A stretch of DNA of 64,000 bases, taken from positions 186,001-250,000 of IMG/VR virus record IMGVR_UViG_3300033049_000066; one strand, given 5' to 3'. The translations under genes and the position numbers were made by a program. The notes under the pieces are model-generated. The model saw nothing but the letters and a program-made list of their open reading frames with translations. It made no database searches and was not told where the DNA came from. Below are positions 1 through 64,000 of the stretch, piece after piece; the stretch's first letter is position 1; every line of letters begins with the position of its first letter.

Positions 1-19
1 TTTAAAGTTGGAGAACGAC

Positions 20-268
20 ATGAGAGCTTATACTGTTACAACAAAAGAGACTGATGAAGATATTACTGACACAACAGTCGTTGGATTAACTTCGAGCAGA
101 AAAACTGCGATAAATGCCTGCGAAACTATACTTGCAAAAGTAGATGGTCCGGAGATTATAAAATGGCAGTGTAAAGATAAACATAACGGATATGCTGTTA
201 AAGGTGGTACGGTTGTATCGTACAGCATGTTTTTTGTTAATCAAATAGAAATGACTGAAGAAGTCTAA
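20..268 (+). CDS. hypothetical protein
   Basis: ORF; ATG at 20 preceded by GGAG. Confidence 0.6.
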   Translation: MRAYTVTTKETDEDITDTTVVGLTSSRKTAINACETILAKVDGPEIIKWQCKDKHNGYAVKGGTVVSYSMFFVNQIEMTEEV

Positions 269-294
269 TCGCAACAGGACGCCAAGAGGGCACA

Positions 295-1377
295 ATGAAA
301 GATTTATATACGAACTTATTAGCATTATCCGACAATGATGATACTCCATTTTATCATTCAGATCAAGTGCTATCAAATAATGAATTCTATCGAATTTTCA
401 GTTATCATTTTACTGATCGTGAATCTTGGCTGCTACCGAGTGCGTTGGAATCTCGCGGAATTATGTTCGAAACTACTGCAGATGGTGAGTTCATTCGCAT
501 CGCGTCACGCCCAATGCACAAGTTTTTCAATCACAATAGTCGGACTTTGCAAGGCGAGGTTGATTTCATCAACTACGGTACGCCAGCTTACGTCATGCAC
601 AAGGCGGATGGTTCGCTGATTAGCTCGTACTTAAACGCTAATGGGGAGATTTTATTAAAGTCCAAGACTAGCATCGGGTCGGACTATGCGCAGCTCGCGT
701 TGAAACTTTTGTTTGCTGACACGGCGATGTACGATTTTGTGAAGTGGTGTGAGGCGGATGGCTACACGGTGAATATGGAGTTGGTGTCGCCGGATCCGAA
801 ATTTCGAATTGTGCTACACTACCCGGAACCGCGGCTGATTGTGCTAAATGTGCGACAGCGTGAGAGTGGTGGGTACATGGATCCAAGGAGCATCCCTAAG
901 GAATTTTTCACAGGGTCGGCTGACGTCGGCGCTTTGCTCGAGCTTGACACGGTTACGAATTTGGAAGGCTACGTTGTGCTGGATGACAAGGGCAACTGGT
1001 GGAAGGAAAAAGCGGACTGGTACCTCGAGCGGCATCGTGCTAAGGATTTTGTAAACCAGCCTCTCGCTTTCGTCCAGCTGGTGTTGAAGGATGAGGCGGA
1101 TGATATTTTTACGTTGCTCGCGGATCAACCAGAGGTCTTGGCGGAGATGCAGGCGTTACAGCACAGTGTCATTACGGTCGCGAATGGGTATGTAAACACG
1201 GTGACAAAGTACTGGCAGGAAAACAAAGATTTATCACGCAAGGATTACGCAATCAAAGGTAAGGAAAATTTAGACTGGATGGAGTTCATGCTTGCGATGA
1301 AGTACTACTCAGGCACTGAGCCCGACTGGAATGAGTGCCTGCTAAAACAACTTAAGAAAATTAACTGGGATATTTAA
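295..1377 (+). CDS. rnl1: RNA ligase 1 (T4 gp63/Rnl1-like)
   Basis: Nucleotidyltransferase motif I HKADGSLI, RIASRPMHKFFN, MELVSP and EGYVV motifs typical of T4 Rnl1. Confidence 0.9.
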   Translation: MKDLYTNLLALSDNDDTPFYHSDQVLSNNEFYRIFSYHFTDRESWLLPSALESRGIMFETTADGEFIRIASRPMHKFFNHNSRTLQGEVDFINYGTPAYVMHKADGSLISSYLNANGEILLKSKTSIGSDYAQLALKLLFADTAMYDFVKWCEADGYTVNMELVSPDPKFRIVLHYPEPRLIVLNVRQRESGGYMDPRSIPKEFFTGSADVGALLELDTVTNLEGYVVLDDKGNWWKEKADWYLERHRAKDFVNQPLAFVQLVLKDEADDIFTLLADQPEVLAEMQALQHSVITVANGYVNTVTKYWQENKDLSRKDYAIKGKENLDWMEFMLAMKYYSGTEPDWNECLLKQLKKINWDI

Positions 1378-1383
1378 GAAATT

Positions 1384-2169
1384 ATGAAAATTCATTTAAC
1401 TAGCGACATGCACATCGAGATGGGGCAGTGGCAAAAACCAACAGTGAAGTCTGATGTCGTCATTGCCGCGGGCGATATTGGGCTCGTTAGCAATCTGCCC
1501 TTATTGAAGAAATACTTCGATGATCTTAGAAAAACTACAGATCATATAATCTACGTGTTAGGAAATCACGAATTTTACAATTATGATTATCCAGCGGTGA
1601 TTGACGAGGCTGCGGATTTTGCGAAGGAAGAAGGCATACATTTCTTAGAGGAAAGTATCGGCACCGATAACTTGGTGCTGGATGGCGTTACCTTCTGGGG
1701 TAGCACATTGTGGACGGACCTTAAAGGTGGGGATCGTGACGTCATGCGGCGTGTTGGGTACGGAATGAATGATTTCCGCATTATCACCAATTCTACGAAA
1801 GGTGACGGTTTTCCATTTACCGCCCATGATTCAATTCTTATCAACGAGCGTACGCGCGAGAAAATCAACTGGGATGCTGATGTTGTGATTACGCACCATC
1901 ACCCGTTGCTGCGGTTGCATAAGAATTTTCCGATGAGCGACATTACCTACGGATTTTGTAACACTGGGCTCGAGGATAAGATCCGAGATTCAGATGTAAA
2001 ACTTTTTGTATTTGGTCATACGCATGATTCGACTGATGAAGATCTTGACGGCACACGAGTGGTTAGTAACCAGCAAGGTTATCCTCGTCGTGATTGGCAT
2101 ACTGGTGAAATAACTTATGAGAATGCTGGATTTAACCCTGGATTAATAATCGAAGTTGATCCAAAATAG
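1384..2169 (+). CDS. calcineurin-like metallophosphoesterase
   Basis: SDMH, AGDIG, GNHEFY and GHTH metal-binding motifs. Confidence 0.9.
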   Translation: MKIHLTSDMHIEMGQWQKPTVKSDVVIAAGDIGLVSNLPLLKKYFDDLRKTTDHIIYVLGNHEFYNYDYPAVIDEAADFAKEEGIHFLEESIGTDNLVLDGVTFWGSTLWTDLKGGDRDVMRRVGYGMNDFRIITNSTKGDGFPFTAHDSILINERTREKINWDADVVITHHHPLLRLHKNFPMSDITYGFCNTGLEDKIRDSDVKLFVFGHTHDSTDEDLDGTRVVSNQQGYPRRDWHTGEITYENAGFNPGLIIEVDPK

Positions 2170-2201
2170 AGGTTGACTGCTATCCTGTAAGCTGTTATAA
2201 T
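2163..2201 (+). promoter_or_regulatory. early sigma70-type promoter
   Basis: AAAATAGAGG-TTGACT(2173-2178), 17 nt, TATAAT(2196-2201). Confidence 0.85.
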
Positions 2202-2231
2202 TACGTTGTAAAATAATATTTGGATGAGAAA

Positions 2232-3095
2232 ATGCAAGAAATAATCATAACTGTTGGACTTCCAGCAAGTGGCAAGACAATGTGGACAAACGAGTGGATT
2301 GATACTCACCCCGAGTACGTGAATGTGAATCGTGATGACATCCGGCTTGCGCTGCAGGGGCGGAAACGCTACAATAAATTTTCTAAGTGGCGTGAGAACG
2401 CTGTATCTGCGATTGCGCTAGAGACTGTACACATCGCGCTTAGATATGGAAAATCTGTGATTCTGTCAGACACGAATCTGAACCCCGGCAGGAACGCCAA
2501 CTGGAAGAAGTTTGCGAAGAGTGAAGGGGTCGGGTATCGCGAAGAATTATTTACAGACGTTCATCTTGGCGTCTGCCTCGATCGTGACGCTCGGCGTGAA
2601 TTTCCTGTGGGGCAGCGTGTCATCACTGGCATGTTCGAGAGAGGCCGTGGCGTTTGGTTCCCAGAGATTCCAGTGTACGATAACATGCTCCCGGACTGTT
2701 ACCTGTGTGACATCGACGGTACAATAGCACAGATGAACGGTCGTGGTCCGTATGAATGGATGAAGGTTGATACTGACCTGCCCAAGAAAAATATAATATC
2801 CGTCGTGAATGCCCTCGCTCTGCACTCACAGATAATTATGCTTAGCGGTCGTGACGGTAGCTGCAAGGATCTCTCGGTGGCGTGGATGCAGGATAATGGC
2901 GTTAATTATCATGATTTTTTCATACGCCCAGCAGGCGATTCTCGCAAGGATACCCTGATTAAGGAAGAAATATACAATCAACATATCAAAGGTAAGTATA
3001 ATGTACTCGGTGTGTTTGACGATCGTGACCAAGTTGTACACATGTGGAGACACCTGGGGCTAGATGTCTTCCAAGTAAATTATGGAGCATTTTAA
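2232..3095 (+). CDS. pseT: polynucleotide 5'-kinase / 3'-phosphatase (Pnkp)
   Basis: P-loop GLPASGKT, NRDDIR, HAD motif DIDGTIA, SGR, RKD and FDDR; start taken at ATG 2232. Confidence 0.93.
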   Translation: MQEIIITVGLPASGKTMWTNEWIDTHPEYVNVNRDDIRLALQGRKRYNKFSKWRENAVSAIALETVHIALRYGKSVILSDTNLNPGRNANWKKFAKSEGVGYREELFTDVHLGVCLDRDARREFPVGQRVITGMFERGRGVWFPEIPVYDNMLPDCYLCDIDGTIAQMNGRGPYEWMKVDTDLPKKNIISVVNALALHSQIIMLSGRDGSCKDLSVAWMQDNGVNYHDFFIRPAGDSRKDTLIKEEIYNQHIKGKYNVLGVFDDRDQVVHMWRHLGLDVFQVNYGAF

Positions 3096-3096
3096 T

Positions 3097-3477
3097 ATGG
3101 CATATAGCGAAAACGTGTTGGATCACTACAATAATCCAAGAAATGTAGGCAACATGGACGATGCTGATGATGTTGGCACCGGGATGGTAGGTGCGCCAGC
3201 TTGCGGAGATGTGATGCGATTACAGATAAGAGTCGATCATGGCATCATTAAGGACGCGGTTTTTAAGACATACGGATGCGGCAGTGCTATTGCGTCCAGT
3301 TCTTTGCTAACTGAGCTAGTAAAAGGCAAGACGTTGGGTGAGGCCGGGCAAATCAAAAATACCGATTTAGCGGACGAACTCGCTTTGCCCCCGGTAAAAA
3401 TACATTGTTCGGTACTAGCGGAAGATGCTATCAAAGCTGCTATCACTGATTATCAAAGTAAACACCCGGAGGAATAA
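3097..3477 (+). CDS. iscU: Fe-S cluster assembly scaffold IscU
   Basis: MAYSENVLDHYNNPRNVG, GAPACGDVM, KTYGCGSAIAS, LPPVKIHC; all three conserved Cys present. Confidence 0.95.
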   Translation: MAYSENVLDHYNNPRNVGNMDDADDVGTGMVGAPACGDVMRLQIRVDHGIIKDAVFKTYGCGSAIASSSLLTELVKGKTLGEAGQIKNTDLADELALPPVKIHCSVLAEDAIKAAITDYQSKHPEE

Positions 3478-3695
3478 TGCGCGAGACACTTGAAGTAATC
3501 GGATTTTGCGCGATAATTATCGCAATCGTAGGCGTTGTTCTGCTAGTTGCGTCGACGCCATTCGCCCTTTTAGGATGGGCCGTGGCGATGTTCATCGGAA
3601 TGTTTGTCGCCATCACTGTAACGTATTTTCAATGTGTTGGCATCGGTATCATTACTGGAATTATAATTAATTTAACAAGGTTAACATTACCATGA
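3477..3695 (+). CDS. small membrane protein
   Basis: 72 aa, almost entirely hydrophobic; overlaps the flanking stop and start codons. Confidence 0.65.
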   Translation: MRETLEVIGFCAIIIAIVGVVLLVASTPFALLGWAVAMFIGMFVAITVTYFQCVGIGIITGIIINLTRLTLP

Positions 3696-4642
3696 AATTT
3701 AAAAAGTTCAATGATATTGAAAATCACTACCGTGAAAAATACATTGCAATTCTAAAAGAGCACGGGTTTGATAAAAATGTTCGCTGGATCGCGCATGAGA
3801 AGATTCATGGCGCGAACTTCTCATTTCTGTGTGACGGTAGGGACATTGAGATTTCATCACGTAATAATATCGTGGATGGTAAGTTCTATCATTGCCAGGC
3901 TGTAGTCGACAGATACAGTACAGGAATTTTAAATTTAAAAAGATGCGAGTACCCCAACGCTGAACAGATTCAGGTGTACGGGGAATTGTTTGGGCCTGGA
4001 ATACAGTCCGGGATTGACTACGGCCCTGAGAAAGAATTTATGGCCTTTGACCTTGTAGTTGATGGGAAGGCGGTCGCCTACGAAGTTGCCAAGGCACAGA
4101 TTGAAGGCTATGGTCTCAAGTACGTTCCGACGCTCCGTGAGTTCAAGTCACTTAGTGATGGACTAGCTCTCTCGAGCATTTTCATTTCGTCGGTCGCGGA
4201 GGCTCTGTACGGTGCTGAAAATATCTGCCAGTACCGGTTGGGCGATAACGATGCCGAAGGTTTTGTTCTCAAGCCGCTAGGCGAGCCCTTGTACTTAAAC
4301 AATGGCAGTCGGGTCATGATAAAAAGTAAGGCACCGAAATTCGCCGAGAAGAAACAACGGAAGCCCAGAGAGGAAGGTGTAGAAAATTCCTTCATTCCAA
4401 TTGTTTCCCAGTATGTAACCCATAACCGGCTTGCTGCTGTGCTCAGCAAGGAAGGCGAGCTTGGACCAAAGGATTTTGGCCGAGTTATAAGACTGATGGC
4501 AGACGACGTTTTAAAAGATATGATAAAAGACGAGGACCTCCCTGCTGACTGGAAGAAACAAGACGAATTTAAACCCGTCGGTAAGGCCGTCAGTCAAGTC
4601 GTTTCAGCTTTTCTTAAAGAACATTTGTTGCCAAAGCTATAA
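3692..4642 (+). CDS. rnl2: RNA ligase 2 (T4 Rnl2-like)
   Basis: Motif I HEKIHGANFS, YGELFG, FMAFDL, EGFVLK, IKSK..KFAE, plus C-terminal domain YVTHNRL. Confidence 0.9.
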   Translation: MKFKKFNDIENHYREKYIAILKEHGFDKNVRWIAHEKIHGANFSFLCDGRDIEISSRNNIVDGKFYHCQAVVDRYSTGILNLKRCEYPNAEQIQVYGELFGPGIQSGIDYGPEKEFMAFDLVVDGKAVAYEVAKAQIEGYGLKYVPTLREFKSLSDGLALSSIFISSVAEALYGAENICQYRLGDNDAEGFVLKPLGEPLYLNNGSRVMIKSKAPKFAEKKQRKPREEGVENSFIPIVSQYVTHNRLAAVLSKEGELGPKDFGRVIRLMADDVLKDMIKDEDLPADWKKQDEFKPVGKAVSQVVSAFLKEHLLPKL

Positions 4643-4645
4643 ATA
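4638..4645 (+). promoter_or_regulatory. T4-type late promoter TATAAATA
   Basis: Exact T4 late consensus upstream of AGGAG and ATG 4664. Confidence 0.65.
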
Positions 4646-4663
4646 TATATTTAGGAGCGACAA

Positions 4664-4984
4664 ATGCACAACATAAAAATTGAGGTTGATAAGTCAATTG
4701 ACTTATCTGGCGCGAGCAAGCGTGGCACTCTCACTACAACGTTTAATAAACTAGTAGAAAGATTTGGTCCGCCAACAAAAACTGGCACTGGAGACACATT
4801 CAACGAGTGGGCAATACAATTTCAAGTGCCGGATGAGGATGATTTTGATTATGTAATTGCTAGCATCTATGATTATCACGAAGAATCAAATCCCGCAGAA
4901 AATCCGTCACGTATCGTTACCTTCATGATTGGTGGGTTCGGATTTGAAGCTTCCTATCAAGTACATCACGTCGTGGCAAGTTAG
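4664..4984 (+). CDS. hypothetical protein
   Basis: ORF with strong AGGAG Shine-Dalgarno. Confidence 0.7.
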   Translation: MHNIKIEVDKSIDLSGASKRGTLTTTFNKLVERFGPPTKTGTGDTFNEWAIQFQVPDEDDFDYVIASIYDYHEESNPAENPSRIVTFMIGGFGFEASYQVHHVVAS

Positions 4985-5024
4985 TGCAGGTATTCATCTT
5001 AATAACCAAAATCTCATTCATTTG

Positions 5025-5032
5025 CATAAATA
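5025..5032 (+). promoter_or_regulatory. late promoter CATAAATA
   Basis: TAAATA core in AT-rich spacer upstream of 5066. Confidence 0.55.
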
Positions 5033-5065
5033 CCTATATTAATATAATATAATATAGGAACAACG

Positions 5066-5431
5066 ATGGCAATTGTAGATAAAAAATTAGATAAATTAGA
5101 TGAGCGACTCCGAGATATTGAGAGCTCTCTCGCTACCCTGTCGTCAGAGATTACTATCATTACAAAAAACTTAAAAGAAAACATGACTCGCGACCAGTCG
5201 GATGTCCTCGGTCGGATTGGCGGTTTGCGAGTTGATATGAAGGATAATGATTTAACACTAACAAATGATCTTAAATCACTTGAGGAAAAGGTAGGCAAGT
5301 TATACGTGTCACACGGGTGTGACCAACATCGTATTAAATTTAATGAAAAATTCCTTTGGGTTTTTCTCACTGGCATCGCGTCAGCTGGGTTCTTTTTACT
5401 ACAGAATTTTCTTAAATCTGGAGGATCGTAA
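5066..5431 (+). CDS. coiled-coil protein with C-terminal transmembrane helix (holin-like)
   Basis: Heptad-like N-terminus, C-terminal FLWVFLTGIASAGFFLL; holin role is inference only. Confidence 0.5.
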   Translation: MAIVDKKLDKLDERLRDIESSLATLSSEITIITKNLKENMTRDQSDVLGRIGGLRVDMKDNDLTLTNDLKSLEEKVGKLYVSHGCDQHRIKFNEKFLWVFLTGIASAGFFLLQNFLKSGGS

Positions 5432-5432
5432 A

Positions 5433-5804
5433 ATGGAAACATTCGCACCGTACATTACAGCAATTACCGCAGCAGTTGTAATAATGGCATTATTATGGAT
5501 CGGCAAACAAACGAAAAGAATAGACTCTGTACATTTTCTCTTTGGGTCTGGAATAATGCTTTATGTAATATATCATTTTTATGCAGTTAGTACCGGTGAT
5601 ATATTCACCCCAACATACATCATAATTAGCAACCTCTTTATCGCGTCAGTCGCACTTGCAAATGCATATTATAGTACATGCGTCTCAGTTAAGAACATAG
5701 TAACAATTAGATCTTGTCGAAGAAAAGTCAACACGCACAAACTTGTTGGCGAACGCCGAGCCAAACATTCGCATACATTGTTTTCAGAAAGTCTCAAACA
5801 GTAA
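5433..5804 (+). CDS. membrane protein (about 3 TM) with basic C-terminus
   Basis: GGAGG SD before ATG 5433; three hydrophobic segments. Confidence 0.6.
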   Translation: METFAPYITAITAAVVIMALLWIGKQTKRIDSVHFLFGSGIMLYVIYHFYAVSTGDIFTPTYIIISNLFIASVALANAYYSTCVSVKNIVTIRSCRRKVNTHKLVGERRAKHSHTLFSESLKQ

Positions 5805-5808
5805 CGAT

Positions 5809-6231
5809 ATGAAACCATTTATATACAATGCAATTATCGATCGGGTCGTTGACGGCGATACAGTAGACGTAGACATTGATTTAGGGTTTGGCATCTGGAT
5901 GAAGAAGCAGCGTATCCGATTGTTAGGTGTTGATACACCTGAATGTAGGACACGTGATGATCTTGAAAAACAATTTGGTCTTCTTGCAAAATCAATTGTT
6001 GAAGCATTTTGCCCAGTTGGTGAAAAAATACTAATTGAAACTAAATTAGACGAAAAAGGAAAATTTGGGCGAATTCTCGGTAATCTTTGGGTGGCTGATA
6101 ATGCTGTCAATTTAAACGAATTCTTAATAACTGAACGCTACGCTGTAGCCTACTCTGGGCAAAGCAAAGATGAGGTCATCGCAGCACATCTCGCAAACTA
6201 CGTATATCTCACCGAAAACGGTAAAATATAG
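5809..6231 (+). CDS. thermonuclease (SNase-like)
   Basis: RVVDGDT, IRLLGVDTPE, KFGRILG motifs. Confidence 0.9.
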   Translation: MKPFIYNAIIDRVVDGDTVDVDIDLGFGIWMKKQRIRLLGVDTPECRTRDDLEKQFGLLAKSIVEAFCPVGEKILIETKLDEKGKFGRILGNLWVADNAVNLNEFLITERYAVAYSGQSKDEVIAAHLANYVYLTENGKI

Positions 6232-6232
6232 G

Positions 6233-6261
6233 TTGACATTGCACTGCTAGTACTGTATACT
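6233..6261 (+). promoter_or_regulatory. early promoter
   Basis: AGG-TTGACA, 17 nt, TATACT. Confidence 0.8.
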
Positions 6262-6302
6262 AGTTCTATTAAATTAATAGTTCTATTAACCAGGAATATA
6301 GC

Positions 6303-6935
6303 ATGAAAGTAAAAATCGGAAAATATTCAATGTACTTAGGCCCCTATCAGGTGGTTGATTGGTTTAAGCCCATCTTTGGCGAAGACCGGATAGACAAATT
6401 CACCGACGGTGAATTCTTTGAGAAATGGTCGGAGAAATCAATGCCATTCTTTACTTGGCTTGATTCCAAGAAACATCGTAAAATTGAAATTAAAATCGAC
6501 AAATTTGACACCTGGGGCATGGACCATACGTTGGGCTTGATCGTCTTACCTATGCTCAAGCAGCTACAAGCGACCAAGCACGGTAGTGGTATGGTCGCCA
6601 ACGAAGACGTGCCTGAAGAATTACGCAGTACCAGTCTCAATCAGCACCAGGATCTTGACGATGATGATTTGCTACACGCTCGATGGGAGTGGGCCCTGGC
6701 AGAAATGATCTGGGCTTTTGAACAGATCGTAGACGATAACAACGAAGATCAGTTTCACACTGGGATTTCCGACCTTCAGTTCGTTGATCTAAATGACGGT
6801 AGCGGAATGAGCGAGATCGTTGCTGGGCCAAAAGACACTCATGTATTTCACAAAAAAGAATCAAAAGCGCATCACAAGCGCATCAATAATGGATTACTGC
6901 TTTTCGGCAAATATTTTAGAGACCTATGGGATTAA
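6303..6935 (+). CDS. hypothetical phage protein
   Basis: 210-aa ORF with AGGA SD; no motif I can assign. Confidence 0.8.
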   Translation: MKVKIGKYSMYLGPYQVVDWFKPIFGEDRIDKFTDGEFFEKWSEKSMPFFTWLDSKKHRKIEIKIDKFDTWGMDHTLGLIVLPMLKQLQATKHGSGMVANEDVPEELRSTSLNQHQDLDDDDLLHARWEWALAEMIWAFEQIVDDNNEDQFHTGISDLQFVDLNDGSGMSEIVAGPKDTHVFHKKESKAHHKRINNGLLLFGKYFRDLWD

Positions 6936-6937
6936 CT

Positions 6938-7153
6938 ATGGAAAATCAAACAACAGAGATAATAATTTGCGGTGCCTGCAACGGGGATGGAACCAAACAA
7001 AACCAAGAAATTGATGATTATCACAGATGTGAATACACCTACTGGACTACCGTTTGCGAATCCTGCAATGGCAGTGGTCGACTGTTAAAAACCATTACTG
7101 TTACAACAGCCGCATATTCTGATTCAACAACCGGTGACCTCATTGAGGAATAA
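6938..7153 (+). CDS. small protein with DnaJ-type CxxCxGxG zinc finger
   Basis: CGACNGDG and CESCNGSG. Confidence 0.7.
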   Translation: MENQTTEIIICGACNGDGTKQNQEIDDYHRCEYTYWTTVCESCNGSGRLLKTITVTTAAYSDSTTGDLIEE

Positions 7154-7175
7154 CTTCAAAACGGTAAAATTTAGG

Positions 7176-7204
7176 TTGACCTCTATAGCTAACTATCGTA
7201 TAAT
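7176..7204 (+). promoter_or_regulatory. early promoter
   Basis: AGG-TTGACC, 17 nt, TATAAT. Confidence 0.85.
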
Positions 7205-7238
7205 AGTTACATAAATTAATAAACAGGCGTAAGAAATA

Positions 7239-7523
7239 ATGATAGTTCGAATTACAAATCGTGGCAATCAGCATTACGGATATTATGGGGTTGTGTACGA
7301 AATGTCAACTTCACACAAAAAACATATGATTTTGCTAATAGCCGATGAAGAAGGCAGACCGTGTATAACAAATGGAAGTGCAGGCACAAATGAGTTTGAA
7401 TTGGATACTTGGTTTGCTCCAAATGGTGTGCCGCATTTTATATCGCGATTAGAAAAATTAGCCCAGGATGGGCACAAATTCCAAACAATCCAGCAATTAT
7501 TAAACGAGGATGACACGCAATGA
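7239..7523 (+). CDS. hypothetical protein
   Basis: ORF directly after early promoter. Confidence 0.65.
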   Translation: MIVRITNRGNQHYGYYGVVYEMSTSHKKHMILLIADEEGRPCITNGSAGTNEFELDTWFAPNGVPHFISRLEKLAQDGHKFQTIQQLLNEDDTQ

Positions 7524-7732
7524 ATATTCTATATAAAATTTTTGATGGTGAAACAAATTCTAATGGTGACAAGCGGGTTAGTCGAGCTGCGGTTATCGGT
7601 TTGCTAGTTCCGTCGGTAATATTAATGGCGGTTCTGTTAGTTATAGTTGCTGCGGCGGTTGCGTGTATTTCACCACTTCTGCTAATACGAAATTTCAAAT
7701 CAAAGAGAAATCTCACTCGGTATCAGCATTAA
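7520..7732 (+). CDS. small membrane protein
   Basis: Long hydrophobic stretch; ATGA overlap with upstream gene. Confidence 0.6.
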   Translation: MNILYKIFDGETNSNGDKRVSRAAVIGLLVPSVILMAVLLVIVAAAVACISPLLLIRNFKSKRNLTRYQH

Positions 7733-7759
7733 TAAACTTAATAACTCAACGGAGACATC

Positions 7760-7978
7760 ATGGCTATTACAAAAATCGGTCTTGAAGAAGTAGACAAAGC
7801 ACTGCTTGAGGCTAAAAAAGGCCTTGCGCTGGCTGAAAATCAGCTTAAAAAGGCACAGCGAAAAGTGGTCCGGCTCGAGAAATGTAGCAAGTGCTCACAC
7901 GAGAATCTCGAAAATATCGACACTCACATATATGCCCAAGCGCAATGTAACGATTGCGGCTTCATCTGGACAGACTAA
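7760..7978 (+). CDS. small coiled-coil / zinc-ribbon protein
   Basis: GGAG SD; CSKC and CNDC. Confidence 0.65.
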   Translation: MAITKIGLEEVDKALLEAKKGLALAENQLKKAQRKVVRLEKCSKCSHENLENIDTHIYAQAQCNDCGFIWTD

Positions 7979-8235
7979 TGCAGACTGATCAAAAGTACAG
8001 TCACATTAAAATCTGCCCAATAACTGGCGATCAACTCACTGAGGATGATGTATATCGTACCAACGGCGTTTGTCCGCAATGCGGCGATGCTAGCCAGTTT
8101 GTAACTCACTACACAAAAATCGTCGGGCGGTGGAGAAGACCATCGCTATTTGAACGAATCGTACAGAAAAAAGAATTAAAATTTTTCCGCAAAAGTGAGG
8201 AGGATGGCGTATGGCAAAAACTACAGCAAACTTAA
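7978..8235 (+). CDS. small zinc-finger-like protein
   Basis: CPITG and CPQCG; TAATG overlap. Confidence 0.6.
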   Translation: MQTDQKYSHIKICPITGDQLTEDDVYRTNGVCPQCGDASQFVTHYTKIVGRWRRPSLFERIVQKKELKFFRKSEEDGVWQKLQQT

Positions 8236-8435
8236 GATACCAAGTAATTTTATCTGAAGAAATGACCCAGAAGTGGGAGTTTAATTTTGAGATTTTTATA
8301 CCTTCAATAGCCGACGCGCTGTCGGGTTTTTGGTTAAATGCGGCTCAAGAATTCACACGTGGTGAGGATTGCGTGATTTGGGTCGCGCCTGCGCAGATTA
8401 TGTTTGTTAAGAAAATTAAAAATGACAAAAATTGA
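8211..8435 (+). CDS. hypothetical protein
   Basis: GAGGAGGA SD upstream of ATG. Confidence 0.6.
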   Translation: MAKTTANLRYQVILSEEMTQKWEFNFEIFIPSIADALSGFWLNAAQEFTRGEDCVIWVAPAQIMFVKKIKNDKN

Positions 8436-8694
8436 ACTAATGCAGCAGAGAAAATCGCGGCGCGAAATCTTGAAAATTCAGCTCAGAAAATGTAATCACT
8501 TTCAGCAAGTCCTGTTCGTGCGTATGTATGGGCCGGCAGAACAGCGTACTGACAAATTCATGTACGATCCAGATATGCTCGCAAAGTACCATCTTAGCGA
8601 AATTATAGACAAAATGCCAAGCGAGCAATTACCACACGCCATCGTGCAAGTTGCGCGAACTATCGAGAAAAATGATGCCAAAAAGAACAACTAG
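8422..8694 (+). CDS. hypothetical protein
   Basis: Fills the tightly packed gene array. Confidence 0.55.
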   Translation: MTKIELMQQRKSRREILKIQLRKCNHFQQVLFVRMYGPAEQRTDKFMYDPDMLAKYHLSEIIDKMPSEQLPHAIVQVARTIEKNDAKKNN

Positions 8695-8695
8695 A

Positions 8696-8878
8696 ATGGT
8701 AAACGAATGCCAATGTAAAAATTGTGGGATCATACACCTACTTGGGCAAACTTTTAACGGTCGACGCTGCTGTAATCGGCCAAATCCGGTAATATTCGGC
8801 ATGCGGGAGATAGTCGAGTATAGACAAACTCATGAAGAAGAACAGGCAGAAGTTCTCGATAAAATGATGCGGAAATAG
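8696..8878 (+). CDS. small Cys-rich hypothetical protein
   Basis: CQCKNCG and RCCN; start uncertain (8672 or 8696). Confidence 0.45.
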   Translation: MVNECQCKNCGIIHLLGQTFNGRRCCNRPNPVIFGMREIVEYRQTHEEEQAEVLDKMMRK

Positions 8879-8882
8879 GATT

Positions 8883-9122
8883 ATGCCAAGCTGGAACGAT
8901 AATTCAAACATTGCGACCGATTTCGTCAGAAAGGTTAAATTTAAATTTGATACTGACCAAGGCCCAGGCGATGTTACATTAATGATAAACAGAGGTATTA
9001 CTATTGAGTTCGCAAAGAAACAACTGCTAACAGTGTTCGGTAGTCATTACAATACAATCAGCATTTCCGGATACGAAATTCTCGATTATATTGCTGAGAA
9101 TGACGATGATCGTACACACTAA
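8883..9122 (+). CDS. hypothetical protein
   Basis: AGGA SD. Confidence 0.6.
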   Translation: MPSWNDNSNIATDFVRKVKFKFDTDQGPGDVTLMINRGITIEFAKKQLLTVFGSHYNTISISGYEILDYIAENDDDRTH

Positions 9123-9293
9123 AGGCACTGGCACACTAACCGCGCAAAACTCGGCATTTAAAATTCAATTGATTTCTCTTTATAAAACAATAACTTAGCA
9201 CACCACATAAAATATTAACCGTAACGATTTCAATGACTTATAAAAATCCTAGTGAAAAGATGGCAGAAATGGCACGATATTTAAAATTAGAGG

Positions 9294-9322
9294 TTGACAT
9301 CTTGGGCTACTTGTCATATAAT
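9294..9322 (+). promoter_or_regulatory. early promoter
   Basis: TAGAGG-TTGACA, 17 nt, TATAAT. Confidence 0.9.
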
Positions 9323-9351
9323 GTATATAACAGTTAGATAACGAGCAAAGG
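9306..9351 (+). repeat. 46-nt direct repeat, copy 1 (identical to 17805-17850)
   Basis: GCTACTTGTCATATAATGTATATAACAGTTAGATAACGAGCAAAGG. Confidence 0.9.
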
Positions 9352-9359
9352 TAAATACC

Positions 9360-9641
9360 ATGGCTAGAAAGACGTTTAGTATAGAAAGATTCAAATCACT
9401 AGTTAATAATCAGATTCGTAATATGAATGATGCAGATATTGCGGGGCGCGAAGCATTAATCCTTACGATTGAAACAGTATTAATGGAAAGTGACAATTAT
9501 CACGGGTTCCAGTACTTAAATGCTGATGGTATGAAACATTCACGGTTTGGTACAACCGTTGGTATTAACCCGCATGAACCGCATGACAGCTGGGAAGTGA
9601 AGTTTAAGAACGCAGACCGTACTAGAGTAAGATTCCTTTAA
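9360..9641 (+). CDS. hypothetical early protein
   Basis: ORF immediately behind promoter and AAGG SD. Confidence 0.7.
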   Translation: MARKTFSIERFKSLVNNQIRNMNDADIAGREALILTIETVLMESDNYHGFQYLNADGMKHSRFGTTVGINPHEPHDSWEVKFKNADRTRVRFL

Positions 9642-9658
9642 AATAAGTGAAATAGAGG

Positions 9659-9687
9659 TTGACCTTTGGTGTTATATGTCATATAAT
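9659..9687 (+). promoter_or_regulatory. early promoter
   Basis: TAGAGG-TTGACC, 17 nt, TATAAT. Confidence 0.85.
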
Positions 9688-9742
9688 GTATATAACAGTT
9701 AGGAAACAAGCAAAATTAATTTTAAAAAATGTATATTATAGG

Positions 9743-9771
9743 TAGACTTTTAGATTTACCTGTCGTATAAT
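9743..9771 (+). promoter_or_regulatory. second tandem early promoter
   Basis: AGG-TAGACT, 17 nt, TATAAT. Confidence 0.7.
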
Positions 9772-9817
9772 TAGTACACTTAACAGTAACAATTTATTTA
9801 ATAACCGGAGTAGGAAT

Positions 9818-10957
9818 ATGTCAGAACATCGCCAATTAACAGCCAAAGAAGTACGTAATTCAATCATGCGCTGTTTCGCAGTTAAACGTCCAGCATTTAT
9901 TTGGGGTCCACCAGGTATTGGCAAGTCAGAATTAGTTGAAGGTATTTGTACCGAATTAGGTGGCGCTATGTATGATTTGCGTCTGGGCCAAATGGAACCA
10001 ACCGACATTCGTGGTATTCCTTTTTATAACAAAGATGCCGGTATCATGGATTGGGCACAGCCTGTTGATTTACCACAAGGTGAACAATTAGTTATTGACG
10101 CATTGCTTGATAACGTTGGTGAGCACGATGAAACCACTAAAATTAAAGATATGCCGGTTGTAGTGTTGTTTCTTGATGAAATGAACAGTGCTCCACCATC
10201 GGTGCTTGCGGCTGCTTATCAGCTTATCTTAAATCGTCGTATTGGTAAGTACAAACTTCCTGAAAACGTCGTTATTTTAGCTGCTGGTAATCGCGAAAGT
10301 GACAAAGGCGTTACATTCCGTATGCCAACTCCGTTAGCTAACCGTTTTGTCCACTTTGAAATGAAAGTTTCATTCGACGATTGGTTTGAATGGGCAGTTA
10401 AAAATAACATGCACAAGGATGTTGTTGGTTATTTGAACTTTGCCAAGCAAGATCTGTATGATTTTGACGCTAAAAGCTCAAGTCGCGCATTCGCAACACC
10501 ACGCTCTTGGGCATTCGTAAGCGATTTAATCGCAGATGACAGCTTAGATACTCGCACTGTCACTGACTTAGTCGCTGGTACTGTAGGTGAAGGCTTAGCT
10601 GTGAAGTTTGTTGCGCATCGTAAGGTTGCTAGCAAAATGCCTAACCCGAGCGAAATCCTCGAAGGTAAGGTTAAAAAGTTAGAAGTACAGGAAATCTCAG
10701 CAATGTACTCGCTGGTGGTATCTATGTGCTACGAGCTGAAAGCAGCTATCGACAATGGGGTAAAAGACAATGAATTCCACGCCATGGCAGATAACTTCTT
10801 CCGCTTTATGATGGATAACTTCGAAACTGAGCTGGTGGTTATGGGTGCTCGAGTGGCACTTACCACTTATAACTTGCCGATGTTACCTACTAAGCTTAAG
10901 AACTTTGACGAGTTCCACGAGCGTTACGGAAAGTACATCATTAACGCTAGCGACTAA
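9818..10957 (+). CDS. MoxR-like AAA+ ATPase
   Basis: Walker A GPPGIGKS, Walker B LFLDEMN, AAGNR sensor, PLANRF, ATPRSW. Confidence 0.9.
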   Translation: MSEHRQLTAKEVRNSIMRCFAVKRPAFIWGPPGIGKSELVEGICTELGGAMYDLRLGQMEPTDIRGIPFYNKDAGIMDWAQPVDLPQGEQLVIDALLDNVGEHDETTKIKDMPVVVLFLDEMNSAPPSVLAAAYQLILNRRIGKYKLPENVVILAAGNRESDKGVTFRMPTPLANRFVHFEMKVSFDDWFEWAVKNNMHKDVVGYLNFAKQDLYDFDAKSSSRAFATPRSWAFVSDLIADDSLDTRTVTDLVAGTVGEGLAVKFVAHRKVASKMPNPSEILEGKVKKLEVQEISAMYSLVVSMCYELKAAIDNGVKDNEFHAMADNFFRFMMDNFETELVVMGARVALTTYNLPMLPTKLKNFDEFHERYGKYIINASD

Positions 10958-10974
10958 CCGCTAGCCTCAACAAC

Positions 10975-10998
10975 GAAAGCCGGGGAAACCCGGCTTTC
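10975..10998 (+). terminator. strong hairpin, probable intrinsic terminator
   Basis: GAAAGCCGGG-GAAA-CCCGGCTTTC, perfect 10-bp stem after the ATPase stop. Confidence 0.7.
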
Positions 10999-11031
10999 CA
11001 AGTGGAAATTCTTCAACTTACAAGGTGCAAA

Positions 11032-11370
11032 ATGAACAGAGAAGAAACATTTTGGGGATCATATGATGGTCGTGAAATCCTTGTCAAGGACCTCAAAGTA
11101 CGTCACCTTGTTAATATCTTAAATCACATCATAAAATCAAATAAAACAGACCCTACATCGTACTCATTTGCTGTATTTCAGCTAATTGAGGCGGAGGCTG
11201 CTTTAAGAATAATAGGCGGATTTGCTGAAAATAGGGCAATTCCTAGGAAATTACCCAATGGTACGTATGTTCTTACCAACCAAACCACAGCGGAAAAAGC
11301 AATTGAAGACGCTAAAACCGCAACCCATAACCAAAAATTAGCTGAGAAATACGCGAAAATGTTAAATTAG
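11032..11370 (+). CDS. hypothetical protein
   Basis: AAGG SD before ATG 11032. Confidence 0.6.
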   Translation: MNREETFWGSYDGREILVKDLKVRHLVNILNHIIKSNKTDPTSYSFAVFQLIEAEAALRIIGGFAENRAIPRKLPNGTYVLTNQTTAEKAIEDAKTATHNQKLAEKYAKMLN

Positions 11371-11373
11371 AGG

Positions 11374-11402
11374 TTGACCTCTAAGGCTAAATGTCGTATA
11401 AT
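11374..11402 (+). promoter_or_regulatory. early promoter
   Basis: TAGAGG-TTGACC, 17 nt, TATAAT. Confidence 0.9.
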
Positions 11403-11434
11403 AGTTATATAAGTTAATAAACAGGAACAAAATT

Positions 11435-12721
11435 ATGTCAGATCATACTACAGCAAGCAAAGACACAAAAAAAGCACACGGTGACCTATTAGGTCCTACG
11501 GACCCGGCGGTTGATTATGATGCGCGGGAAAAGCTTATTGGCGCTCGTGTGTCGTTGCTGCTAAAACAGGCATTTTTCGGCAACCTAGCTACACGATTAA
11601 AGCTCGTAAATGCTGATGAATGGCTTCCTACGTTAGCCACAGATGGTCGGCACTTTTACTATAACTCACGCTTCGTAAATATGTTGGACCAAAAAGAGAT
11701 GGAATTTGGCTTTGGTCATGAGGTTCTACATTGTGTATATGATCACTTTGGCCGTCGTGATAATCGTGATCCCCAGCTTTGGAACATTGCTAACGACTAT
11801 TGTGTGAATACTGATTTAGTCGATCACAATATTGGTCGCAAAATTACAACTATTGAAATTTTATATGATCGCAAATACAAGGGCATGCCATCTGAGGAAG
11901 TTTACGACCTCCTGAAGGAAAATGCTGAGTACATCGACATGGATGATCTCCTTGACAAAATGTTAGACGAGCATCTCGATGGTGAGGGTGATGGCGAGGG
12001 TGATGGTGATGGTAAGGAAGGTGAGGGCAAAGGTCGTCCGAAGATCACGAAAGCCATGCGCGACGAAATCCGAGATGAATTTAAGGAAGCTGTAATCAAC
12101 GCCGCAAGCAACGAGCCAAATGCAGGCAATATCCCCGGCAATGTTAAAAAAATGCTAAAGGAACTCACCGAGCCGCAGATGGACTGGCGTGAACTGCTTA
12201 ACTTAAATCTTACATCAGCAATTAAAGATGATTATACTTGGATGCGCCCTTCACGCCGAAGCTGGCACATGGATGCAATTATGCCGGGCATGAACCCAGG
12301 TGAGGCTATCGACATTGCTGTTGCTATTGACACATCTGGTTCAATTAGCCATAATATGCTCCGCGACTTCCTTAGTGAAGTGCAAGGTTGTATGGAATCA
12401 TTTACCGCTTACAAGATACATTTATTCTGTTTTGATACTGCTATTCATAATCCAGTACAATTCAATAGTGATAACATCATTACACTCGAAGAGTACGAAA
12501 TGGGTGGCTTTGGTGGTACTGATTTTGAACCAATTTTTGAATACATGAAAGAACATGAAATTGAGCCCGAGCGCCTAATATGTTTTACAGACGGCTATCC
12601 GTTTGGTAGCTGGGGTGATGAGGATTATGTAGATACGCTTTGGGTTATACACGGTAGCACCAGCATTGTTGCACCATTTGGCACCACAGCTTATTATGAC
12701 GAACATAAGAACGATAAGTAA
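11435..12721 (+). CDS. HExxH metallopeptidase-like + vWA protein (DUF2201-type MoxR partner)
   Basis: GHEVLHCVYDH; acidic Gly-rich linker GEGDGEGDGDG; MIDAS-like DTSGS, GGT and TDGY. Confidence 0.88.
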   Translation: MSDHTTASKDTKKAHGDLLGPTDPAVDYDAREKLIGARVSLLLKQAFFGNLATRLKLVNADEWLPTLATDGRHFYYNSRFVNMLDQKEMEFGFGHEVLHCVYDHFGRRDNRDPQLWNIANDYCVNTDLVDHNIGRKITTIEILYDRKYKGMPSEEVYDLLKENAEYIDMDDLLDKMLDEHLDGEGDGEGDGDGKEGEGKGRPKITKAMRDEIRDEFKEAVINAASNEPNAGNIPGNVKKMLKELTEPQMDWRELLNLNLTSAIKDDYTWMRPSRRSWHMDAIMPGMNPGEAIDIAVAIDTSGSISHNMLRDFLSEVQGCMESFTAYKIHLFCFDTAIHNPVQFNSDNIITLEEYEMGGFGGTDFEPIFEYMKEHEIEPERLICFTDGYPFGSWGDEDYVDTLWVIHGSTSIVAPFGTTAYYDEHKNDK

Positions 12722-12844
12722 CCAATGGAAACCTGGACTCAACTTTTTAAACACCTGATCCGCGCGTACCTAGGTCCGAGAAATCGGCAGGGCGCAGGCG
12801 GAAGGATTACAGAATGCTAAGCGGATGGTCCGCGGAGATTTTTC

Positions 12845-13042
12845 ATGAGTAATATCACAGTGCGAACGGATGGCATAATTAATAATCGACTGTCAGATGA
12901 TGAATTTATCGCGATCGTAGAGCAGATCTTCGGCAAGGACTACACGTTGGACGAGTACATTAATATGTACAATGATGCGAAGCGGGCGAAATTCGGCGGT
13001 ATCTCTGTACACCGTGAAAATGAGATTGAAAGACACGCATGA
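12845..13042 (+). CDS. hypothetical protein
   Basis: GGAG SD; ATGA overlap with next gene. Confidence 0.55.
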   Translation: MSNITVRTDGIINNRLSDDEFIAIVEQIFGKDYTLDEYINMYNDAKRAKFGGISVHRENEIERHA

Positions 13043-13314
13043 ACAGTAAGGAAAAAGATTCAATGCGGAGTCGGCGGATCCTTTGGCCGTGTAACGATGG
13101 TACCGCAAATGTATTTGAGTTGCCGGGCAATGACATGGTATTTAAAAAGATACTGCGAGAGTGGCTTGCTACGCACAGCACCGGTAGATTTTATCTTGGG
13201 CACAATGTTTTATGTTTATACAGTCGCAAGGACGCGACCGCATTCAAGATGTTTGACGTTATTGCAAAGTGTAAGGTCGAATATGAACTAAAGAAAATAA
13301 GTGTTCCGTCATGA
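13039..13314 (+). CDS. small paralogue 1 (W..GRF..D..F family)
   Basis: EWLATHSTGRFY..KDATAFKM. Confidence 0.65.
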   Translation: MNSKEKDSMRSRRILWPCNDGTANVFELPGNDMVFKKILREWLATHSTGRFYLGHNVLCLYSRKDATAFKMFDVIAKCKVEYELKKISVPS

Positions 13315-13547
13315 TTTCAGGGGCTTTAACAAAAAGTGTGGAATTTCGGATTGCCGGGCGACGACTGTGGATAACAAACCAGTATAATATGAAATTAATT
13401 ACGATTCAAAGGCGGTATTCTCGCACTGAGATATTGACATGGCTAGACAAGTATACAACAGGTCGGTTTTCCCTTAGCAGCACTCAAATTGCATTTGAAA
13501 ACGAAGCAGATGAACTTATATTTAAACTAGGATTTGACAATGTTTAG
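13311..13547 (+). CDS. small paralogue 2
   Basis: TWLDKYTTGRFS..FENEADELIFKL. Confidence 0.65.
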   Translation: MISGALTKSVEFRIAGRRLWITNQYNMKLITIQRRYSRTEILTWLDKYTTGRFSLSSTQIAFENEADELIFKLGFDNV

Positions 13548-13773
13548 GCCACTTTCTTGCAAGGTTGAAGATGAGATCGCCCGTAGATGGCTAGTTGACC
13601 CCATTGAGGACGGGCAGGATTATCCAGTACGAATTCCAGATAATATGACCCGCGCGGAGGTCGTTGCAAAAATTCACAAATTTACAACCGGTCGGTTTTA
13701 TACCGAGGGCAATATCATACAGTTTGCCAAAGAGCAAGATTGCGTCATATTTAAATTGTGCGCAGGCACATAA
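13534..13773 (+). CDS. small paralogue 3
   Basis: KFTTGRFY..FAKEQDCVIFKL. Confidence 0.65.
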   Translation: MTMFRPLSCKVEDEIARRWLVDPIEDGQDYPVRIPDNMTRAEVVAKIHKFTTGRFYTEGNIIQFAKEQDCVIFKLCAGT

Positions 13774-13776
13774 GAT

Positions 13777-14010
13777 ATGCGAACATACGATTTCGAAGAT
13801 TTTAGTTCCAACTGTATCCAGGTGAGATTTACCTACCCAGTAGACATGATAGCCTCACTAGATGCGATGAATGGAACTACAACTGATAAGAGAAAAGACA
13901 TCGAGCTGTGGCTTGCTGAGAACTGTAACGGATTGTATCTCGTCATGTTTACGGTGGTAATTTTCGAGGAAGATGCTGATGCGATTATATTTAATTTAAA
14001 ATACGGGTAG
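13777..14010 (+). CDS. small paralogue 4
   Basis: LWLAENCNGLY..FEEDADAIIFNLKYG. Confidence 0.65.
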   Translation: MRTYDFEDFSSNCIQVRFTYPVDMIASLDAMNGTTTDKRKDIELWLAENCNGLYLVMFTVVIFEEDADAIIFNLKYG

Positions 14011-14015
14011 GCATT

Positions 14016-14282
14016 ATGAATGTAAAAGACATCAATCCAATGGACTGGCACAATACAAAGCAACTAAATTTTATTCCAGCACACTTCACGCAATTCACTT
14101 TTAATCACAATGAGGAGCGCCTAAGAGTCTTAGCATGGGCTGAGCAAAATATCGCTGGGCGATTTGCCATTGAGGCCATTGTCGACTCTAATAAAACGAT
14201 GCACTGGCTAGTGGATTTTAAATATCGTATCGGGTTTGAGAATCCTGCGGATGCTACAATGTACGCGATGTTTTTTAAATAA
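14016..14282 (+). CDS. small paralogue 5
   Basis: AWAEQNIAGRFA..FENPADATMYAMFF. Confidence 0.65.
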   Translation: MNVKDINPMDWHNTKQLNFIPAHFTQFTFNHNEERLRVLAWAEQNIAGRFAIEAIVDSNKTMHWLVDFKYRIGFENPADATMYAMFFK

Positions 14283-14357
14283 AACGGTTATTGAAATTCT
14301 GCGGTGAGCTGTGCAGTGGTTAAATACTGTAACATTTACATACAGAGGAATTAATAA

Positions 14358-14738
14358 ATGACTAAAAAAACAGACGAAGTAATTGCCGAAGTAGTTGACG
14401 AAACTCCTAAAGTTTCTAATGCTGCGCCCGCAGGTGTACCATCACTTTCAATACAGGATCTCGAAAATCTGCGCAATATCATTGATGTCGCGTCCAAGCG
14501 TGGCGTATTTAAGACAGAAGAATTTACAATTGTTGGCGATGCCTACGCTAAATTAGCCGCTTTTATCACGGCCATTAAACCAGCACCAGCGGCACAAGCA
14601 GAAGCGCCAGCAGCACCAGCAGAAGCTGCGCCTACGCCGCCGCCTGGAAGAACAATAAAAGAGGGTGAGCAGCCACCAATCGCACCGGCCGCGCCTGTTA
14701 TGAATACACCAATCGCACCAGCTGCGAACGCGGAATAA
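14358..14738 (+). CDS. hypothetical protein with Pro/Ala-rich tail
   Basis: GAGGA SD; TAAATA at 14321-14326 upstream. Confidence 0.75.
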   Translation: MTKKTDEVIAEVVDETPKVSNAAPAGVPSLSIQDLENLRNIIDVASKRGVFKTEEFTIVGDAYAKLAAFITAIKPAPAAQAEAPAAPAEAAPTPPPGRTIKEGEQPPIAPAAPVMNTPIAPAANAE

Positions 14739-14750
14739 GGAGATACAATT

Positions 14751-15380
14751 ATGGCATTTATGAAACATATCGGCAAGCATGGTGATCGCAGTGTCGCGAT
14801 CATGTTCCGCACGGTCCCGGACGAAACTCACATGGCCCTGGTAATTTACCCGGATACACTAAAACGTGAAATACACGACGCGGTGATGAAAGTTATAGAA
14901 AGTGAGACCGCACAGAGTGAGAATTCTCTCGCAGACGTGATGGGCAGAAGTTTGATGCCGGATGGTCGCCCCATGTTGCAATCGTTGCACGTTGAGGGCA
15001 AGTTAAAAAAAGTACAAACGAATCAGATTGTCATCACTCCCAACGCCTCGTCGCACGTACGCTTAGACGAGCTGAACAAAATCTTTGATGGCATGGAAGC
15101 TGGTGGTGACGCCGCTAAAAAGCTCGCAGAGGTTGACGCGAACGCTGGGCTCGTGGATCCGGCAGAGGCAAAACGCAATGCCGTGACGATCGAAGCGGCT
15201 GGTGATGGCGCACTGGATGATGGTGAGCTCGGCTCGGATATGTTGGACCAGTCCAAGCGGATGGCCGCTGAGGGCGCTTCGTTGGTCGCTGAGAGTAAGA
15301 ATCTTGAAAAAGAAGCTTACAAGCTAAATCCAAAATTGAAGCCAAAGCGTGTCGCAAAGAAAAAAGCAGCCAGTAAATAA
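14751..15380 (+). CDS. hypothetical protein with basic C-terminus
   Basis: AAGGAG SD; 209-aa ORF. Confidence 0.8.
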   Translation: MAFMKHIGKHGDRSVAIMFRTVPDETHMALVIYPDTLKREIHDAVMKVIESETAQSENSLADVMGRSLMPDGRPMLQSLHVEGKLKKVQTNQIVITPNASSHVRLDELNKIFDGMEAGGDAAKKLAEVDANAGLVDPAEAKRNAVTIEAAGDGALDDGELGSDMLDQSKRMAAEGASLVAESKNLEKEAYKLNPKLKPKRVAKKKAASK

Positions 15381-15389
15381 TCCTGGCTG

Positions 15390-15716
15390 ATGAAATCTGA
15401 ACTGAGTGACAAAGAAAGATTAGACGGGTGGGAAACATTAATTAATTCGATTGAGAAGACAGATATTCCGATGGAATTTATTCGTAATATCAGTATAATG
15501 TTTCACGCCCCGGTTGAGAATGACAATGAACAAGATATCAACATTCAACAGTTTCGAAAAGACGGTTTTGACGATAATGGGCTTGAAGAGATTGTAGCCG
15601 AGGTTTTTAAAGAGCACGACAATAATATTAAAGCCGTACATTTTTATTTAGACGTTGAGCATGTTGCGAACGAAGTGCAAGCGCAAACTAACCAATTACT
15701 AAGAGGATTACGATGA
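15390..15716 (+). CDS. acidic hypothetical protein
   Basis: ORF overlapping the DHFR start (ATGA). Confidence 0.7.
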   Translation: MKSELSDKERLDGWETLINSIEKTDIPMEFIRNISIMFHAPVENDNEQDINIQQFRKDGFDDNGLEEIVAEVFKEHDNNIKAVHFYLDVEHVANEVQAQTNQLLRGLR

Positions 15717-16174
15717 AATTAATATTAGCATGTGAGAGAAATGGTGGTATCGGGCACCGAAGCTCGATGCCGTGGCCCAAGCAAGACAAAGACCTAGCAA
15801 GATTTAAAGAACTTACACTTGGTACAACAATTCTGATGGGACGTGGGACCTGGGAAGCAAAAGGCATGCCTAAGCCGTTGCCCGATAGAAAAAACATCGT
15901 TGCCAGTAGTACCGACCTTGATTTGCCAACAGGTGTCGAGCAAATTAAAAATCTAAGTGGTGTGGATCTTTCGCACGTTGACTGGTGCATTGGTGGCGCG
16001 ATCCTTGTAAAATTACTATGGGATCAATTCACAGAAATACACCTAACCCGCATCTTTGGCGAATACGAATGTGATACAAAAATAAATCTCGAGCTTCTTG
16101 AGCGAGATTTTTATAGTTTGCGATCACAACTGTCACTAACACATACCTATGAAATTTGGCGGCGGCGAGATTGA
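15713..16174 (+). CDS. folA: dihydrofolate reductase
   Basis: GGIG..MPW, DLARFKELT, ILMGRGTW, PLPDRKNIV, IGGA. Confidence 0.92.
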   Translation: MKLILACERNGGIGHRSSMPWPKQDKDLARFKELTLGTTILMGRGTWEAKGMPKPLPDRKNIVASSTDLDLPTGVEQIKNLSGVDLSHVDWCIGGAILVKLLWDQFTEIHLTRIFGEYECDTKINLELLERDFYSLRSQLSLTHTYEIWRRRD

Positions 16175-16680
16175 AAGTAACCGAGGTTGAGTCCGTTCAA
16201 AAAAGTATCATTCCTCTTGACAAGATTGATATAAATAGTGGCCGTAAAATAGGAATAGTTGACAATTTCGACCTTGTAAAAAGTGAACTTAGTGATTCAA
16301 CAGTGTACTTTTTAATTGATGGTGAAAATATAATTGGAGCCGTTATTACTAAAATAGTAGAAACTCCAAGGCTTGAGACATACTTGCAAACGGTTCGTGT
16401 ATATATAACGCAAGAGCATCGTGGAAAAAATCTAGCAATTAAAATGTATTATTATATCAAGCATTTTGAAGATATGAATTTAATGAGCGACATTCAGCAG
16501 ACATCGGAAGGTGAAAAATTATGGCAAGCATTAGACTCAAAATTTGATGTAGGCGTAATGGACACTAATACTGGTGAGGTTGTCTCTAGTAATATAAAAG
16601 ATGCCTACAAAAAAGATTCACTAGTTTTAGTTACAGAAACTAAATTCAATTCACTAATCCGAGACAACCTGAAATTTTAG
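16171..16680 (+). CDS. GNAT-like acetyltransferase-fold protein
   Basis: VRVYITQEHRGKNLA resembles GNAT motif A; probable TTG start overlapping the DHFR stop. Confidence 0.55.
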   Translation: MKVTEVESVQKSIIPLDKIDINSGRKIGIVDNFDLVKSELSDSTVYFLIDGENIIGAVITKIVETPRLETYLQTVRVYITQEHRGKNLAIKMYYYIKHFEDMNLMSDIQQTSEGEKLWQALDSKFDVGVMDTNTGEVVSSNIKDAYKKDSLVLVTETKFNSLIRDNLKF

Positions 16681-16687
16681 AGGCAAT

Positions 16688-17578
16688 ATGAAACAATATT
16701 TACAAGATCTTAAAAATATCATCGAGCACGGACAAGAGCGGATCAACAGGACCGGCACTGACACTGTGCAACTCTTCGGCATGCAGACTCGGTATGATCT
16801 ACAGGCTGGTTTTCCCGCGCTGACTACAAAAAGATTGGCGTGGAAATCCGTCGTATCTGAATTGTTGTGGTTCCTTGAGGGCAGTGGAGATGAGCGGCGC
16901 CTGTGTGAAATTCTACACGGCAGTACTAGCGCTGAGAAAAAAACTATTTGGACCGCAAATGCCGAGGCTGGGTATTGGAAACATAAGGCAAAATTTACTG
17001 GTGATCTCGGGCGAGTGTACGGGGTGCAATGGCGGCACTGGCAATCGTTTGACAGCCTCACTCCTGATCACGAAGGTGGGCTCATGTCGGGTCGGATCAC
17101 AGAAGTTGATCAAATCGCGAATTTGGTGAGAAACATTAAGAATGATCCATTTGGTCGGAGGCATTTGCTCACAGCATGGAATCCCGGCGAACTCGACAAC
17201 ATGGCGCTACCTCCGTGTCACTTGCTGGCGCAATTCAACGTCACAGCGGATGGTAATCTTGATTGCCAAATGTACCAGCGTAGTGCAGATTTCCCCCTTG
17301 GTGTTCCCTTCAATATCGCCTCGTACGCGCTGCTTACGCACATGTTGGCGCAGGTTTGCGGGCTCGGGGTGGGCGATTTTGTACACGTTGTCGGGGATGC
17401 GCACATCTATAAGAATCAGATTAGCACCGCAGAAGAACAGATTTTGCGTGAGCCGCTAGAATTACCAGAGCTTTGGTTGAACCCTGATATTACAGATATT
17501 GATGATTTTAGCACAGCTGACATAAAATTACTCAATTATCGGCATCATCCTAAGCTGAATTACCCATTCTCTGTATAA
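16688..17578 (+). CDS. thyA: thymidylate synthase
   Basis: RTGT, ELLWFL, GRVYGVQWR, ALPPCH, YQRSAD..LGVPFNIASY, GDAHIY. Confidence 0.97.
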   Translation: MKQYLQDLKNIIEHGQERINRTGTDTVQLFGMQTRYDLQAGFPALTTKRLAWKSVVSELLWFLEGSGDERRLCEILHGSTSAEKKTIWTANAEAGYWKHKAKFTGDLGRVYGVQWRHWQSFDSLTPDHEGGLMSGRITEVDQIANLVRNIKNDPFGRRHLLTAWNPGELDNMALPPCHLLAQFNVTADGNLDCQMYQRSADFPLGVPFNIASYALLTHMLAQVCGLGVGDFVHVVGDAHIYKNQISTAEEQILREPLELPELWLNPDITDIDDFSTADIKLLNYRHHPKLNYPFSV

Positions 17579-17604
17579 TTTAATAATTCCCTGTGTAGCA
17601 TTCG

Positions 17605-17645
17605 TGCCTTTGTAAGTCTTTGATTTATAAGGGCATTTTTGTTTT
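17605..17645 (+). terminator. intrinsic terminator after thyA
   Basis: 12-bp stem (17605-17616 with 17624-17635, three G-U pairs) followed by TTTTTGTTTTT. Confidence 0.7.
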
Positions 17646-17792
17646 TGCTAGGTGAGGATATAATGCGCTAAGTCTATGAAAAGGTTAAGAATACTGGTTC
17701 TTAGCGGCGTTTTTAAACGACATTCACGTATCAGTACCAGCAAATCATAGTAAAAGAACCCTAAAATAATTACAAATAACCGCAAATAGAGG

Positions 17793-17821
17793 TTGACCTT
17801 TGGCGCTACTTGTCATATAAT
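17793..17821 (+). promoter_or_regulatory. early promoter
   Basis: TAGAGG-TTGACC, 17 nt, TATAAT. Confidence 0.9.
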
Positions 17822-17850
17822 GTATATAACAGTTAGATAACGAGCAAAGG
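17805..17850 (+). repeat. 46-nt direct repeat, copy 2
   Basis: Identical to 9306-9351. Confidence 0.9.
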
Positions 17851-17856
17851 AAGATT

Positions 17857-18102
17857 ATGTCAAAAGAACAAGGTATCGTAGTCGCATCAAGCGCACAGAT
17901 TCACACCGCACTGCGGGCTGAACTGCGCCAGCTGCATGGCACCGGTATAGCTAGAAACTTCGACAGTCTTGCCCATGCCATGGACGAGATGAACATGTGG
18001 AATTATGCGTTTAACCAAGCAAAGGTTGTAGCACAACTTCACGCTTTTTCTTGTCGGGATAGCGCGATAATTCATAAATACACGTTCGGAGATACAAAAT
18101 AA
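17857..18102 (+). CDS. hypothetical early protein
   Basis: First ORF after promoter, AAGG SD. Confidence 0.65.
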   Translation: MSKEQGIVVASSAQIHTALRAELRQLHGTGIARNFDSLAHAMDEMNMWNYAFNQAKVVAQLHAFSCRDSAIIHKYTFGDTK

Positions 18103-18482
18103 TGACGCACCAAACACAAGAAGATCCAATAATTAAATTGATTGATCACGAACTAGGCAAGCTAAATACAATCCTTGAGCTAAAGACACAGTCGATGGAT
18201 TTTGCTGCGGATGCTCAGGCTCGGCACAGAGAGGCGGTGCTTTCGTATTATTACATAACTTTCAAAGATCTTGTACATGGCCCTAGTGGGCTAGCGAGGC
18301 TAAAGAAGGAATTTAGCGACAAGCAGTTTCGCAAAGAAGTGTATAAGTGGGCACTAATGTTGATGCGAGAGGCTCATATAAAATTACTGCTCGCAAAAAA
18401 CATCAATCCATCAGTTTCTGGGTCAAGGCAGGCGCAGAGCGATATTGCAGTTGCTATTATCAACGCTTTTAAAAAATTATGA
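18102..18482 (+). CDS. hypothetical protein
   Basis: TAATG overlap, GGAG SD. Confidence 0.65.
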   Translation: MTHQTQEDPIIKLIDHELGKLNTILELKTQSMDFAADAQARHREAVLSYYYITFKDLVHGPSGLARLKKEFSDKQFRKEVYKWALMLMREAHIKLLLAKNINPSVSGSRQAQSDIAVAIINAFKKL

Positions 18483-18877
18483 AACCTACGAAAACACAGA
18501 ACGCAGAAATTGTACAAAAAGCACGAGATGCCTTACAGGAGCTCGAACTTGAATATATCATGATACAGCTTAAGGGCACCGAGTGTGATGTTGCTGGCCT
18601 GCCTGCGAATTTTACGGAATTACAATCAATTATATTCAAGAAGCGTGTGGCGGAAATGATCGGCGTACTGAGTTCGTTGCTGAGCAGAGATGAGTCGTAT
18701 ATTACAAAGAAGCGGCTTGCTGCTGTGAGACAAAAATACTTTGTTCTCTATAACAAAAATGTCTCAGCTGGAAGAGCATATAAACATTTTAATGAAAAAC
18801 ACGCCGGGTTTATGGCTGGGCGATTTCTGCTATTTATATTCGACCGTCACGTGTCCGCAGATGATTTTAAGTGTTAG
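18479..18877 (+). CDS. hypothetical protein
   Basis: ATGA overlap. Confidence 0.6.
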   Translation: MKPTKTQNAEIVQKARDALQELELEYIMIQLKGTECDVAGLPANFTELQSIIFKKRVAEMIGVLSSLLSRDESYITKKRLAAVRQKYFVLYNKNVSAGRAYKHFNEKHAGFMAGRFLLFIFDRHVSADDFKC

Positions 18878-19052
18878 ATTGCTTGCAGTCGCTTAGCTCG
18901 AGGCCGCTTAAAATATTAGTCATAGCATCAATCAATGATTTTGTCAGATCACCTTAAATTTAAGATGATAATAAAATGCTTGATCTAAGTGTTTGTAACT
19001 TTTAGCAAGTAACAATAGTATTTAACGTTTCTTGCGGTGATGGGTAATTTTT

Positions 19053-19080
19053 CTGCTCAAAAATAGGGCTTTTGGAGCAG
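19053..19080. terminator. hairpin at the convergence of early (+) and tail (-) transcription
   Basis: CTGCTCAAAA ... TTTTGGAGCAG stem with one bulge; orientation unclear. Confidence 0.4.
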
Positions 19081-19096
19081 ATTTTAGTTCACTAAA

Positions 19097-20764
19097 TTAT
19101 TTTATGTAGCCCTTGACTGTGACGTTTGTGATTGGCGCAACGACGGTCGCTGTTGACTTGTATCCGTAGATTTCAATTTCTCCCGAGCCGTTACATTCCA
19201 CTAGCACCGAACCGGAGCGTACTGATGATTCGCTTGTGCCTGCGGACGCTGTATGCCCTACTTCTGTAACAACCCACTTCGTATCCGCATCTCCCACGAG
19301 CCCTGGTTTTCTTGCGTAGGATGCTACTACCGCGCCACTTGTATCAAAGATGCCGGTTGCATAACCTGACACGAACGCGAATCTTGCGTCTGCGTCGACT
19401 AGGACGGTCGTCCAAGCACCGTTTAATACGGCCTGCACGGTCACGCCGTATGTGGTTGGATCGTCAAACGCTACTACTATGCCATCTACATAATCTTTAC
19501 GTGTGAGGTCATCAATGGCAACAGGGGCTGCAGCAGATGCTGCTACGTTGCCTGCGACTGATACGCCTGTTGCTGTTGTTGCCAGCGTTTGGACGCCGCC
19601 AAAGTATAGAAGGGCTTCCTGCGATGCTCCGCCAAAGCTAGCAGAAATTACACCAGCGGCTTCAATGTCGACTGTTGTGCTTGCTGCTGCTGCGGTAATA
19701 GTTATATCAGCGCCGTTGTTAGTTATTAACAGATCACCATCATTATTGAGTATTGTTGAAGTACCGGCTAAGTGATACATTTGGAGATCGCTGCCGTCAC
19801 CAAAGATAACCTTATCGTTGTCACCAAACGTTAAATTTCCAGAGATGGCGCCGCCAGTACTAGAAACTTTCGTATCAGTGTACGCCATGTTCGCAACATC
19901 TGTACTGGTCAGGGGTGTGTCTACTCTTGCTCTCGCAGACGCACCATCAAGCGTAATAACATCTGTTACTACACCGCCATCATTTACTCGTAGTATTAAA
20001 TCAGTGTCGGATACTAGCGATTCTATATAACTTGTTGTGCCAGTGATACTAATTTGTAAATCACTATCAGCACCTATAATTAAACCTGCGTCATTCAATA
20101 CGCCAAGTGATCCGCTAGTGGTATCGTTCGTATCACTGCGTAAAAATTGTGTGCTATCGAGACTATCAAGTAACTCTGAATTTGTTGCGGTGCCTGCAAA
20201 TACTACATTAGCAATGTCTGTGCTTAAATTATAGCCCGGGTATATTGTCGCAAAGCCGGTTAGTGCCGGGCTTGGCGTAAATGCCGGGTCGGCACTAATT
20301 ATACTCACTAGTGTTCCATCAACGTACTGCTGAGTTACAGTGTGATTGCTTGTTCCATCGCTCAAAACGACTACAGTAGTAGCAACACCGACGAAGCTTG
20401 TGCCGTTGTGTATATTTAATTGCCCAAGGGTAGTATTAAACCACATGTCACCAGTAACGGGGGCTGTTGGTTCAATTGCTTGGGCATCCACGACGCCCAA
20501 TGTTTTAAATAGTGTGCTGTTGAAAACTTTGATTAATCCATTGGATTTATCGTACCATAGCTGACCAGTAAGTGTGCTAAGTGCGCTTGGGGCTACTGTA
20601 TTGGCGCCGTTTTCAAGCAAACGCATATAATTTTCGTTTAAAATCTCGCCCCAGCCTGTAGGGACGTCCCTGCCAACGAGCGTCATGCTGCTGGTGGTGT
20701 TGGTGGTTCCGTCTGCTAAATTAGCAAACAAGGTGCCGTCTGTTAAATTTATTGAATATGGCAT
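19097..20764 (-). CDS. tail fibre / receptor-binding-like protein
   Basis: N-terminal Y.INLT.G..GR..GWGE..NENY.RLLEN domain shared with 21284-22675; beta-rich Thr/Gly/Ala body. Confidence 0.75.
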   Translation of the reverse strand: MPYSINLTDGTLFANLADGTTNTTSSMTLVGRDVPTGWGEILNENYMRLLENGANTVAPSALSTLTGQLWYDKSNGLIKVFNSTLFKTLGVVDAQAIEPTAPVTGDMWFNTTLGQLNIHNGTSFVGVATTVVVLSDGTSNHTVTQQYVDGTLVSIISADPAFTPSPALTGFATIYPGYNLSTDIANVVFAGTATNSELLDSLDSTQFLRSDTNDTTSGSLGVLNDAGLIIGADSDLQISITGTTSYIESLVSDTDLILRVNDGGVVTDVITLDGASARARVDTPLTSTDVANMAYTDTKVSSTGGAISGNLTFGDNDKVIFGDGSDLQMYHLAGTSTILNNDGDLLITNNGADITITAAAASTTVDIEAAGVISASFGGASQEALLYFGGVQTLATTATGVSVAGNVAASAAAPVAIDDLTRKDYVDGIVVAFDDPTTYGVTVQAVLNGAWTTVLVDADARFAFVSGYATGIFDTSGAVVASYARKPGLVGDADTKWVVTEVGHTASAGTSESSVRSGSVLVECNGSGEIEIYGYKSTATVVAPITNVTVKGYIK

Positions 20765-20772
20765 TGTATCTC

Positions 20773-21276
20773 CTAGTAACTTATCACAATTGCGTCAAGC
20801 TCTGCTTCGGTGGTTGCTGCGTTAACTTCTGCCAGGAGTGTATCGCGTGTGACATCCTTAGCGAGGTAATCTGCGCCAAGTGTAAGCAGCACTGTTTTCG
20901 CATCAGCTAAGCTGAGTGGCTGGGTTGCGCCGGTGGAATCTTTAAAATTTACACCTGGTTGTTCCGCTAATACTGACAGGTCATATCCTGTTTTATATTT
21001 TGTCCCGGCAAAATATCCGCCGTTCCAGTCAACTCCCAGCACGGTTAGTGGCGCTGATGTTGCTACAAGAAACGCCTGTTCAACTTCGGACGACTTTTGC
21101 TCTTTGATCTCACTAAAGGTCGGCGGTGTTGGTTCAGCGTCGGGTGCTTCATCGGGCCGAGGCCGTAATGTAACATTGTTATTCTGCTCAGTAATTGCGA
21201 TAATTCCGGGTAATTCTGCGTCTTCAAAAACCCATGAATTATCGTTCTGGTCTAGATAAAATTTCATATTTTTCAT
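20773..21276 (-). CDS. tail fibre assembly protein (DUF4376-like)
   Basis: KEQK..EV, W.D.....L...D, and C-terminal AEVNAATTEAELDAI pattern; lies between two fibre genes. Confidence 0.6.
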   Translation of the reverse strand: MKNMKFYLDQNDNSWVFEDAELPGIIAITEQNNNVTLRPRPDEAPDAEPTPPTFSEIKEQKSSEVEQAFLVATSAPLTVLGVDWNGGYFAGTKYKTGYDLSVLAEQPGVNFKDSTGATQPLSLADAKTVLLTLGADYLAKDVTRDTLLAEVNAATTEAELDAIVISY

Positions 21277-21283
21277 ATTTTTC

Positions 21284-22675
21284 CTATGCTATTCGCTTCC
21301 ATATTTCAACGGTTTCATATAACGGCCTATTTTCAAATGCGACTCCTGAACCCTGCGTCGAAATAACTGTGGGGGTGTTGAAGGAAGTTAACGTATTTCT
21401 AAAGCTAGTGAACCTTGAGTTATTATCGTTTGCTCCGGTTGTAGCGCCTGAGTCGTATGCTTCTATGTAAAGATGTCTATGCGATCCGCCACCATGATTA
21501 TGCGCTGGCATATTGGCGATTGCCAATGTTGTGCTATTTGTTCCGCCCGTAATACCGTTACCTGACGGTGATGACATTAAAAACCGATTTGCTCCTAGCT
21601 GTGTCCACGTTCCGGGTATGGTACCGTTTGGATCCGGTCCAGTAAAGTAACTTCCGACCGCAAATAAATTCCCAAGAACTTGGTTTACAACAAAATCTTC
21701 AAGATAAGCTTGTAATGCGGTATCTTTTGTATCAACGTAACTCATATTCGCAATGTCGGTAGTTGCTGCTGGGGTGTCAACTCGTGCTCTAGCAGTGGCA
21801 CCGTCAATGGTTATAACGTCAGTTGGTACGCCACCATCGTTAACTCGAAGAATTAAATCGCCATTGGATTCAACGTTCCTTAGCACGGCATCTGTACCGC
21901 CTTCAATTAATAGTTGAGCAGTGCTATTAACACCAAATGTTATACCCGAGTCATTTAGTACACCAAGTGAGCCGGTAGTGGAATCATTTGCGGTGGCACT
22001 TAAAAATCCGTCTGTGTCAATTCCGTCAAATAACACTGAGTTAGTCGATGTTCCTTCAAATTTTGGGATACCGCTTCCTAGCAATGTTGATAATTGATAT
22101 CCTGGTTTTATGGTCGAGAAGCCTGCGATTGCAACAGCTGGTGTAAATTCTGCGTCCTTACTTGTTATCCCAACCAATTCATCATTCACCCAATGCTTAA
22201 CCACGACGTGATCAATCGTTACTGTATCTGTAATTGTAACTACTTCAGGTCCTGATTGGCCGTGCCCTTGTGGAGAAAGTGGGCCAGCTAAAATAAATGC
22301 GCCATCTACGCCAAGTGTGCCTTTGTAAACTTTTAATTGTTCTGTGTTACCATCAAGCCATAGATCGCCGGCAACTGGCGCGACTGGTTCAGTTACTGAT
22401 GCTTCAGCACCACTAACTGATTTAAATTCAGCGCCGCTATAAACTTTTAATACCCCAGTTCCTGAATCAAACCATAGCTGGCCAGTTAGTGCAGATCCAG
22501 TAAATGTGTCGTCAGCACTATTTTCAAGTAAGTGAACAAAGTTTTCAGCTGTTAATTCGCCGTAGCCGGTAAAGTTTCTACCAATAAGCGTCAACGCATT
22601 GCTTGTGTTATTTGCTTCGCCATCGTTAACTTGGGCAAAGATGGCGCCGCTTGTTAAGTTTATTGTATATGCCAT
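21284..22675 (-). CDS. baseplate-attached short tail fibre-like protein
   Basis: Paralogous N-terminus; C-terminal TLAIANMPAHNH..ENRPLY..WKR as in gp10/gp12-type tips. Confidence 0.75.
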   Translation of the reverse strand: MAYTINLTSGAIFAQVNDGEANNTSNALTLIGRNFTGYGELTAENFVHLLENSADDTFTGSALTGQLWFDSGTGVLKVYSGAEFKSVSGAEASVTEPVAPVAGDLWLDGNTEQLKVYKGTLGVDGAFILAGPLSPQGHGQSGPEVVTITDTVTIDHVVVKHWVNDELVGITSKDAEFTPAVAIAGFSTIKPGYQLSTLLGSGIPKFEGTSTNSVLFDGIDTDGFLSATANDSTTGSLGVLNDSGITFGVNSTAQLLIEGGTDAVLRNVESNGDLILRVNDGGVPTDVITIDGATARARVDTPAATTDIANMSYVDTKDTALQAYLEDFVVNQVLGNLFAVGSYFTGPDPNGTIPGTWTQLGANRFLMSSPSGNGITGGTNSTTLAIANMPAHNHGGGSHRHLYIEAYDSGATTGANDNNSRFTSFRNTLTSFNTPTVISTQGSGVAFENRPLYETVEIWKRIA

Positions 22676-23277
22676 TATGTAGTACTCAGGTTAGTGAGCG
22701 TCTGAATTCTAACAGTATAATCTATTTGTATCTGCCTGTTCAGCGCCTTTTGTATTGGGTGAAAAACTACATGTGTAATTAATTTTAAATCATTCGCACT
22801 TCCATACCAGCTTTTTAAAGCTAATTCGTCAAATACGTAATCACTATCGAGCTGGGTGCTATTATCAAATGCTTGCTGACCGCTGGGCTCGCCGTAATCA
22901 AGTAAACAACTAACTAATATGTCGGTGTAAACTTTGCCCGATGTGTGAATTACTGTTAAATTGTTTTTTGTAGCATCAGTGTTGAACGTTGAATTGTCGT
23001 CAACTACTTTTGAATATGTTTCATTGTATAAATCGGCATTCTGACTTGTTGAGTTGGCCGGCAAATACGTAATTACACCTGTTGGGTCAACACTGGTTCC
23101 GCCGTTCCCGAATGACATTTGGTAAATTTGACCAAATTCTTTGTTTGCCAATGATTGAGCTAATGCCTCACTAAAATTTTCGTAATGTATTGCATTGAAT
23201 TTGTCTTCAAGAACTTCACCAGTAACTGGATCAAATATTTTAATATGTCCTGTTATTTTTAAATTAGCTGTTGACAT
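22675..23277 (-). CDS. virion structural protein (unknown function)
   Basis: 200-aa ORF inside the tail operon. Confidence 0.75.
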   Translation of the reverse strand: MSTANLKITGHIKIFDPVTGEVLEDKFNAIHYENFSEALAQSLANKEFGQIYQMSFGNGGTSVDPTGVITYLPANSTSQNADLYNETYSKVVDDNSTFNTDATKNNLTVIHTSGKVYTDILVSCLLDYGEPSGQQAFDNSTQLDSDYVFDELALKSWYGSANDLKLITHVVFHPIQKALNRQIQIDYTVRIQTLTNLSTT

Positions 23278-23332
23278 TAGTTTCTCTCTTATTTACTAGT
23301 ACTTCGCCAGATTCTGGATCAAATATTTTAAT
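23226..23332. repeat. 19-nt exact direct repeat
   Basis: CTGGATCAAATATTTTAAT at 23226-23244 and 23314-23332. Confidence 0.9.
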
Positions 23333-23395
23333 GTGTTCATCAATTAATATCGTTCCTGCGTCGTTGGGCGTATCCTTATTTTCTTCTTCACTCAT
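23264..23395 (-). CDS. 43-aa mini-ORF duplicating the N-terminus of the downstream gene (not in ORF track)
   Basis: My translation: MSEEENKDTPNDAGTILIDEHIKIFDPESGEVLVNKRETNVNS; TAAATA 6 nt upstream. Confidence 0.6.
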   Translation of the reverse strand: MSEEENKDTPNDAGTILIDEHIKIFDPESGEVLVNKRETNVNS

Positions 23396-23419
23396 AATTA
23401 CTATTTACCTATTTAAAAT

Positions 23420-26400
23420 CTATGGTTTTATAAACAGTGCTGGCACTGTTGATTGATCTTGTAACGGTACTCCATTACTTGCTGTGATTGCGCCAGAAGC
23501 ATACCATATTTGATCGTAATTCCATGGCACTCGTCCTTTAAGACTGACGTCACCTACAATATCGCCTGCTAGGTGCGCAGTGGCGCCTGTTCCCGCTGTT
23601 CCGCGGCGCAAACCACTAACTGTGTTAGCTAACAAATCTTGCTCGCGGTACGTAATTCTCTCTCCGTTAATTATTATTATGCCGAATTTTGCTGCTGTTA
23701 AATCCGGTGTACCAAGTACACTCGCGTCTGCTACATAGATAATGTCGTCCGACAGTGACAAATCTTGTGTAAGGTACGTTGAGGTTGTAGATGCCATCTT
23801 GTACATGCCGACGGTGTCTCGCATGTCTTTAAATAATCTGAAGGTTGATCCTGCTGTGATCACGTTTTCTGTAATTGACGTTACTACCACCACATCAGTT
23901 ACTGAAATTGTCGGACCGGCAATAACAAGTTGATTATCATTTATAATACTAAAACCGGTGCCTGGGTGTATACGGTTGCCGTTTAGTGTAACCCATAATC
24001 GATCTTGCGCAATAATAATGTCACGGTCTAACGTGAATACGTTCACAGATGCGTTGGCTCCAATGACAAAGTCGAAGTCTTCAGTGTCGAAGCTTGCTGA
24101 GTCAAACGCATTTAGTTCTTCAACGGATGCTATAGTTGGCCCCTGATACACTTGCGTTAAAATGTCCAGCTCCCGGAGGTCGCGGAAGGTGGTTACTGCA
24201 ATCTGATCACTTCCGGTGTACGTGTTGGTGAACAGAATTTCTGTACCACTGTACCAGTATTCGGATGATGTTCTTACGTACACTTCAACGGTATCGCCTG
24301 CGGCTGGCGCAGTGCCTAGGATCACATATCGATCTACACCAAGTGGACCGGTGACATAATCAATGCCGGATGCTAGCAACGTATCGTTAACGTAAACATC
24401 AACTTCGTTGTCTGCTACTGCGTCGCCGCTGTACCCGCCATTCAGTGGGTATAGGAAATTCGTAGTTACACCGTCGGCAGTGGTCCGGGCGGCGCTAGGA
24501 GGACGTAATCGTGACCCGTTAACCTCAACAATAGCGTTATGACGAGACTTACCTGTTACTGAAGTTCCTGGGTCTACTGTTAGGTCACCTGTCCACAGTT
24601 CAACAAGTGGATAGCTTTCTTCAAAGCCACCAGTTGATATCCCAAAGATCGTCACTGTGATGAAATCTGTTGGGCTTGGCGCTGCTGACAACGTAAGAGT
24701 TGACGTTTGATCATCAACTGCTGTTATAGTGACACCAGCATCTTCGACGCCGTTAACAAAGACAAGTGCTTTATTGATTTCAGTGCTGCGCACGTCTACT
24801 GTGAACGCATTTGCAGTGGTATCGCTGCCTCGTAGTGAATTTCTGTATAATTGATTTCCGCCACCTACTTCGTACACAATTATTTTAATATCGTCACCAG
24901 CGGTAATACCGCTAATTATATCAATTTCTTGATCGGCCCAGTCAACTGTGAAATCGAGTGTTTCGTACAGTGTAAGTCCGGTTGTTATATTTGCTACTAT
25001 CACAGTTATCGGGTGAGGTACTGCGTCAGCAAAGGAGAATGATTCTGTGCTTGCGTTCACTGTGTAGGAAAAGCTACTCAGCGCGAAAGCGTGACCATCA
25101 GTAAGATAATCCGAGCCGGGACGAGCGAACACTTTGATGTCAAGTGTATCGTAGATGGCTCCCGGTACCAGCTCTTCCGGCGCGTGAGAATGAAATTCGT
25201 CTACAAAGGCTCCGCCATCTACGTTGATATCTTCAGGCCGGGTTCCGAGATAGGTATCAAGGAATTGACTTTCGTATATTGTGTCAAGCTCTGACTCAGT
25301 TACGCTAAATGTGTCTCCGTCAACTTGGACTCCGGGGAACGAAATACCATTGAACAGAAGTGATAAATCTAGTCCTGGACGATTAACATCCGAAACATAA
25401 AATCCAGTGGTTCTGTCAATGCCGCTAAGTGTTTCGAGTTCAATTTCTACGTACTTAGTTGAAAGGAATGTTGTTGTATCCTCAAATGTAATCATATTAT
25501 AAACTTTATTATTATATCTTACAAAATTTCTTGACTCGCTGTTATTGTTTTCATTTACTATGACTCCGTCAAGTTCGTACCAGCTTGCGATACCTTCTTT
25601 AAGGTACTTTATTTCTATTGCATCTAATCCGTAAGCTGAGTCAGCTGTAATGCTGTGTATGCTACTAATAGCAGAGATGCTATCAACATCCGCCGTTAGC
25701 ACTATTGAATCAGCAGTAAAAATATCCGAGGCTGCGGTTCCTGCTACGATCTCGGTGGATCCATCTGCTGTAAGAATGATAGTATCAGCTGTTGGCGTAA
25801 CGTACGATCTTGTACCATCTTCGGATGTGATATAAGCTACTTCCTCAAACTTAGTCGGATCAAATACTGTGTTATCATCGGTGTCAGTGTACAGGGTGGT
25901 TACTCTAAACAACTTAGGCAATTCAATCACCGAGCCAGTTGGTTCTGGATTCGCGTTAGATATTGACGCGGTTGCTGTAAATGTTGTACCAGCATTGCTA
26001 CTTGTTGCGCCGGCTGCTAAGAAATTTGTGTTTCCTGGGGCAGCGATTTTGTACTCTGCTCCGATGATTAATTCTAGTAGCTGTGGATCAACTGCTGTGG
26101 GGTCGTACTGCACAATGTCTTTTGGTCCGCTATATTTAAATACTAAATTGCGTGTGCTCGTAACGGTGTTTTCTTCGTATTGCGCAACTTTAGACACGTA
26201 CTCATATCTATCATATTTTGCAGTAACTTTGAATGTTCTTACGAGTGCGTTCTCCATGATTGCGGTCGCTGCGGCGTCAACGCCTGTGCTGCCCGTGAAC
26301 GAAATTGTCGGCGGTGTTAAGTAGCCGCTGCCGGGGGTGACCACTACAATCTCACTAATTATACCACCTGGTCCGAGAAGTGCGGTCATAACTGCTGGCG

Positions 26401-29400
26401 ATGTGCTTGCGCCGGTTACTACAACCTCTGGCGCAATTGTGTAGCCGGTTCCTGGATTTGTAACCACTACACTTTTAACGGTTAATTTGTAATTATCGTA
26501 CCATTCACTCCAGGGTGGTGTCTGCCACACTATGTCGTCAGCTGGTTTATTGCTCGGATCGCTTACTAGTACCGCGCCGTCATCTAAAATTGGGCTAATG
26601 TACTGGTCAAACTCGGTACTAAATGTCGACGGACAATCAAAGTCAGTGACAGTACCAGCAATTAGATCAAACCCATCATAACTTAACGAAAAGTCTTTAA
26701 TCTTAGTATGATACGGCTTTGCTTCGCCTAAGTACTGAGTTAAATAATCTTGGTTATCTTTCTGATATACCGCGTACTGTGATAATGAACGTACTTTTTG
26801 TGTTACGTCAATTAAGCTTGTTTTAATTAACCAATCGACATTTGGTTGTTCACCGAGTACATAGTTAAAGATAGATAACATTGTGCGACTACGGTCGGTC
26901 GCTAAATCACTAATTAATAACTCTTCATTAATTGATCGAATAACGTTACGTAATTCAGTTACTGGAGTTGAAATAGTTGTCCATAGTCTCTCATCAAGTT
27001 GAATTGTACCATTTTCCAGCGCCGTTCTAACCCATGCACCGTCGATATATTGATATAGTTCCCAGCTGCCAACACTATTAAACGTTACTTTCGCAACAGC
27101 ATTATTTTCAATTATGCCTAAGGTTGCTAGCTCAGTGAATTCAGTTACTACAAAATCTATTCTCGAAAATGGATCGAATCCTTCTTTGTACCAGTTCACA
27201 GTAGACCAGTATTGCGTAGTGTCGTATTCTTGAACGTCGATTTGCAGTAGTGTCTCAAATGTCAGCGACGCTGTAACTTCGTAAATTGCCCATCTTCCGG
27301 AATTGTTATCATCTGTAGTAACAAGATATTTAAACCCTGTGCCAACTGCTGTGAAATCTTGAAATGATAATTCTGTGGTGGACGCGACTTGTAAGTCCCA
27401 CGCTCCAGTCGATGCGGTCGGTATTGCCTCTTCGCTCTCAAGCATCGGGTATGCTCGTGATTCAGTTATTGTGTTGCTAGCAAGAATGCCATTTACTTTT
27501 TTCAAGTAACTTGCTATTGCGGCGTATCTATCAATAAACATTGTTTGGCGAGGACGGAACTCAACACCGTATCTCTCAGCGGATGTTAACCCGGTGGCCG
27601 GAACAATGTTTCCATCGGTGTCGATGCCTACTAAGCTATCTTGTAATTTCTTATACAATCCGTCGGATAAAAAATCGTTTGGATGATTTTCGCGGAATAA
27701 GTCGTACTCCACAAACACATTATTCTCATTTTTGATCTTAGAATACTCAATGTGGATGATTGTATCTGTGTTATTAATTATATCCTTGCAGTTATAAATT
27801 CCGATTAAATTCGGTGCGACAAATGCCAAGAACGATATGCCGGAACTCTTAGGGGCTTCGATGTACGAAGCTACAGCAGCGGCGCTCAATGTCTTCTCGG
27901 AGTTCACGCTAATTGTCTCAACGTTGCGGACCCAGTAGTAATACACGTTCTGCAATAGACCTGAGCGGTCTATTGTTGATACTGTAACATATTTGTCTTC
28001 TGCTAAAATTGTACCGGTACCGGCATAGTTCGCCGGTAGTGCGGTACTCTCAGTCCACTGATAAATATCTACAGTGCTGCCAGTGAATGTTCTGCCCCAC
28101 ACTTTGCTAGTCTGATGTGCTGTACCTGTTGTGTAGTCTCGGAAGCGTACATTTTTTATATCCCACCACATTTTTCCAACTTGGTCTGCGCTCCATAATA
28201 AACCAGCACTTGCGTTATCATAAACAGTTGGGTCATACGGCGTAATAAAATCAATATTCTGACTTGCTGCTCCTAATATCTTGCCGTTCAGCGGGTCGAT
28301 ATAATCCAGATCGCGAATCACTGACAGTGAATCATTGTTGTACATATATACCGCATTAATTAAGGTAACGTCAACTTGATCGTTTTGTGTATTGGATGCG
28401 ATCCAACTAAGCGTATTTGCTGTATTGTTGAATATAACAACACGACCAATATTCGGCCGCCCGCCGCTTGCTAGTACATCATCTTCATCAGCTGTTGTAA
28501 ATGTTTGATCTGCAGTGACACCGCTGGTTGTCGCAGTGTTTAAATCGTAATTCATTGCCGAGACAACTAGTACGCCATCTATTAAACTAACTGCGCTGCC
28601 AAAGGCATCGCCTGTGTACATATCAGTGTCTAATATTTCTTGTCCGAGCAGTAGCATGTCGGACGTTATATCGCTTCCGGACATTAAATCATACGTATAA
28701 ACTACACCAGTATTCCCAGACGCATCAGTTGTAATAAGTCCGTTGTCTGCTGTAGATGATGTTGTGTCGGCAGAGGTCGAAATGTTATCGCCAATTCCAT
28801 CCGGAGTACCTACTGCTAACTGATCTAATGATAAATCAAGTGCTAACGAATTACCAAAGTGCTGTGCGACAGTGGTTGTAACCGGACTTGTTATTGTTTG
28901 CGCTATCGCGTACGGAGTAAATCCTAATGTTACTAACGAAATATTTGCACCAGCTAAAATATCTAATCTGTTTGGATTCAATCGTACAATTTTATTTGTT
29001 AGTTGGATCGTCAATAATCCATTAGCTTCGCTTGCGTCAATGTTTGGTATTGCGGCGGCATTAATTGCGTCAGCTACTAACAACGATGTTCCTTCGAATG
29101 GCAATGCTACATCAACATTGTTAATGCGAATTGTGCTGTTGGCTGGAATTAACGGATTTGCCACGGTGCTAGTTAGTGTTCCGTATGTTCGTGATTTGTT
29201 TTCAAAGCGTGATACTGTGCCTTGTCCGCTTAGATCTCCGTCGGCACCGACATACAATGAACATTTTGTCTTACAAATTGCTAGTGAATTTGTTGCTGAC
29301 ATGCCCGGCACGGCCAAGTCTTGAATTAGCTTGAACTCCGCTATGTCAACTTCTAAGGAGTCACCAGCTTCGGCTGTTCCAGTGACTATCGTCACTACAT

Positions 29401-32400
29401 TACCAGCAATCGTAAACTCACTCGCATCTAGTGCTACACCGTTATTTAACACGGTGCCAAGGGGAGTGCGCAAGGTAGTGTAAGCTAGTGTGCTTGCGTC
29501 TGTGATAACAAAGCGTTCTACGACCCGGTTAATTATGAATGCTTTTTCAATTGCTGGTGCCGCAATGACAATGTGACGTGCGTCTGTTGATACGTCAATT
29601 GCCGCACCAAAGTCATCACCACTTGTAAATGCTACACCGTTGTTCGCAGTGTTGTAGTCAATTGTTGATACAAAAACAAATGTACCAGATACATTCTGAT
29701 ATGTGTGAACTTCGTTGTTTAGTGGTTCGCCGACAAACAGCCATTCTTCATCCTTACTCATCGCAATACTGGCGCCGAAGCTATCTTCAACGTCTACAGT
29801 ATAGTTAGGACTAACTAAGGTTTGTGTTTGTGTAATAGTGTTTAATGTCGCGTCTCGATTAATAATTTCAACGGAACCAGGTGCCGGTACGGCGTTTGCT
29901 AAGACTAGGCTATCAGCAGTCGGCAATGTCGCATCTGCGGTGGCGCCTGCGGTGGTGCCGGTGGCTGCGATCGCACCCCAAGTCTCAATTAGTGTTACAG
30001 CTGATCCATATTGTAGAACTGGTAGCGAACTGCTTGGCAAAAGTGTTTGTACAAAGGTATAGACATCGTTCGCTTTACTATATAAATGCACGACACCAGA
30101 GTCGCTAGCTGGATCACCAACTAGCATACCGCTATCATTGTACCCCTGGGCAACGCTGTAGCCGAATCTTGTGCTAGTATCTTTTGGGTTAATTTCCGAG
30201 TCGGCTAGTGTAAATGGCGACGTTTTCTTGTACACCGCTGTCTTACTGTTATCATTGTTAACCCAGACTGTATCGGTTGCGGAAAGATTACTGTCAAAAA
30301 TTGTACCGACTATACTACTAGGTACTTCAACTCTTGCTGAGATAAATTCTAACAGTGTGCCGGTTTGATCCAGTACGCACGTTTGATTGTTTGCAAGTGC
30401 GCCTTTGATTACAACCTCAAGTACATCCGGTACGCTTAATACTTTATAGGTGCCTGTGGCCTGTGCATCGGTGTTAGATACATTAATAGTTGTGTCCAAT
30501 AGTAAGTTATGTGGGATATCTGTAACTAGTGTCAAGGTACCATCTAAGTTGTCTTCAATTGTAACAATTACCGCGTCGATTTTTGTTGCGTGGTACACAT
30601 TCCAGTCGACTTCCGTATCTTTTGCTACCCATATTATGGATCCGTCGACTACGGTGACAGTCGAATCTATCTCTGAGATTTCAAACACCGCTATGTCAAC
30701 ATCATCATCTTGGACGAAGCCTGCGGTTGGCAGTGCTGTGTCGTAGTTTGTTTCGTTAAGTGTTGTAAAGACCGATGTGCTAAGGTGCTTTACACTCTGC
30801 TTGTAAATGTCGTCTAAGTTAATTAGCATGTCACTTTTAGACGTGCTATTTGTTACGTCAACAATTTCGACAAGACTCGGGTTGCTAGTAAGTTGCTGGT
30901 CGTCTAATTGTAAATCAATATATGCCCGTGTGCTAGTAGCACCGTACTCGGCGCGTTTGATTGCCCAGTTTTCAAATATTGAATAGTCAACCGTTTCATT
31001 GTTTAACGTGACATCTTTAAATAAAGTTAAGCTCTTTGGGGTACCTTTTGTTTCGATTAAATTACTATAAATGTTTACTTGACTAATATCATCTAAGTCT
31101 AACGCAAGTAAATAATCACGAGATCGGAATCCGGTAAGCCCGTACGCCATTAAGTCGATGTCGGTTTCTAAATTTGCGGTCTTGTTGTTGTAGTATTCTA
31201 ACATCTGATCGGACTTAGTCGCTAAGTTAGGCAATAAACCTTTGTTAATGCTATCGTAATCTGTTTTAATCCATTGACTAAAATCAAATGTGTTTGAGGG
31301 TTGAACTTTTTCAGTTGCGCTCCAGTAAGCATTTTTGAAATTAACAATATCGCCTTTGTTATAAGAGCTAACAGGTGCCCATGCTTTAACGTTATCTTCG
31401 TTAATTAAGAATCCCTGCGCGTCAACCTGGCCGTTCCATTCAAATGTTGTAAATCCTGACAGATTTACACGCTGCTGTCGGATTCCGGTAACCGGGTCGT
31501 AAATTAAGTCGTTAAATATGCTAATGTTATCAAGTACTAATAAGTGTTCAAAGCTAGTTAAATTAAATTTTAAGTAACTAATAATGTTATTGTCGACCAT
31601 TCTAATTTTAAAGTTATTATCGATGCGGTCAACGACGTAGTCACTTATGTCAAGTGGTTCTCTATTTTGATTTTGCGGTTGCTCTGTTAATTCTAAATTA
31701 TTTAAATCGTCGACAATGTGCAGGGCACGTTCAAACTCAATTTCGGTTGCTGACGGGTTGAGGTTAATAATACTGTCAATTGCCCAGCCTTGATCCGACC
31801 AGTATATAAATTCTTGTACCATCTCACCCCAGTTAACGACTTGCGTTGCTTCAACGGTGTTAAATTGTAAACCAGCACGGGTTAAATATTCACCGTAGCT
31901 TATTAAGAATTCACTAACTCCTTGTTTACTAGAAAATACCTGACTGTAAGGCACTAGCTCAAACGCATCAGTGAATTCCAGTGGCACTGCCACCGTGGTT
32001 GCATTGCTGCCGGCGCCGACGCTTATAGCTTTATACTTACCGGTACTAACGGCCGTTTGTATTCGGAAGTACGGATCAGTCGTGCTGTTGCCAGTTACTG
32101 AATACCCACCGTCAACTCTCTGCACAATAACAGATGAATATATAATTTCATCTTGTGGCTGATTCTTATATAATAATAAAGTAAAGCTTTCATCCGGCAG
32201 AAGTAAACTGCTACTAGTACTATCCGGGCTACTCTTATCTGTAAAGATTTTTAAGTTATTTTTATCAGTGAACGATGCCATGTGGTGACATAAGTTCACG
32301 TCTAAATTTGACAGGCTAGTTGCTAATGCCGCTTCGCTGTTGTAGCCGTGATATCTGTTGTAGTCAAGGATCCAATTTATATAGCTGTGCTTCACCTGCG

Positions 32401-35400
32401 ATTCGCTGCTGAGCTCAATTGTTCTCGTGTCAAGGCGCAGACGCTCGTCGTACAAGTACTGCTGAACGGTCGGGCTGAATGCGTAGCGATCTCTGTCGGC
32501 CATTAAGGCAAAGAACTGTGCTGGCTTCGTAAGTGCGTATAGTCTCTGCACTGCGAATGGCCATGCGCTTGATTTTCTCCATGCAGATTCTGCTGGCGCG
32601 TTGTCACCAATTGTCCAAGAACGTTTGAAGTCATTTGAGGTAGAGGTGCTAACCACTGACGTTAGCGGCATCACTAAATTACCGGCTGAATCAACTGGCA
32701 AAATTGACGTTAGCCCTGGACGAACATATCTTGTATCGACACGCTCATTGCCGGGCTCTTTAATTAGACCGGCTTCCATGTCATCCCATAATACTAAGTT
32801 GCCACTAGTGTATGGCGCTGTGCCGTAACTAGTATTCCACCAATCTGGACGCTTTGTCAATCCGACCATTTCCCAAGGGCGAATATGTGGGGAATCTGTG
32901 TCGTAAAAGTAATTGTAGATTCCGCGCCAGTTTGCTTGCTGGAATTTTTCGCCTGTGATTTTGTTAGTGGCGGTGCTGTAGTTCCACGTTTTTTCATCGG
33001 TGGCATTATATTCTTGAGACTTATAATCAATTCTATTCCAGCCCAGCCACGATAATACGCTTGTAGCAGTTATCTGTGTTACTTCATCGATTGTGTATTC
33101 TGTCTGACGGAACACCCCTGGCACGATGTCAGCAGGTTCAATTGGCAGTGTCTCAGTTACCTTTAAATTGTTGTAGATTCGATTTTCAAATTCTAATAGT
33201 ACGTCGTCCCGGAGGTCGCCGTGGGCTACGGTGATGCTGCCGTCGTGTCCTTGGATAACATCAACTGGAGTAACATAAGTATCATCTGTGAATTTTAACG
33301 GTACAAATTTTGGATACATACCAAGTTTTGTTGGCGTGCTTGGCACTGCTGTGCCTAGTGTACTGCTGTATTCATTTACTGTGATAATGTCACCTGTTGG
33401 CGGTATTACCGCCAACGTAATACGAGGACCATCGGTTGCTACGGTGTAGTCTACGTCCTTGGTCAATAACACATTGTTGTGATATACCATCAACGCCTTT
33501 GTGTTTGCTGTAGTGAAATCGTATGTGTTCAGTGTCGTGACGGTCTGTGTACTAATTGCCGTTATTACATGTGCAGTTGATTCGTAATCTAGCCCTGATG
33601 GCAGCATATCCGACCAATAAAAAGCACTTGCGGTAGTCTTTCCGGTGTTTATTTCTTTAATTGCTGCGTCAAGAATTTGGGGTACAGTCATTGTACCTAG
33701 CTCGTTTTCCTCAACCCAATTAATTATTCGATTCTTAAATTTCTCGTACTGTTTAGCCGCAAACTCAATTGAGTTAAAGAAGTTATATTCTTTATTCCGC
33801 AAGAACATTGCGGTCAGTGCCAGCGGTGATGATTGCTGTACTATAAGTGTTCCGTACTTGCTTATTTCTCCAAGGTCTCGTAGATTGTTAGCGCCGTTTA
33901 CTGGACCGACTAAGTCAAATATGTTCTCGGATAATCTGTTATAGTGATTGCGTATAGTACCAAGTGTAAGCAAGGATGTATTCTCATTGAACATATTGCT
34001 TTCTAAATTTGCAGGTATTTCGTAGTAACCAGTTTCACTAATTTCATCGCTGATCACCCTAATGTTTAGTTCAGTTCCGATTTCCGTCTGGGTGCCAAAG
34101 GTAATAACATTGCTAGTAATCGTATAATTCTCTGGGGTTACAAATGCCCCAGTAGCTGAGATTTTTACGGATGGCACTGATAAACTTGCGGATGGAGTGA
34201 TATCTAATGTAATCGGATCTCCGGTGTAAACGGTGTCAAACACCTGAGCCTGATGCGTTGATTCAGCTGATGTTACCCAGCCTGTGTTATTTGTAAACTC
34301 TGTATACGAACTATATTTCCTCACGAATCCGATCGTAATAGATGTGTCCGGCACCAGCACTGTGTCTACAGTGTATTCAAATGTGTCAGTGTACAAATTG
34401 TTTTCAAATACTATGTCGCCAAGATTATCAATGTTCAAATATTGTAATGAGAACCCGAGTATTGTGTCAATTGCGCCGGTGCCCGGCGCATAACTAAATA
34501 TTTTGCTGCCTGCGAACGTTGTATCGTTGTAGATCAATTCATCCGATAATGAATATCCAGCAATGTCAAATATATCAAATAGTGGGGGTTGATTAACTCC
34601 AGTTTTTGCTTGTGACACAACCCACGTTTCGCCGTCAAACGCATACACCGTTCCTTGACGCTCCGTACCTTTAGCAATAATGATTATATCATTAACATCG
34701 CTTGTACCATCAACTATTGGCACTAAATTTATTCGCAGTGTGTTATCGTTGTTGATATCTATAAGTTCAACTTCGTATATTACGTTACGTACTGTTGGAT
34801 CGAGGTCGCCGGCAAAAATAACTCTGCTGCCATTACCTAATTTGTATCCATCTATAAACGCTTCAGGATCACCAGTTGAGGAAGTTGGACTTTCGTATAT
34901 CGCGCCGTTGACTGTTGACAATGCGTCTGTATTATCAAAATCAATAACATGAACGGTATGCTTGCCAATAATGCCGTAATTAAATAGTCTCAAATCTGCG
35001 TCAAATTCAATAATTGGACGCTTTGCTCGTTGAACATTGTCAAGTTCAAGTGTGACGGAGTTGTAATTTGCTGTTGCTACTAAGACGTCAAAGTGAAACC
35101 ATCGGTTGCTACGCGACCAGGCATTTTTGTCTCGGCTGCTGCGGTTGATGGTAAGGTAGTCTTGATCGGCGGGGGTGCTAGAAGTCGCAGCCCATTCCGA
35201 GGAATCCCACGGATTAATGTCCCATGGTTCAGGTTCGCCAACCGCATACGGCTCAGGTACAATCAAATCGCTAACTAGCACTAATTTTATTGCTGTACCT
35301 ACGCCTTCGACGTAGTATTCGTTATCTGCGAATTCCACAGGAAGTACATCTCCGGTAAACCGAACTTTTAGTCCGTTTGTAAAGACTACACCGTTCGGGC

Positions 35401-36637
35401 TCGTGTACGTTTTTCTACCAATGATGTTTGTTACGTTGATACTTGCTTCACTAGTTAAATCAATTATGTTTATAGTACCAAATAAATTCGGGTCTGACGC
35501 GTCTTGATAATACAATGTGTCAAGGGAGGCGGTTTCTGTCGGCACTCTCTCAAAGTGCTCGTCTGCGTCTTTGTAAAATACTACGTTTGCGTACTGTGTA
35601 CCGTACAAAATTGTAAATTGTTCACCTACGTTAATTAGCTGTAGTGGCACTAACCTTACGTAATCTGTACCTGCTACATCCTCGATATCGATTCTGTAGA
35701 CTTGGTATCTCTCTGCGTCGGTGACTACTGGGTTGCCGTCGTTCACCCACCCTAGGTTGTCGTCGCGCAAGAAAATTATTGTCTTGCTCTCTAGGTCTGT
35801 TTGTATCGGGAAAGTTGATTGGACGGTTGCTAGGGTCAGGTCGGCGATGGAATCCATGCGCTCGTCGGTCGCGATGTCCACGGTCCCAATGTCTGTGAAA
35901 TTATGAAAGGCAATCTGCGCATCGGCTGCTGGCACTACAAAATTTATTGTTCCGTCGTCGTCGCCGTTATTCGTCACGCCGAGAATTTCTCGAGAACTAA
36001 TGTTGCTTGCCCACGGTACTGTACCGTCGGTGCCTGGGTGTGTTTGAATCCAGAAATCTTGCCCCGCTTGCGACACGTTGAAATTATATGTTCCGCCACG
36101 TAAAAGTGTAAGTACAGGATTTGTTTGTGGCAGCCCTTCAATCGAAATTGAATCTGCGTTGGGCGTTACGTTGAAATCATCAGAGAGTAAAACATTGATG
36201 GCACTAACGTTGACGCTGTTGGGGCCTGCTGGTAACCAAAAATACTGACTGTAATTCACGATCTTATCAAATTCAATATAAGGTGACCAGCTATAAGCCT
36301 CTGAGCTAAATAATCGATCGTGATTGTCTACGTTTGCCCCAGCAGTTTTAAGTCCGTCTATTAGACCTATGTATGTAAGCGCGTCAGTGACATTGCCATT
36401 AACGTCGTTAAATATAACACCTGGTTCAAGTTGATAATTTGTACGGGTAACAGTTGGTTCATCTATGTACCCATCAGTTGGCGATTTACTCGGCGCATTA
36501 GTGCGACCGATATAACCTTGTGTTTGTTTTAGCTTTGGTTCTTGAATTAATTGATCAAGCGTTGAGTTTAAAAACTTTTTAGTTGTTGATGTTTGGAAAA
36601 TCTCTGGTAGGAAATCTACACTGCGAATTCTTGCCAT
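23420..36637 (-). CDS. giant (4405 aa) baseplate wedge / tail-associated structural protein
   Basis: Uninterrupted ORF directly after the gp6-like gene; internal propeller-like FG.S.A repeats; gp7-like position is inference. Confidence 0.8.
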   Translation of the reverse strand: MARIRSVDFLPEIFQTSTTKKFLNSTLDQLIQEPKLKQTQGYIGRTNAPSKSPTDGYIDEPTVTRTNYQLEPGVIFNDVNGNVTDALTYIGLIDGLKTAGANVDNHDRLFSSEAYSWSPYIEFDKIVNYSQYFWLPAGPNSVNVSAINVLLSDDFNVTPNADSISIEGLPQTNPVLTLLRGGTYNFNVSQAGQDFWIQTHPGTDGTVPWASNISSREILGVTNNGDDDGTINFVVPAADAQIAFHNFTDIGTVDIATDERMDSIADLTLATVQSTFPIQTDLESKTIIFLRDDNLGWVNDGNPVVTDAERYQVYRIDIEDVAGTDYVRLVPLQLINVGEQFTILYGTQYANVVFYKDADEHFERVPTETASLDTLYYQDASDPNLFGTINIIDLTSEASINVTNIIGRKTYTSPNGVVFTNGLKVRFTGDVLPVEFADNEYYVEGVGTAIKLVLVSDLIVPEPYAVGEPEPWDINPWDSSEWAATSSTPADQDYLTINRSSRDKNAWSRSNRWFHFDVLVATANYNSVTLELDNVQRAKRPIIEFDADLRLFNYGIIGKHTVHVIDFDNTDALSTVNGAIYESPTSSTGDPEAFIDGYKLGNGSRVIFAGDLDPTVRNVIYEVELIDINNDNTLRINLVPIVDGTSDVNDIIIIAKGTERQGTVYAFDGETWVVSQAKTGVNQPPLFDIFDIAGYSLSDELIYNDTTFAGSKIFSYAPGTGAIDTILGFSLQYLNIDNLGDIVFENNLYTDTFEYTVDTVLVPDTSITIGFVRKYSSYTEFTNNTGWVTSAESTHQAQVFDTVYTGDPITLDITPSASLSVPSVKISATGAFVTPENYTITSNVITFGTQTEIGTELNIRVISDEISETGYYEIPANLESNMFNENTSLLTLGTIRNHYNRLSENIFDLVGPVNGANNLRDLGEISKYGTLIVQQSSPLALTAMFLRNKEYNFFNSIEFAAKQYEKFKNRIINWVEENELGTMTVPQILDAAIKEINTGKTTASAFYWSDMLPSGLDYESTAHVITAISTQTVTTLNTYDFTTANTKALMVYHNNVLLTKDVDYTVATDGPRITLAVIPPTGDIITVNEYSSTLGTAVPSTPTKLGMYPKFVPLKFTDDTYVTPVDVIQGHDGSITVAHGDLRDDVLLEFENRIYNNLKVTETLPIEPADIVPGVFRQTEYTIDEVTQITATSVLSWLGWNRIDYKSQEYNATDEKTWNYSTATNKITGEKFQQANWRGIYNYFYDTDSPHIRPWEMVGLTKRPDWWNTSYGTAPYTSGNLVLWDDMEAGLIKEPGNERVDTRYVRPGLTSILPVDSAGNLVMPLTSVVSTSTSNDFKRSWTIGDNAPAESAWRKSSAWPFAVQRLYALTKPAQFFALMADRDRYAFSPTVQQYLYDERLRLDTRTIELSSESQVKHSYINWILDYNRYHGYNSEAALATSLSNLDVNLCHHMASFTDKNNLKIFTDKSSPDSTSSSLLLPDESFTLLLYKNQPQDEIIYSSVIVQRVDGGYSVTGNSTTDPYFRIQTAVSTGKYKAISVGAGSNATTVAVPLEFTDAFELVPYSQVFSSKQGVSEFLISYGEYLTRAGLQFNTVEATQVVNWGEMVQEFIYWSDQGWAIDSIINLNPSATEIEFERALHIVDDLNNLELTEQPQNQNREPLDISDYVVDRIDNNFKIRMVDNNIISYLKFNLTSFEHLLVLDNISIFNDLIYDPVTGIRQQRVNLSGFTTFEWNGQVDAQGFLINEDNVKAWAPVSSYNKGDIVNFKNAYWSATEKVQPSNTFDFSQWIKTDYDSINKGLLPNLATKSDQMLEYYNNKTANLETDIDLMAYGLTGFRSRDYLLALDLDDISQVNIYSNLIETKGTPKSLTLFKDVTLNNETVDYSIFENWAIKRAEYGATSTRAYIDLQLDDQQLTSNPSLVEIVDVTNSTSKSDMLINLDDIYKQSVKHLSTSVFTTLNETNYDTALPTAGFVQDDDVDIAVFEISEIDSTVTVVDGSIIWVAKDTEVDWNVYHATKIDAVIVTIEDNLDGTLTLVTDIPHNLLLDTTINVSNTDAQATGTYKVLSVPDVLEVVIKGALANNQTCVLDQTGTLLEFISARVEVPSSIVGTIFDSNLSATDTVWVNNDNSKTAVYKKTSPFTLADSEINPKDTSTRFGYSVAQGYNDSGMLVGDPASDSGVVHLYSKANDVYTFVQTLLPSSSLPVLQYGSAVTLIETWGAIAATGTTAGATADATLPTADSLVLANAVPAPGSVEIINRDATLNTITQTQTLVSPNYTVDVEDSFGASIAMSKDEEWLFVGEPLNNEVHTYQNVSGTFVFVSTIDYNTANNGVAFTSGDDFGAAIDVSTDARHIVIAAPAIEKAFIINRVVERFVITDASTLAYTTLRTPLGTVLNNGVALDASEFTIAGNVVTIVTGTAEAGDSLEVDIAEFKLIQDLAVPGMSATNSLAICKTKCSLYVGADGDLSGQGTVSRFENKSRTYGTLTSTVANPLIPANSTIRINNVDVALPFEGTSLLVADAINAAAIPNIDASEANGLLTIQLTNKIVRLNPNRLDILAGANISLVTLGFTPYAIAQTITSPVTTTVAQHFGNSLALDLSLDQLAVGTPDGIGDNISTSADTTSSTADNGLITTDASGNTGVVYTYDLMSGSDITSDMLLLGQEILDTDMYTGDAFGSAVSLIDGVLVVSAMNYDLNTATTSGVTADQTFTTADEDDVLASGGRPNIGRVVIFNNTANTLSWIASNTQNDQVDVTLINAVYMYNNDSLSVIRDLDYIDPLNGKILGAASQNIDFITPYDPTVYDNASAGLLWSADQVGKMWWDIKNVRFRDYTTGTAHQTSKVWGRTFTGSTVDIYQWTESTALPANYAGTGTILAEDKYVTVSTIDRSGLLQNVYYYWVRNVETISVNSEKTLSAAAVASYIEAPKSSGISFLAFVAPNLIGIYNCKDIINNTDTIIHIEYSKIKNENNVFVEYDLFRENHPNDFLSDGLYKKLQDSLVGIDTDGNIVPATGLTSAERYGVEFRPRQTMFIDRYAAIASYLKKVNGILASNTITESRAYPMLESEEAIPTASTGAWDLQVASTTELSFQDFTAVGTGFKYLVTTDDNNSGRWAIYEVTASLTFETLLQIDVQEYDTTQYWSTVNWYKEGFDPFSRIDFVVTEFTELATLGIIENNAVAKVTFNSVGSWELYQYIDGAWVRTALENGTIQLDERLWTTISTPVTELRNVIRSINEELLISDLATDRSRTMLSIFNYVLGEQPNVDWLIKTSLIDVTQKVRSLSQYAVYQKDNQDYLTQYLGEAKPYHTKIKDFSLSYDGFDLIAGTVTDFDCPSTFSTEFDQYISPILDDGAVLVSDPSNKPADDIVWQTPPWSEWYDNYKLTVKSVVVTNPGTGYTIAPEVVVTGASTSPAVMTALLGPGGIISEIVVVTPGSGYLTPPTISFTGSTGVDAAATAIMENALVRTFKVTAKYDRYEYVSKVAQYEENTVTSTRNLVFKYSGPKDIVQYDPTAVDPQLLELIIGAEYKIAAPGNTNFLAAGATSSNAGTTFTATASISNANPEPTGSVIELPKLFRVTTLYTDTDDNTVFDPTKFEEVAYITSEDGTRSYVTPTADTIILTADGSTEIVAGTAASDIFTADSIVLTADVDSISAISSIHSITADSAYGLDAIEIKYLKEGIASWYELDGVIVNENNNSESRNFVRYNNKVYNMITFEDTTTFLSTKYVEIELETLSGIDRTTGFYVSDVNRPGLDLSLLFNGISFPGVQVDGDTFSVTESELDTIYESQFLDTYLGTRPEDINVDGGAFVDEFHSHAPEELVPGAIYDTLDIKVFARPGSDYLTDGHAFALSSFSYTVNASTESFSFADAVPHPITVIVANITTGLTLYETLDFTVDWADQEIDIISGITAGDDIKIIVYEVGGGNQLYRNSLRGSDTTANAFTVDVRSTEINKALVFVNGVEDAGVTITAVDDQTSTLTLSAAPSPTDFITVTIFGISTGGFEESYPLVELWTGDLTVDPGTSVTGKSRHNAIVEVNGSRLRPPSAARTTADGVTTNFLYPLNGGYSGDAVADNEVDVYVNDTLLASGIDYVTGPLGVDRYVILGTAPAAGDTVEVYVRTSSEYWYSGTEILFTNTYTGSDQIAVTTFRDLRELDILTQVYQGPTIASVEELNAFDSASFDTEDFDFVIGANASVNVFTLDRDIIIAQDRLWVTLNGNRIHPGTGFSIINDNQLVIAGPTISVTDVVVVTSITENVITAGSTFRLFKDMRDTVGMYKMASTTSTYLTQDLSLSDDIIYVADASVLGTPDLTAAKFGIIIINGERITYREQDLLANTVSGLRRGTAGTGATAHLAGDIVGDVSLKGRVPWNYDQIWYASGAITASNGVPLQDQSTVPALFIKP

Positions 36638-39600
36638 TTACACTGCCCCGTTTTGTATGTTGCTTGCTGTCAGCGCATCAATTATTGATACGTCATCAAC
36701 TGTTGCTGCACTTGTAAAAATCTCATATGGTGCAGATCTAACTTCATATAAGCTACCGAACTGCTCAGTGGCAGTCTTCGGTACGATCACTATTGACGCA
36801 ATAATATCACCTAGCTCGGAATGTACAAACGCTGCTAGCTCGGAGAAATAAAATGTGTCTCCGAAGTCCCATATATCAATGTCAAAATATTTATTAATGG
36901 ATGAGATCACCTTGCTTTTTATTTCGCTGTCGCTTGTAACCACGTTGTTCAGCTTCACTACTTTGATGAAAGATTGTAAGTTTGTGTTGGCCTTTGCTCC
37001 GAAGAGTGGCTTAAATCTAACGCTGTTTAACACGATGTTATCACTTGTCATCTTGCTTTCGTTTAAAGATTGATATAGCACTGTTAGCTCGTCTGTCGTT
37101 GGCACTGCTGGTTCTGCTACAGTATTCGTAACGTCTTGAATGTACTGTAAGAACGCTTCATGATAACTTGATGTTACAACATACAAATCAATGATATTTG
37201 TTATGCTAGGATTGATGCGCCTGGTCTCTGGGCTATTGTGTCTGTACTGGAAATTTAGTTGGTCGCGGCCAATTTCTACGCTGAAGTCTGTGCGCTCGGC
37301 TATATTCGTTACGTTGTTAATAAAAGTTAATTCAAAGAATTTATTATCTGTCGTCGCATAAAATAATTGCCCGGTTGGGTATTCAGTCTTAACTAAATCA
37401 ATAGCTGCTTCAGTTGCGTACTCGTCATTGATATTAGTTGACAAAAAAGGCAGCTGGCGTTCTAAGCCATCAAAGTCGGTTGTTGTCTGGAAGTAAACAT
37501 GTTTGCCAGTATACGCTCCCGCTTCGTTTACTAATGTTCTAAAAAAGTCTGGATCATCGGCTATGCCATCGTTATCGCCGTCAGTAAAGCTAACTTCTAC
37601 AACGTAATCATTGACGTACCCGTCGGACTGTACACTTTGATCGATAATATCCATAACAACGTCAGTTGATAATGGTTCACTAGAGTCCGGTTTACTATTC
37701 GTCTTTAAAACGTTAATGAAATCGTTAACAATAAGGCCGGTACGTGGGTCAAAGATTCGTCTCGAGTTGTCAAAGAAGAAGCGTGTTTCAAGTATGCTTG
37801 AAAAATAGTAATGTAGCGATTTTGACGATACTGTATAAATTTGTGATGATGCTTCAAATTTAAGAAGCCATGTATCTAGTCCCAAGTCAGCTTCGTCTAT
37901 AATTGACCATATGCCAGTGAACTGATCAAAGCCGACGCCAAAGTCACGATATAATTCTACTAGGGCTAGCATCTCTTGAGTAATTTCTGCTGGTAGGTCG
38001 GAACTAAACACCGGGATAATCTCCGATGCGATTGATTCTGACGGTACAAAATTGTTCAGTTTGACTGGGCCAACTGTTCCAGGACTAGCTGCGGTTATAG
38101 AGCCATTTGCCGTACCTTCTAACTCTACGTCGGTTATTGTAGCCCATATTATTAATTTGTCGCCAACTGCTGTTAGTTCTGCACCAAGTACTAATCTATT
38201 TGATGCGCTAAAATGCCAGCCAACCGGCGGTACAAACTTAATAAGAGCTTGTGGTGCGAAATATTGCCTGTCATCAGTTGTGTAATCCGGGCCAATGGGT
38301 CTTGCGTTACCTGATCCGTCTTTAAAATAGCCCGATGTGCTGTTTGTTGCGGTGGTAAGTTGAGTCCATTGTAGTTCGCCAGATGACGTTGAAACTGACA
38401 CTCTTGTAAAATTCTCGTAGTAGTACTGGGTCATACTCCGTGCAGCAAGGACCGGCTCTACTTGATTTCTAAATACCGAATTAATATCATTTGTGTCATT
38501 AAACGTAAAGTTAAATGTTTCCACTGTAGCATCGCTATGGACTAGGCCATCACTAGCAAATGCGTTGATGCTCGAGTACTTGCCGGTCGGGTCAACTAAA
38601 TCTAAGTAGCGGCTGGCGCCTATGTTGGTTCTGTTGATGGCCTTGCTTTTTGTAATGCTGCTGAACGCCGTGTACGGAAAATTATTATAATCTTCGCCGT
38701 TGACCATTCTGTTCTGCGTGTAGAAACGTGCCGGCGCTCTGCGTTTTATATCTGCGATGCGCTCTGGGCCCTTGGCGTTTGATACTGGTTGTGTGAGACC
38801 TATCGTCAGCGTCAATGTTTCAGCTCTGCCGGTTTTGCTCGTGTACCCGATGGTCACGTCTACATTCTGTATTTCTTCTGGGTTGATGACATATTCTTGA
38901 CCGTTGCTTTCACGGATGAAAGCGCGGAAGGTACCTACTGGTATTTCACTAAATACGCCATCACCGAAGTTGAACGAAATGCGGTCATCGGCCCGACTTG
39001 TTTCACTATAAAATTTTCTTTGATCTGCTGCTATCTGTGTATTGTTCGCGGCGTAAATATTGCCTACGCCTGTCCATACGTCGTTAAATGCGCCAGATTC
39101 TGTGTCGGCACGGAACAACCACACATCATCGTTATTTACTCCTGCTCTATCAATATCAATTGTCCGGTTCGCAATTCTCTCAGTTAGCGTAAAATCCTGA
39201 GTTTGTAATATCCCCTGCTTGAAGTAAAAGAAGTATCCGGTATTTACACTAGCAAATCCTTGATTGTCATTTCTGTATAGCAAGTTGAACTGGCCATCTG
39301 CACTTGGTGCTGGTTCATAGATTGTGTTTGTTCCAAGCGATGTACCATTGACTATTTCAAAGTCCATAGAGCTCCCGTCTACGGTCGCGGTAAATGGGAC
39401 TACTGGTAAGAAGCCTGAGGCCATGTTAATTTCGTATTCGTCAGTTTGTATCCCGACAATCGTATTTGTGTTTCCTGGTTGGCCGATTTTTTGGCTGTCG
39501 ATTAAGGCCGCATTTAGTATAGATGTAAGCTGCTCCTGCCAATCGTCGTTTGTTCTGTCATTCCATCGTACTGTAATATTGCTAAGGTTATTTCTATTGT

Positions 39601-39994
39601 AATCAGTAATATTTTCTGTGGTTGTAGCGGCGAGGACTTTTAAGAACCCACGTGCGGTTTCATTCCGCTTTGGCGTGTAGCCAACTAATGTGGCCAGGTT
39701 ATTGACACTATCGGTTCGTTCAGCTGTGTCTAAGAAGTTTTCACGTGTATTTAAATCGCTGCGGAAGGCTAGGCCTTGCCCCATAAATGCCATTAGGTCC
39801 AGCATCGCAATGTACTCTGAACTTTCAGTAAAATCGTTAAAGGTCTCTGGGTGATGCTGGCGTAAATAATCTACGAAGGTTTTGCGAATTGTTTCAAAAT
39901 TGTAACTTTGCAGATCGGCTTCGGCGTATGTTTTGTAGATACGCTTCCAATCTTCAGTTCCGAATATCGCAGTTTGTCGTGTCGTCTTGGCCAT
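36638..39994 (-). CDS. gp6: baseplate wedge subunit (gp6-like)
   Basis: NDFTESSEYIAMLDLMAF, NTRENFLDTA, and IKRRAPARFYTQNRMVNGEDY (gp6 Q.R.V...DY motif). Confidence 0.85.
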   Translation of the reverse strand: MAKTTRQTAIFGTEDWKRIYKTYAEADLQSYNFETIRKTFVDYLRQHHPETFNDFTESSEYIAMLDLMAFMGQGLAFRSDLNTRENFLDTAERTDSVNNLATLVGYTPKRNETARGFLKVLAATTTENITDYNRNNLSNITVRWNDRTNDDWQEQLTSILNAALIDSQKIGQPGNTNTIVGIQTDEYEINMASGFLPVVPFTATVDGSSMDFEIVNGTSLGTNTIYEPAPSADGQFNLLYRNDNQGFASVNTGYFFYFKQGILQTQDFTLTERIANRTIDIDRAGVNNDDVWLFRADTESGAFNDVWTGVGNIYAANNTQIAADQRKFYSETSRADDRISFNFGDGVFSEIPVGTFRAFIRESNGQEYVINPEEIQNVDVTIGYTSKTGRAETLTLTIGLTQPVSNAKGPERIADIKRRAPARFYTQNRMVNGEDYNNFPYTAFSSITKSKAINRTNIGASRYLDLVDPTGKYSSINAFASDGLVHSDATVETFNFTFNDTNDINSVFRNQVEPVLAARSMTQYYYENFTRVSVSTSSGELQWTQLTTATNSTSGYFKDGSGNARPIGPDYTTDDRQYFAPQALIKFVPPVGWHFSASNRLVLGAELTAVGDKLIIWATITDVELEGTANGSITAASPGTVGPVKLNNFVPSESIASEIIPVFSSDLPAEITQEMLALVELYRDFGVGFDQFTGIWSIIDEADLGLDTWLLKFEASSQIYTVSSKSLHYYFSSILETRFFFDNSRRIFDPRTGLIVNDFINVLKTNSKPDSSEPLSTDVVMDIIDQSVQSDGYVNDYVVEVSFTDGDNDGIADDPDFFRTLVNEAGAYTGKHVYFQTTTDFDGLERQLPFLSTNINDEYATEAAIDLVKTEYPTGQLFYATTDNKFFELTFINNVTNIAERTDFSVEIGRDQLNFQYRHNSPETRRINPSITNIIDLYVVTSSYHEAFLQYIQDVTNTVAEPAVPTTDELTVLYQSLNESKMTSDNIVLNSVRFKPLFGAKANTNLQSFIKVVKLNNVVTSDSEIKSKVISSINKYFDIDIWDFGDTFYFSELAAFVHSELGDIIASIVIVPKTATEQFGSLYEVRSAPYEIFTSAATVDDVSIIDALTASNIQNGAV

Positions 39995-40019
39995 ATTATA
40001 ATTCTCTTAGTGTTGCGAG

Positions 40020-40027
40020 TATTTATG
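40020..40027 (-). promoter_or_regulatory. late promoter CATAAATA
   Basis: On - strand about 25 nt upstream of the gp6-like ATG. Confidence 0.7.
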
Positions 40028-40051
40028 GAGACCTATAAACGGCGCAGTTTA

Positions 40052-40426
40052 TTAGAGAATGCTTGCTGTTTGTTCTTGCTGTAGAAATGTGATGTAAAAC
40101 TCTTCCGTATCAAAGTCTGGCTCAAAGCTACAAGAAATATGAATGCGAGTGGTATTAACCGCTGTTGTTATCAACACATCATGTAACGTAATACGTTGAT
40201 CAAGTGCTATTGTCCGACGTACTTCATTCTCGATGTTAGTTGATGTAGTTGTGTCACTTGGATCAAATAAATAATCCCAGATTTTAGTACCAACTTCAGG
40301 GCGGCCCGGCAATGTGCCAGCACGTATTAAAAACGCATTAAGTAAATCTCGCTTAATTAAATCGTTGTCGGTTAGCGTAAATTTCTTGTCTCGCCCTATT
40401 GTGCTAAATCCTATAAAATTCGCCAT
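40052..40426 (-). CDS. gp25: gp25-like baseplate wedge protein
   Basis: IKRDLLN.F..R.G....P..GT.IWDYLFDP. Confidence 0.85.
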   Translation of the reverse strand: MANFIGFSTIGRDKKFTLTDNDLIKRDLLNAFLIRAGTLPGRPEVGTKIWDYLFDPSDTTTSTNIENEVRRTIALDQRITLHDVLITTAVNTTRIHISCSFEPDFDTEEFYITFLQQEQTASIL

Positions 40427-41274
40427 TATAATTCTCCTGTTGGAATTGTAGGTAATCCCGTTGATGGTGTGGGTGTTGTCCCTGAAGATGCTGCGTCGGC
40501 TGCCGACTGTATTTTTGAACTTCCAACAATTGAATCTGCACCTGCATGAGTGCTTTCTTGGTCAATAGTGTCAACTGCCTGCTCTGGTTCGCTAATGCTA
40601 AGACCAGCAAACCCTTTTATTTTCCCTAGTATGTCCATTCCTTTAATTGTCGCAACTAGCGCGCCAAGAGCAGCTATCGCGCCCAAGGAATCCATTGCGA
40701 CTCCAAGTACATTGCCTACTCCATCAAAAACGCCACTGAGCTTGGCTGAGATGTCCGCCAATCCAAATTTTGCTGCTAGTCCTGCAAGGAACGATAGTTC
40801 TTCATCAGTTTCGTTTCCGGTGATGATTCCGATCGTTACCATCTCTACCATTTTTTTTGTAATTACTGTATTAATTATCTCTTGCTGTATTCTTTCGTTA
40901 CCTAGTAAGTCAGCCACTTTATTAACACCATCTTTTCCAGTAAACACCGACGGGTCACTAAGCATAGCTAAGTACTCGGTTGTGCTAACAAGACACGGTA
41001 GACCAGTAACTGGATCGTATTCTGATGGCACCATTGCTGAATTTACCGTCGCCGCTATACAATTTTTAATTACACCAGCAACTTGCAAATCAGATAAAAA
41101 TAATCCATAACGACCCAGCCCCTTGATTGATACAACACCTGCGTCTTGGTCCATTGCCCTGGATAGCCCGGCTAGTATCCCAGACGTTTGGTCAACTGAT
41201 AATCCGGCGACGCCAACAATTGAACCGATGGCTTGTTCGTCAACTATATCTGTTATATCAATTACGCAAGGCAT
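40426..41274 (-). CDS. hypothetical baseplate-region protein
   Basis: 282-aa ORF translationally coupled between gp5-like and gp25-like genes. Confidence 0.7.
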   Translation of the reverse strand: MPCVIDITDIVDEQAIGSIVGVAGLSVDQTSGILAGLSRAMDQDAGVVSIKGLGRYGLFLSDLQVAGVIKNCIAATVNSAMVPSEYDPVTGLPCLVSTTEYLAMLSDPSVFTGKDGVNKVADLLGNERIQQEIINTVITKKMVEMVTIGIITGNETDEELSFLAGLAAKFGLADISAKLSGVFDGVGNVLGVAMDSLGAIAALGALVATIKGMDILGKIKGFAGLSISEPEQAVDTIDQESTHAGADSIVGSSKIQSAADAASSGTTPTPSTGLPTIPTGEL

Positions 41275-42716
41275 TATGATTTGTCAAACGGTTTAACGTT
41301 TGATATTCCTTTGTTATGGCCATCCCATGGTTCATGCGTCGGCGCCCTAGAAACAATACTTCTGAATTTTCCTGAAACTAGCTTAAATCCCTCAGTGTCG
41401 TTTGTGGTAGAATCCGGGAATTCAACTTGGGCTAGTGGGGCTGGTGCCGATACTGAACCTGCGCCGCCGTCGTTCAAGCCAATTGTTGCTGCTTTAATTT
41501 CTGTGTGTCCGCCCGCTTTCATAGATGATGAGCCGCCTGCTTCGATTGTAAGTGTACCATCGCTTTTTATGCCGACGTTGCCTCCATAAAAGATTGCGCC
41601 CTTATTGCCGGTCATGCTAAGTGACTCAACTGCTTCTATTGTAGTATTTTTTGCGCCGTGTATATTTACATTCTCAAGTGCCGACATATTTATGTTTTTA
41701 TCTGCGTGAAAATTGATGTCGCCACCGCTTCGCATGTTGATGCTGTTTGCTGCGTACATATCAATCGTACCTTCCGCTCCCAGTTCCCACCATGTGTTCC
41801 CGTTTGCGTGGATCACGTATATTGCCTTGCCGTCGTCTGACATAGAAATCTGATGACCGGTTGAGGTCCGTAAACGTATCAAGTTGTTGACCCCATCAAC
41901 GCTACCGTCATCCATAACAAACGTATGGCCGCCGCGCCTGCCTGTGATTGTATTATCTGCGCCGGCCTCAAGCTCTGCTTTCGCATCTGCATCAAACAGT
42001 CCTGCGGCGTAGATCGGACGCCCTGGCGTGCTTATACCGTAGACATAGCTCGGGCTTTCTCTCTGCGCACTTGACGTAATCGGGCCACGCACCGTATCTG
42101 AGATGATTCCTTGAATCCACATTTGACTAGCTAATACAGAATGCATTGGTTTGTCTATGTCGCCAAATTTGCTGTCTTTCATTGACACTTCTCGCTTGTC
42201 CATTTCGATTACAGGCAGTCGAGGTGCGTGGGCTGTTTTATCTTGCTGTGCTGTATTGTCGGGGTCGTAGTGTATATTCGCCGAAGCTCCGATAGCGGGG
42301 ATCATGTGGTTTAGCTGTGGCTCGGGGATGAAGCCTATGTAGTAGCACTTATCGCGCTCGCCGTTGGAGAAAACCACCAGTACCTTGCCACCCGGGTCGG
42401 GTACGTTCGCCCACATTCCGTAAGAGTGACCGTTCGCTTCTTCAAAGGCCGGGGCTGCTGCGTCGTTTATTGTGCCATGCGGTGTGATCCCGTAGTAAGG
42501 TGAAAGATAGCGGGCTGTAATCCATGATGATGGTTCGTGCTTAATATTTTCGTCACCAAACGCTCGTATCCACACCTCGAGTCTACCACTATGTGTAGGG
42601 TCAACAGTCGCCATGATCTCGGCTTCGAACGGACCTGAGAAGCCCGCAGTACCGCCGCGATCTTGTCGGTAATTTTTGTCTGGTTTCCAGCCGTCTATGT
42701 AATCTTCTTGTGCCAT
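41274..42716 (-). CDS. gp5: baseplate hub / central spike (gp5/VgrG-like)
   Basis: DPTHSGRLEV OB-fold, GHTFVMDDG, IRLRTSTGH, beta-helix-like C-terminus, HEPW. Confidence 0.8.
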   Translation of the reverse strand: MAQEDYIDGWKPDKNYRQDRGGTAGFSGPFEAEIMATVDPTHSGRLEVWIRAFGDENIKHEPSSWITARYLSPYYGITPHGTINDAAAPAFEEANGHSYGMWANVPDPGGKVLVVFSNGERDKCYYIGFIPEPQLNHMIPAIGASANIHYDPDNTAQQDKTAHAPRLPVIEMDKREVSMKDSKFGDIDKPMHSVLASQMWIQGIISDTVRGPITSSAQRESPSYVYGISTPGRPIYAAGLFDADAKAELEAGADNTITGRRGGHTFVMDDGSVDGVNNLIRLRTSTGHQISMSDDGKAIYVIHANGNTWWELGAEGTIDMYAANSINMRSGGDINFHADKNINMSALENVNIHGAKNTTIEAVESLSMTGNKGAIFYGGNVGIKSDGTLTIEAGGSSSMKAGGHTEIKAATIGLNDGGAGSVSAPAPLAQVEFPDSTTNDTEGFKLVSGKFRSIVSRAPTHEPWDGHNKGISNVKPFDKS

Positions 42717-42725
42717 GTTATGCCT

Positions 42726-44888
42726 TTATTTCCGTAAATTATTTAATATAGGATCGTGACTTTCACGAGCTGCCGGGCCACTGAGCTGAGGACTTGTAGA
42801 TTCTACTAAGTTGTTAGTCGGTCCGTTGAGTGTAGCCGCGATATCCGGTGCAGCCAGCTTCGGAATATTTTCCCCTTGCGCGAAATTCGGCATCCTGCCA
42901 GTTATTTTGGGATTGCTAACTTTTCCTTTTACTTTTGAATTACCTGGGTTAATCGCCCCACTAACGCCTGTTGGTTTTTCTCGTACAGGAGCCGTAGTTG
43001 GGGCTTCGCCTATAAAGCACGCCTCAGGTAAGAATACTAATGTGCCTTTAAGTTGCTGGGTAAATTTTCCCTTTTCAAACTGTGAGATGATTGTATTCGC
43101 TCTGTACACGAATGCGTACTGTGACACTCCGCCTAGCTCGGCGCCGTCAAGTCGCTTGCCGACATTCTTCTGTGTGACATCAGCTAATCCTGTGTCGAGG
43201 TCGTAGTCTACGACTGTATTGAAGTTCACGGTAAAGAATACCTCTGCTCTATCAAAATTAATAGAGCCGTCATCTAGTACCGGGTCACTTGGGGTAGTAT
43301 TAGCAGCATAAAACAATTCACTCTGAGCTAACCAATCTGGGTCGCCAACAATATCTATTTCGCAATTTGCAATGTCTTGCGGCGCGTACAATATGCTCGC
43401 CGCGTTTGCTGCTTGTTCTGTCTCTTTGTTCTCACTGCCTTGATCTGATTCGGTTGAGTTTGCTCGGTAGGATCTCTGTGCGTTATAATTCGTTTGCTGT
43501 TTTGGGGCGGCCTCAGGGTTTTCCTTGTGCTTGTCAGTAAACGTAGTATAATAAAAAGTCTTGTAATCTTGCTTAAAATTTAGGACTTCTGTATTCTTAC
43601 CTGTAAACCAGTAATCATATTCTTTATGGATTTTAAAACAGCTTGATGGATTAAAATCACTTGTATCAACAGTTGCGACGTCGTACACAGACACTACGTA
43701 CGTAATCTTATACGACCATCGTTGACGCGTTTTATCAAAATTTAAAACTTCTATCCGGGGACGTATCTTAAACCATTTTAGCAAATTTAAATTTGATTGT
43801 TTGAATATTGTAGATCCATCTTTGTTTGCGTCATTGGTTTTCTTGTATTGATTCGCAATGTACGAACTAGATCGTATAGCTAAATCAATAAATTTTACAA
43901 TTTTCATACCTGCGTTTGTCGCGTAGGTTTGAACTGTCTTGACTGCCTGAGCTGATCCGTTTGACATAAGGGCGAGGTCAGACGATTTCGCTTGACCAAG
44001 GGTTCCGGACCGTTGTATAATTGGTGTGCCGGGTGCGAATGCTATTGCGTTGGCTATTTCAGGCGGCATTTCAATCGCATACCTATCAGCGTACTCGTAA
44101 TTCTTATTTTTAGCTAATGTCGCTTGCTGCCTGTTGAGTGCTTGCATTAATCCTTGAGTTACAACACCATTGACGTTCTTAGACGTTTCTCCATTGAGCA
44201 AATCAGTTAATGTATTACCTTGAAGGGCAAGATTGAACGGAATTGTACCGTGGACTTGTCCAAGGCCGACTTGAGTCTGTGGAGCAACACACTCACACGC
44301 ATAAACTACTTTTGAACTCTCAACGCTGAACTGTATTTGACGAATCATAAATGGAATCCACTTTTCAGTGTACGCATCTCTGTCAGTTGTATCTACAAAG
44401 TTTGCGTTTCGTACTTGATTTCCTTTTTCGTCGTAACCGTAAAATCGCACCACCATCAAATACATCTGATTCACAGGATTGAAATCTGTGTAACCTATAT
44501 TTGCGGCGTAAGCTGACGAAGCGCGGTACAAGCGGTCCATGAATGTCAAACCCATTGGCTCAGTTACTGTAAATTTTATTTCAAATGTGTTCTGCGGCCC
44601 ACCTGTGCTTGTGCCGGCAATAAAACTCGAGAACTGTATGTCGTCTAGGTAGAAATCCTGTGTGAAGAATTTGTTCCGGATGGCTCCAAAATTGCCAGTT
44701 GTTGCTGTGCCTGCGTCAGAGCTTGCGCCACCGCTCTGTATTAACAATTCCATCCCGGTGACATCTTTTGCCTTAGTGGCAATCATATTTGCGTAGTGCT
44801 TAGGCGATTGCATATATATTGAGATGCCGTACGTCATGGTGCTAAAGGCACGGAACGGGTTTGGGATTGGCTTATTTAGTTCTGCCAT
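42726..44888 (-). CDS. baseplate hub protein (gp27-like position)
   Basis: 720-aa ORF between gp53-like and gp5-like genes; IVGDPDW motif. Confidence 0.6.
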   Translation of the reverse strand: MAELNKPIPNPFRAFSTMTYGISIYMQSPKHYANMIATKAKDVTGMELLIQSGGASSDAGTATTGNFGAIRNKFFTQDFYLDDIQFSSFIAGTSTGGPQNTFEIKFTVTEPMGLTFMDRLYRASSAYAANIGYTDFNPVNQMYLMVVRFYGYDEKGNQVRNANFVDTTDRDAYTEKWIPFMIRQIQFSVESSKVVYACECVAPQTQVGLGQVHGTIPFNLALQGNTLTDLLNGETSKNVNGVVTQGLMQALNRQQATLAKNKNYEYADRYAIEMPPEIANAIAFAPGTPIIQRSGTLGQAKSSDLALMSNGSAQAVKTVQTYATNAGMKIVKFIDLAIRSSSYIANQYKKTNDANKDGSTIFKQSNLNLLKWFKIRPRIEVLNFDKTRQRWSYKITYVVSVYDVATVDTSDFNPSSCFKIHKEYDYWFTGKNTEVLNFKQDYKTFYYTTFTDKHKENPEAAPKQQTNYNAQRSYRANSTESDQGSENKETEQAANAASILYAPQDIANCEIDIVGDPDWLAQSELFYAANTTPSDPVLDDGSINFDRAEVFFTVNFNTVVDYDLDTGLADVTQKNVGKRLDGAELGGVSQYAFVYRANTIISQFEKGKFTQQLKGTLVFLPEACFIGEAPTTAPVREKPTGVSGAINPGNSKVKGKVSNPKITGRMPNFAQGENIPKLAAPDIAATLNGPTNNLVESTSPQLSGPAARESHDPILNNLRK

Positions 44889-45190
44889 TAGAATCCCAAA
44901 TTATCCCGGAGTGTATCAATTGTAGGTACGTAAATTTCTGTGCCGACGCTAAAATCTAGCATGGGATTTTTTAGCGTATTTGGATTGCGCTGGGCGAACA
45001 CCCACCACAGTTCAGAATCTTCGTACAAGTCGTACGCTAGTAAATCTGGGCGGAGGTGATACGTCTGTGTTAGTGTAACTTTAACATCACTGGATAATTT
45101 CGGTAATGGTCGATTTACCATTAAATCTAAATAGTAATCGTTAATTTGTGTTAGTGCGTATAAGCTCTTTTTTGAATACTGTGCTGCCAT
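44888..45190 (-). CDS. gp53-like / LysM-type baseplate wedge protein
   Basis: RPDLLAYDLY...LWWVFA..N; start taken at ATG 45190 overlapping the upstream TAA. Confidence 0.8.
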   Translation of the reverse strand: MAAQYSKKSLYALTQINDYYLDLMVNRPLPKLSSDVKVTLTQTYHLRPDLLAYDLYEDSELWWVFAQRNPNTLKNPMLDFSVGTEIYVPTIDTLRDNLGF

Positions 45191-46203
45191 TACCAAAATC
45201 CTTTCTTGAGAAGTGTACCATTTGCGTATTCCTCTAAGCTAAATTCTTTACTAACTTGATCTCGCGTTTGAATTGGGATCATTGTAAAATTAATAGTAAT
45301 CTTAGTAGGCACATAAGTGGCTTTTGTGTATACATCACTGTATTTAATTTTTCTTGCGGCCTCGGCTCCTTTTTTCTTCCGGGTGCCGCCAGTAGTTAGG
45401 CCAAGTCCACGCATTCTATCCACGTTGCTAGTGCTCGAGGCTTTCAGCTCTATCTCAGTTGGATCTGTCCCAGGCGTTTCCCCACACGGAATATAATCTA
45501 CATCGGTTGGCAAATTGTAATTCATCATTGTTATTGCGCAAGGGTGATTGTTAAATTGATATTCGCCAAGGCCGGTTAAGAATACAACCGGTGGCGGCAT
45601 TCCTCGGTTCACTGAATCTTTTCCGTAAAACATCTTCGTTGCTGATCTTAAAAAATGTAAGGTTGCTAACATATAATTTGCTTCGTTTACGTCGTTTGCA
45701 GTAAATGTTGCTGTTATAATTAAATTCTGTGTGACACTGCCTGTATAAAAGTATCCTCGGTAGTTGCTGTGAGTTAAATCGTAATTTTCGTAGTTAGCAT
45801 TGTACTGCACTGCGATCTCAGGCGTGTACGGAAATATGATCCCATCGGTTGTTTGAAGTGGCGCAAGGATTCCAGGATTGTCGGCGTTGTACAGGTACTT
45901 ACTGTCGGGTCCGAGGTGCAAACGTACACGCCAGTCTGCTTCTTTGATAGCAAGTCTCTGAGCTTCTGCTTTGCGTTCTTCTTGAATCGCAAATTCTTCT
46001 CTTGATAATTCACCTGAGATATCAAGATCCGTTATTCCAGCTATATCTACATCCGCTGTGTCAGTATCGTCTTCAAGAAAGTCTACAGCTTCAAGAAAGT
46101 CTGCGTCATCTGGCTCTGCGTCGAAATCAGCCTTACTAACTGGCACTCCGTCTATTAAATAGATTATGTTAAAATCATTATCAAGTTCAGTTGTCTTTGC
46201 CAT
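45190..46203 (-). CDS. baseplate / tail-tube junction-like protein
   Basis: IFPYTP and PPP..FL.G.G motifs; start moved to ATG 46203 behind a late promoter. Confidence 0.65.
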   Translation of the reverse strand: MAKTTELDNDFNIIYLIDGVPVSKADFDAEPDDADFLEAVDFLEDDTDTADVDIAGITDLDISGELSREEFAIQEERKAEAQRLAIKEADWRVRLHLGPDSKYLYNADNPGILAPLQTTDGIIFPYTPEIAVQYNANYENYDLTHSNYRGYFYTGSVTQNLIITATFTANDVNEANYMLATLHFLRSATKMFYGKDSVNRGMPPPVVFLTGLGEYQFNNHPCAITMMNYNLPTDVDYIPCGETPGTDPTEIELKASSTSNVDRMRGLGLTTGGTRKKKGAEAARKIKYSDVYTKATYVPTKITINFTMIPIQTRDQVSKEFSLEEYANGTLLKKGFW

Positions 46204-46225
46204 AGTATATCCTTTTATATTCATA

Positions 46226-46233
46226 TATTTATG
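46226..46233 (-). promoter_or_regulatory. late promoter CATAAATA heading the baseplate operon
   Basis: On - strand 22 nt upstream of ATG 46203. Confidence 0.7.
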
Positions 46234-46266
46234 GTGAGTCGTTATAACCCAATATAATAAAAGAGG

Positions 46267-46295
46267 TTGACATGTGAGTACATAGGTGCTATAAT
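46267..46295 (+). promoter_or_regulatory. early promoter of the late sigma factor
   Basis: AGAGG-TTGACA, 17 nt, TATAAT. Confidence 0.88.
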
Positions 46296-46324
46296 TAAAG
46301 CTCATTAAGCTAAAGAGGAGAATT

Positions 46325-48295
46325 ATGGCTAAACGGAAAAAGAATTATTTAAATAACAAGGATATGCTCAAGGAAATTCACCTTAGCAAAATATCATATT
46401 GTGCGTTTACTGACAAGGTAGAGGACAATCAACAAGATTTCATCGTGGAAAGTGCTGACGCGATCTTCGGTACGCAGAATGTAGAGGTTAAGAAAGAAAC
46501 CGAAACCTCAGCTGCGGTTTTTGAAGACATCCCGGTAATACAGCTTGCGAGAAAAGCTAGGGCAGCGAGACTTACAAAATTAGAAATTCCAACTGCGGTA
46601 GAAGATATAGTTGACACAGATATTGTATTTCGTGTAATGACGAACGAACACATTCCACGAGTCCCCAAGAAAAAATCCAAGGCACTACTAGCAAAAGAAG
46701 CAAAGCAAGCGAAATCCGACGCGATTTTTGACGAGCTTATGGATGGCGACGAGGATGGCGACGCTCCTACACCCACCGGGCCTGAGGTTATCTTGATCCC
46801 AATGCGTGTAAATTTTCCACCGTTTTTCCATTACCGGTTGACGGATGAACCGGGTGAACTAAAACTTGTCGGCAAATCCCACTGGCGTGGTGACTTAGAA
46901 ACAGGCAGTTTCAACAAGACCAAGGGGCAAACTACAAACAATCTTGCTATGATGTACATCAAGCTCTGTGAGCGGTACGGCACTAGAGGCAATTGGAGAG
47001 GGTATTGTGTAGATCAGGCCACAGAGGCTCTCACAGACCGTGGGTGGTTATTTGAAAATGAGATTACCGAAAATGATAAAATTTTATCATATAATGGCTC
47101 GACTATGGTTTGGTCTAACATTAATTCTATGTTTCGGGATAATTACAGTGGATTAATGCATAAACTTACATCTCGTAGCATCGATTCACTAATCACACCA
47201 AGTCATAAAATTGTAACCGATAAGGGGTTACTAAAGATTGAATATCTCAAAGAATCAGACCGGGTCGTTGTAATGGGTGATGCTGTGCCTACGGAGTTTG
47301 AGAAAACATACACAGATCAACTAGTTGAATTAGCTGGATGGATCATAACAGAAGGTAATTATCAACCCAAAAAGAAAATTGTTACGATTTATCAAAACGA
47401 AGGTTCTTATGCCGACCGCATACGTAAATGTTTACATAACTTAAATTACTCGTTTTCTGAACGCAAATCTTCGAAATCCGAGAATATTTCATTTGCTATT
47501 AAGAGGAAGTACTGGGATGAAATCACAAATCTATTACCTAACAAAAATCTAACTATGGATTTTATTTTAAAACTTACGTATAATCAACGTGAATTATTAG
47601 TTAAAACAATGGTGGATGGTGATGGACACAGACACGGATTATTAATGCGATATACTCAGAAAAATAAAGAACACATGGATCATTTTCAAACGTTATGTGC
47701 GCTAATTGGGTTAAAATCAAATGTTCATTATGTCGAGAATAAAATGTCATTCGGTAAGCCGGTTAACTATTATGTAACAAATGTGTTTTCAAAACGAGGA
47801 AACTACACACGTGGATCGGCTATCGACATGCACGGTGGGAAAGACAATGGGAGTAGACACGTCGGCAAGGGGAAATTTTTCCACCCCAACAAGCCCACGG
47901 TGCAGTACGATGGTACGGTATGGTGCCCGGAGACTGACTACGGTTGCTTCTTAGCTAGGCGTAACGGAAAAGTATATTTGACCGGAAATACGTACAACGA
48001 TGAAATGCAGGGGCAGGCTTTACTCCAGCTTTCGCAAATTGGACTTCAGTTCAATGAGCTAAAATCGCAGAATCCATTTGCGTACTACACTGCCGCGGTC
48101 ACGAACAGTTTTACCCGGGTCTTAAACATTGAGAAAAAGATGCAAAATATCCGAGACGATATCCTCGAGTCAAATGGGCTCACTCCTAGCTGGACAAGGC
48201 AATACGCGAATGATGCGAAAAAGATGCCCCAGTATGATTACAATCTAAATGATCCCAGGAAGAAAAAGGCCAAAGAAGAGGAACCTAAAACTTAG
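46325..48295 (+). CDS. gp55: gp55-like late-transcription sigma factor (intein-containing)
   Basis: KKNYLNNKD, NWRGY/TYNDEM, NPFAYYT..NSF.R....EKK once the intein is removed (about 328-aa extein). Confidence 0.85.
   Translation: MAKRKKNYLNNKDMLKEIHLSKISYCAFTDKVEDNQQDFIVESADAIFGTQNVEVKKETETSAAVFEDIPVIQLARKARAARLTKLEIPTAVEDIVDTDIVFRVMTNEHIPRVPKKKSKALLAKEAKQAKSDAIFDELMDGDEDGDAPTPTGPEVILIPMRVNFPPFFHYRLTDEPGELKLVGKSHWRGDLETGSFNKTKGQTTNNLAMMYIKLCERYGTRGNWRGYCVDQATEALTDRGWLFENEITENDKILSYNGSTMVWSNINSMFRDNYSGLMHKLTSRSIDSLITPSHKIVTDKGLLKIEYLKESDRVVVMGDAVPTEFEKTYTDQLVELAGWIITEGNYQPKKKIVTIYQNEGSYADRIRKCLHNLNYSFSERKSSKSENISFAIKRKYWDEITNLLPNKNLTMDFILKLTYNQRELLVKTMVDGDGHRHGLLMRYTQKNKEHMDHFQTLCALIGLKSNVHYVENKMSFGKPVNYYVTNVFSKRGNYTRGSAIDMHGGKDNGSRHVGKGKFFHPNKPTVQYDGTVWCPETDYGCFLARRNGKVYLTGNTYNDEMQGQALLQLSQIGLQFNELKSQNPFAYYTAAVTNSFTRVLNIEKKMQNIRDDILESNGLTPSWTRQYANDAKKMPQYDYNLNDPRKKKAKEEEPKT
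47006..47989 (+). mobile_element. class-1 intein with LAGLIDADG endonuclease (328 aa)
   Basis: Cys1 (CVDQATEALT), TPSH block B, LAGWIITEG and LVKTMVDGDG, VWCPET, terminal TGN, +1 Thr. Confidence 0.92.
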
Positions 48296-48304
48296 CCCGA
48301 CGGA

Positions 48305-48361
48305 TATACTCTAAACATTTGCGATTGTTGTTGTTTTATCGTATAATATGTTTAGCGTATA
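48305..48361 (+). promoter_or_regulatory. promoter (TTGCGA 48319-48324, 17 nt, TATAAT 48342-48347) enclosed by a 14-bp inverted repeat
   Basis: TATACTCTAAACAT / ATGTTTAGCGTATA, one mismatch. Confidence 0.7.
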
Positions 48362-48431
48362 TTCACCAGCATGGAATAGATCCTAGCAACCGGCAGAGTT
48401 GTAGATGTACGTAAATGACGGATAATAATAA

Positions 48432-49445
48432 ATGAGTCAACTGTTTAAGAAGGCAATGATCTTCACTGATATACATTTTGGGCTAAAAAGTAATAGTCAG
48501 CAGCATAACAAAGATTGTGAAGACTTTGTGCAATGGGCAATAAAAACCGGCAAGGAGCATGGCTGCGAGACTGGCATGTTCTTGGGAGATTGGCATCATC
48601 ATAGATCATCAATTAATTTGCAAACTCTAAACTACAGTTTACGAAGTCTGGAACGGTTAAATGATGAGTTTGATAATTTCTACTTTATTCCTGGCAATCA
48701 TGATTTGTACTACCGCGACAAGCGTGATATACACGGCATTGAGTGGGCTAAACATCTTCCAAATATAACAATTTGCAATGATTGGTTTCATCAAGATAAT
48801 GTATCAATTGTTCCGTGGTTGGTCGGCGACGATTACAAAAAATTAATAAAAATAAAAGCCAAGTACATGTTCGGCCACTTCGAGCTTCCGCACTTTAAAA
48901 TGAATGCGTTAGTTGAGATGCCGGATACTGGCACTGTGAAAAGTTCGCAGTTAGCAAATGTCGAAAAGGTCTTTAGTGGGCATTTTCACATGAGGCAGGT
49001 TCGTGGCAATGTCACGTACATCGGCAATTGTTTCCCGCACAATTTTTCGGATGCTGGGGATGACCAGCGTGGGGTGATGATTCTCGAGTGGGATAAGGAA
49101 CCGAAATTTTTTGCCTGGCCTGATCAACCCCTATACAAGGTCGTGAATTTAAGTACGCTCCTTGACGATGCGGATTCTATTCTCGGACCGAATATGCACG
49201 TGAAGGTCAATCTCGACATTGACGTCAGCTATGAAGAAGCAAATTTCATCAAGGAAACTTTCGTCGAGAAATATAAACTGCGTGAAATTAGTTTGATTCC
49301 TTTGAAGGAACAAGAATTTGAAGACGATAATAATCAGGCTGTCTCGTTTAACAGTGTTGATACTATCATACACGAACAAATCGCCGCAATCGAAAGTGAG
49401 TTTTATAAAACTGGATTGCTAATGGAAATATATAACAACCTTTGA
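48432..49445 (+). CDS. gp47: recombination endonuclease subunit (gp47/Mre11/SbcD-like)
   Basis: FTDIHFG, FLGDWHH, PGNHD, GHFE, SGHFH. Confidence 0.93.
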   Translation: MSQLFKKAMIFTDIHFGLKSNSQQHNKDCEDFVQWAIKTGKEHGCETGMFLGDWHHHRSSINLQTLNYSLRSLERLNDEFDNFYFIPGNHDLYYRDKRDIHGIEWAKHLPNITICNDWFHQDNVSIVPWLVGDDYKKLIKIKAKYMFGHFELPHFKMNALVEMPDTGTVKSSQLANVEKVFSGHFHMRQVRGNVTYIGNCFPHNFSDAGDDQRGVMILEWDKEPKFFAWPDQPLYKVVNLSTLLDDADSILGPNMHVKVNLDIDVSYEEANFIKETFVEKYKLREISLIPLKEQEFEDDNNQAVSFNSVDTIIHEQIAAIESEFYKTGLLMEIYNNL

Positions 49446-49452
49446 GAAAACT

Positions 49453-50250
49453 ATGAACGAAAAAACAATACATTTTATCGCTGGTTTACCACGTGCAGGT
49501 AGTACGCTACTCTGTAACATTTTAAATCAAAATCCAAGATTTCATGCTACAAGCACCTCGGGCATTTTAGACATTGTACTCGCTATACGCAACCAATGGG
49601 AAAATGTTAACGAATTCCAAGCAACTCCAAATAAGCTCGGAAAAGACGCAGTAATGAAACCAATTTTACAAAATTACTATTCAACAGTCGAGAGGCCGGT
49701 TGTATTTGACAAGTCGAGAGGATGGCCCGGGTATTTAGAACTTGCTGAACATTGTCTAGGCACAAAAGTCAAGATGATTGTCCCGGTTCGTAGAGTCGTA
49801 GATATTCTCGCTTCGTTTGAAAAATTAACAAGAAACAATTCACGGACTTGGCAAATGCCGCAAGAGAAATCACACTTCTTTGAGATGCAGACGCTCGCTG
49901 GTAGGGCAGATGTTTGGATGAGAAACGATCAGCCTGTGGGCATTGCCTACAATCGCGTAAGAGATGCGATAGACAGGGGCTTTGGCGAACAACTACATTT
50001 TGTGGAATTTGAAAATTTAACCGCGCATCCTGAGGCTACAATGGCTGCTTTGTACGAGTTTCTCGGTGAGGTGTATTTTGCGCATGATTTTTTAAATGTT
50101 GAGCAAAGCACAAATGAGAACGATGACGTCCATGGTATCCCTGGACTCCACACGATCCGACAGGTAGTGAAGCCGTTTGACGTAGATGCTAAGAAAATCA
50201 TCGGAGCGGATGCTTACAAGAAATACGAAAATGCGGAATTTTGGAGATAG
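49453..50250 (+). CDS. PAPS-dependent sulfotransferase
   Basis: FIAGLPRAGSTLL 5'-PSB loop, FDKSR, VR...DILAS, VEFENL...PE..M..LYEFLG. Confidence 0.85.
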   Translation: MNEKTIHFIAGLPRAGSTLLCNILNQNPRFHATSTSGILDIVLAIRNQWENVNEFQATPNKLGKDAVMKPILQNYYSTVERPVVFDKSRGWPGYLELAEHCLGTKVKMIVPVRRVVDILASFEKLTRNNSRTWQMPQEKSHFFEMQTLAGRADVWMRNDQPVGIAYNRVRDAIDRGFGEQLHFVEFENLTAHPEATMAALYEFLGEVYFAHDFLNVEQSTNENDDVHGIPGLHTIRQVVKPFDVDAKKIIGADAYKKYENAEFWR

Positions 50251-50254
50251 ATAA

Positions 50255-53218
50255 TTGATTAAAATTAAAAGTTTGGTTGTAAAAAACTTTATGAGTATCG
50301 GAAACGCAAGTCAAGCCGTGGACTTTGACCGTGATGACTTGACCCTCGTTCTTGGGGAGAATCTTGATCTTGGGAGCAATGGTGCGAGAAATGGTACCGG
50401 GAAGGCGCAACCGTTGTACTCAAAAATAAAAACACCCGGTGGCTGGGCTACAATGGGCGATATGGTCGTTGGGCAAGCCATCACCACACCTACCGGGGGC
50501 AGTGCTGAGGTCAGTGGCGTTTTCCCACAGGGTGAGGTAGAAACATACAGAATTCATTTTTCTGATGGTAGGCAAACAGATGCTTGCAAAGACCATCTGT
50601 GGAAAGTTTACTCGCACTCGTTTAAAGATAAATGGCAGGTTCTAACTACTGCTGAGTTAATTTCGCATACAGAAAAATATAAAAATCATAAAAATAAATC
50701 TACGTACTACAAATATGTTCCGTTGATTATCCCAGAAAATATTGCAGACATTAAGTTGCCATTTGATCCATATTTCCTTGGCGCGATGCTCGGAGACGGT
50801 GGCATGACCGTACACGGTATCGGGTTTACAACTGCTGATGACGAAATGTTTGAAAATATGAAACAGGTTCTGCCAGAAAATTATCAGATAACAAAAAATC
50901 ATTATGATGACTACGGATATTCATTAAAATTTATTAATCGAAAAAAGTACAGCACATTACGACTAGGATTATCTGCGCTGAAGTTATACGGAACGAAATC
51001 AGCAACGAAATTTATTCCAGAAATATATAAAAATGCCTCCATTAATCAAAAAATAGAACTTATACAAGGGATAGTAGACACCGACGGTTATGTCGCAAAG
51101 AAAAACGGGTCACTTTCTATTACAACCGTCAGCAAGCAAATGGCGGATGATATTCAAGAAATAATACAGTCTATTGGCGGGATCGCTAAAATAAAAATTA
51201 AAACGAACTGTGGGTATAAAAAAGACGGCATATTTATACCATGTCAGGACGCCTACACCGTTTGCATCACATACCATACTCCAAAACTTTTAGCTCGACT
51301 TAGCCGGAAAAAAGATCTCTTACCGGGTGAGAATTATCAGTACAAAAATAGAAAATTAAGAATCGATCATATAGAATATATTGGTAAGATTGAATCCCAA
51401 TGTATTATGGTCGAACACTCAGATCACTTATACATTACAGACAATTATATTGTTACACATAATACGACGTTGATAAACGCTCTGAGCTATGGGCTGTACG
51501 GCAGTGCGCTTTCTGAGATTCGCGTGAACAATCTTGTCAACAAAACTAACAGAAAAAATATGCTCGTGTCGGTTGAGTTCAGCATCGACGAGGCGCAGTA
51601 CAGAATTGAAAGGGGCAGATCTCCAAATGTGCTGAAATTTTACAAAAATGATCTTGAGCAGAAGGATGAGGATGGTGCGCAGGGCGAGAACAGGGAAACG
51701 CAAAAAGAGATAAATGATCTACTGGGGCTGAGTCACGCGATGTTCAAACACGCTGTCGCGCTAAACACCTACACCACCCCGTTTCTGTCTCTCAAGAATG
51801 CTGACCAGAAAGATATTATCGAGGAGCTTCTCGGAATCACTGTCCTTACCGAGAAGGCCGAGGCACTGAAAGCGGTCAACAAGATCACAAAGGATGGGGT
51901 CAAGGAAGAAGAATTCCGGCTTGAGACTATCATGAAGGCGAATCTGCGAATTGACGAACAGATTGAGGGGTTGAAGCGCCGGCAGCGGATGTGGCAGATC
52001 TCCCACAATAACACAGTAGATGGTTATACTTCAAAGATTGAAAAATTGATGGTGGTCGACATCGAAGACGAGATTGCTAAGCATAACCGCAATGCGAAAA
52101 TCCGGGTTGATACTGACAAGAAAAACACCAAGGGCAAAGCAGCAGTTGACAAATTTAACGCTGAACTAAAAATTCAAAAGGATCGTGAGATTGCCGCCAT
52201 TGACAAATTCAACTCTGCTGTGCTAGAATGTAATCGGTGGATCAAACAAATTGAAAATGATACAAAGGCCCAGGAGCGTCGGTCGCAAGCGTTACAAAGA
52301 GATATTGATTTACTAGAAGATCACAAGTGCCACGCCTGCGGGCAGGATCTCCATGATGAGACACAGGAAGCAAATATTGCGGCTAAGAAAACAGAATTAA
52401 CAGAATGTGCAATGCAGATTCTATCTAATCAAACGCAGGATACAGAGCAGAAACTAAAACTTGCGGACCTTGGCTCACCGCCGGTAACAAAAGAAGCTAA
52501 GAAAGCCAAAACGTTCAAAGAAGAGCAGTACAAGGGCAACCTCACTTTTTACAAAACCATCGACGAGGCTCACGGACACAAGAGCTCGCTCGCTACGCTC
52601 ACATCGCAGCTTGAAACCGCTGTAGACACTGCTGATCCGTACGTTGAACAAGTAGACGAAATGGTTGCTAGTGGGCTAGTTGAGGTCTCTTACGAATCTT
52701 TAAATCAGCTTGTCGAGCTACAAGAGCATCAGGCATTTCTACTAAAACTTTTAACGAGCAAAGATAGTTTCATTCGCAAGAAAATCATTGAGCAAAATTT
52801 AGCGTACTTGAATGGGCGGCTTACATATTACCTCACTGAAATCGGGCTTCCGCATCGTGTGCGGTTCATGTCGGATCTTAGCGTTGAGATTACAGACTTG
52901 GGCAGAGACCTGGACTTTGACAATTTGTCACGGGGTGAGAGGACTAGGCTGATTTTGTCTCTGTCTTGGGCGTTTAGGGATGTCTGGGAAAGTCTGTACA
53001 GCCACATCAACTTACTTTTTGTAGACGAGCTTGTCGACAATGGACTTGACACAAATGGCGTCGAAGCCGCTATTAAAATTATGAAAAGTATGGCGAGGGA
53101 GCGTGGGAAAAGTGTTTGGCTGGTCTCGCACAGAGAAGAATTAATTAGCCGCGTGAATAACACAATGAAAGTGATTAAGAGCGGTGGCTACACTGAATAC
53201 AGTAGCGAATTAGAATAG
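50255..53218 (+). CDS. gp46: recombination ATPase (gp46/Rad50/SbcC-like, intein-containing)
   Basis: KNFMSIG, Walker A NGTGK/TT split by the intein, CHAC zinc hook, LSRGE, LFVDE, LVSH. Confidence 0.95.
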   Translation: MIKIKSLVVKNFMSIGNASQAVDFDRDDLTLVLGENLDLGSNGARNGTGKAQPLYSKIKTPGGWATMGDMVVGQAITTPTGGSAEVSGVFPQGEVETYRIHFSDGRQTDACKDHLWKVYSHSFKDKWQVLTTAELISHTEKYKNHKNKSTYYKYVPLIIPENIADIKLPFDPYFLGAMLGDGGMTVHGIGFTTADDEMFENMKQVLPENYQITKNHYDDYGYSLKFINRKKYSTLRLGLSALKLYGTKSATKFIPEIYKNASINQKIELIQGIVDTDGYVAKKNGSLSITTVSKQMADDIQEIIQSIGGIAKIKIKTNCGYKKDGIFIPCQDAYTVCITYHTPKLLARLSRKKDLLPGENYQYKNRKLRIDHIEYIGKIESQCIMVEHSDHLYITDNYIVTHNTTLINALSYGLYGSALSEIRVNNLVNKTNRKNMLVSVEFSIDEAQYRIERGRSPNVLKFYKNDLEQKDEDGAQGENRETQKEINDLLGLSHAMFKHAVALNTYTTPFLSLKNADQKDIIEELLGITVLTEKAEALKAVNKITKDGVKEEEFRLETIMKANLRIDEQIEGLKRRQRMWQISHNNTVDGYTSKIEKLMVVDIEDEIAKHNRNAKIRVDTDKKNTKGKAAVDKFNAELKIQKDREIAAIDKFNSAVLECNRWIKQIENDTKAQERRSQALQRDIDLLEDHKCHACGQDLHDETQEANIAAKKTELTECAMQILSNQTQDTEQKLKLADLGSPPVTKEAKKAKTFKEEQYKGNLTFYKTIDEAHGHKSSLATLTSQLETAVDTADPYVEQVDEMVASGLVEVSYESLNQLVELQEHQAFLLKLLTSKDSFIRKKIIEQNLAYLNGRLTYYLTEIGLPHRVRFMSDLSVEITDLGRDLDFDNLSRGERTRLILSLSWAFRDVWESLYSHINLLFVDELVDNGLDTNGVEAAIKIMKSMARERGKSVWLVSHREELISRVNNTMKVIKSGGYTEYSSELE
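50405..51463 (+). mobile_element. Ala-start class-3 intein with LAGLIDADG endonuclease (353 aa)
   Basis: Ala1 (AQPLYSKIKTPGGW), DHLW, SQCIMV, IVTHN then +1 Thr; FLGAMLGDG and IQGIVDTDG. Confidence 0.92.
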
Positions 53219-53749
53219 CTACTTATAATAAAAGTTAGTAGTACTAAACTCCTCGAAGAGTTTACTCAAACCTTTTGTTAATTTACGAGATTTGGGATAA
53301 GGTGGTACTTTCTTTTTAGGATATTTTGCTTTGAAAAGTTTGATCATTTTATTATAGGATGATTTTTTAACTTTTTGAGCTTTAGGAACCTCGGATGGAT
53401 GGATATAAACCTCCCCGTCTTCGGTATACGCACCGGCTTCTAAGTAGTCAGCTAAGTTGCGTAAAAATGTAGGAAGATCGGTCGGGTGTTTGGATTCATC
53501 GGCCCCATAATAACGTTTCCAATTATTCGTTATTTTTCCTTCAATGGCATTTGCCCGGAACTCAATCGCATTGCGAATTGTTCCTTTGTTAGGTGCGTAA
53601 GGCTCGGAATTTAGCTTATGTATATGATCTAACACGCATTTGTCGATAGGGATTTTAATCCCCAGTAATGGACAAACTTCGTTATTTTGTTTATGAAGTT
53701 TTTCTTTAAGGATCTTGATATCCTTGACTTTGAGCTCGACGTATTGCAT
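53219..53749 (-). CDS. endonuclease VII (gp49)-like His-Me nuclease
   Basis: LDHIH, G.IR...., NAIEG, FLRNLADYL..IHP match my recollection of T4 gp49; Zn cysteines mostly absent. Confidence 0.75.
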   Translation of the reverse strand: MQYVELKVKDIKILKEKLHKQNNEVCPLLGIKIPIDKCVLDHIHKLNSEPYAPNKGTIRNAIEFRANAIEGKITNNWKRYYGADESKHPTDLPTFLRNLADYLEAGAYTEDGEVYIHPSEVPKAQKVKKSSYNKMIKLFKAKYPKKKVPPYPKSRKLTKGLSKLFEEFSTTNFYYK

Positions 53750-53755
53750 TGTAAT

Positions 53756-53762
53756 TATTTAT
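53756..53762 (-). promoter_or_regulatory. late promoter ATAAATA, 6 nt before the endo VII ATG
   Basis: TAAATA core; no SD between it and the ATG. Confidence 0.55.
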
Positions 53763-53814
53763 TGTGTAAAACGAACACTAGAAAATTTTTAAGATGAGCG
53801 CAGCGGACTAAATA

Positions 53815-54560
53815 TCAAGCACGTGGTAGATGCATAGAAATGGCATGCTACTTCTAGGATTTTTATTATGGACATTTTGACTATACGTCGAAGAAGTAAA
53901 ACAGGTATAAGGTTGGTGGGCCGAGCGTAATTCCACCGTGCAAGTATTATGAAATGTACCGCTGCGCAAACGTCTTGCTGTTTAGGCGCCTCAAATTGAC
54001 TACCCGAAAGGATGCTTTAAAGTGACGCGCCCATGTGCGATCAACTTTCAATTGTTGTAAATAGTAAGGAAATATGAAAATAATTCCGAGGCAAATAATT
54101 GTAAATTGCGAGATAACAGATGTCCTGTTTGCGAACAGAAACATGGCTTGCGAATGCAACTTGTCTAGTGAGATGGATGCCATATTTGAATGGTGGAAGA
54201 CCAATCAAACACCCATCTGCACATAACATCAGCTAGGTATAAGGCGGTTATGTGCGCGTTGAGCACTGCATGTAATGAGGTGATAGCAAAACCTACCTTT
54301 CTTAGTTAAGCGATTAGTGGACTAAGTGTTGTATTATACCTAGCGAACGTTCCATGCGTTTTAGTCGTCGTCTTTGGCGGCGTGGCACCTTGGCTCACTC
54401 TCCAATTCGAACTCATTCGCTAACGCTCAATCATATGCATTACTTCTATTTTAATTTGTGTTTACTAATATGAGTGTTGAAGCGATAGCGACAACACGAA
54501 TAGATCTGCTTCAGATCTTCTATACTAAACTAATTGCTTAGAAACAAATGGAATGTCACG
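53815..54560 (+). ncRNA. candidate large structured RNA (unclassified)
   Basis: About 840 nt without a long ORF; many helices including 9-bp and 11-bp stems and a G-U-containing hairpin; boundaries are approximate. Confidence 0.45.
54074..54226 (+). CDS. possible 50-aa ORF inside the structured region
   Basis: AAGGA then ATG; MKIIPRQIIVNCEITDVLFANRNMACECNLSSEMDAIFEWWKTNQTPICT. Confidence 0.3.
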   Translation: MKIIPRQIIVNCEITDVLFANRNMACECNLSSEMDAIFEWWKTNQTPICT

Positions 54561-54591
54561 ACCACGACTTGCGTTAAAAAGTTTATATTTT

Positions 54592-54828
54592 CTAAAAAAA
54601 CGGAAGGCCGGATTTTTGCGTGGTTTCGAGATTATCCTCTGCGATCTTTGTAATTAGCTTTCGTTCTGCCGAACTTAAATTCATTGCGGTGTCGTACTGA
54701 ATACCCCCACGCATAGCCCATGCATGATGTAAGCATTCTTTTCGTATAGCGAGGGATTCTTTTTCTAGTTGATCAACGAACTTGGATATTTGCTCAGAGT
54801 TTAAGATTGTTAGCTTTGATCGAAAAAA
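54592..54828 (-). CDS. gp51-like baseplate hub assembly chaperone, probably expressed as a -1 frameshift extension
   Basis: W.MRGG..Y..AM.LS..ER motif; no good start codon of its own; frame reached by a -1 slip at 54822-54828. Confidence 0.7.
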   Translation of the reverse strand, partial: FFRSKLTILNSEQISKFVDQLEKESLAIRKECLHHAWAMRGGIQYDTAMNLSSAERKLITKIAEDNLETTQKSGLPFF

Positions 54829-55712
54829 GATGTCATGTCTAACGTAAAGTGCTGATCGTACGTATGATTGCAAACATGTGTATTTGGCTTAGTATCTTTG
54901 GCGCCTTCTTCATCATTATCTAGTACTTCATCTTTGATTAGCTCGGTACATTTAATTTTTAGAGGCTTAAGAATTTCTTTAGTCTTTTGTTCAATGACTG
55001 AGGCTTTGATCTTTTTGTACATAGAAGTTTCACAATTCTTTAAAAATTCTAATATATGTTCTTCTTTACTAACTGTACACTCTGGTGTTGTAATTGAGGC
55101 TATATTCTTCGCGAGCGTAGTGAGTGTGTACTCTGATACTTTTTTGAACGTGTCAGAGAGTAATTTAATTTGATCTTCTTCTTTTAGTGTAGAATCAACC
55201 AATAAGTGACTCAGCTTCTGCTCTTCAAACTGTAATTTATTGTTTTCGTTTAAATCTTTGTAAGTCATTGGCTTAAATGCGATAGTTAAATCACCTATAA
55301 CCATCACTTTACTGTAGTCAGTTGGTACAATTGAGTCAAGAACCACTCGTAAATCGACGTTGTACCCAGCAACATTAGCACAACTTGGGCATTTGGTTTC
55401 AATTTCCATATCATGGCCGAAGCTAGCGATTCTAATCGCGCACAGTACGGCGGTTAAGTCCGTTACCGGCATCGTCCAAGCATCTTTAATGGAAGGAATA
55501 CAGCTTTCTATAACCTGTACGACCGCTGATCCATTGAACAAAGCGTCCGGGGTTTTATACGTTATCTCGTCAATCGCCGTCATGGGTAAAACCGGCACTT
55601 CACCAGTCTCAGGTAGATCAAGTTTTCCATCACCGTAACCTTCACCCTTGCTTGGTAATGCTAAGTGAATAGAGGCGGTTCTAAAGTACTGCGATAAAGG
55701 ATTTTCGCTCAT
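54810..55712 (-). CDS. gp26-like baseplate hub / tail assembly chaperone
   Basis: LPS.G..Y, MTAIDEI..KTPDALFNG, CIPSI, AIRIASFG, CPSC. Confidence 0.8.
   Translation of the reverse strand: MSENPLSQYFRTASIHLALPSKGEGYGDGKLDLPETGEVPVLPMTAIDEITYKTPDALFNGSAVVQVIESCIPSIKDAWTMPVTDLTAVLCAIRIASFGHDMEIETKCPSCANVAGYNVDLRVVLDSIVPTDYSKVMVIGDLTIAFKPMTYKDLNENNKLQFEEQKLSHLLVDSTLKEEDQIKLLSDTFKKVSEYTLTTLAKNIASITTPECTVSKEEHILEFLKNCETSMYKKIKASVIEQKTKEILKPLKIKCTELIKDEVLDNDEEGAKDTKPNTHVCNHTYDQHFTLDMTSFFDQS
54822..54828 (-). promoter_or_regulatory. slippery heptamer U_UUU_UUC (-1 ribosomal frameshift)
   Basis: mRNA ...UCU UUU UUC GAU CAA AGC UAA, in the X_XXY_YYZ register. Confidence 0.6.
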
Positions 55713-55723
55713 TAAATTATTTC

Positions 55724-55749
55724 CATAAATAGTTAGTACGTCTATTTAC
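55724..55749. promoter_or_regulatory. opposed pair of late promoters
   Basis: CATAAATA (+, 55724-55731) and GTAAATA (-, 55743-55749). Confidence 0.65.
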
Positions 55750-55789
55750 CAAAGACATAAACGGCGTATAAAATAATGGATAACAGTTA

Positions 55790-57739
55790 ATGGCAGACGA
55801 AACGCAAGAAGAAATTGAACAACGAGAAAAGATGGTTGAGGTTTTGCTTGAGCAGATTCGCGCTGGTGAAAAAAGCATTGACGCAACATTAAAACGGTAC
55901 TTAGCGGAAACCAAAACCGGTAAGGCCATTAGCGAAACTCACACTGCAACTACGAAACTTACTAAAGGATTCACGAGCTCAGCACAAGCACTTGCAGGCA
56001 GTACCGGCAATCTCAACGATCTCTCGTCAGTCGTCAGCGGGACCATTGGAGCGATTACAGGATTGCTAGGATCCATTCCGCTAGTCGGGCCGGTCATTGA
56101 GAAATTTGGTGATGTTGCTGCCGAGACAATGACATTTGCGATGGGGCAAATTCAAGCAGGATTTTCATCGTTTCAAGAACTGTCAAAAGTAGGATTAATC
56201 GGCGCAAATGGCATCGACGGAATGTCACAGGCAATGCGAGACAGCAACATACCACTCGCGACCTTTTCAAAATTGCTAACCACTAGCTCACAGGACTTAG
56301 GGTTCTTGTCATCATCCGCACTAGCCGGCAGCAAGAAATTTAGCAAATCGTTAGCGATTATGTCCGACGATGCTGGCAAACCACTACGTAGATTAGGGTT
56401 AAGCGTTGAAGAGATAGGCGAAACAATCATTGACTTCCAGGTGATGCAACGACGTCAAGGAATCCTCGGGCAGTTGAGCCAAGACCAGATAAAGAAAGGT
56501 ACTGAAGAATACGCAAAAGAATTAGACTTAATCGCAAAATTAACTGGTAAGTCCAGAGCAGATGTACAGAAAGAACGCGAAGCAGCAATGAGTGATTCAC
56601 GCTTTCGTGCTTCAACAGCTGAGATGGATAATAAAACACGCCAGAAGCACATGGACGTATTAGCACTGATGACCGACCCAGCGCAGAAACGTGCGTACAT
56701 GGATAACGTCTCGGGCTTTACTAACACCGCAGCGGCCATACAGCAAGAAATCAATGGCATGGGCTCAACAATTCGGAAAGTAATTGATGATATCAACGGA
56801 GGGGGTAGCGCAAAAGATGCCTTCAATGCTATAATTTTACAGTCACGAGAAGTAACTAAAGTCGGCGGAATGCTCCACCAGATGGCAAAAGTCATGGAAT
56901 CTGATGGAAACCCGTTTGGTAGCTATGCTGATGCTGCCGACATGGGAGCAAGGGAATTAGTCACCACAGCTGATATTCTTAAGGCTCGCAATAAACTAAT
57001 GGATACCGAGGGAACAAAAACTGATAAGATAGTTACGTCAATGATGGAATTACAAGAATCCACCGCCGCATTAAATAATTTGTTCATCGGAACTGACGGA
57101 GCCATTGAGGTAATATCAATGTTTAGCAGCGTAATGCACAAGACAATCAAGTTCATTGAAGGCGAACTATTAGACAAGAGGAGTTTTACTGAAAAAACTG
57201 GCGAATGGTTCTCCGATTTCACTAGTGGGACCACAGTCGATAGCGTAATTAGTACAATGTCAAACCAGATAAATTCTGCCCTCGGCACTAATGATAGTCT
57301 AGGCAAGTATGTCGGCGGTAAAGTGCACGATGCGTTTGGTGACAAACCAAAATTTGCGAATGCGCCAGCCCGGGATTTCGAGTACGTTAACGGAGTTCCT
57401 GAATTCGCATCCCGCAGCCAAGGTGCCACCCCGTCTCCAATAACGCCGCAGGTAGCCCAAGTTGCCGCAGCAAGATCAACCCCACAAGTTGATCCAATTG
57501 CCCTTCAACGCAGAATCCTAGCAAAAGAAAAAGAACTCGACGCTGGACTGAGTAAATTTAGAATTAAAGCTGAATCCGATCTTTCAAAATCATTAAATGC
57601 GGATGAAAGAGCAGGCGGCCGAGAAATGATGTCAGAGCTAATGCAAATTCGTAACGAATTGAAGAAATTAAATAACACCGCAACGAAGCAAAATCAAGGC
57701 ATTGCAAATGTTGATAATTCGATTAAACGGGCCAGTTAA
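55790..57739 (+). CDS. tape-measure-like protein
   Basis: 649 aa, helical, Ala/Gly/Ser-rich; next to the hub chaperone genes and the portal. Confidence 0.6.
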   Translation: MADETQEEIEQREKMVEVLLEQIRAGEKSIDATLKRYLAETKTGKAISETHTATTKLTKGFTSSAQALAGSTGNLNDLSSVVSGTIGAITGLLGSIPLVGPVIEKFGDVAAETMTFAMGQIQAGFSSFQELSKVGLIGANGIDGMSQAMRDSNIPLATFSKLLTTSSQDLGFLSSSALAGSKKFSKSLAIMSDDAGKPLRRLGLSVEEIGETIIDFQVMQRRQGILGQLSQDQIKKGTEEYAKELDLIAKLTGKSRADVQKEREAAMSDSRFRASTAEMDNKTRQKHMDVLALMTDPAQKRAYMDNVSGFTNTAAAIQQEINGMGSTIRKVIDDINGGGSAKDAFNAIILQSREVTKVGGMLHQMAKVMESDGNPFGSYADAADMGARELVTTADILKARNKLMDTEGTKTDKIVTSMMELQESTAALNNLFIGTDGAIEVISMFSSVMHKTIKFIEGELLDKRSFTEKTGEWFSDFTSGTTVDSVISTMSNQINSALGTNDSLGKYVGGKVHDAFGDKPKFANAPARDFEYVNGVPEFASRSQGATPSPITPQVAQVAAARSTPQVDPIALQRRILAKEKELDAGLSKFRIKAESDLSKSLNADERAGGREMMSELMQIRNELKKLNNTATKQNQGIANVDNSIKRAS

Positions 57740-57762
57740 AAATACCAAAGATTGCATAACCC

Positions 57763-57770
57763 TATAAATA
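57763..57770 (+). promoter_or_regulatory. late promoter TATAAATA
   Basis: Exact T4 consensus upstream of the portal gene. Confidence 0.75.
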
Positions 57771-57788
57771 GTGTAAAGAGAATTAATT

Positions 57789-59513
57789 ATGGCAGATAAA
57801 AAGAATGCTGGTGGATGGAAGAAGTATTTTAAAGTAGCAGACACCTCAGGAACAATGAGTCCGATTAGTGGGCTTGGGAATATCAATGGGCAAGTTGGGT
57901 TTAAAAACTATCAGAGTAACTTACCAGAGGTGTACACCGGTCACCCTAATAGAATCGAACGTTACAATCAGTACGAAGCAATGGATATGGATAGCGAAGT
58001 TAACGCTTGCTTAGATATCATATCTGAATTTTCAACTCAAACAAACGAGCAGAACAATACCGCATTTGACTTCTTCTTTAATGAAACACCGACCGACAAC
58101 GAAATTAACATTATTACTCAGCAACTTAATCAATGGGTGAAACTGAACGAATTTGATAAACGCATTTTTAAAATATTTCGCAATACAATTAAGTACGGCG
58201 ATCAAGTTTTTATACGTGATCCAGAAACATTTAAATTATTTTGGGTTGAGACAAACAAAATTTCAAGAGTAATTGTAAACGAAAGTGATGGTAAAAAGCC
58301 CGAGCAATACATTGTTCAAGACATAAATCCAAATTTCGAAAACTTAACAGTCGCAGCAAAAACAACAACTGATTTTCAATCAGGTATGCCAAACCAAGGT
58401 TACACCGCGCCACAATCGTACACAATACCTGATCAACAAGGTGCGAGTACAGGTGGTCGTTTTTCAATGTCGCAGACAGAATCCGCTGTTGACGCAGAGC
58501 ATATTGTACACATCAGCCTTACAGAAGGGCTAGACTACAACTGGCCTTTTGGACAATCAATACTTGAGCAAATATACAAAGTTTACAAACAAAAAGAATT
58601 ACTTGAAGACGCTATTTTAATATATCGCATACAACGAGCACCGGAGCGCCGCATTTTTTATGTTGACACAGGCGATATGCCAGCACATTTAGCAATGGGA
58701 TTTGTTGAACGTATTAAGAACGAAATACACCAACGCAGAATACCAACACAGAGCGGTGGAGCAAACCAACTGGATGCGAGTTACAATCCAATTTCAATGA
58801 ATGAAGATTACTTTTTCCCGCAAACCGCTGATGGACGTGGCTCGAGAGTAGAGACATTACCCGGTGGACAGAATCTGTCTGAGATCGACGACCTACGTTA
58901 CTTCAACAACAAAATGGCACGTGGACTTCGAGTACCGTCAAGCTACCTACCAACTGGCCCAGATGACAGCCAAGGGACACTAAACGATGGACGCATGGGA
59001 ACGGCACTGATCCAAGAATTCCGCTTCAATCAGTACTGCGAGAGAATACAAAATACTATCATCACGAAGCTAAACACAGAATTCAAGATGTTTTTACACT
59101 GGAGAGGCTTCAACATTGATTCCAAAATCTTCGACTTAAAATTTAACAACCCGCAAAACTTTGCTAGCTACAGACAAACAGAGCTCGACGCCACGCGCCT
59201 TGGCAACTTCGGTGGTGTTACAGATATTCCTTACATGTCTAAGCGATTCGCCCTGAAACGCTACTTAGGGCTATCAGAAGCAGAGATGGTCGAGAACGAA
59301 AAAATGTGGCGCGAAGAAAATAACGTTCCAGATGAATCAGTTACTGGCGGCGCCGGTGATGACTTACGTGGTGTTGGTGTCACTCCTGGGGGAATGGACG
59401 CAGACTTGGGAGACCTAGATGATTTTGAAGGCGCCGACGAGCTTGACCTTGATCTCGACGGTGGCCCAGATGAAGCAGGTGCCGGAGCCGAGATAGATGT
59501 CGAAACGCCATAA
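57789..59513 (+). CDS. gp20: portal protein
   Basis: EDAILIYRIQRAPERRIFYVDTG, EDYFFP...GRG..VETLPGGQNL, LRVPSS. Confidence 0.96.
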   Translation: MADKKNAGGWKKYFKVADTSGTMSPISGLGNINGQVGFKNYQSNLPEVYTGHPNRIERYNQYEAMDMDSEVNACLDIISEFSTQTNEQNNTAFDFFFNETPTDNEINIITQQLNQWVKLNEFDKRIFKIFRNTIKYGDQVFIRDPETFKLFWVETNKISRVIVNESDGKKPEQYIVQDINPNFENLTVAAKTTTDFQSGMPNQGYTAPQSYTIPDQQGASTGGRFSMSQTESAVDAEHIVHISLTEGLDYNWPFGQSILEQIYKVYKQKELLEDAILIYRIQRAPERRIFYVDTGDMPAHLAMGFVERIKNEIHQRRIPTQSGGANQLDASYNPISMNEDYFFPQTADGRGSRVETLPGGQNLSEIDDLRYFNNKMARGLRVPSSYLPTGPDDSQGTLNDGRMGTALIQEFRFNQYCERIQNTIITKLNTEFKMFLHWRGFNIDSKIFDLKFNNPQNFASYRQTELDATRLGNFGGVTDIPYMSKRFALKRYLGLSEAEMVENEKMWREENNVPDESVTGGAGDDLRGVGVTPGGMDADLGDLDDFEGADELDLDLDGGPDEAGAGAEIDVETP

Positions 59514-59522
59514 ATAAATACT

Positions 59523-59762
59523 ATGAACATACAAGACGTTGTACTACTATTAGAACTTGATGCGCCAATCCCAGGCATGCAAGATGTTGGCGATGATCTC
59601 TCAACAAAATACGCAATGCGACAAACACGATTGACACTAAAACAGCTCAACAAGCTGCGGAAAATGAATGACATCCGTGAGTACGAAAAAGCCGCCAAAT
59701 TGAAGAACGTCCGAGCACAGTACGGAAACGCAGATGACGGTGACGGAATGGATTCTTTTTAA
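59523..59762 (+). CDS. small head-module protein
   Basis: LTLKQLNKLRKM..R.YE..QYG; CATAAATA at 59509-59516. Confidence 0.7.
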   Translation: MNIQDVVLLLELDAPIPGMQDVGDDLSTKYAMRQTRLTLKQLNKLRKMNDIREYEKAAKLKNVRAQYGNADDGDGMDSF

Positions 59763-59763
59763 A

Positions 59764-60102
59764 ATGAAATCGACTGAATTTATAACCGAATGGAAAAAGT
59801 ACGATAAAGTTGACCCACTTTTGTCACAAGCTAGAAAAATAGCAACAGGCGAAATTAATAAACTTAGTAAAGAATTTCGCCTTCGGCGCAGGTGGTCTGA
59901 ATGGACTGATGACAAGGTAGCTATCCAGTTTTGGCAACGTGACAATAATTATGACCCCAAGACTGTTACACTAACTCTAGAATACCAAAAATTATTAAGA
60001 AAGCTGTGTCGCCAGTTAATAAAGTCTCCGAATATTGCAAGCGCAAAGGTAACGCCAAACGCATTACACCGTCCCGACATTATAGTTACAGTTTCTTACT
60101 AG
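59764..60102 (+). CDS. hypothetical head-module protein with MKSTEFITE N-terminus
   Basis: Start taken at ATG 59764. Confidence 0.6.
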   Translation: MKSTEFITEWKKYDKVDPLLSQARKIATGEINKLSKEFRLRRRWSEWTDDKVAIQFWQRDNNYDPKTVTLTLEYQKLLRKLCRQLIKSPNIASAKVTPNALHRPDIIVTVSY

Positions 60103-60125
60103 CACCTAGCACTAACATTTAAAAC

Positions 60126-60180
60126 AAAAGGTAATTTCGGTAAAGAATTACCTTTTTCTACCTTTTTCTACCTTTTTTAC
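60126..60180 (+). terminator. 11-bp hairpin followed by TACCTTTTT repeats
   Basis: AAAAGGTAATT(60126-60136) / AATTACCTTTT(60146-60156), then two further TACCTTTTT copies. Confidence 0.55.
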
Positions 60181-60260
60181 CTATTAAACACCTACTTTTC
60201 TCTTTTCTCTATTAAATACACGCATAAAGAATATATATATACCCTTTAGGAGATTCTAAA

Positions 60261-61022
60261 ATGGATAAATTTGAACAACTTATAAAATACTCAAACAATG
60301 GTGAAGATGCGTTACTTAACGAACTTTTTCACGAAATTGTAGTTGAGAAATCTCGTGAAATATACGAGTCATTAATGGATAGCGAAAATGAAATGGGCGG
60401 CGATTCAGCTGACGAACTTCTTAACGATATCACATCTGATGAAAACGGTATGCGCGAAGACGACGATCTAAACATGGAACCAGAACTAGGTGCTGATGAC
60501 GAACTAAACATGGAACCCGAAGTAGATGCTGATGAATTTGGTGGAGAAGAAGGCGAAGCTGATCTTGAAGATCGAGTCGTTGACTTAGAAGACCAACTAG
60601 ATGCATTAATGGCTGAATTTGATTCTGTTATTGGTGGAGAAGAAGCTGAACTTGGTTCTGATGAACTTGGTGCAGAAGCAGGCGAAGAATTTGGTGCAGA
60701 AGCAGGCGAAAAATTTGGTGCTGAAGAAGAAAATATGGAAGGCCGTTTTAACGAAGCAGTGTCACTGACTAAAGTTACAACAGGAATTGCTAATTCAACT
60801 GAACCAGAAGGCACAAATAAGCGTTCTATCAATGCTGACAACAGCGGTAAGAAAGGTGCAGTTGCAAAACCACACCAGACTAACGGCGAAGAAGGCAATG
60901 TAGCAAACCCAACAGTTAAACCAGGCGACGGTACAACAGCGCCAAACGAAAGCAAAGTTAAAGAACCTAAGAAGAAGGGTGAAGACGGCGCAATCAACAA
61001 GAAAAGTTTAAGCGGTTCATAA
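60261..61022 (+). CDS. acidic prohead core protein
   Basis: Very acidic, internal repeats GAEAGE(E/K)F; lies between portal and protease; AGGAG SD. Confidence 0.7.
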   Translation: MDKFEQLIKYSNNGEDALLNELFHEIVVEKSREIYESLMDSENEMGGDSADELLNDITSDENGMREDDDLNMEPELGADDELNMEPEVDADEFGGEEGEADLEDRVVDLEDQLDALMAEFDSVIGGEEAELGSDELGAEAGEEFGAEAGEKFGAEEENMEGRFNEAVSLTKVTTGIANSTEPEGTNKRSINADNSGKKGAVAKPHQTNGEEGNVANPTVKPGDGTTAPNESKVKEPKKKGEDGAINKKSLSGS

Positions 61023-61031
61023 GGGCTTACG

Positions 61032-61664
61032 ATGAGTATCTTACAAGAATATTTAAATTATGACGCAGCTAATGTTGAGCTTCTCACTGAAGCCAACAGC
61101 AGCGGCGGCAAAGATTTATACATGAAGGGCATCTGCATTCAAGGCGATCAAAAAAACGCCAACCAACGCATTTACCCTGCAAGAGAAATCACAACAGCCG
61201 TTAAAACACTTAACGAACAAATCAACGGTGGCTATTCTGTCTTAGGCGAAATAGACCATCCGGAAGATTTAAAGATCAATTTAGACCGCGTGTCGCACAT
61301 GATTACAGAAATGTGGATGGAAGGCGCTAACGGTTACGGTAAGTTAAAGATACTTCCAACTCCGATGGGCAAAGTTATTGAAACAATGCTACAGTCAAAA
61401 GTTAAATTAGGCGTTTCGTCTAGGGGAAGTGGTAATGTTAACGAAGCCACAGGACACGTCAGTGAATTTGAAATAATCACTGTAGATATCGTAGCACAGC
61501 CATCTGCTCCGGAAGCGTATCCGACAGCTATATATGAAGGCATCATGAATATGAAAGGTGGCTTGAAGTTGTTAGGTATTGCAGAAGACGCTTGCGAGAA
61601 CAAACGTGTACAAAGATATTTGAAAGAAGGCGTAATTGCGTTAATTAAAGATTTAAAGATTTAA
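61032..61664 (+). CDS. gp21: prohead protease
   Basis: N.N.RIYP, LGEIDHP, RVSH, GVSSRGSG, DIVAQPSAP.AY. Confidence 0.96.
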   Translation: MSILQEYLNYDAANVELLTEANSSGGKDLYMKGICIQGDQKNANQRIYPAREITTAVKTLNEQINGGYSVLGEIDHPEDLKINLDRVSHMITEMWMEGANGYGKLKILPTPMGKVIETMLQSKVKLGVSSRGSGNVNEATGHVSEFEIITVDIVAQPSAPEAYPTAIYEGIMNMKGGLKLLGIAEDACENKRVQRYLKEGVIALIKDLKI

Positions 61665-62260
61665 TGACAGAAGCGTTTGTATATAAGTGGACACAAATAT
61701 CAACTAAGAAATGGTACATTGGGTCCAGAACAGCAAAAGGTTGTTCTATGCAAGATGGGTATATTTGCTCTAGTAGAATTGTTAAACCTTTAATTTTAGA
61801 AAATGCAGTTGAATGGAATAGAGAAATACTAGCAGTTGGCACACCAGATAATATGCGCCAGCTCGAAAGTAAAATGCTACAGCAGCTTGATGCAAAAAAT
61901 GATCCGATGAGTTTTAACGAATCAAACGCAGATGGCAAATTTAGTACCGCGGGGATTGAACCGTGGAACAAAGATAAGAAAACGGGGCACACGCCGTGGA
62001 ATAAAGGACTTGCTAAAGAGCTTCAGCCAGGATACGGATTGAAGCATACTAAAGAAAATAAAGAATTATTTAGTAAAAATCAGCAAGGAGCGAGTAATTC
62101 TATGTATGGTGCTACGCCGTGGAATAAAGGTAATACAGGTAAGAAGTGGTTTAACAACGGCTCAATTGAAAAAACTTTTATACCAGGTAACGAATTGGAA
62201 AGTTTTGTTGTAGGAAGATTGACAAAACCCAATATGAGATCGAAAGATCTTAAAATTTAG
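61664..62260 (+). mobile_element. free-standing GIY-YIG homing endonuclease with NUMOD3-like repeats
   Basis: FVYKW....KWYIGSR, GYICSS, FNES, repeated PWNK(G/D). Confidence 0.8.
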
Positions 62261-62271
62261 GAGACCACAAA

Positions 62272-63369
62272 ATGTTAGATGCAATCAAACAATTGCTTGA
62301 CAGTAACGTGATTAACGAAGATACCAGCTCAGAGATAATGGAAGCCTGGGATTCAAAGTTAACTGAGGCTCGCGACGAATTACGTATTGAGTTACGTGAA
62401 GAATTTGCGCAGCGTTACAATCACGACAAGACAGTGATGGTGAAAGCTCTTGATAAAATGATGACTGAAGGTTTAACAGCTGAAATTGCTGAATTTGTCG
62501 AGGAGAAATCTGCACTTGCAGAAGATCGCGTTAAGTTCAACAAGAAAATGGCTGAAAACGGTGCTAAGTTCAATAACTTCATGACAGCTAAATTAGCTGA
62601 AGAAATTAAAGAACTCCGTAAAGATCGTCAGATACAAACAGAAGGCCTAAAGAAAGTTGAAAATTTCGTTGCTGAGAAATTAGCAAAGGAAATTAACGAG
62701 TTTGCAACAGACAAACGTGACTTAGTGGAAACTAAAGTACGTCTTGTTGCTGAAGCTCGCACTCAACTAAACGCACTTAAGAAACGTTTCGTTACTGAAA
62801 GTGCTGCTAAGGTTAAGCAACATGTTTCATCAAGACTATCATCAGAGTTAACAGCATTACAAGAAGACATCAAAGCCGCTCGCGAGAATAGCTTTGGACG
62901 ACGCATTTTTGAAGCTTATTCAACTGAGTTCACATCAACTCATCTGAACGAGAACGCAGAAATACGTAAATTGAAAGATGCTTTAGAAGCTAAAGGAACA
63001 GAGTTAACAGAATCTGTAACTAGAGCTTCTAAGTTAAAAGCTCTCACTGAGAGTAAAACGAGAGAAATTCGTATGATTAAAGAAGGCAATCAGCGTGATG
63101 AGATGTTAACAGATTTGTTAGCACCACTGAACAAAGATAAGCGCGAAGTCATGCAAAATCTATTGGAAAGCGTTCAGACAGGTCGTTTGACGAATGCTTT
63201 TGAAAAATATCTACCAGCGGTACTTGCTAATAAAGCTAAAGACACTGCTCCTTCTAAGAAGCGAGTAGTTACCGAAAGCCGTAAAGCTGTAACTGGGGAT
63301 AAACGAGCTGCTAAAGTTGTAGTTGATAATAATATTATTGACATCAAGAAATTAGCTGGCTTAAAATAA
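62272..63369 (+). CDS. gp22: prohead scaffold protein
   Basis: Long Glu/Lys coiled coil between protease and capsid; AGGAG SD. Confidence 0.85.
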   Translation: MLDAIKQLLDSNVINEDTSSEIMEAWDSKLTEARDELRIELREEFAQRYNHDKTVMVKALDKMMTEGLTAEIAEFVEEKSALAEDRVKFNKKMAENGAKFNNFMTAKLAEEIKELRKDRQIQTEGLKKVENFVAEKLAKEINEFATDKRDLVETKVRLVAEARTQLNALKKRFVTESAAKVKQHVSSRLSSELTALQEDIKAARENSFGRRIFEAYSTEFTSTHLNENAEIRKLKDALEAKGTELTESVTRASKLKALTESKTREIRMIKEGNQRDEMLTDLLAPLNKDKREVMQNLLESVQTGRLTNAFEKYLPAVLANKAKDTAPSKKRVVTESRKAVTGDKRAAKVVVDNNIIDIKKLAGLK

Positions 63370-63390
63370 GTGTAAATAGGAGATATAAAA

Positions 63391-64000
63391 ATGTCACAAG
63401 CACTATTAGAAAACCGTTGGGGTGAGACCAAAGAAGCATTGCTTGAAGGTCTTGACGGAACGAAACGTTCATCAATGAGCGTTATCTTAGAAAATACCCG
63501 TAACCACTTAGCAGAATCTGCTTCAAGTGGCGCTACTGCCGCTGGTAACGTTGCAACATTAAACCGTGTTATTTTACCAGTTATTCGACGTGTTATGCCT
63601 ACCGTTATTGCTAACGAATTAGTAGGTGTTCAACCAATGAGTGGACCTGTTTCACAGATTCACACACTTCGCGTTCGTTACGGTGAAACATTAACTGACG
63701 GTTCTGCCGCAGCTACTAACGTTGCACCAGGTGATGAAGCTTTATCACCATTCAAAATTGCTCAGGCTTACTCAGCTGGTAATGGCGCAGCATCACAAGC
63801 TAACTATACAGCAGCAGCAACAGCTGGAATGGAAGGCACAGGTGGACGTTCAATAAGCGTACAGATCCTGAAGCAGGCAGTTGAAGCTAAAACTCGTAAG
63901 TTACAAGCACGTTGGACTTTCGAATCAGCACAAGACGCACAGTCTATGCATGGCATCGACGTAGAAGCAGAAATCATGGCAGCATTAGCGCAAGAAATTA
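63391..64000 (+). CDS. gp23: major capsid protein (5' part, runs off the window; not in ORF track)
   Basis: MSQALLENRW..., ILPVIRRVMPTVIANELVGVQPM.GP...TLR, EAKTRKLQARWT.E.AQD..S.HG.D.EAE. Confidence 0.97.
   Translation, partial: MSQALLENRWGETKEALLEGLDGTKRSSMSVILENTRNHLAESASSGATAAGNVATLNRVILPVIRRVMPTVIANELVGVQPMSGPVSQIHTLRVRYGETLTDGSAAATNVAPGDEALSPFKIAQAYSAGNGAASQANYTAAATAGMEGTGGRSISVQILKQAVEAKTRKLQARWTFESAQDAQSMHGIDVEAEIMAALAQEI

What the first reader, a model, noticed from the sequence alone, without database searches (positions are those of the whole stretch)
54592..55712. Probable programmed -1 frameshift fusing gp26-like and gp51-like chaperones (G/GT-type recoding in a T4-like jumbo phage)
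Seen: the 300-aa ORF ends ...ACA UCU UUU UUC GAU CAA AGC UAA, containing U_UUU_UUC (54828-54822) three codons before its stop. The -1 frame continues RSKLTILNSEQ... for 76 codons with a gp51-like motif and has no credible start (only a TTG without SD, and an ATG deep inside the domain). The predicted products are 300 aa and about 373 aa. Established: lambda G/GT-type tail chaperones use -1 slips next to the tape-measure gene, whereas T4 encodes gp26 and gp51 separately. Inference: the gp26/gp51 pair here is a recoded G/GT analogue lying beside the tape-measure-like gene.
Basis: partly seen in the sequence, partly recalled or inferred. Interest (0 to 1): 0.8.

Follow-up and report, generated by a model that had tools for sequence, protein, structure and literature searches.

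The report
Frameshift joins phage gp26 and gp51
A marine giant phage almost certainly makes two tail-baseplate assembly proteins from one gene by letting a fraction of ribosomes slip back one base at U_UUU_UUC. The same signal sits in every relative examined, including cyanophages and KVP40, whereas phage T4 makes the two proteins (gp26 and gp51) from two separate genes.

Summary
The 300-aa ORF (54810..55712, minus strand) is a T4 gp26/gp51-family protein (Pfam PF12322). It ends TCT TTT TTC GAT CAA AGC TAA, and the -1 frame stays open for 76 more codons.

- **Signal conservation.** T_TTT_TTC lies in the same frame in 85 of 85 jumbo-phage loci and 57 of 57 unique cyanophage loci, and in KVP40, S-PM2, P-SSM2, RaK2, 121Q, Atu_ph07 and PA5oct. 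XacN1 and RsoM2USA have T_TTT_TTT. The preceding codon varies but always ends in T.
- **Frame switch.** Wobble-position variation moves from frame 0 to frame -1 exactly at the heptamer, upstream of the frame-0 stop.
- **No conserved start.** Most loci, including the window, have no start codon for the second ORF.
- **Identity of the extension.** It matches the C-terminal tail of T4 gp51, and gp26 and gp51 both match PF12322 over its full length.
- **One gene or two.** Genomes with the heptamer have one PF12322 gene. T4 and one uncultured lineage lack the recoding and have a short and a long gene.

Best explanation: a programmed -1 ribosomal frameshift gives a 300-aa gp26-like and a 373-aa gp51-like product (confidence 0.85). 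The G/GT chaperone analogy is positional and functional, not shown by fold. I found no paper or GenBank annotation describing this.

The parts
54810..55712 (-). Frame-0 ORF, 300 aa: gp26/gp51-family (PF12322) core. It has two zinc-knuckle-like Cys pairs, and the second pair is split by a ~25-aa acidic insert. The frame-0 product ends ...LDMTSFFDQS.
   Evidence: Pfam PF12322 at E 1.4e-12, 48.2 bits against a 24.5-bit cut-off; phrog_150 'baseplate hub' at E 1.6e-15. AlphaFold model has pLDDT 81.7. It is the only PF12322 gene in the 293-kb record.
54822..54828 (-). Slippery heptamer U_UUU_UUC in X_XXY_YYZ phase, followed by G.
   Evidence: Read directly. Invariant TTTTTTCG in 67 unique related sequences. 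In frame in 85/85 and 57/57 loci. H_HH.U_UU.Y motifs are among the most efficient -1 motifs in E. coli (PMC4066793).
54595..54821 (-). -1 frame extension: 76 codons from CGA at 54822-54820 to TTT at 54597-54595. The first base, C54822, is shared with the heptamer. It encodes RSKLTILNSEQ...WAMRGG...SSAERKLI...GLPFF and corresponds to the gp51 C-terminal domain.
   Evidence: Conserved in all relatives with 12 invariant columns. Found in frame at the C-terminus of natural 319-351-aa proteins. hhalign to the gp51 C-terminus: 84%, E 7e-6. Predicted helical in the natural long form.
54592..54594 (-). Stop codon (TAG) of the trans-frame product.
54810..54812 (-). Stop codon (TAA) of the frame-0 product, 3 sense codons after the heptamer.
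55790..57739 (+). Divergently transcribed 649-aa neighbour, a putative tape-measure/hub protein. Context only.
   Evidence: No Pfam, PHROG, PDB or tblastn match. Atlas features lean towards tape-measure clusters, score 0.93, a lead only. Syntenic with RaK2 ORF088 (annotated tape-measure-like) and CBB_251, a virion protein with 29 peptides.

Best explanation
One gene gives two proteins by programmed -1 ribosomal frameshifting.

**Mechanism.** Most ribosomes read the gp26-like ORF in frame 0 and stop three codons after U_UUU_UUC, giving a 300-aa protein. This protein is equivalent to T4 gp26, which also ends just after the FF motif. A minority slip back one base while the two Phe-tRNAs occupy UUU-UUC, re-pairing with UUU-UUU. 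They then read CGA (Arg) and 75 more codons, giving a 373-aa protein with the same first 297 residues plus a helical tail. That product is equivalent to T4 gp51.

**Function (inferred).** By analogy with T4, both products would be non-virion assembly factors for the baseplate hub and tail-tube initiation complex. The frameshift would fix their ratio, as lambda G/GT does.

**Shown here:**
- the signal and its conservation;
- selection on the -1 frame starting at the heptamer;
- homology of the two parts to gp26/gp51;
- the alternative two-gene solution in other phages.

**Inferred, not shown:** that slippage occurs, how efficient it is, and what the products do in assembly.
For: 1. **Heptamer conservation.** T_TTT_TTC is in phase in 85/85 loci at 26-67% protein identity to the window ORF, in 57/57 unique cyanophage-type loci, and in Serratia BF, PA5oct, Vibrio 2.275.O, KVP40, S-PM2 and P-SSM2. 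XacN1 and RsoM2USA have T_TTT_TTT.
2. **Synonymous-site constraint.** The preceding codon takes at least eight forms (TCT, AGT, ACT, AAT, CAT, CGT, GAT, GCT) but always ends in T, and the first Phe codon is always TTT. Background frequencies in these genes are 0.45 and 0.63, so about 0.28 per independent lineage.
3. **Frame switch.** Wobble periodicity moves from frame 0 to frame -1 exactly at the heptamer, and the -1 motif R-x-(R/K)-L-L lies upstream of the frame-0 stop.
4. **No conserved start.** The window's first ATG is 36 codons in. Most jumbo loci have none before +14, and only 30/57 cyanophage loci have Met at +3. Gene callers give the second ORF inconsistent starts.
5. **Natural fusions.** In-frame proteins of 319-351 aa carry the extension at the C-terminus with junction S-F-R-N-K-I-L. 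Those lineages have two tandem PF12322 genes, one short and one long.
6. **gp26 and gp51 are paralogues.** Both match PF12322 over its full length. gp26 ends ...EFFELL and gp51 continues ...[11 protein letters not shown].... The extension matches the gp51 tail.
7. **Copy number.** There is one PF12322 gene in the window's record, Atu_ph07, Phosso, 121Q, RaK2, PA5oct, SP-15, S-PM2, P-SSM2 and KVP40, and two in T4.
8. **Natural control.** T4 gene 26 encodes FF as TTC TTT, which is not slippery.
9. **Population data.** The extension is under purifying selection in frame -1, and there is no homopolymer indel.
10. **Motif class.** It is efficient in E. coli and used by IS elements (PMC4066793).
Against: - No protein, ribosome-profiling or RNA data exist for this uncultured phage; only DNA metagenomes hold it.
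- No convincing stimulatory RNA structure lies downstream in the window (z-score 0.24). The GCCUCC...GGAGGC pairing seen in many relatives is absent here and has only weak covariation support.
- Some relatives have an ATG at or next to the frame-0 stop, so reinitiation is possible there: Atu_ph07 and Phosso (ATGA), 121Q and KVP40 (TAATG), and about half of the cyanophages.
- The C and G at the end of TTTTTTCG are also explained by dual coding (Phe in frame 0, Arg CGN in frame -1). Only two of the eight invariant positions are pure slip-site evidence.
- A T6 run could in principle support transcriptional slippage instead.
Confidence: 0.85

Rival explanations
1. There are two separate proteins. 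The second ORF is an independent 'mini-gp51' of about 55-76 aa, as GenBank annotates it in cyanophages and KVP40. It would be translated by termination-reinitiation or from a non-canonical start after the gp26-like ORF.
For: An ATG overlaps or abuts the frame-0 stop in Atu_ph07, Phosso, 121Q and KVP40, and about half of the cyanophage loci have Met at +3. Existing annotations treat it this way.
Against: The window, RaK2 and most metagenomic loci have no start codon there. In 27/57 cyanophage loci the Met is replaced. -1-frame residues upstream of those ATGs (F-F-R-x) are conserved, and the periodicity switches at the heptamer rather than at the stop. This model does not explain the invariant T at two frame-0 synonymous sites. 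Homologues that lack the recoding carry the domain fused to a full core, never free.
Confidence: 0.07
2. The fused product is the same, but it arises by transcriptional slippage. RNA polymerase adds one U in the T6 run, so a subset of mRNAs encodes the long form in one frame.
For: The signal is a homopolymer. RsoM2USA has a T9 run and XacN1 a T7 run, lengths at which polymerase slippage is known to become appreciable (general knowledge). Selection for NNT before TTT TTC would also lengthen the run.
Against: Six Ts is shorter than the runs usually needed (general knowledge). The run is always in exact X_XXY_YYZ phase, which is the requirement for tandem tRNA slippage. The motif class is a proven ribosomal -1 site (PMC4066793). 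No RNA data are available to test this.
Confidence: 0.06
3. There is no recoding. The downstream frame is an open frame by chance, a decayed gene remnant, or a homopolymer sequencing error that splits one long gene.
For: Homopolymers are error-prone, and natural single-ORF long forms exist.
Against: The same split is found in about 140 unique loci from independent assemblies and in more than a dozen finished phage genomes. The extension is under purifying selection. An independent sample has the same T6. Natural long forms coexist with a separate short gene.
Confidence: 0.02

Closest known systems
Lambda G/GT-type tail assembly chaperones made by a conserved -1 frameshift (Xu, Hendrix & Duda 2004, Mol Cell 16:11; cited from the reference list of PMC9024508, and general knowledge)
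   Same: A slippery heptamer lies near the 3' end of a tail-assembly gene. A short abundant product and a C-terminally extended minor product share their N-terminus. T4 gp26 and gp51 are proposed in the literature to be non-structural chaperones or cofactors (PMC9024508). In KVP40 the order is tube-like gene, then gp26, then the extension, then a large unknown protein. In Bacillus phage SP-15 it is sheath, tube, gp26-like, then tape measure, which is the classic G/GT slot.
   Different: The protein family is unrelated by sequence: PF12322, about 280 aa with Cys knuckles, against about 100-140-aa chaperones. Fold similarity is not established. In the window and the RaK2-like phages the gene is divergent from the putative tape measure gene, not directly upstream of it. 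The function concerns the T4-type baseplate hub.
T4 gp26 (baseplate hub subunit) and gp51 (baseplate hub assembly catalyst)
   Same: Same Pfam family. The frame-0 product stops where gp26 stops, just after the FF motif. The trans-frame product continues like gp51 (FF-R-x-K-L... against VF-K-L-L...; M-x-x-x-E-R motif).
   Different: T4 uses two divergently transcribed paralogous genes and has no slippery site (TTC TTT). The window uses one gene plus recoding. Sequence identity to the T4 proteins is very low, with pairwise BLAST not significant.
'gp26' plus mini-'gp51' gene pairs annotated in cyanomyoviruses and KVP40 (GenBank NC_006820, NC_006883, NC_005083)
   Same: The arrangement is the same: a PF12322 ORF ending 9 nt after T_TTT_TTC, then a small ORF in frame -1 that matches only the C-terminus of T4 gp51.
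   Different: Those records annotate two independent CDSs, and no ribosomal-slippage join is annotated. The window's extension is longer (76 against 57-64 aa) and only distantly similar to theirs.
Bacterial and IS-element -1 frameshift sites (dnaX, IS1/IS3 families)
   Same: The motif has the X_XXY_YYZ form, and U_UU.U_UU.C is used by IS elements (PMC4066793).
   Different: The window has no recognisable upstream Shine-Dalgarno-like stimulator or downstream stem-loop or pseudoknot.

Membership tests
PF12322 T4_baseplate (gp26/gp51 family) | HMM match above the curated cut-off | tested here: met
   48.2 bits against a 24.5-bit cut-off, E 1.4e-12. phrog_150 at E 1.6e-15. T4 gp26 and gp51 both match the whole profile.
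PF12322 T4_baseplate (gp26/gp51 family) | Shared predicted fold with annotated T4-like baseplate hub assembly proteins | tested here: met
   A model of the natural long form (pLDDT 91.4) matches BFVD 'baseplate hub assembly protein, T4-like' entries at E 1e-10 to 8e-17.
gp51 C-terminal domain | Extension homologous and collinear with the last ~50 residues of T4 gp51 | tested here: met
   Jumbo-phage extension against gp51 C-terminus: hhalign 84%, E 7e-6. Natural long forms against gp51, full-length and collinear: 68%, E 5e-5. Cyanophage/KVP40 extension against gp51 C-terminus: 95.8%, E 8e-9. Support for the window's own clade is moderate, not overwhelming. Single sequences give no Pfam or PHROG hit.
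Programmed -1 ribosomal frameshift site | X_XXY_YYZ heptamer in the frame-0 phase, with the -1 ORF open across it | tested here: met
Programmed -1 ribosomal frameshift site | Heptamer conserved beyond what the encoded amino acids require | tested here: met
   The two free synonymous sites are invariant in about 124 unique loci while the preceding amino acid varies. T4, which does not need the site, uses TTC TTT.
Programmed -1 ribosomal frameshift site | Stimulatory element: downstream structure or upstream SD-like sequence | tested here: not met
   Window downstream fold has z-score 0.24. The candidate GCCUCC:GGAGGC stem in relatives has 68-70% of cells paired and weak covariation, and is absent from the window. 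Stimulators modulate efficiency and are not obligatory (PMC4066793).
Programmed -1 ribosomal frameshift site | Trans-frame protein product observed | not testable with these tools
   Only DNA metagenome runs hold the sequence.
Lambda G/GT-type tail assembly chaperone pair | Located between the tail tube gene and the tape measure gene, co-directional | tested here: not met
   In the window the gene is divergent from the 649-aa putative tape measure gene, with endonuclease VII downstream. The feature is met in the relative SP-15 and plausibly in KVP40.
Lambda G/GT-type tail assembly chaperone pair | Tail-assembly-chaperone fold or sequence family | tested here: inconclusive
   Foldseek against PDB gave no match. 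VIA wide search of the long-form model lists YqbN 3klu (Z 4.9) and the HK97 chaperone 2ob9 (Z 4.4), below the noise level. These were not reproduced with the window's own model.
Lambda G/GT-type tail assembly chaperone pair | Both products required for tail assembly and absent from virions | not testable with these tools
   Indirect only. The CBB virion mass-spectrometry table lists the neighbour CBB_251 but not CBB_250 or CBB_249. T4 gp26 and gp51 are described as proposed chaperones or cofactors (PMC9024508).

The most novel reading that the evidence does not exclude
The PF12322 proteins (T4 gp26/gp51) would be the G/GT equivalent that has not been recognised in T4-type myoviruses (from memory: T4-like phages have stood as an exception to the conserved tail-chaperone frameshift). 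On this reading, a short-plus-long chaperone pair made by a -1 frameshift at U_UUU_UUC is the ancestral and still dominant arrangement across cyanomyoviruses, KVP40-like phages and many jumbo phages. T4 itself and at least one other lineage would have replaced the frameshift by gene duplication, fixing each form in its own gene. The small 'gp51' CDSs annotated next to gp26 in cyanophage genomes would then be mis-annotated, since they are never made alone. The 'catalytic' low-dose role of T4 gp51 would correspond to that of lambda GT.
Probability: 0.5. Interest if true: 0.75.

Novelty: new member of a known kind. Interest (0 to 1): 0.66.

Why it matters
**A missing piece for T4-type phages.** Programmed frameshifts in tail-chaperone genes are a hallmark of long-tailed phages. 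From memory, T4-like phages have stood as an exception, and the roles of T4 gp26 and gp51 remain unclear; neither family has a solved structure by sequence search. These results give a specific, testable reading: gp26 and gp51 are the short and long forms of one ancestral recoded gene.

**Annotation.** The small 'gp51' or 'hypothetical' CDS downstream of gp26 in cyanophage, KVP40-like and jumbo-phage genomes should be a ribosomal-slippage join.

**Evolution.** The data offer a clean natural example of gene duplication and recoding as interchangeable ways to set the ratio of two protein isoforms.

**Testability.** Several carriers are cultured model phages (KVP40, S-PM2, RaK2, 121Q, PA5oct), so the prediction can be tested directly.

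Tried and rejected
- **Pairwise BLAST** of the window pieces against T4 gp26 and gp51 gave nothing significant. Profile methods were needed.
- **Single-sequence Pfam and PHROG scans** of the extension gave no hits.
- **Downstream RNA stimulator.** The window's fold is no better than shuffled sequence. Two candidate long-range stems in relatives have only weak covariation. I dropped this as part of the mechanism for the window.
- **Tape measure identity of the 649-aa neighbour.** There was no Pfam, PHROG, PDB or tblastn hit, and no similarity to RaK2 ORF088 or T4 gp29. Only a feature-based Atlas lead remains. PHROG scans of the downstream large proteins of KVP40 and P-SSM2 were also uninformative.
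- **Chaperone fold.** Foldseek against PDB found nothing. Weak VIA hits to two tail chaperones were not reproduced with the window's own model.
- **RNA evidence.** No RNA runs hold the sequence.
- **SP-15 +1-frame extension.** Homology is only suggestive (HMM E 4.3; hhalign 38%).
- **Bridging profile.** An attempt to join mini-gp51 and gp51 C-termini against the jumbo extension failed for a scripting reason and was not repeated.
- **Literature.** Searches for gp26, gp51 or 'baseplate hub assembly catalyst' with 'frameshift' or 'tail assembly chaperone' found nothing relevant.
Full report
**1. The observation**

On the minus strand, the ORF 54810..55712 encodes 300 aa and ends ACA TCT TTT TTC GAT CAA AGC TAA. 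The heptamer T_TTT_TTC lies at 54828..54822 in X_XXY_YYZ phase, three sense codons before the stop.

The -1 frame is open from the heptamer for 76 further codons (RSKLTILNSEQ...GLPFF) to a TAG at 54594-54592. The predicted products are therefore 300 aa and 373 aa. In that frame the only start-like codons are a TTG 17 codons upstream of the slip site and ATGs 36 and 46 codons downstream, inside the conserved domain.

**2. What the gene is**

- The 300-aa product belongs to Pfam PF12322 'T4_baseplate' (48.2 bits against a 24.5-bit cut-off) and to phrog_150 'baseplate hub'.
- The window lies in a 293-kb IMG/VR virus record from a seawater metagenome.
- Its neighbours are a T4-type portal, a 649-aa unknown protein, endonuclease VII and a gp46-like ATPase.
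- The RaK2-like jumbo phages show the same synteny: portal, large structural protein, then divergently the gp26-like gene, a small ORF, endonuclease VII and gp46.

**3. Conservation of the signal**

I fetched 80 IMG/VR loci with 43-67% protein identity, plus Atu_ph07, Phosso, 121Q and RaK2 at 26-39% identity.

- All 85 loci, window included, carry T_TTT_TTC in the same phase, 9-24 nt before the frame-0 stop.
- In an ungapped comparison of 67 unique sequences, TTTTTTCG is the only 8-nt invariant block.
- The codon before it encodes Ser, Thr, Asn, His or Arg through six different codons, yet always ends in T. The first Phe codon is always TTT.
- Background frequencies in the same genes are 0.45 for T-ending codons and 0.63 for TTT, or about 0.28 per independent lineage.
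- The final C and G are explained by dual coding: Phe in frame 0 and Arg CGN in frame -1.
- Poorly conserved wobble positions fall on frame-0 third positions upstream of the heptamer and on frame -1 third positions from the heptamer onward. The switch therefore occurs before the frame-0 stop.
- The -1-frame peptide begins with a conserved R-x-(R/K)-L-L directly after the slip site.
- Serratia BF, PA5oct and Vibrio 2.275.O have the same signal. XacN1 and RsoM2USA have T_TTT_TTT. The extension profile finds all five of their -1-frame pieces at E 4e-10 to 7e-8.

**4. No conserved start for the second ORF**

Most loci have no ATG in the -1 frame before codon +14 to +36. Only Atu_ph07, Phosso and 121Q have an ATG overlapping the stop. 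In the 1.8-billion-protein library the extension is called with many different, mutually inconsistent starts, giving products of 40-98 aa.

**5. Natural fusions and the two-gene alternative**

The same library search found about 25 clusters of 319-351-aa proteins in which the extension is the in-frame C-terminus of a PF12322 core, with junction ...S-F-R-N-K-I-L....

Their contigs carry two tandem PF12322 genes: a short one ending a few residues after the FF/FL motif, then the long one.

T4 does the same with divergent genes:
- gp26 (208 aa) ends ...KEFFELL.
- gp51 (249 aa) continues ...[52 protein letters not shown].
- Both match PF12322 over its full length. In phrog_150, gp51 extends about 45 positions further than gp26.

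Copy number follows the signal. The window's record, Atu_ph07, Phosso, 121Q, RaK2, PA5oct, SP-15, S-PM2, P-SSM2 and KVP40 each have one PF12322 gene, and T4 has two. T4 gene 26 encodes its FF as TTC TTT, which cannot slip.

**6. The extension is the gp51 tail**

| Comparison | hhalign result |
|---|---|
| Jumbo-phage extension vs gp51 C-terminus | 84%, E 7e-6, collinear |
| Natural long forms vs gp51 family, end to end | 68%, E 5e-5 |
| Cyanophage/KVP40 extension vs gp51 C-terminus, starting at FFR = (V/I)FK | 95.8%, E 8e-9 |

S-PM2, P-SSM2 and KVP40 each have one PF12322 gene ending 9 nt after T_TTT_TTC_G. The -1 frame there is the small CDS labelled 'gp51' in the S-PM2 and P-SSM2 records, and 'baseplate hub assembly catalyst' in the KVP40 record. 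The KVP40 record notes similarity to 'a 40 amino acid stretch at the C-terminus of T4 ... gp51'.

In 57 of 57 unique cyanophage-type IMG/VR loci the heptamer is present in phase. The Met that those annotations use as a start is present in only 30 of them. The recoding is therefore not a peculiarity of the window. It spans cyanomyoviruses, KVP40 and many jumbo phages.

**7. Population check**

A second seawater sample holds a variant strain. It has no indel in the T run, and eight of its nine substitutions within the extension fall on -1-frame third positions.

**8. Mechanism**

The best-supported model is tandem -1 slippage of the two Phe-tRNAs on U_UUU_UUC. H_HH.U_UU.Y motifs are among the most efficient in E. 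coli, and U_UU.U_UU.C is used by IS elements (PMC4066793).

I found no stimulatory structure in the window. Many relatives use the rare Leu codon CTC within a GCCUCC that could pair with a downstream GGAGGC, but the covariation support is weak. Efficiency is unknown.

Transcriptional slippage on the T run would give the same protein and cannot be excluded from sequence alone. Reinitiation is possible in the minority of phages with an ATG at the stop, but it does not explain the conserved features.

**9. Function and the G/GT analogy**

T4 gp26 and gp51 are regarded as possible non-structural chaperones or cofactors of hub assembly (PMC9024508). The CBB virion proteome lists the neighbour CBB_251 but not the gp26-like protein or the small ORF.

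Gene order gives positional support for the analogy:
- In Bacillus phage SP-15 the gp26-like gene sits between the tail tube and tape measure genes, the classic G/GT slot.
- In KVP40 it follows a tube-like gene and precedes a 656-aa unknown protein.

Structural support is lacking. A high-confidence model of a natural long form (pLDDT 91.4) shows the extension as a helical unit. No solved structure matches by Foldseek. Weak VIA matches to two tail chaperones (Z 4.4-4.9) are below noise and were not reproduced with the window's own model. The statement 'works like G/GT' is therefore a reasoned analogy, and membership of that family is not shown. The tape measure identity of the 649-aa neighbour also remains a lead only.

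**10. Novelty**

None of the GenBank records I inspected annotates a slippage join. Full-text searches combining gp26, gp51 or 'baseplate hub assembly catalyst' with 'frameshift' or 'tail assembly chaperone' found nothing relevant. The CBB and Atu_ph07 genome papers do not mention a frameshift. The library does not hold most subscription-journal papers, so prior description cannot be excluded.

I rate this a new member of a known kind: a programmed -1 frameshift in a phage tail-assembly gene. It has a useful consequence, because it explains T4 gp26 and gp51 as the unrecoded, duplicated version of one recoded gene.

Noticed in passing
window 50255..53218 (+): The 987-aa gp46/SbcC-like ATPase ORF (TTG start) carries an intein-like insert. 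LAGLIDADG_3 and Hom_end homing-endonuclease domains lie at residues ~265-339, the SMC_N match resumes after residue ~484, and by eye there is a ...VTHN|T C-terminal splice-like motif.
   Followed up: partly
window 54855..54950 (-), residues ~255-281 of the 300-aa ORF: The window's gp26-like protein has a ~25-aa acidic insert (TELIKDEVLDNDEEGAKDTKPNTHV) between the two Cys of the second knuckle. Relatives have IKCxEC there. This explains its length of 300 aa against ~278. The variant strain in sample X2 has several non-synonymous changes in this stretch.
   Followed up: partly
L006-L084, positions +13..+19 after the heptamer start; paired candidates at about +68..+74 or +89..+96: Most relatives have GCCUCC just after the slip site and use the rarest Leu codon CTC (7% of Leu codons in these genes) in 90% of loci. 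It can pair with a downstream GGAGGC. This may be a stimulatory stem, but covariation is weak and the window lacks it.
   Followed up: partly
L095 (Bacillus phage SP-15) 1774..2733: The PF12322-like gene sits between the tail tube and tape measure genes. Its extension-like ORF (...SMAIFERKEMY...) is in the +1 frame, not the -1 frame, across GAA TTT TTT CAC. This suggests a +1 shift or a transcriptional deletion there. Homology of that piece is only suggestive.
   Followed up: partly
L093 (RsoM2USA) ~2262..2283; L094 (XacN1) ~2277..2290: These two jumbo phages have longer T runs, T9 and T7 (heptamer T_TTT_TTT). Transcriptional slippage could contribute in them.
   Followed up: no
L087 1268..1295; L088 2765..2789: In the lineage with separate short and long genes, the short gene still ends AAT TTT TTC (L087) or AAT TTT TTA (L088). 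The -1 frame closes after one to two codons. This looks like a vestige of an ancestral slip site.
   Followed up: no
window 54557: A second seawater sample holds a variant strain with a 6-nt deletion in the non-coding stretch just downstream of the extension's stop codon.
   Followed up: no
window 49453..50250 (+): A 265-aa sulfotransferase-family protein (Sulfotransfer_3, E 3e-15) is encoded next to the recombination genes. This is an unusual auxiliary gene for a phage.
   Followed up: no
L105 2718..2891, L107 2691..2864, L106 2613..2780, L003 3337..3546, L090 2064..2243, L092 2043..2246: Public records annotate the -1 extension as a stand-alone CDS, labelled 'gp51', 'baseplate hub assembly catalyst' or 'hypothetical protein', with differing starts. 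RaK2, PA5oct and RsoM2USA leave it unannotated.
   Followed up: yes
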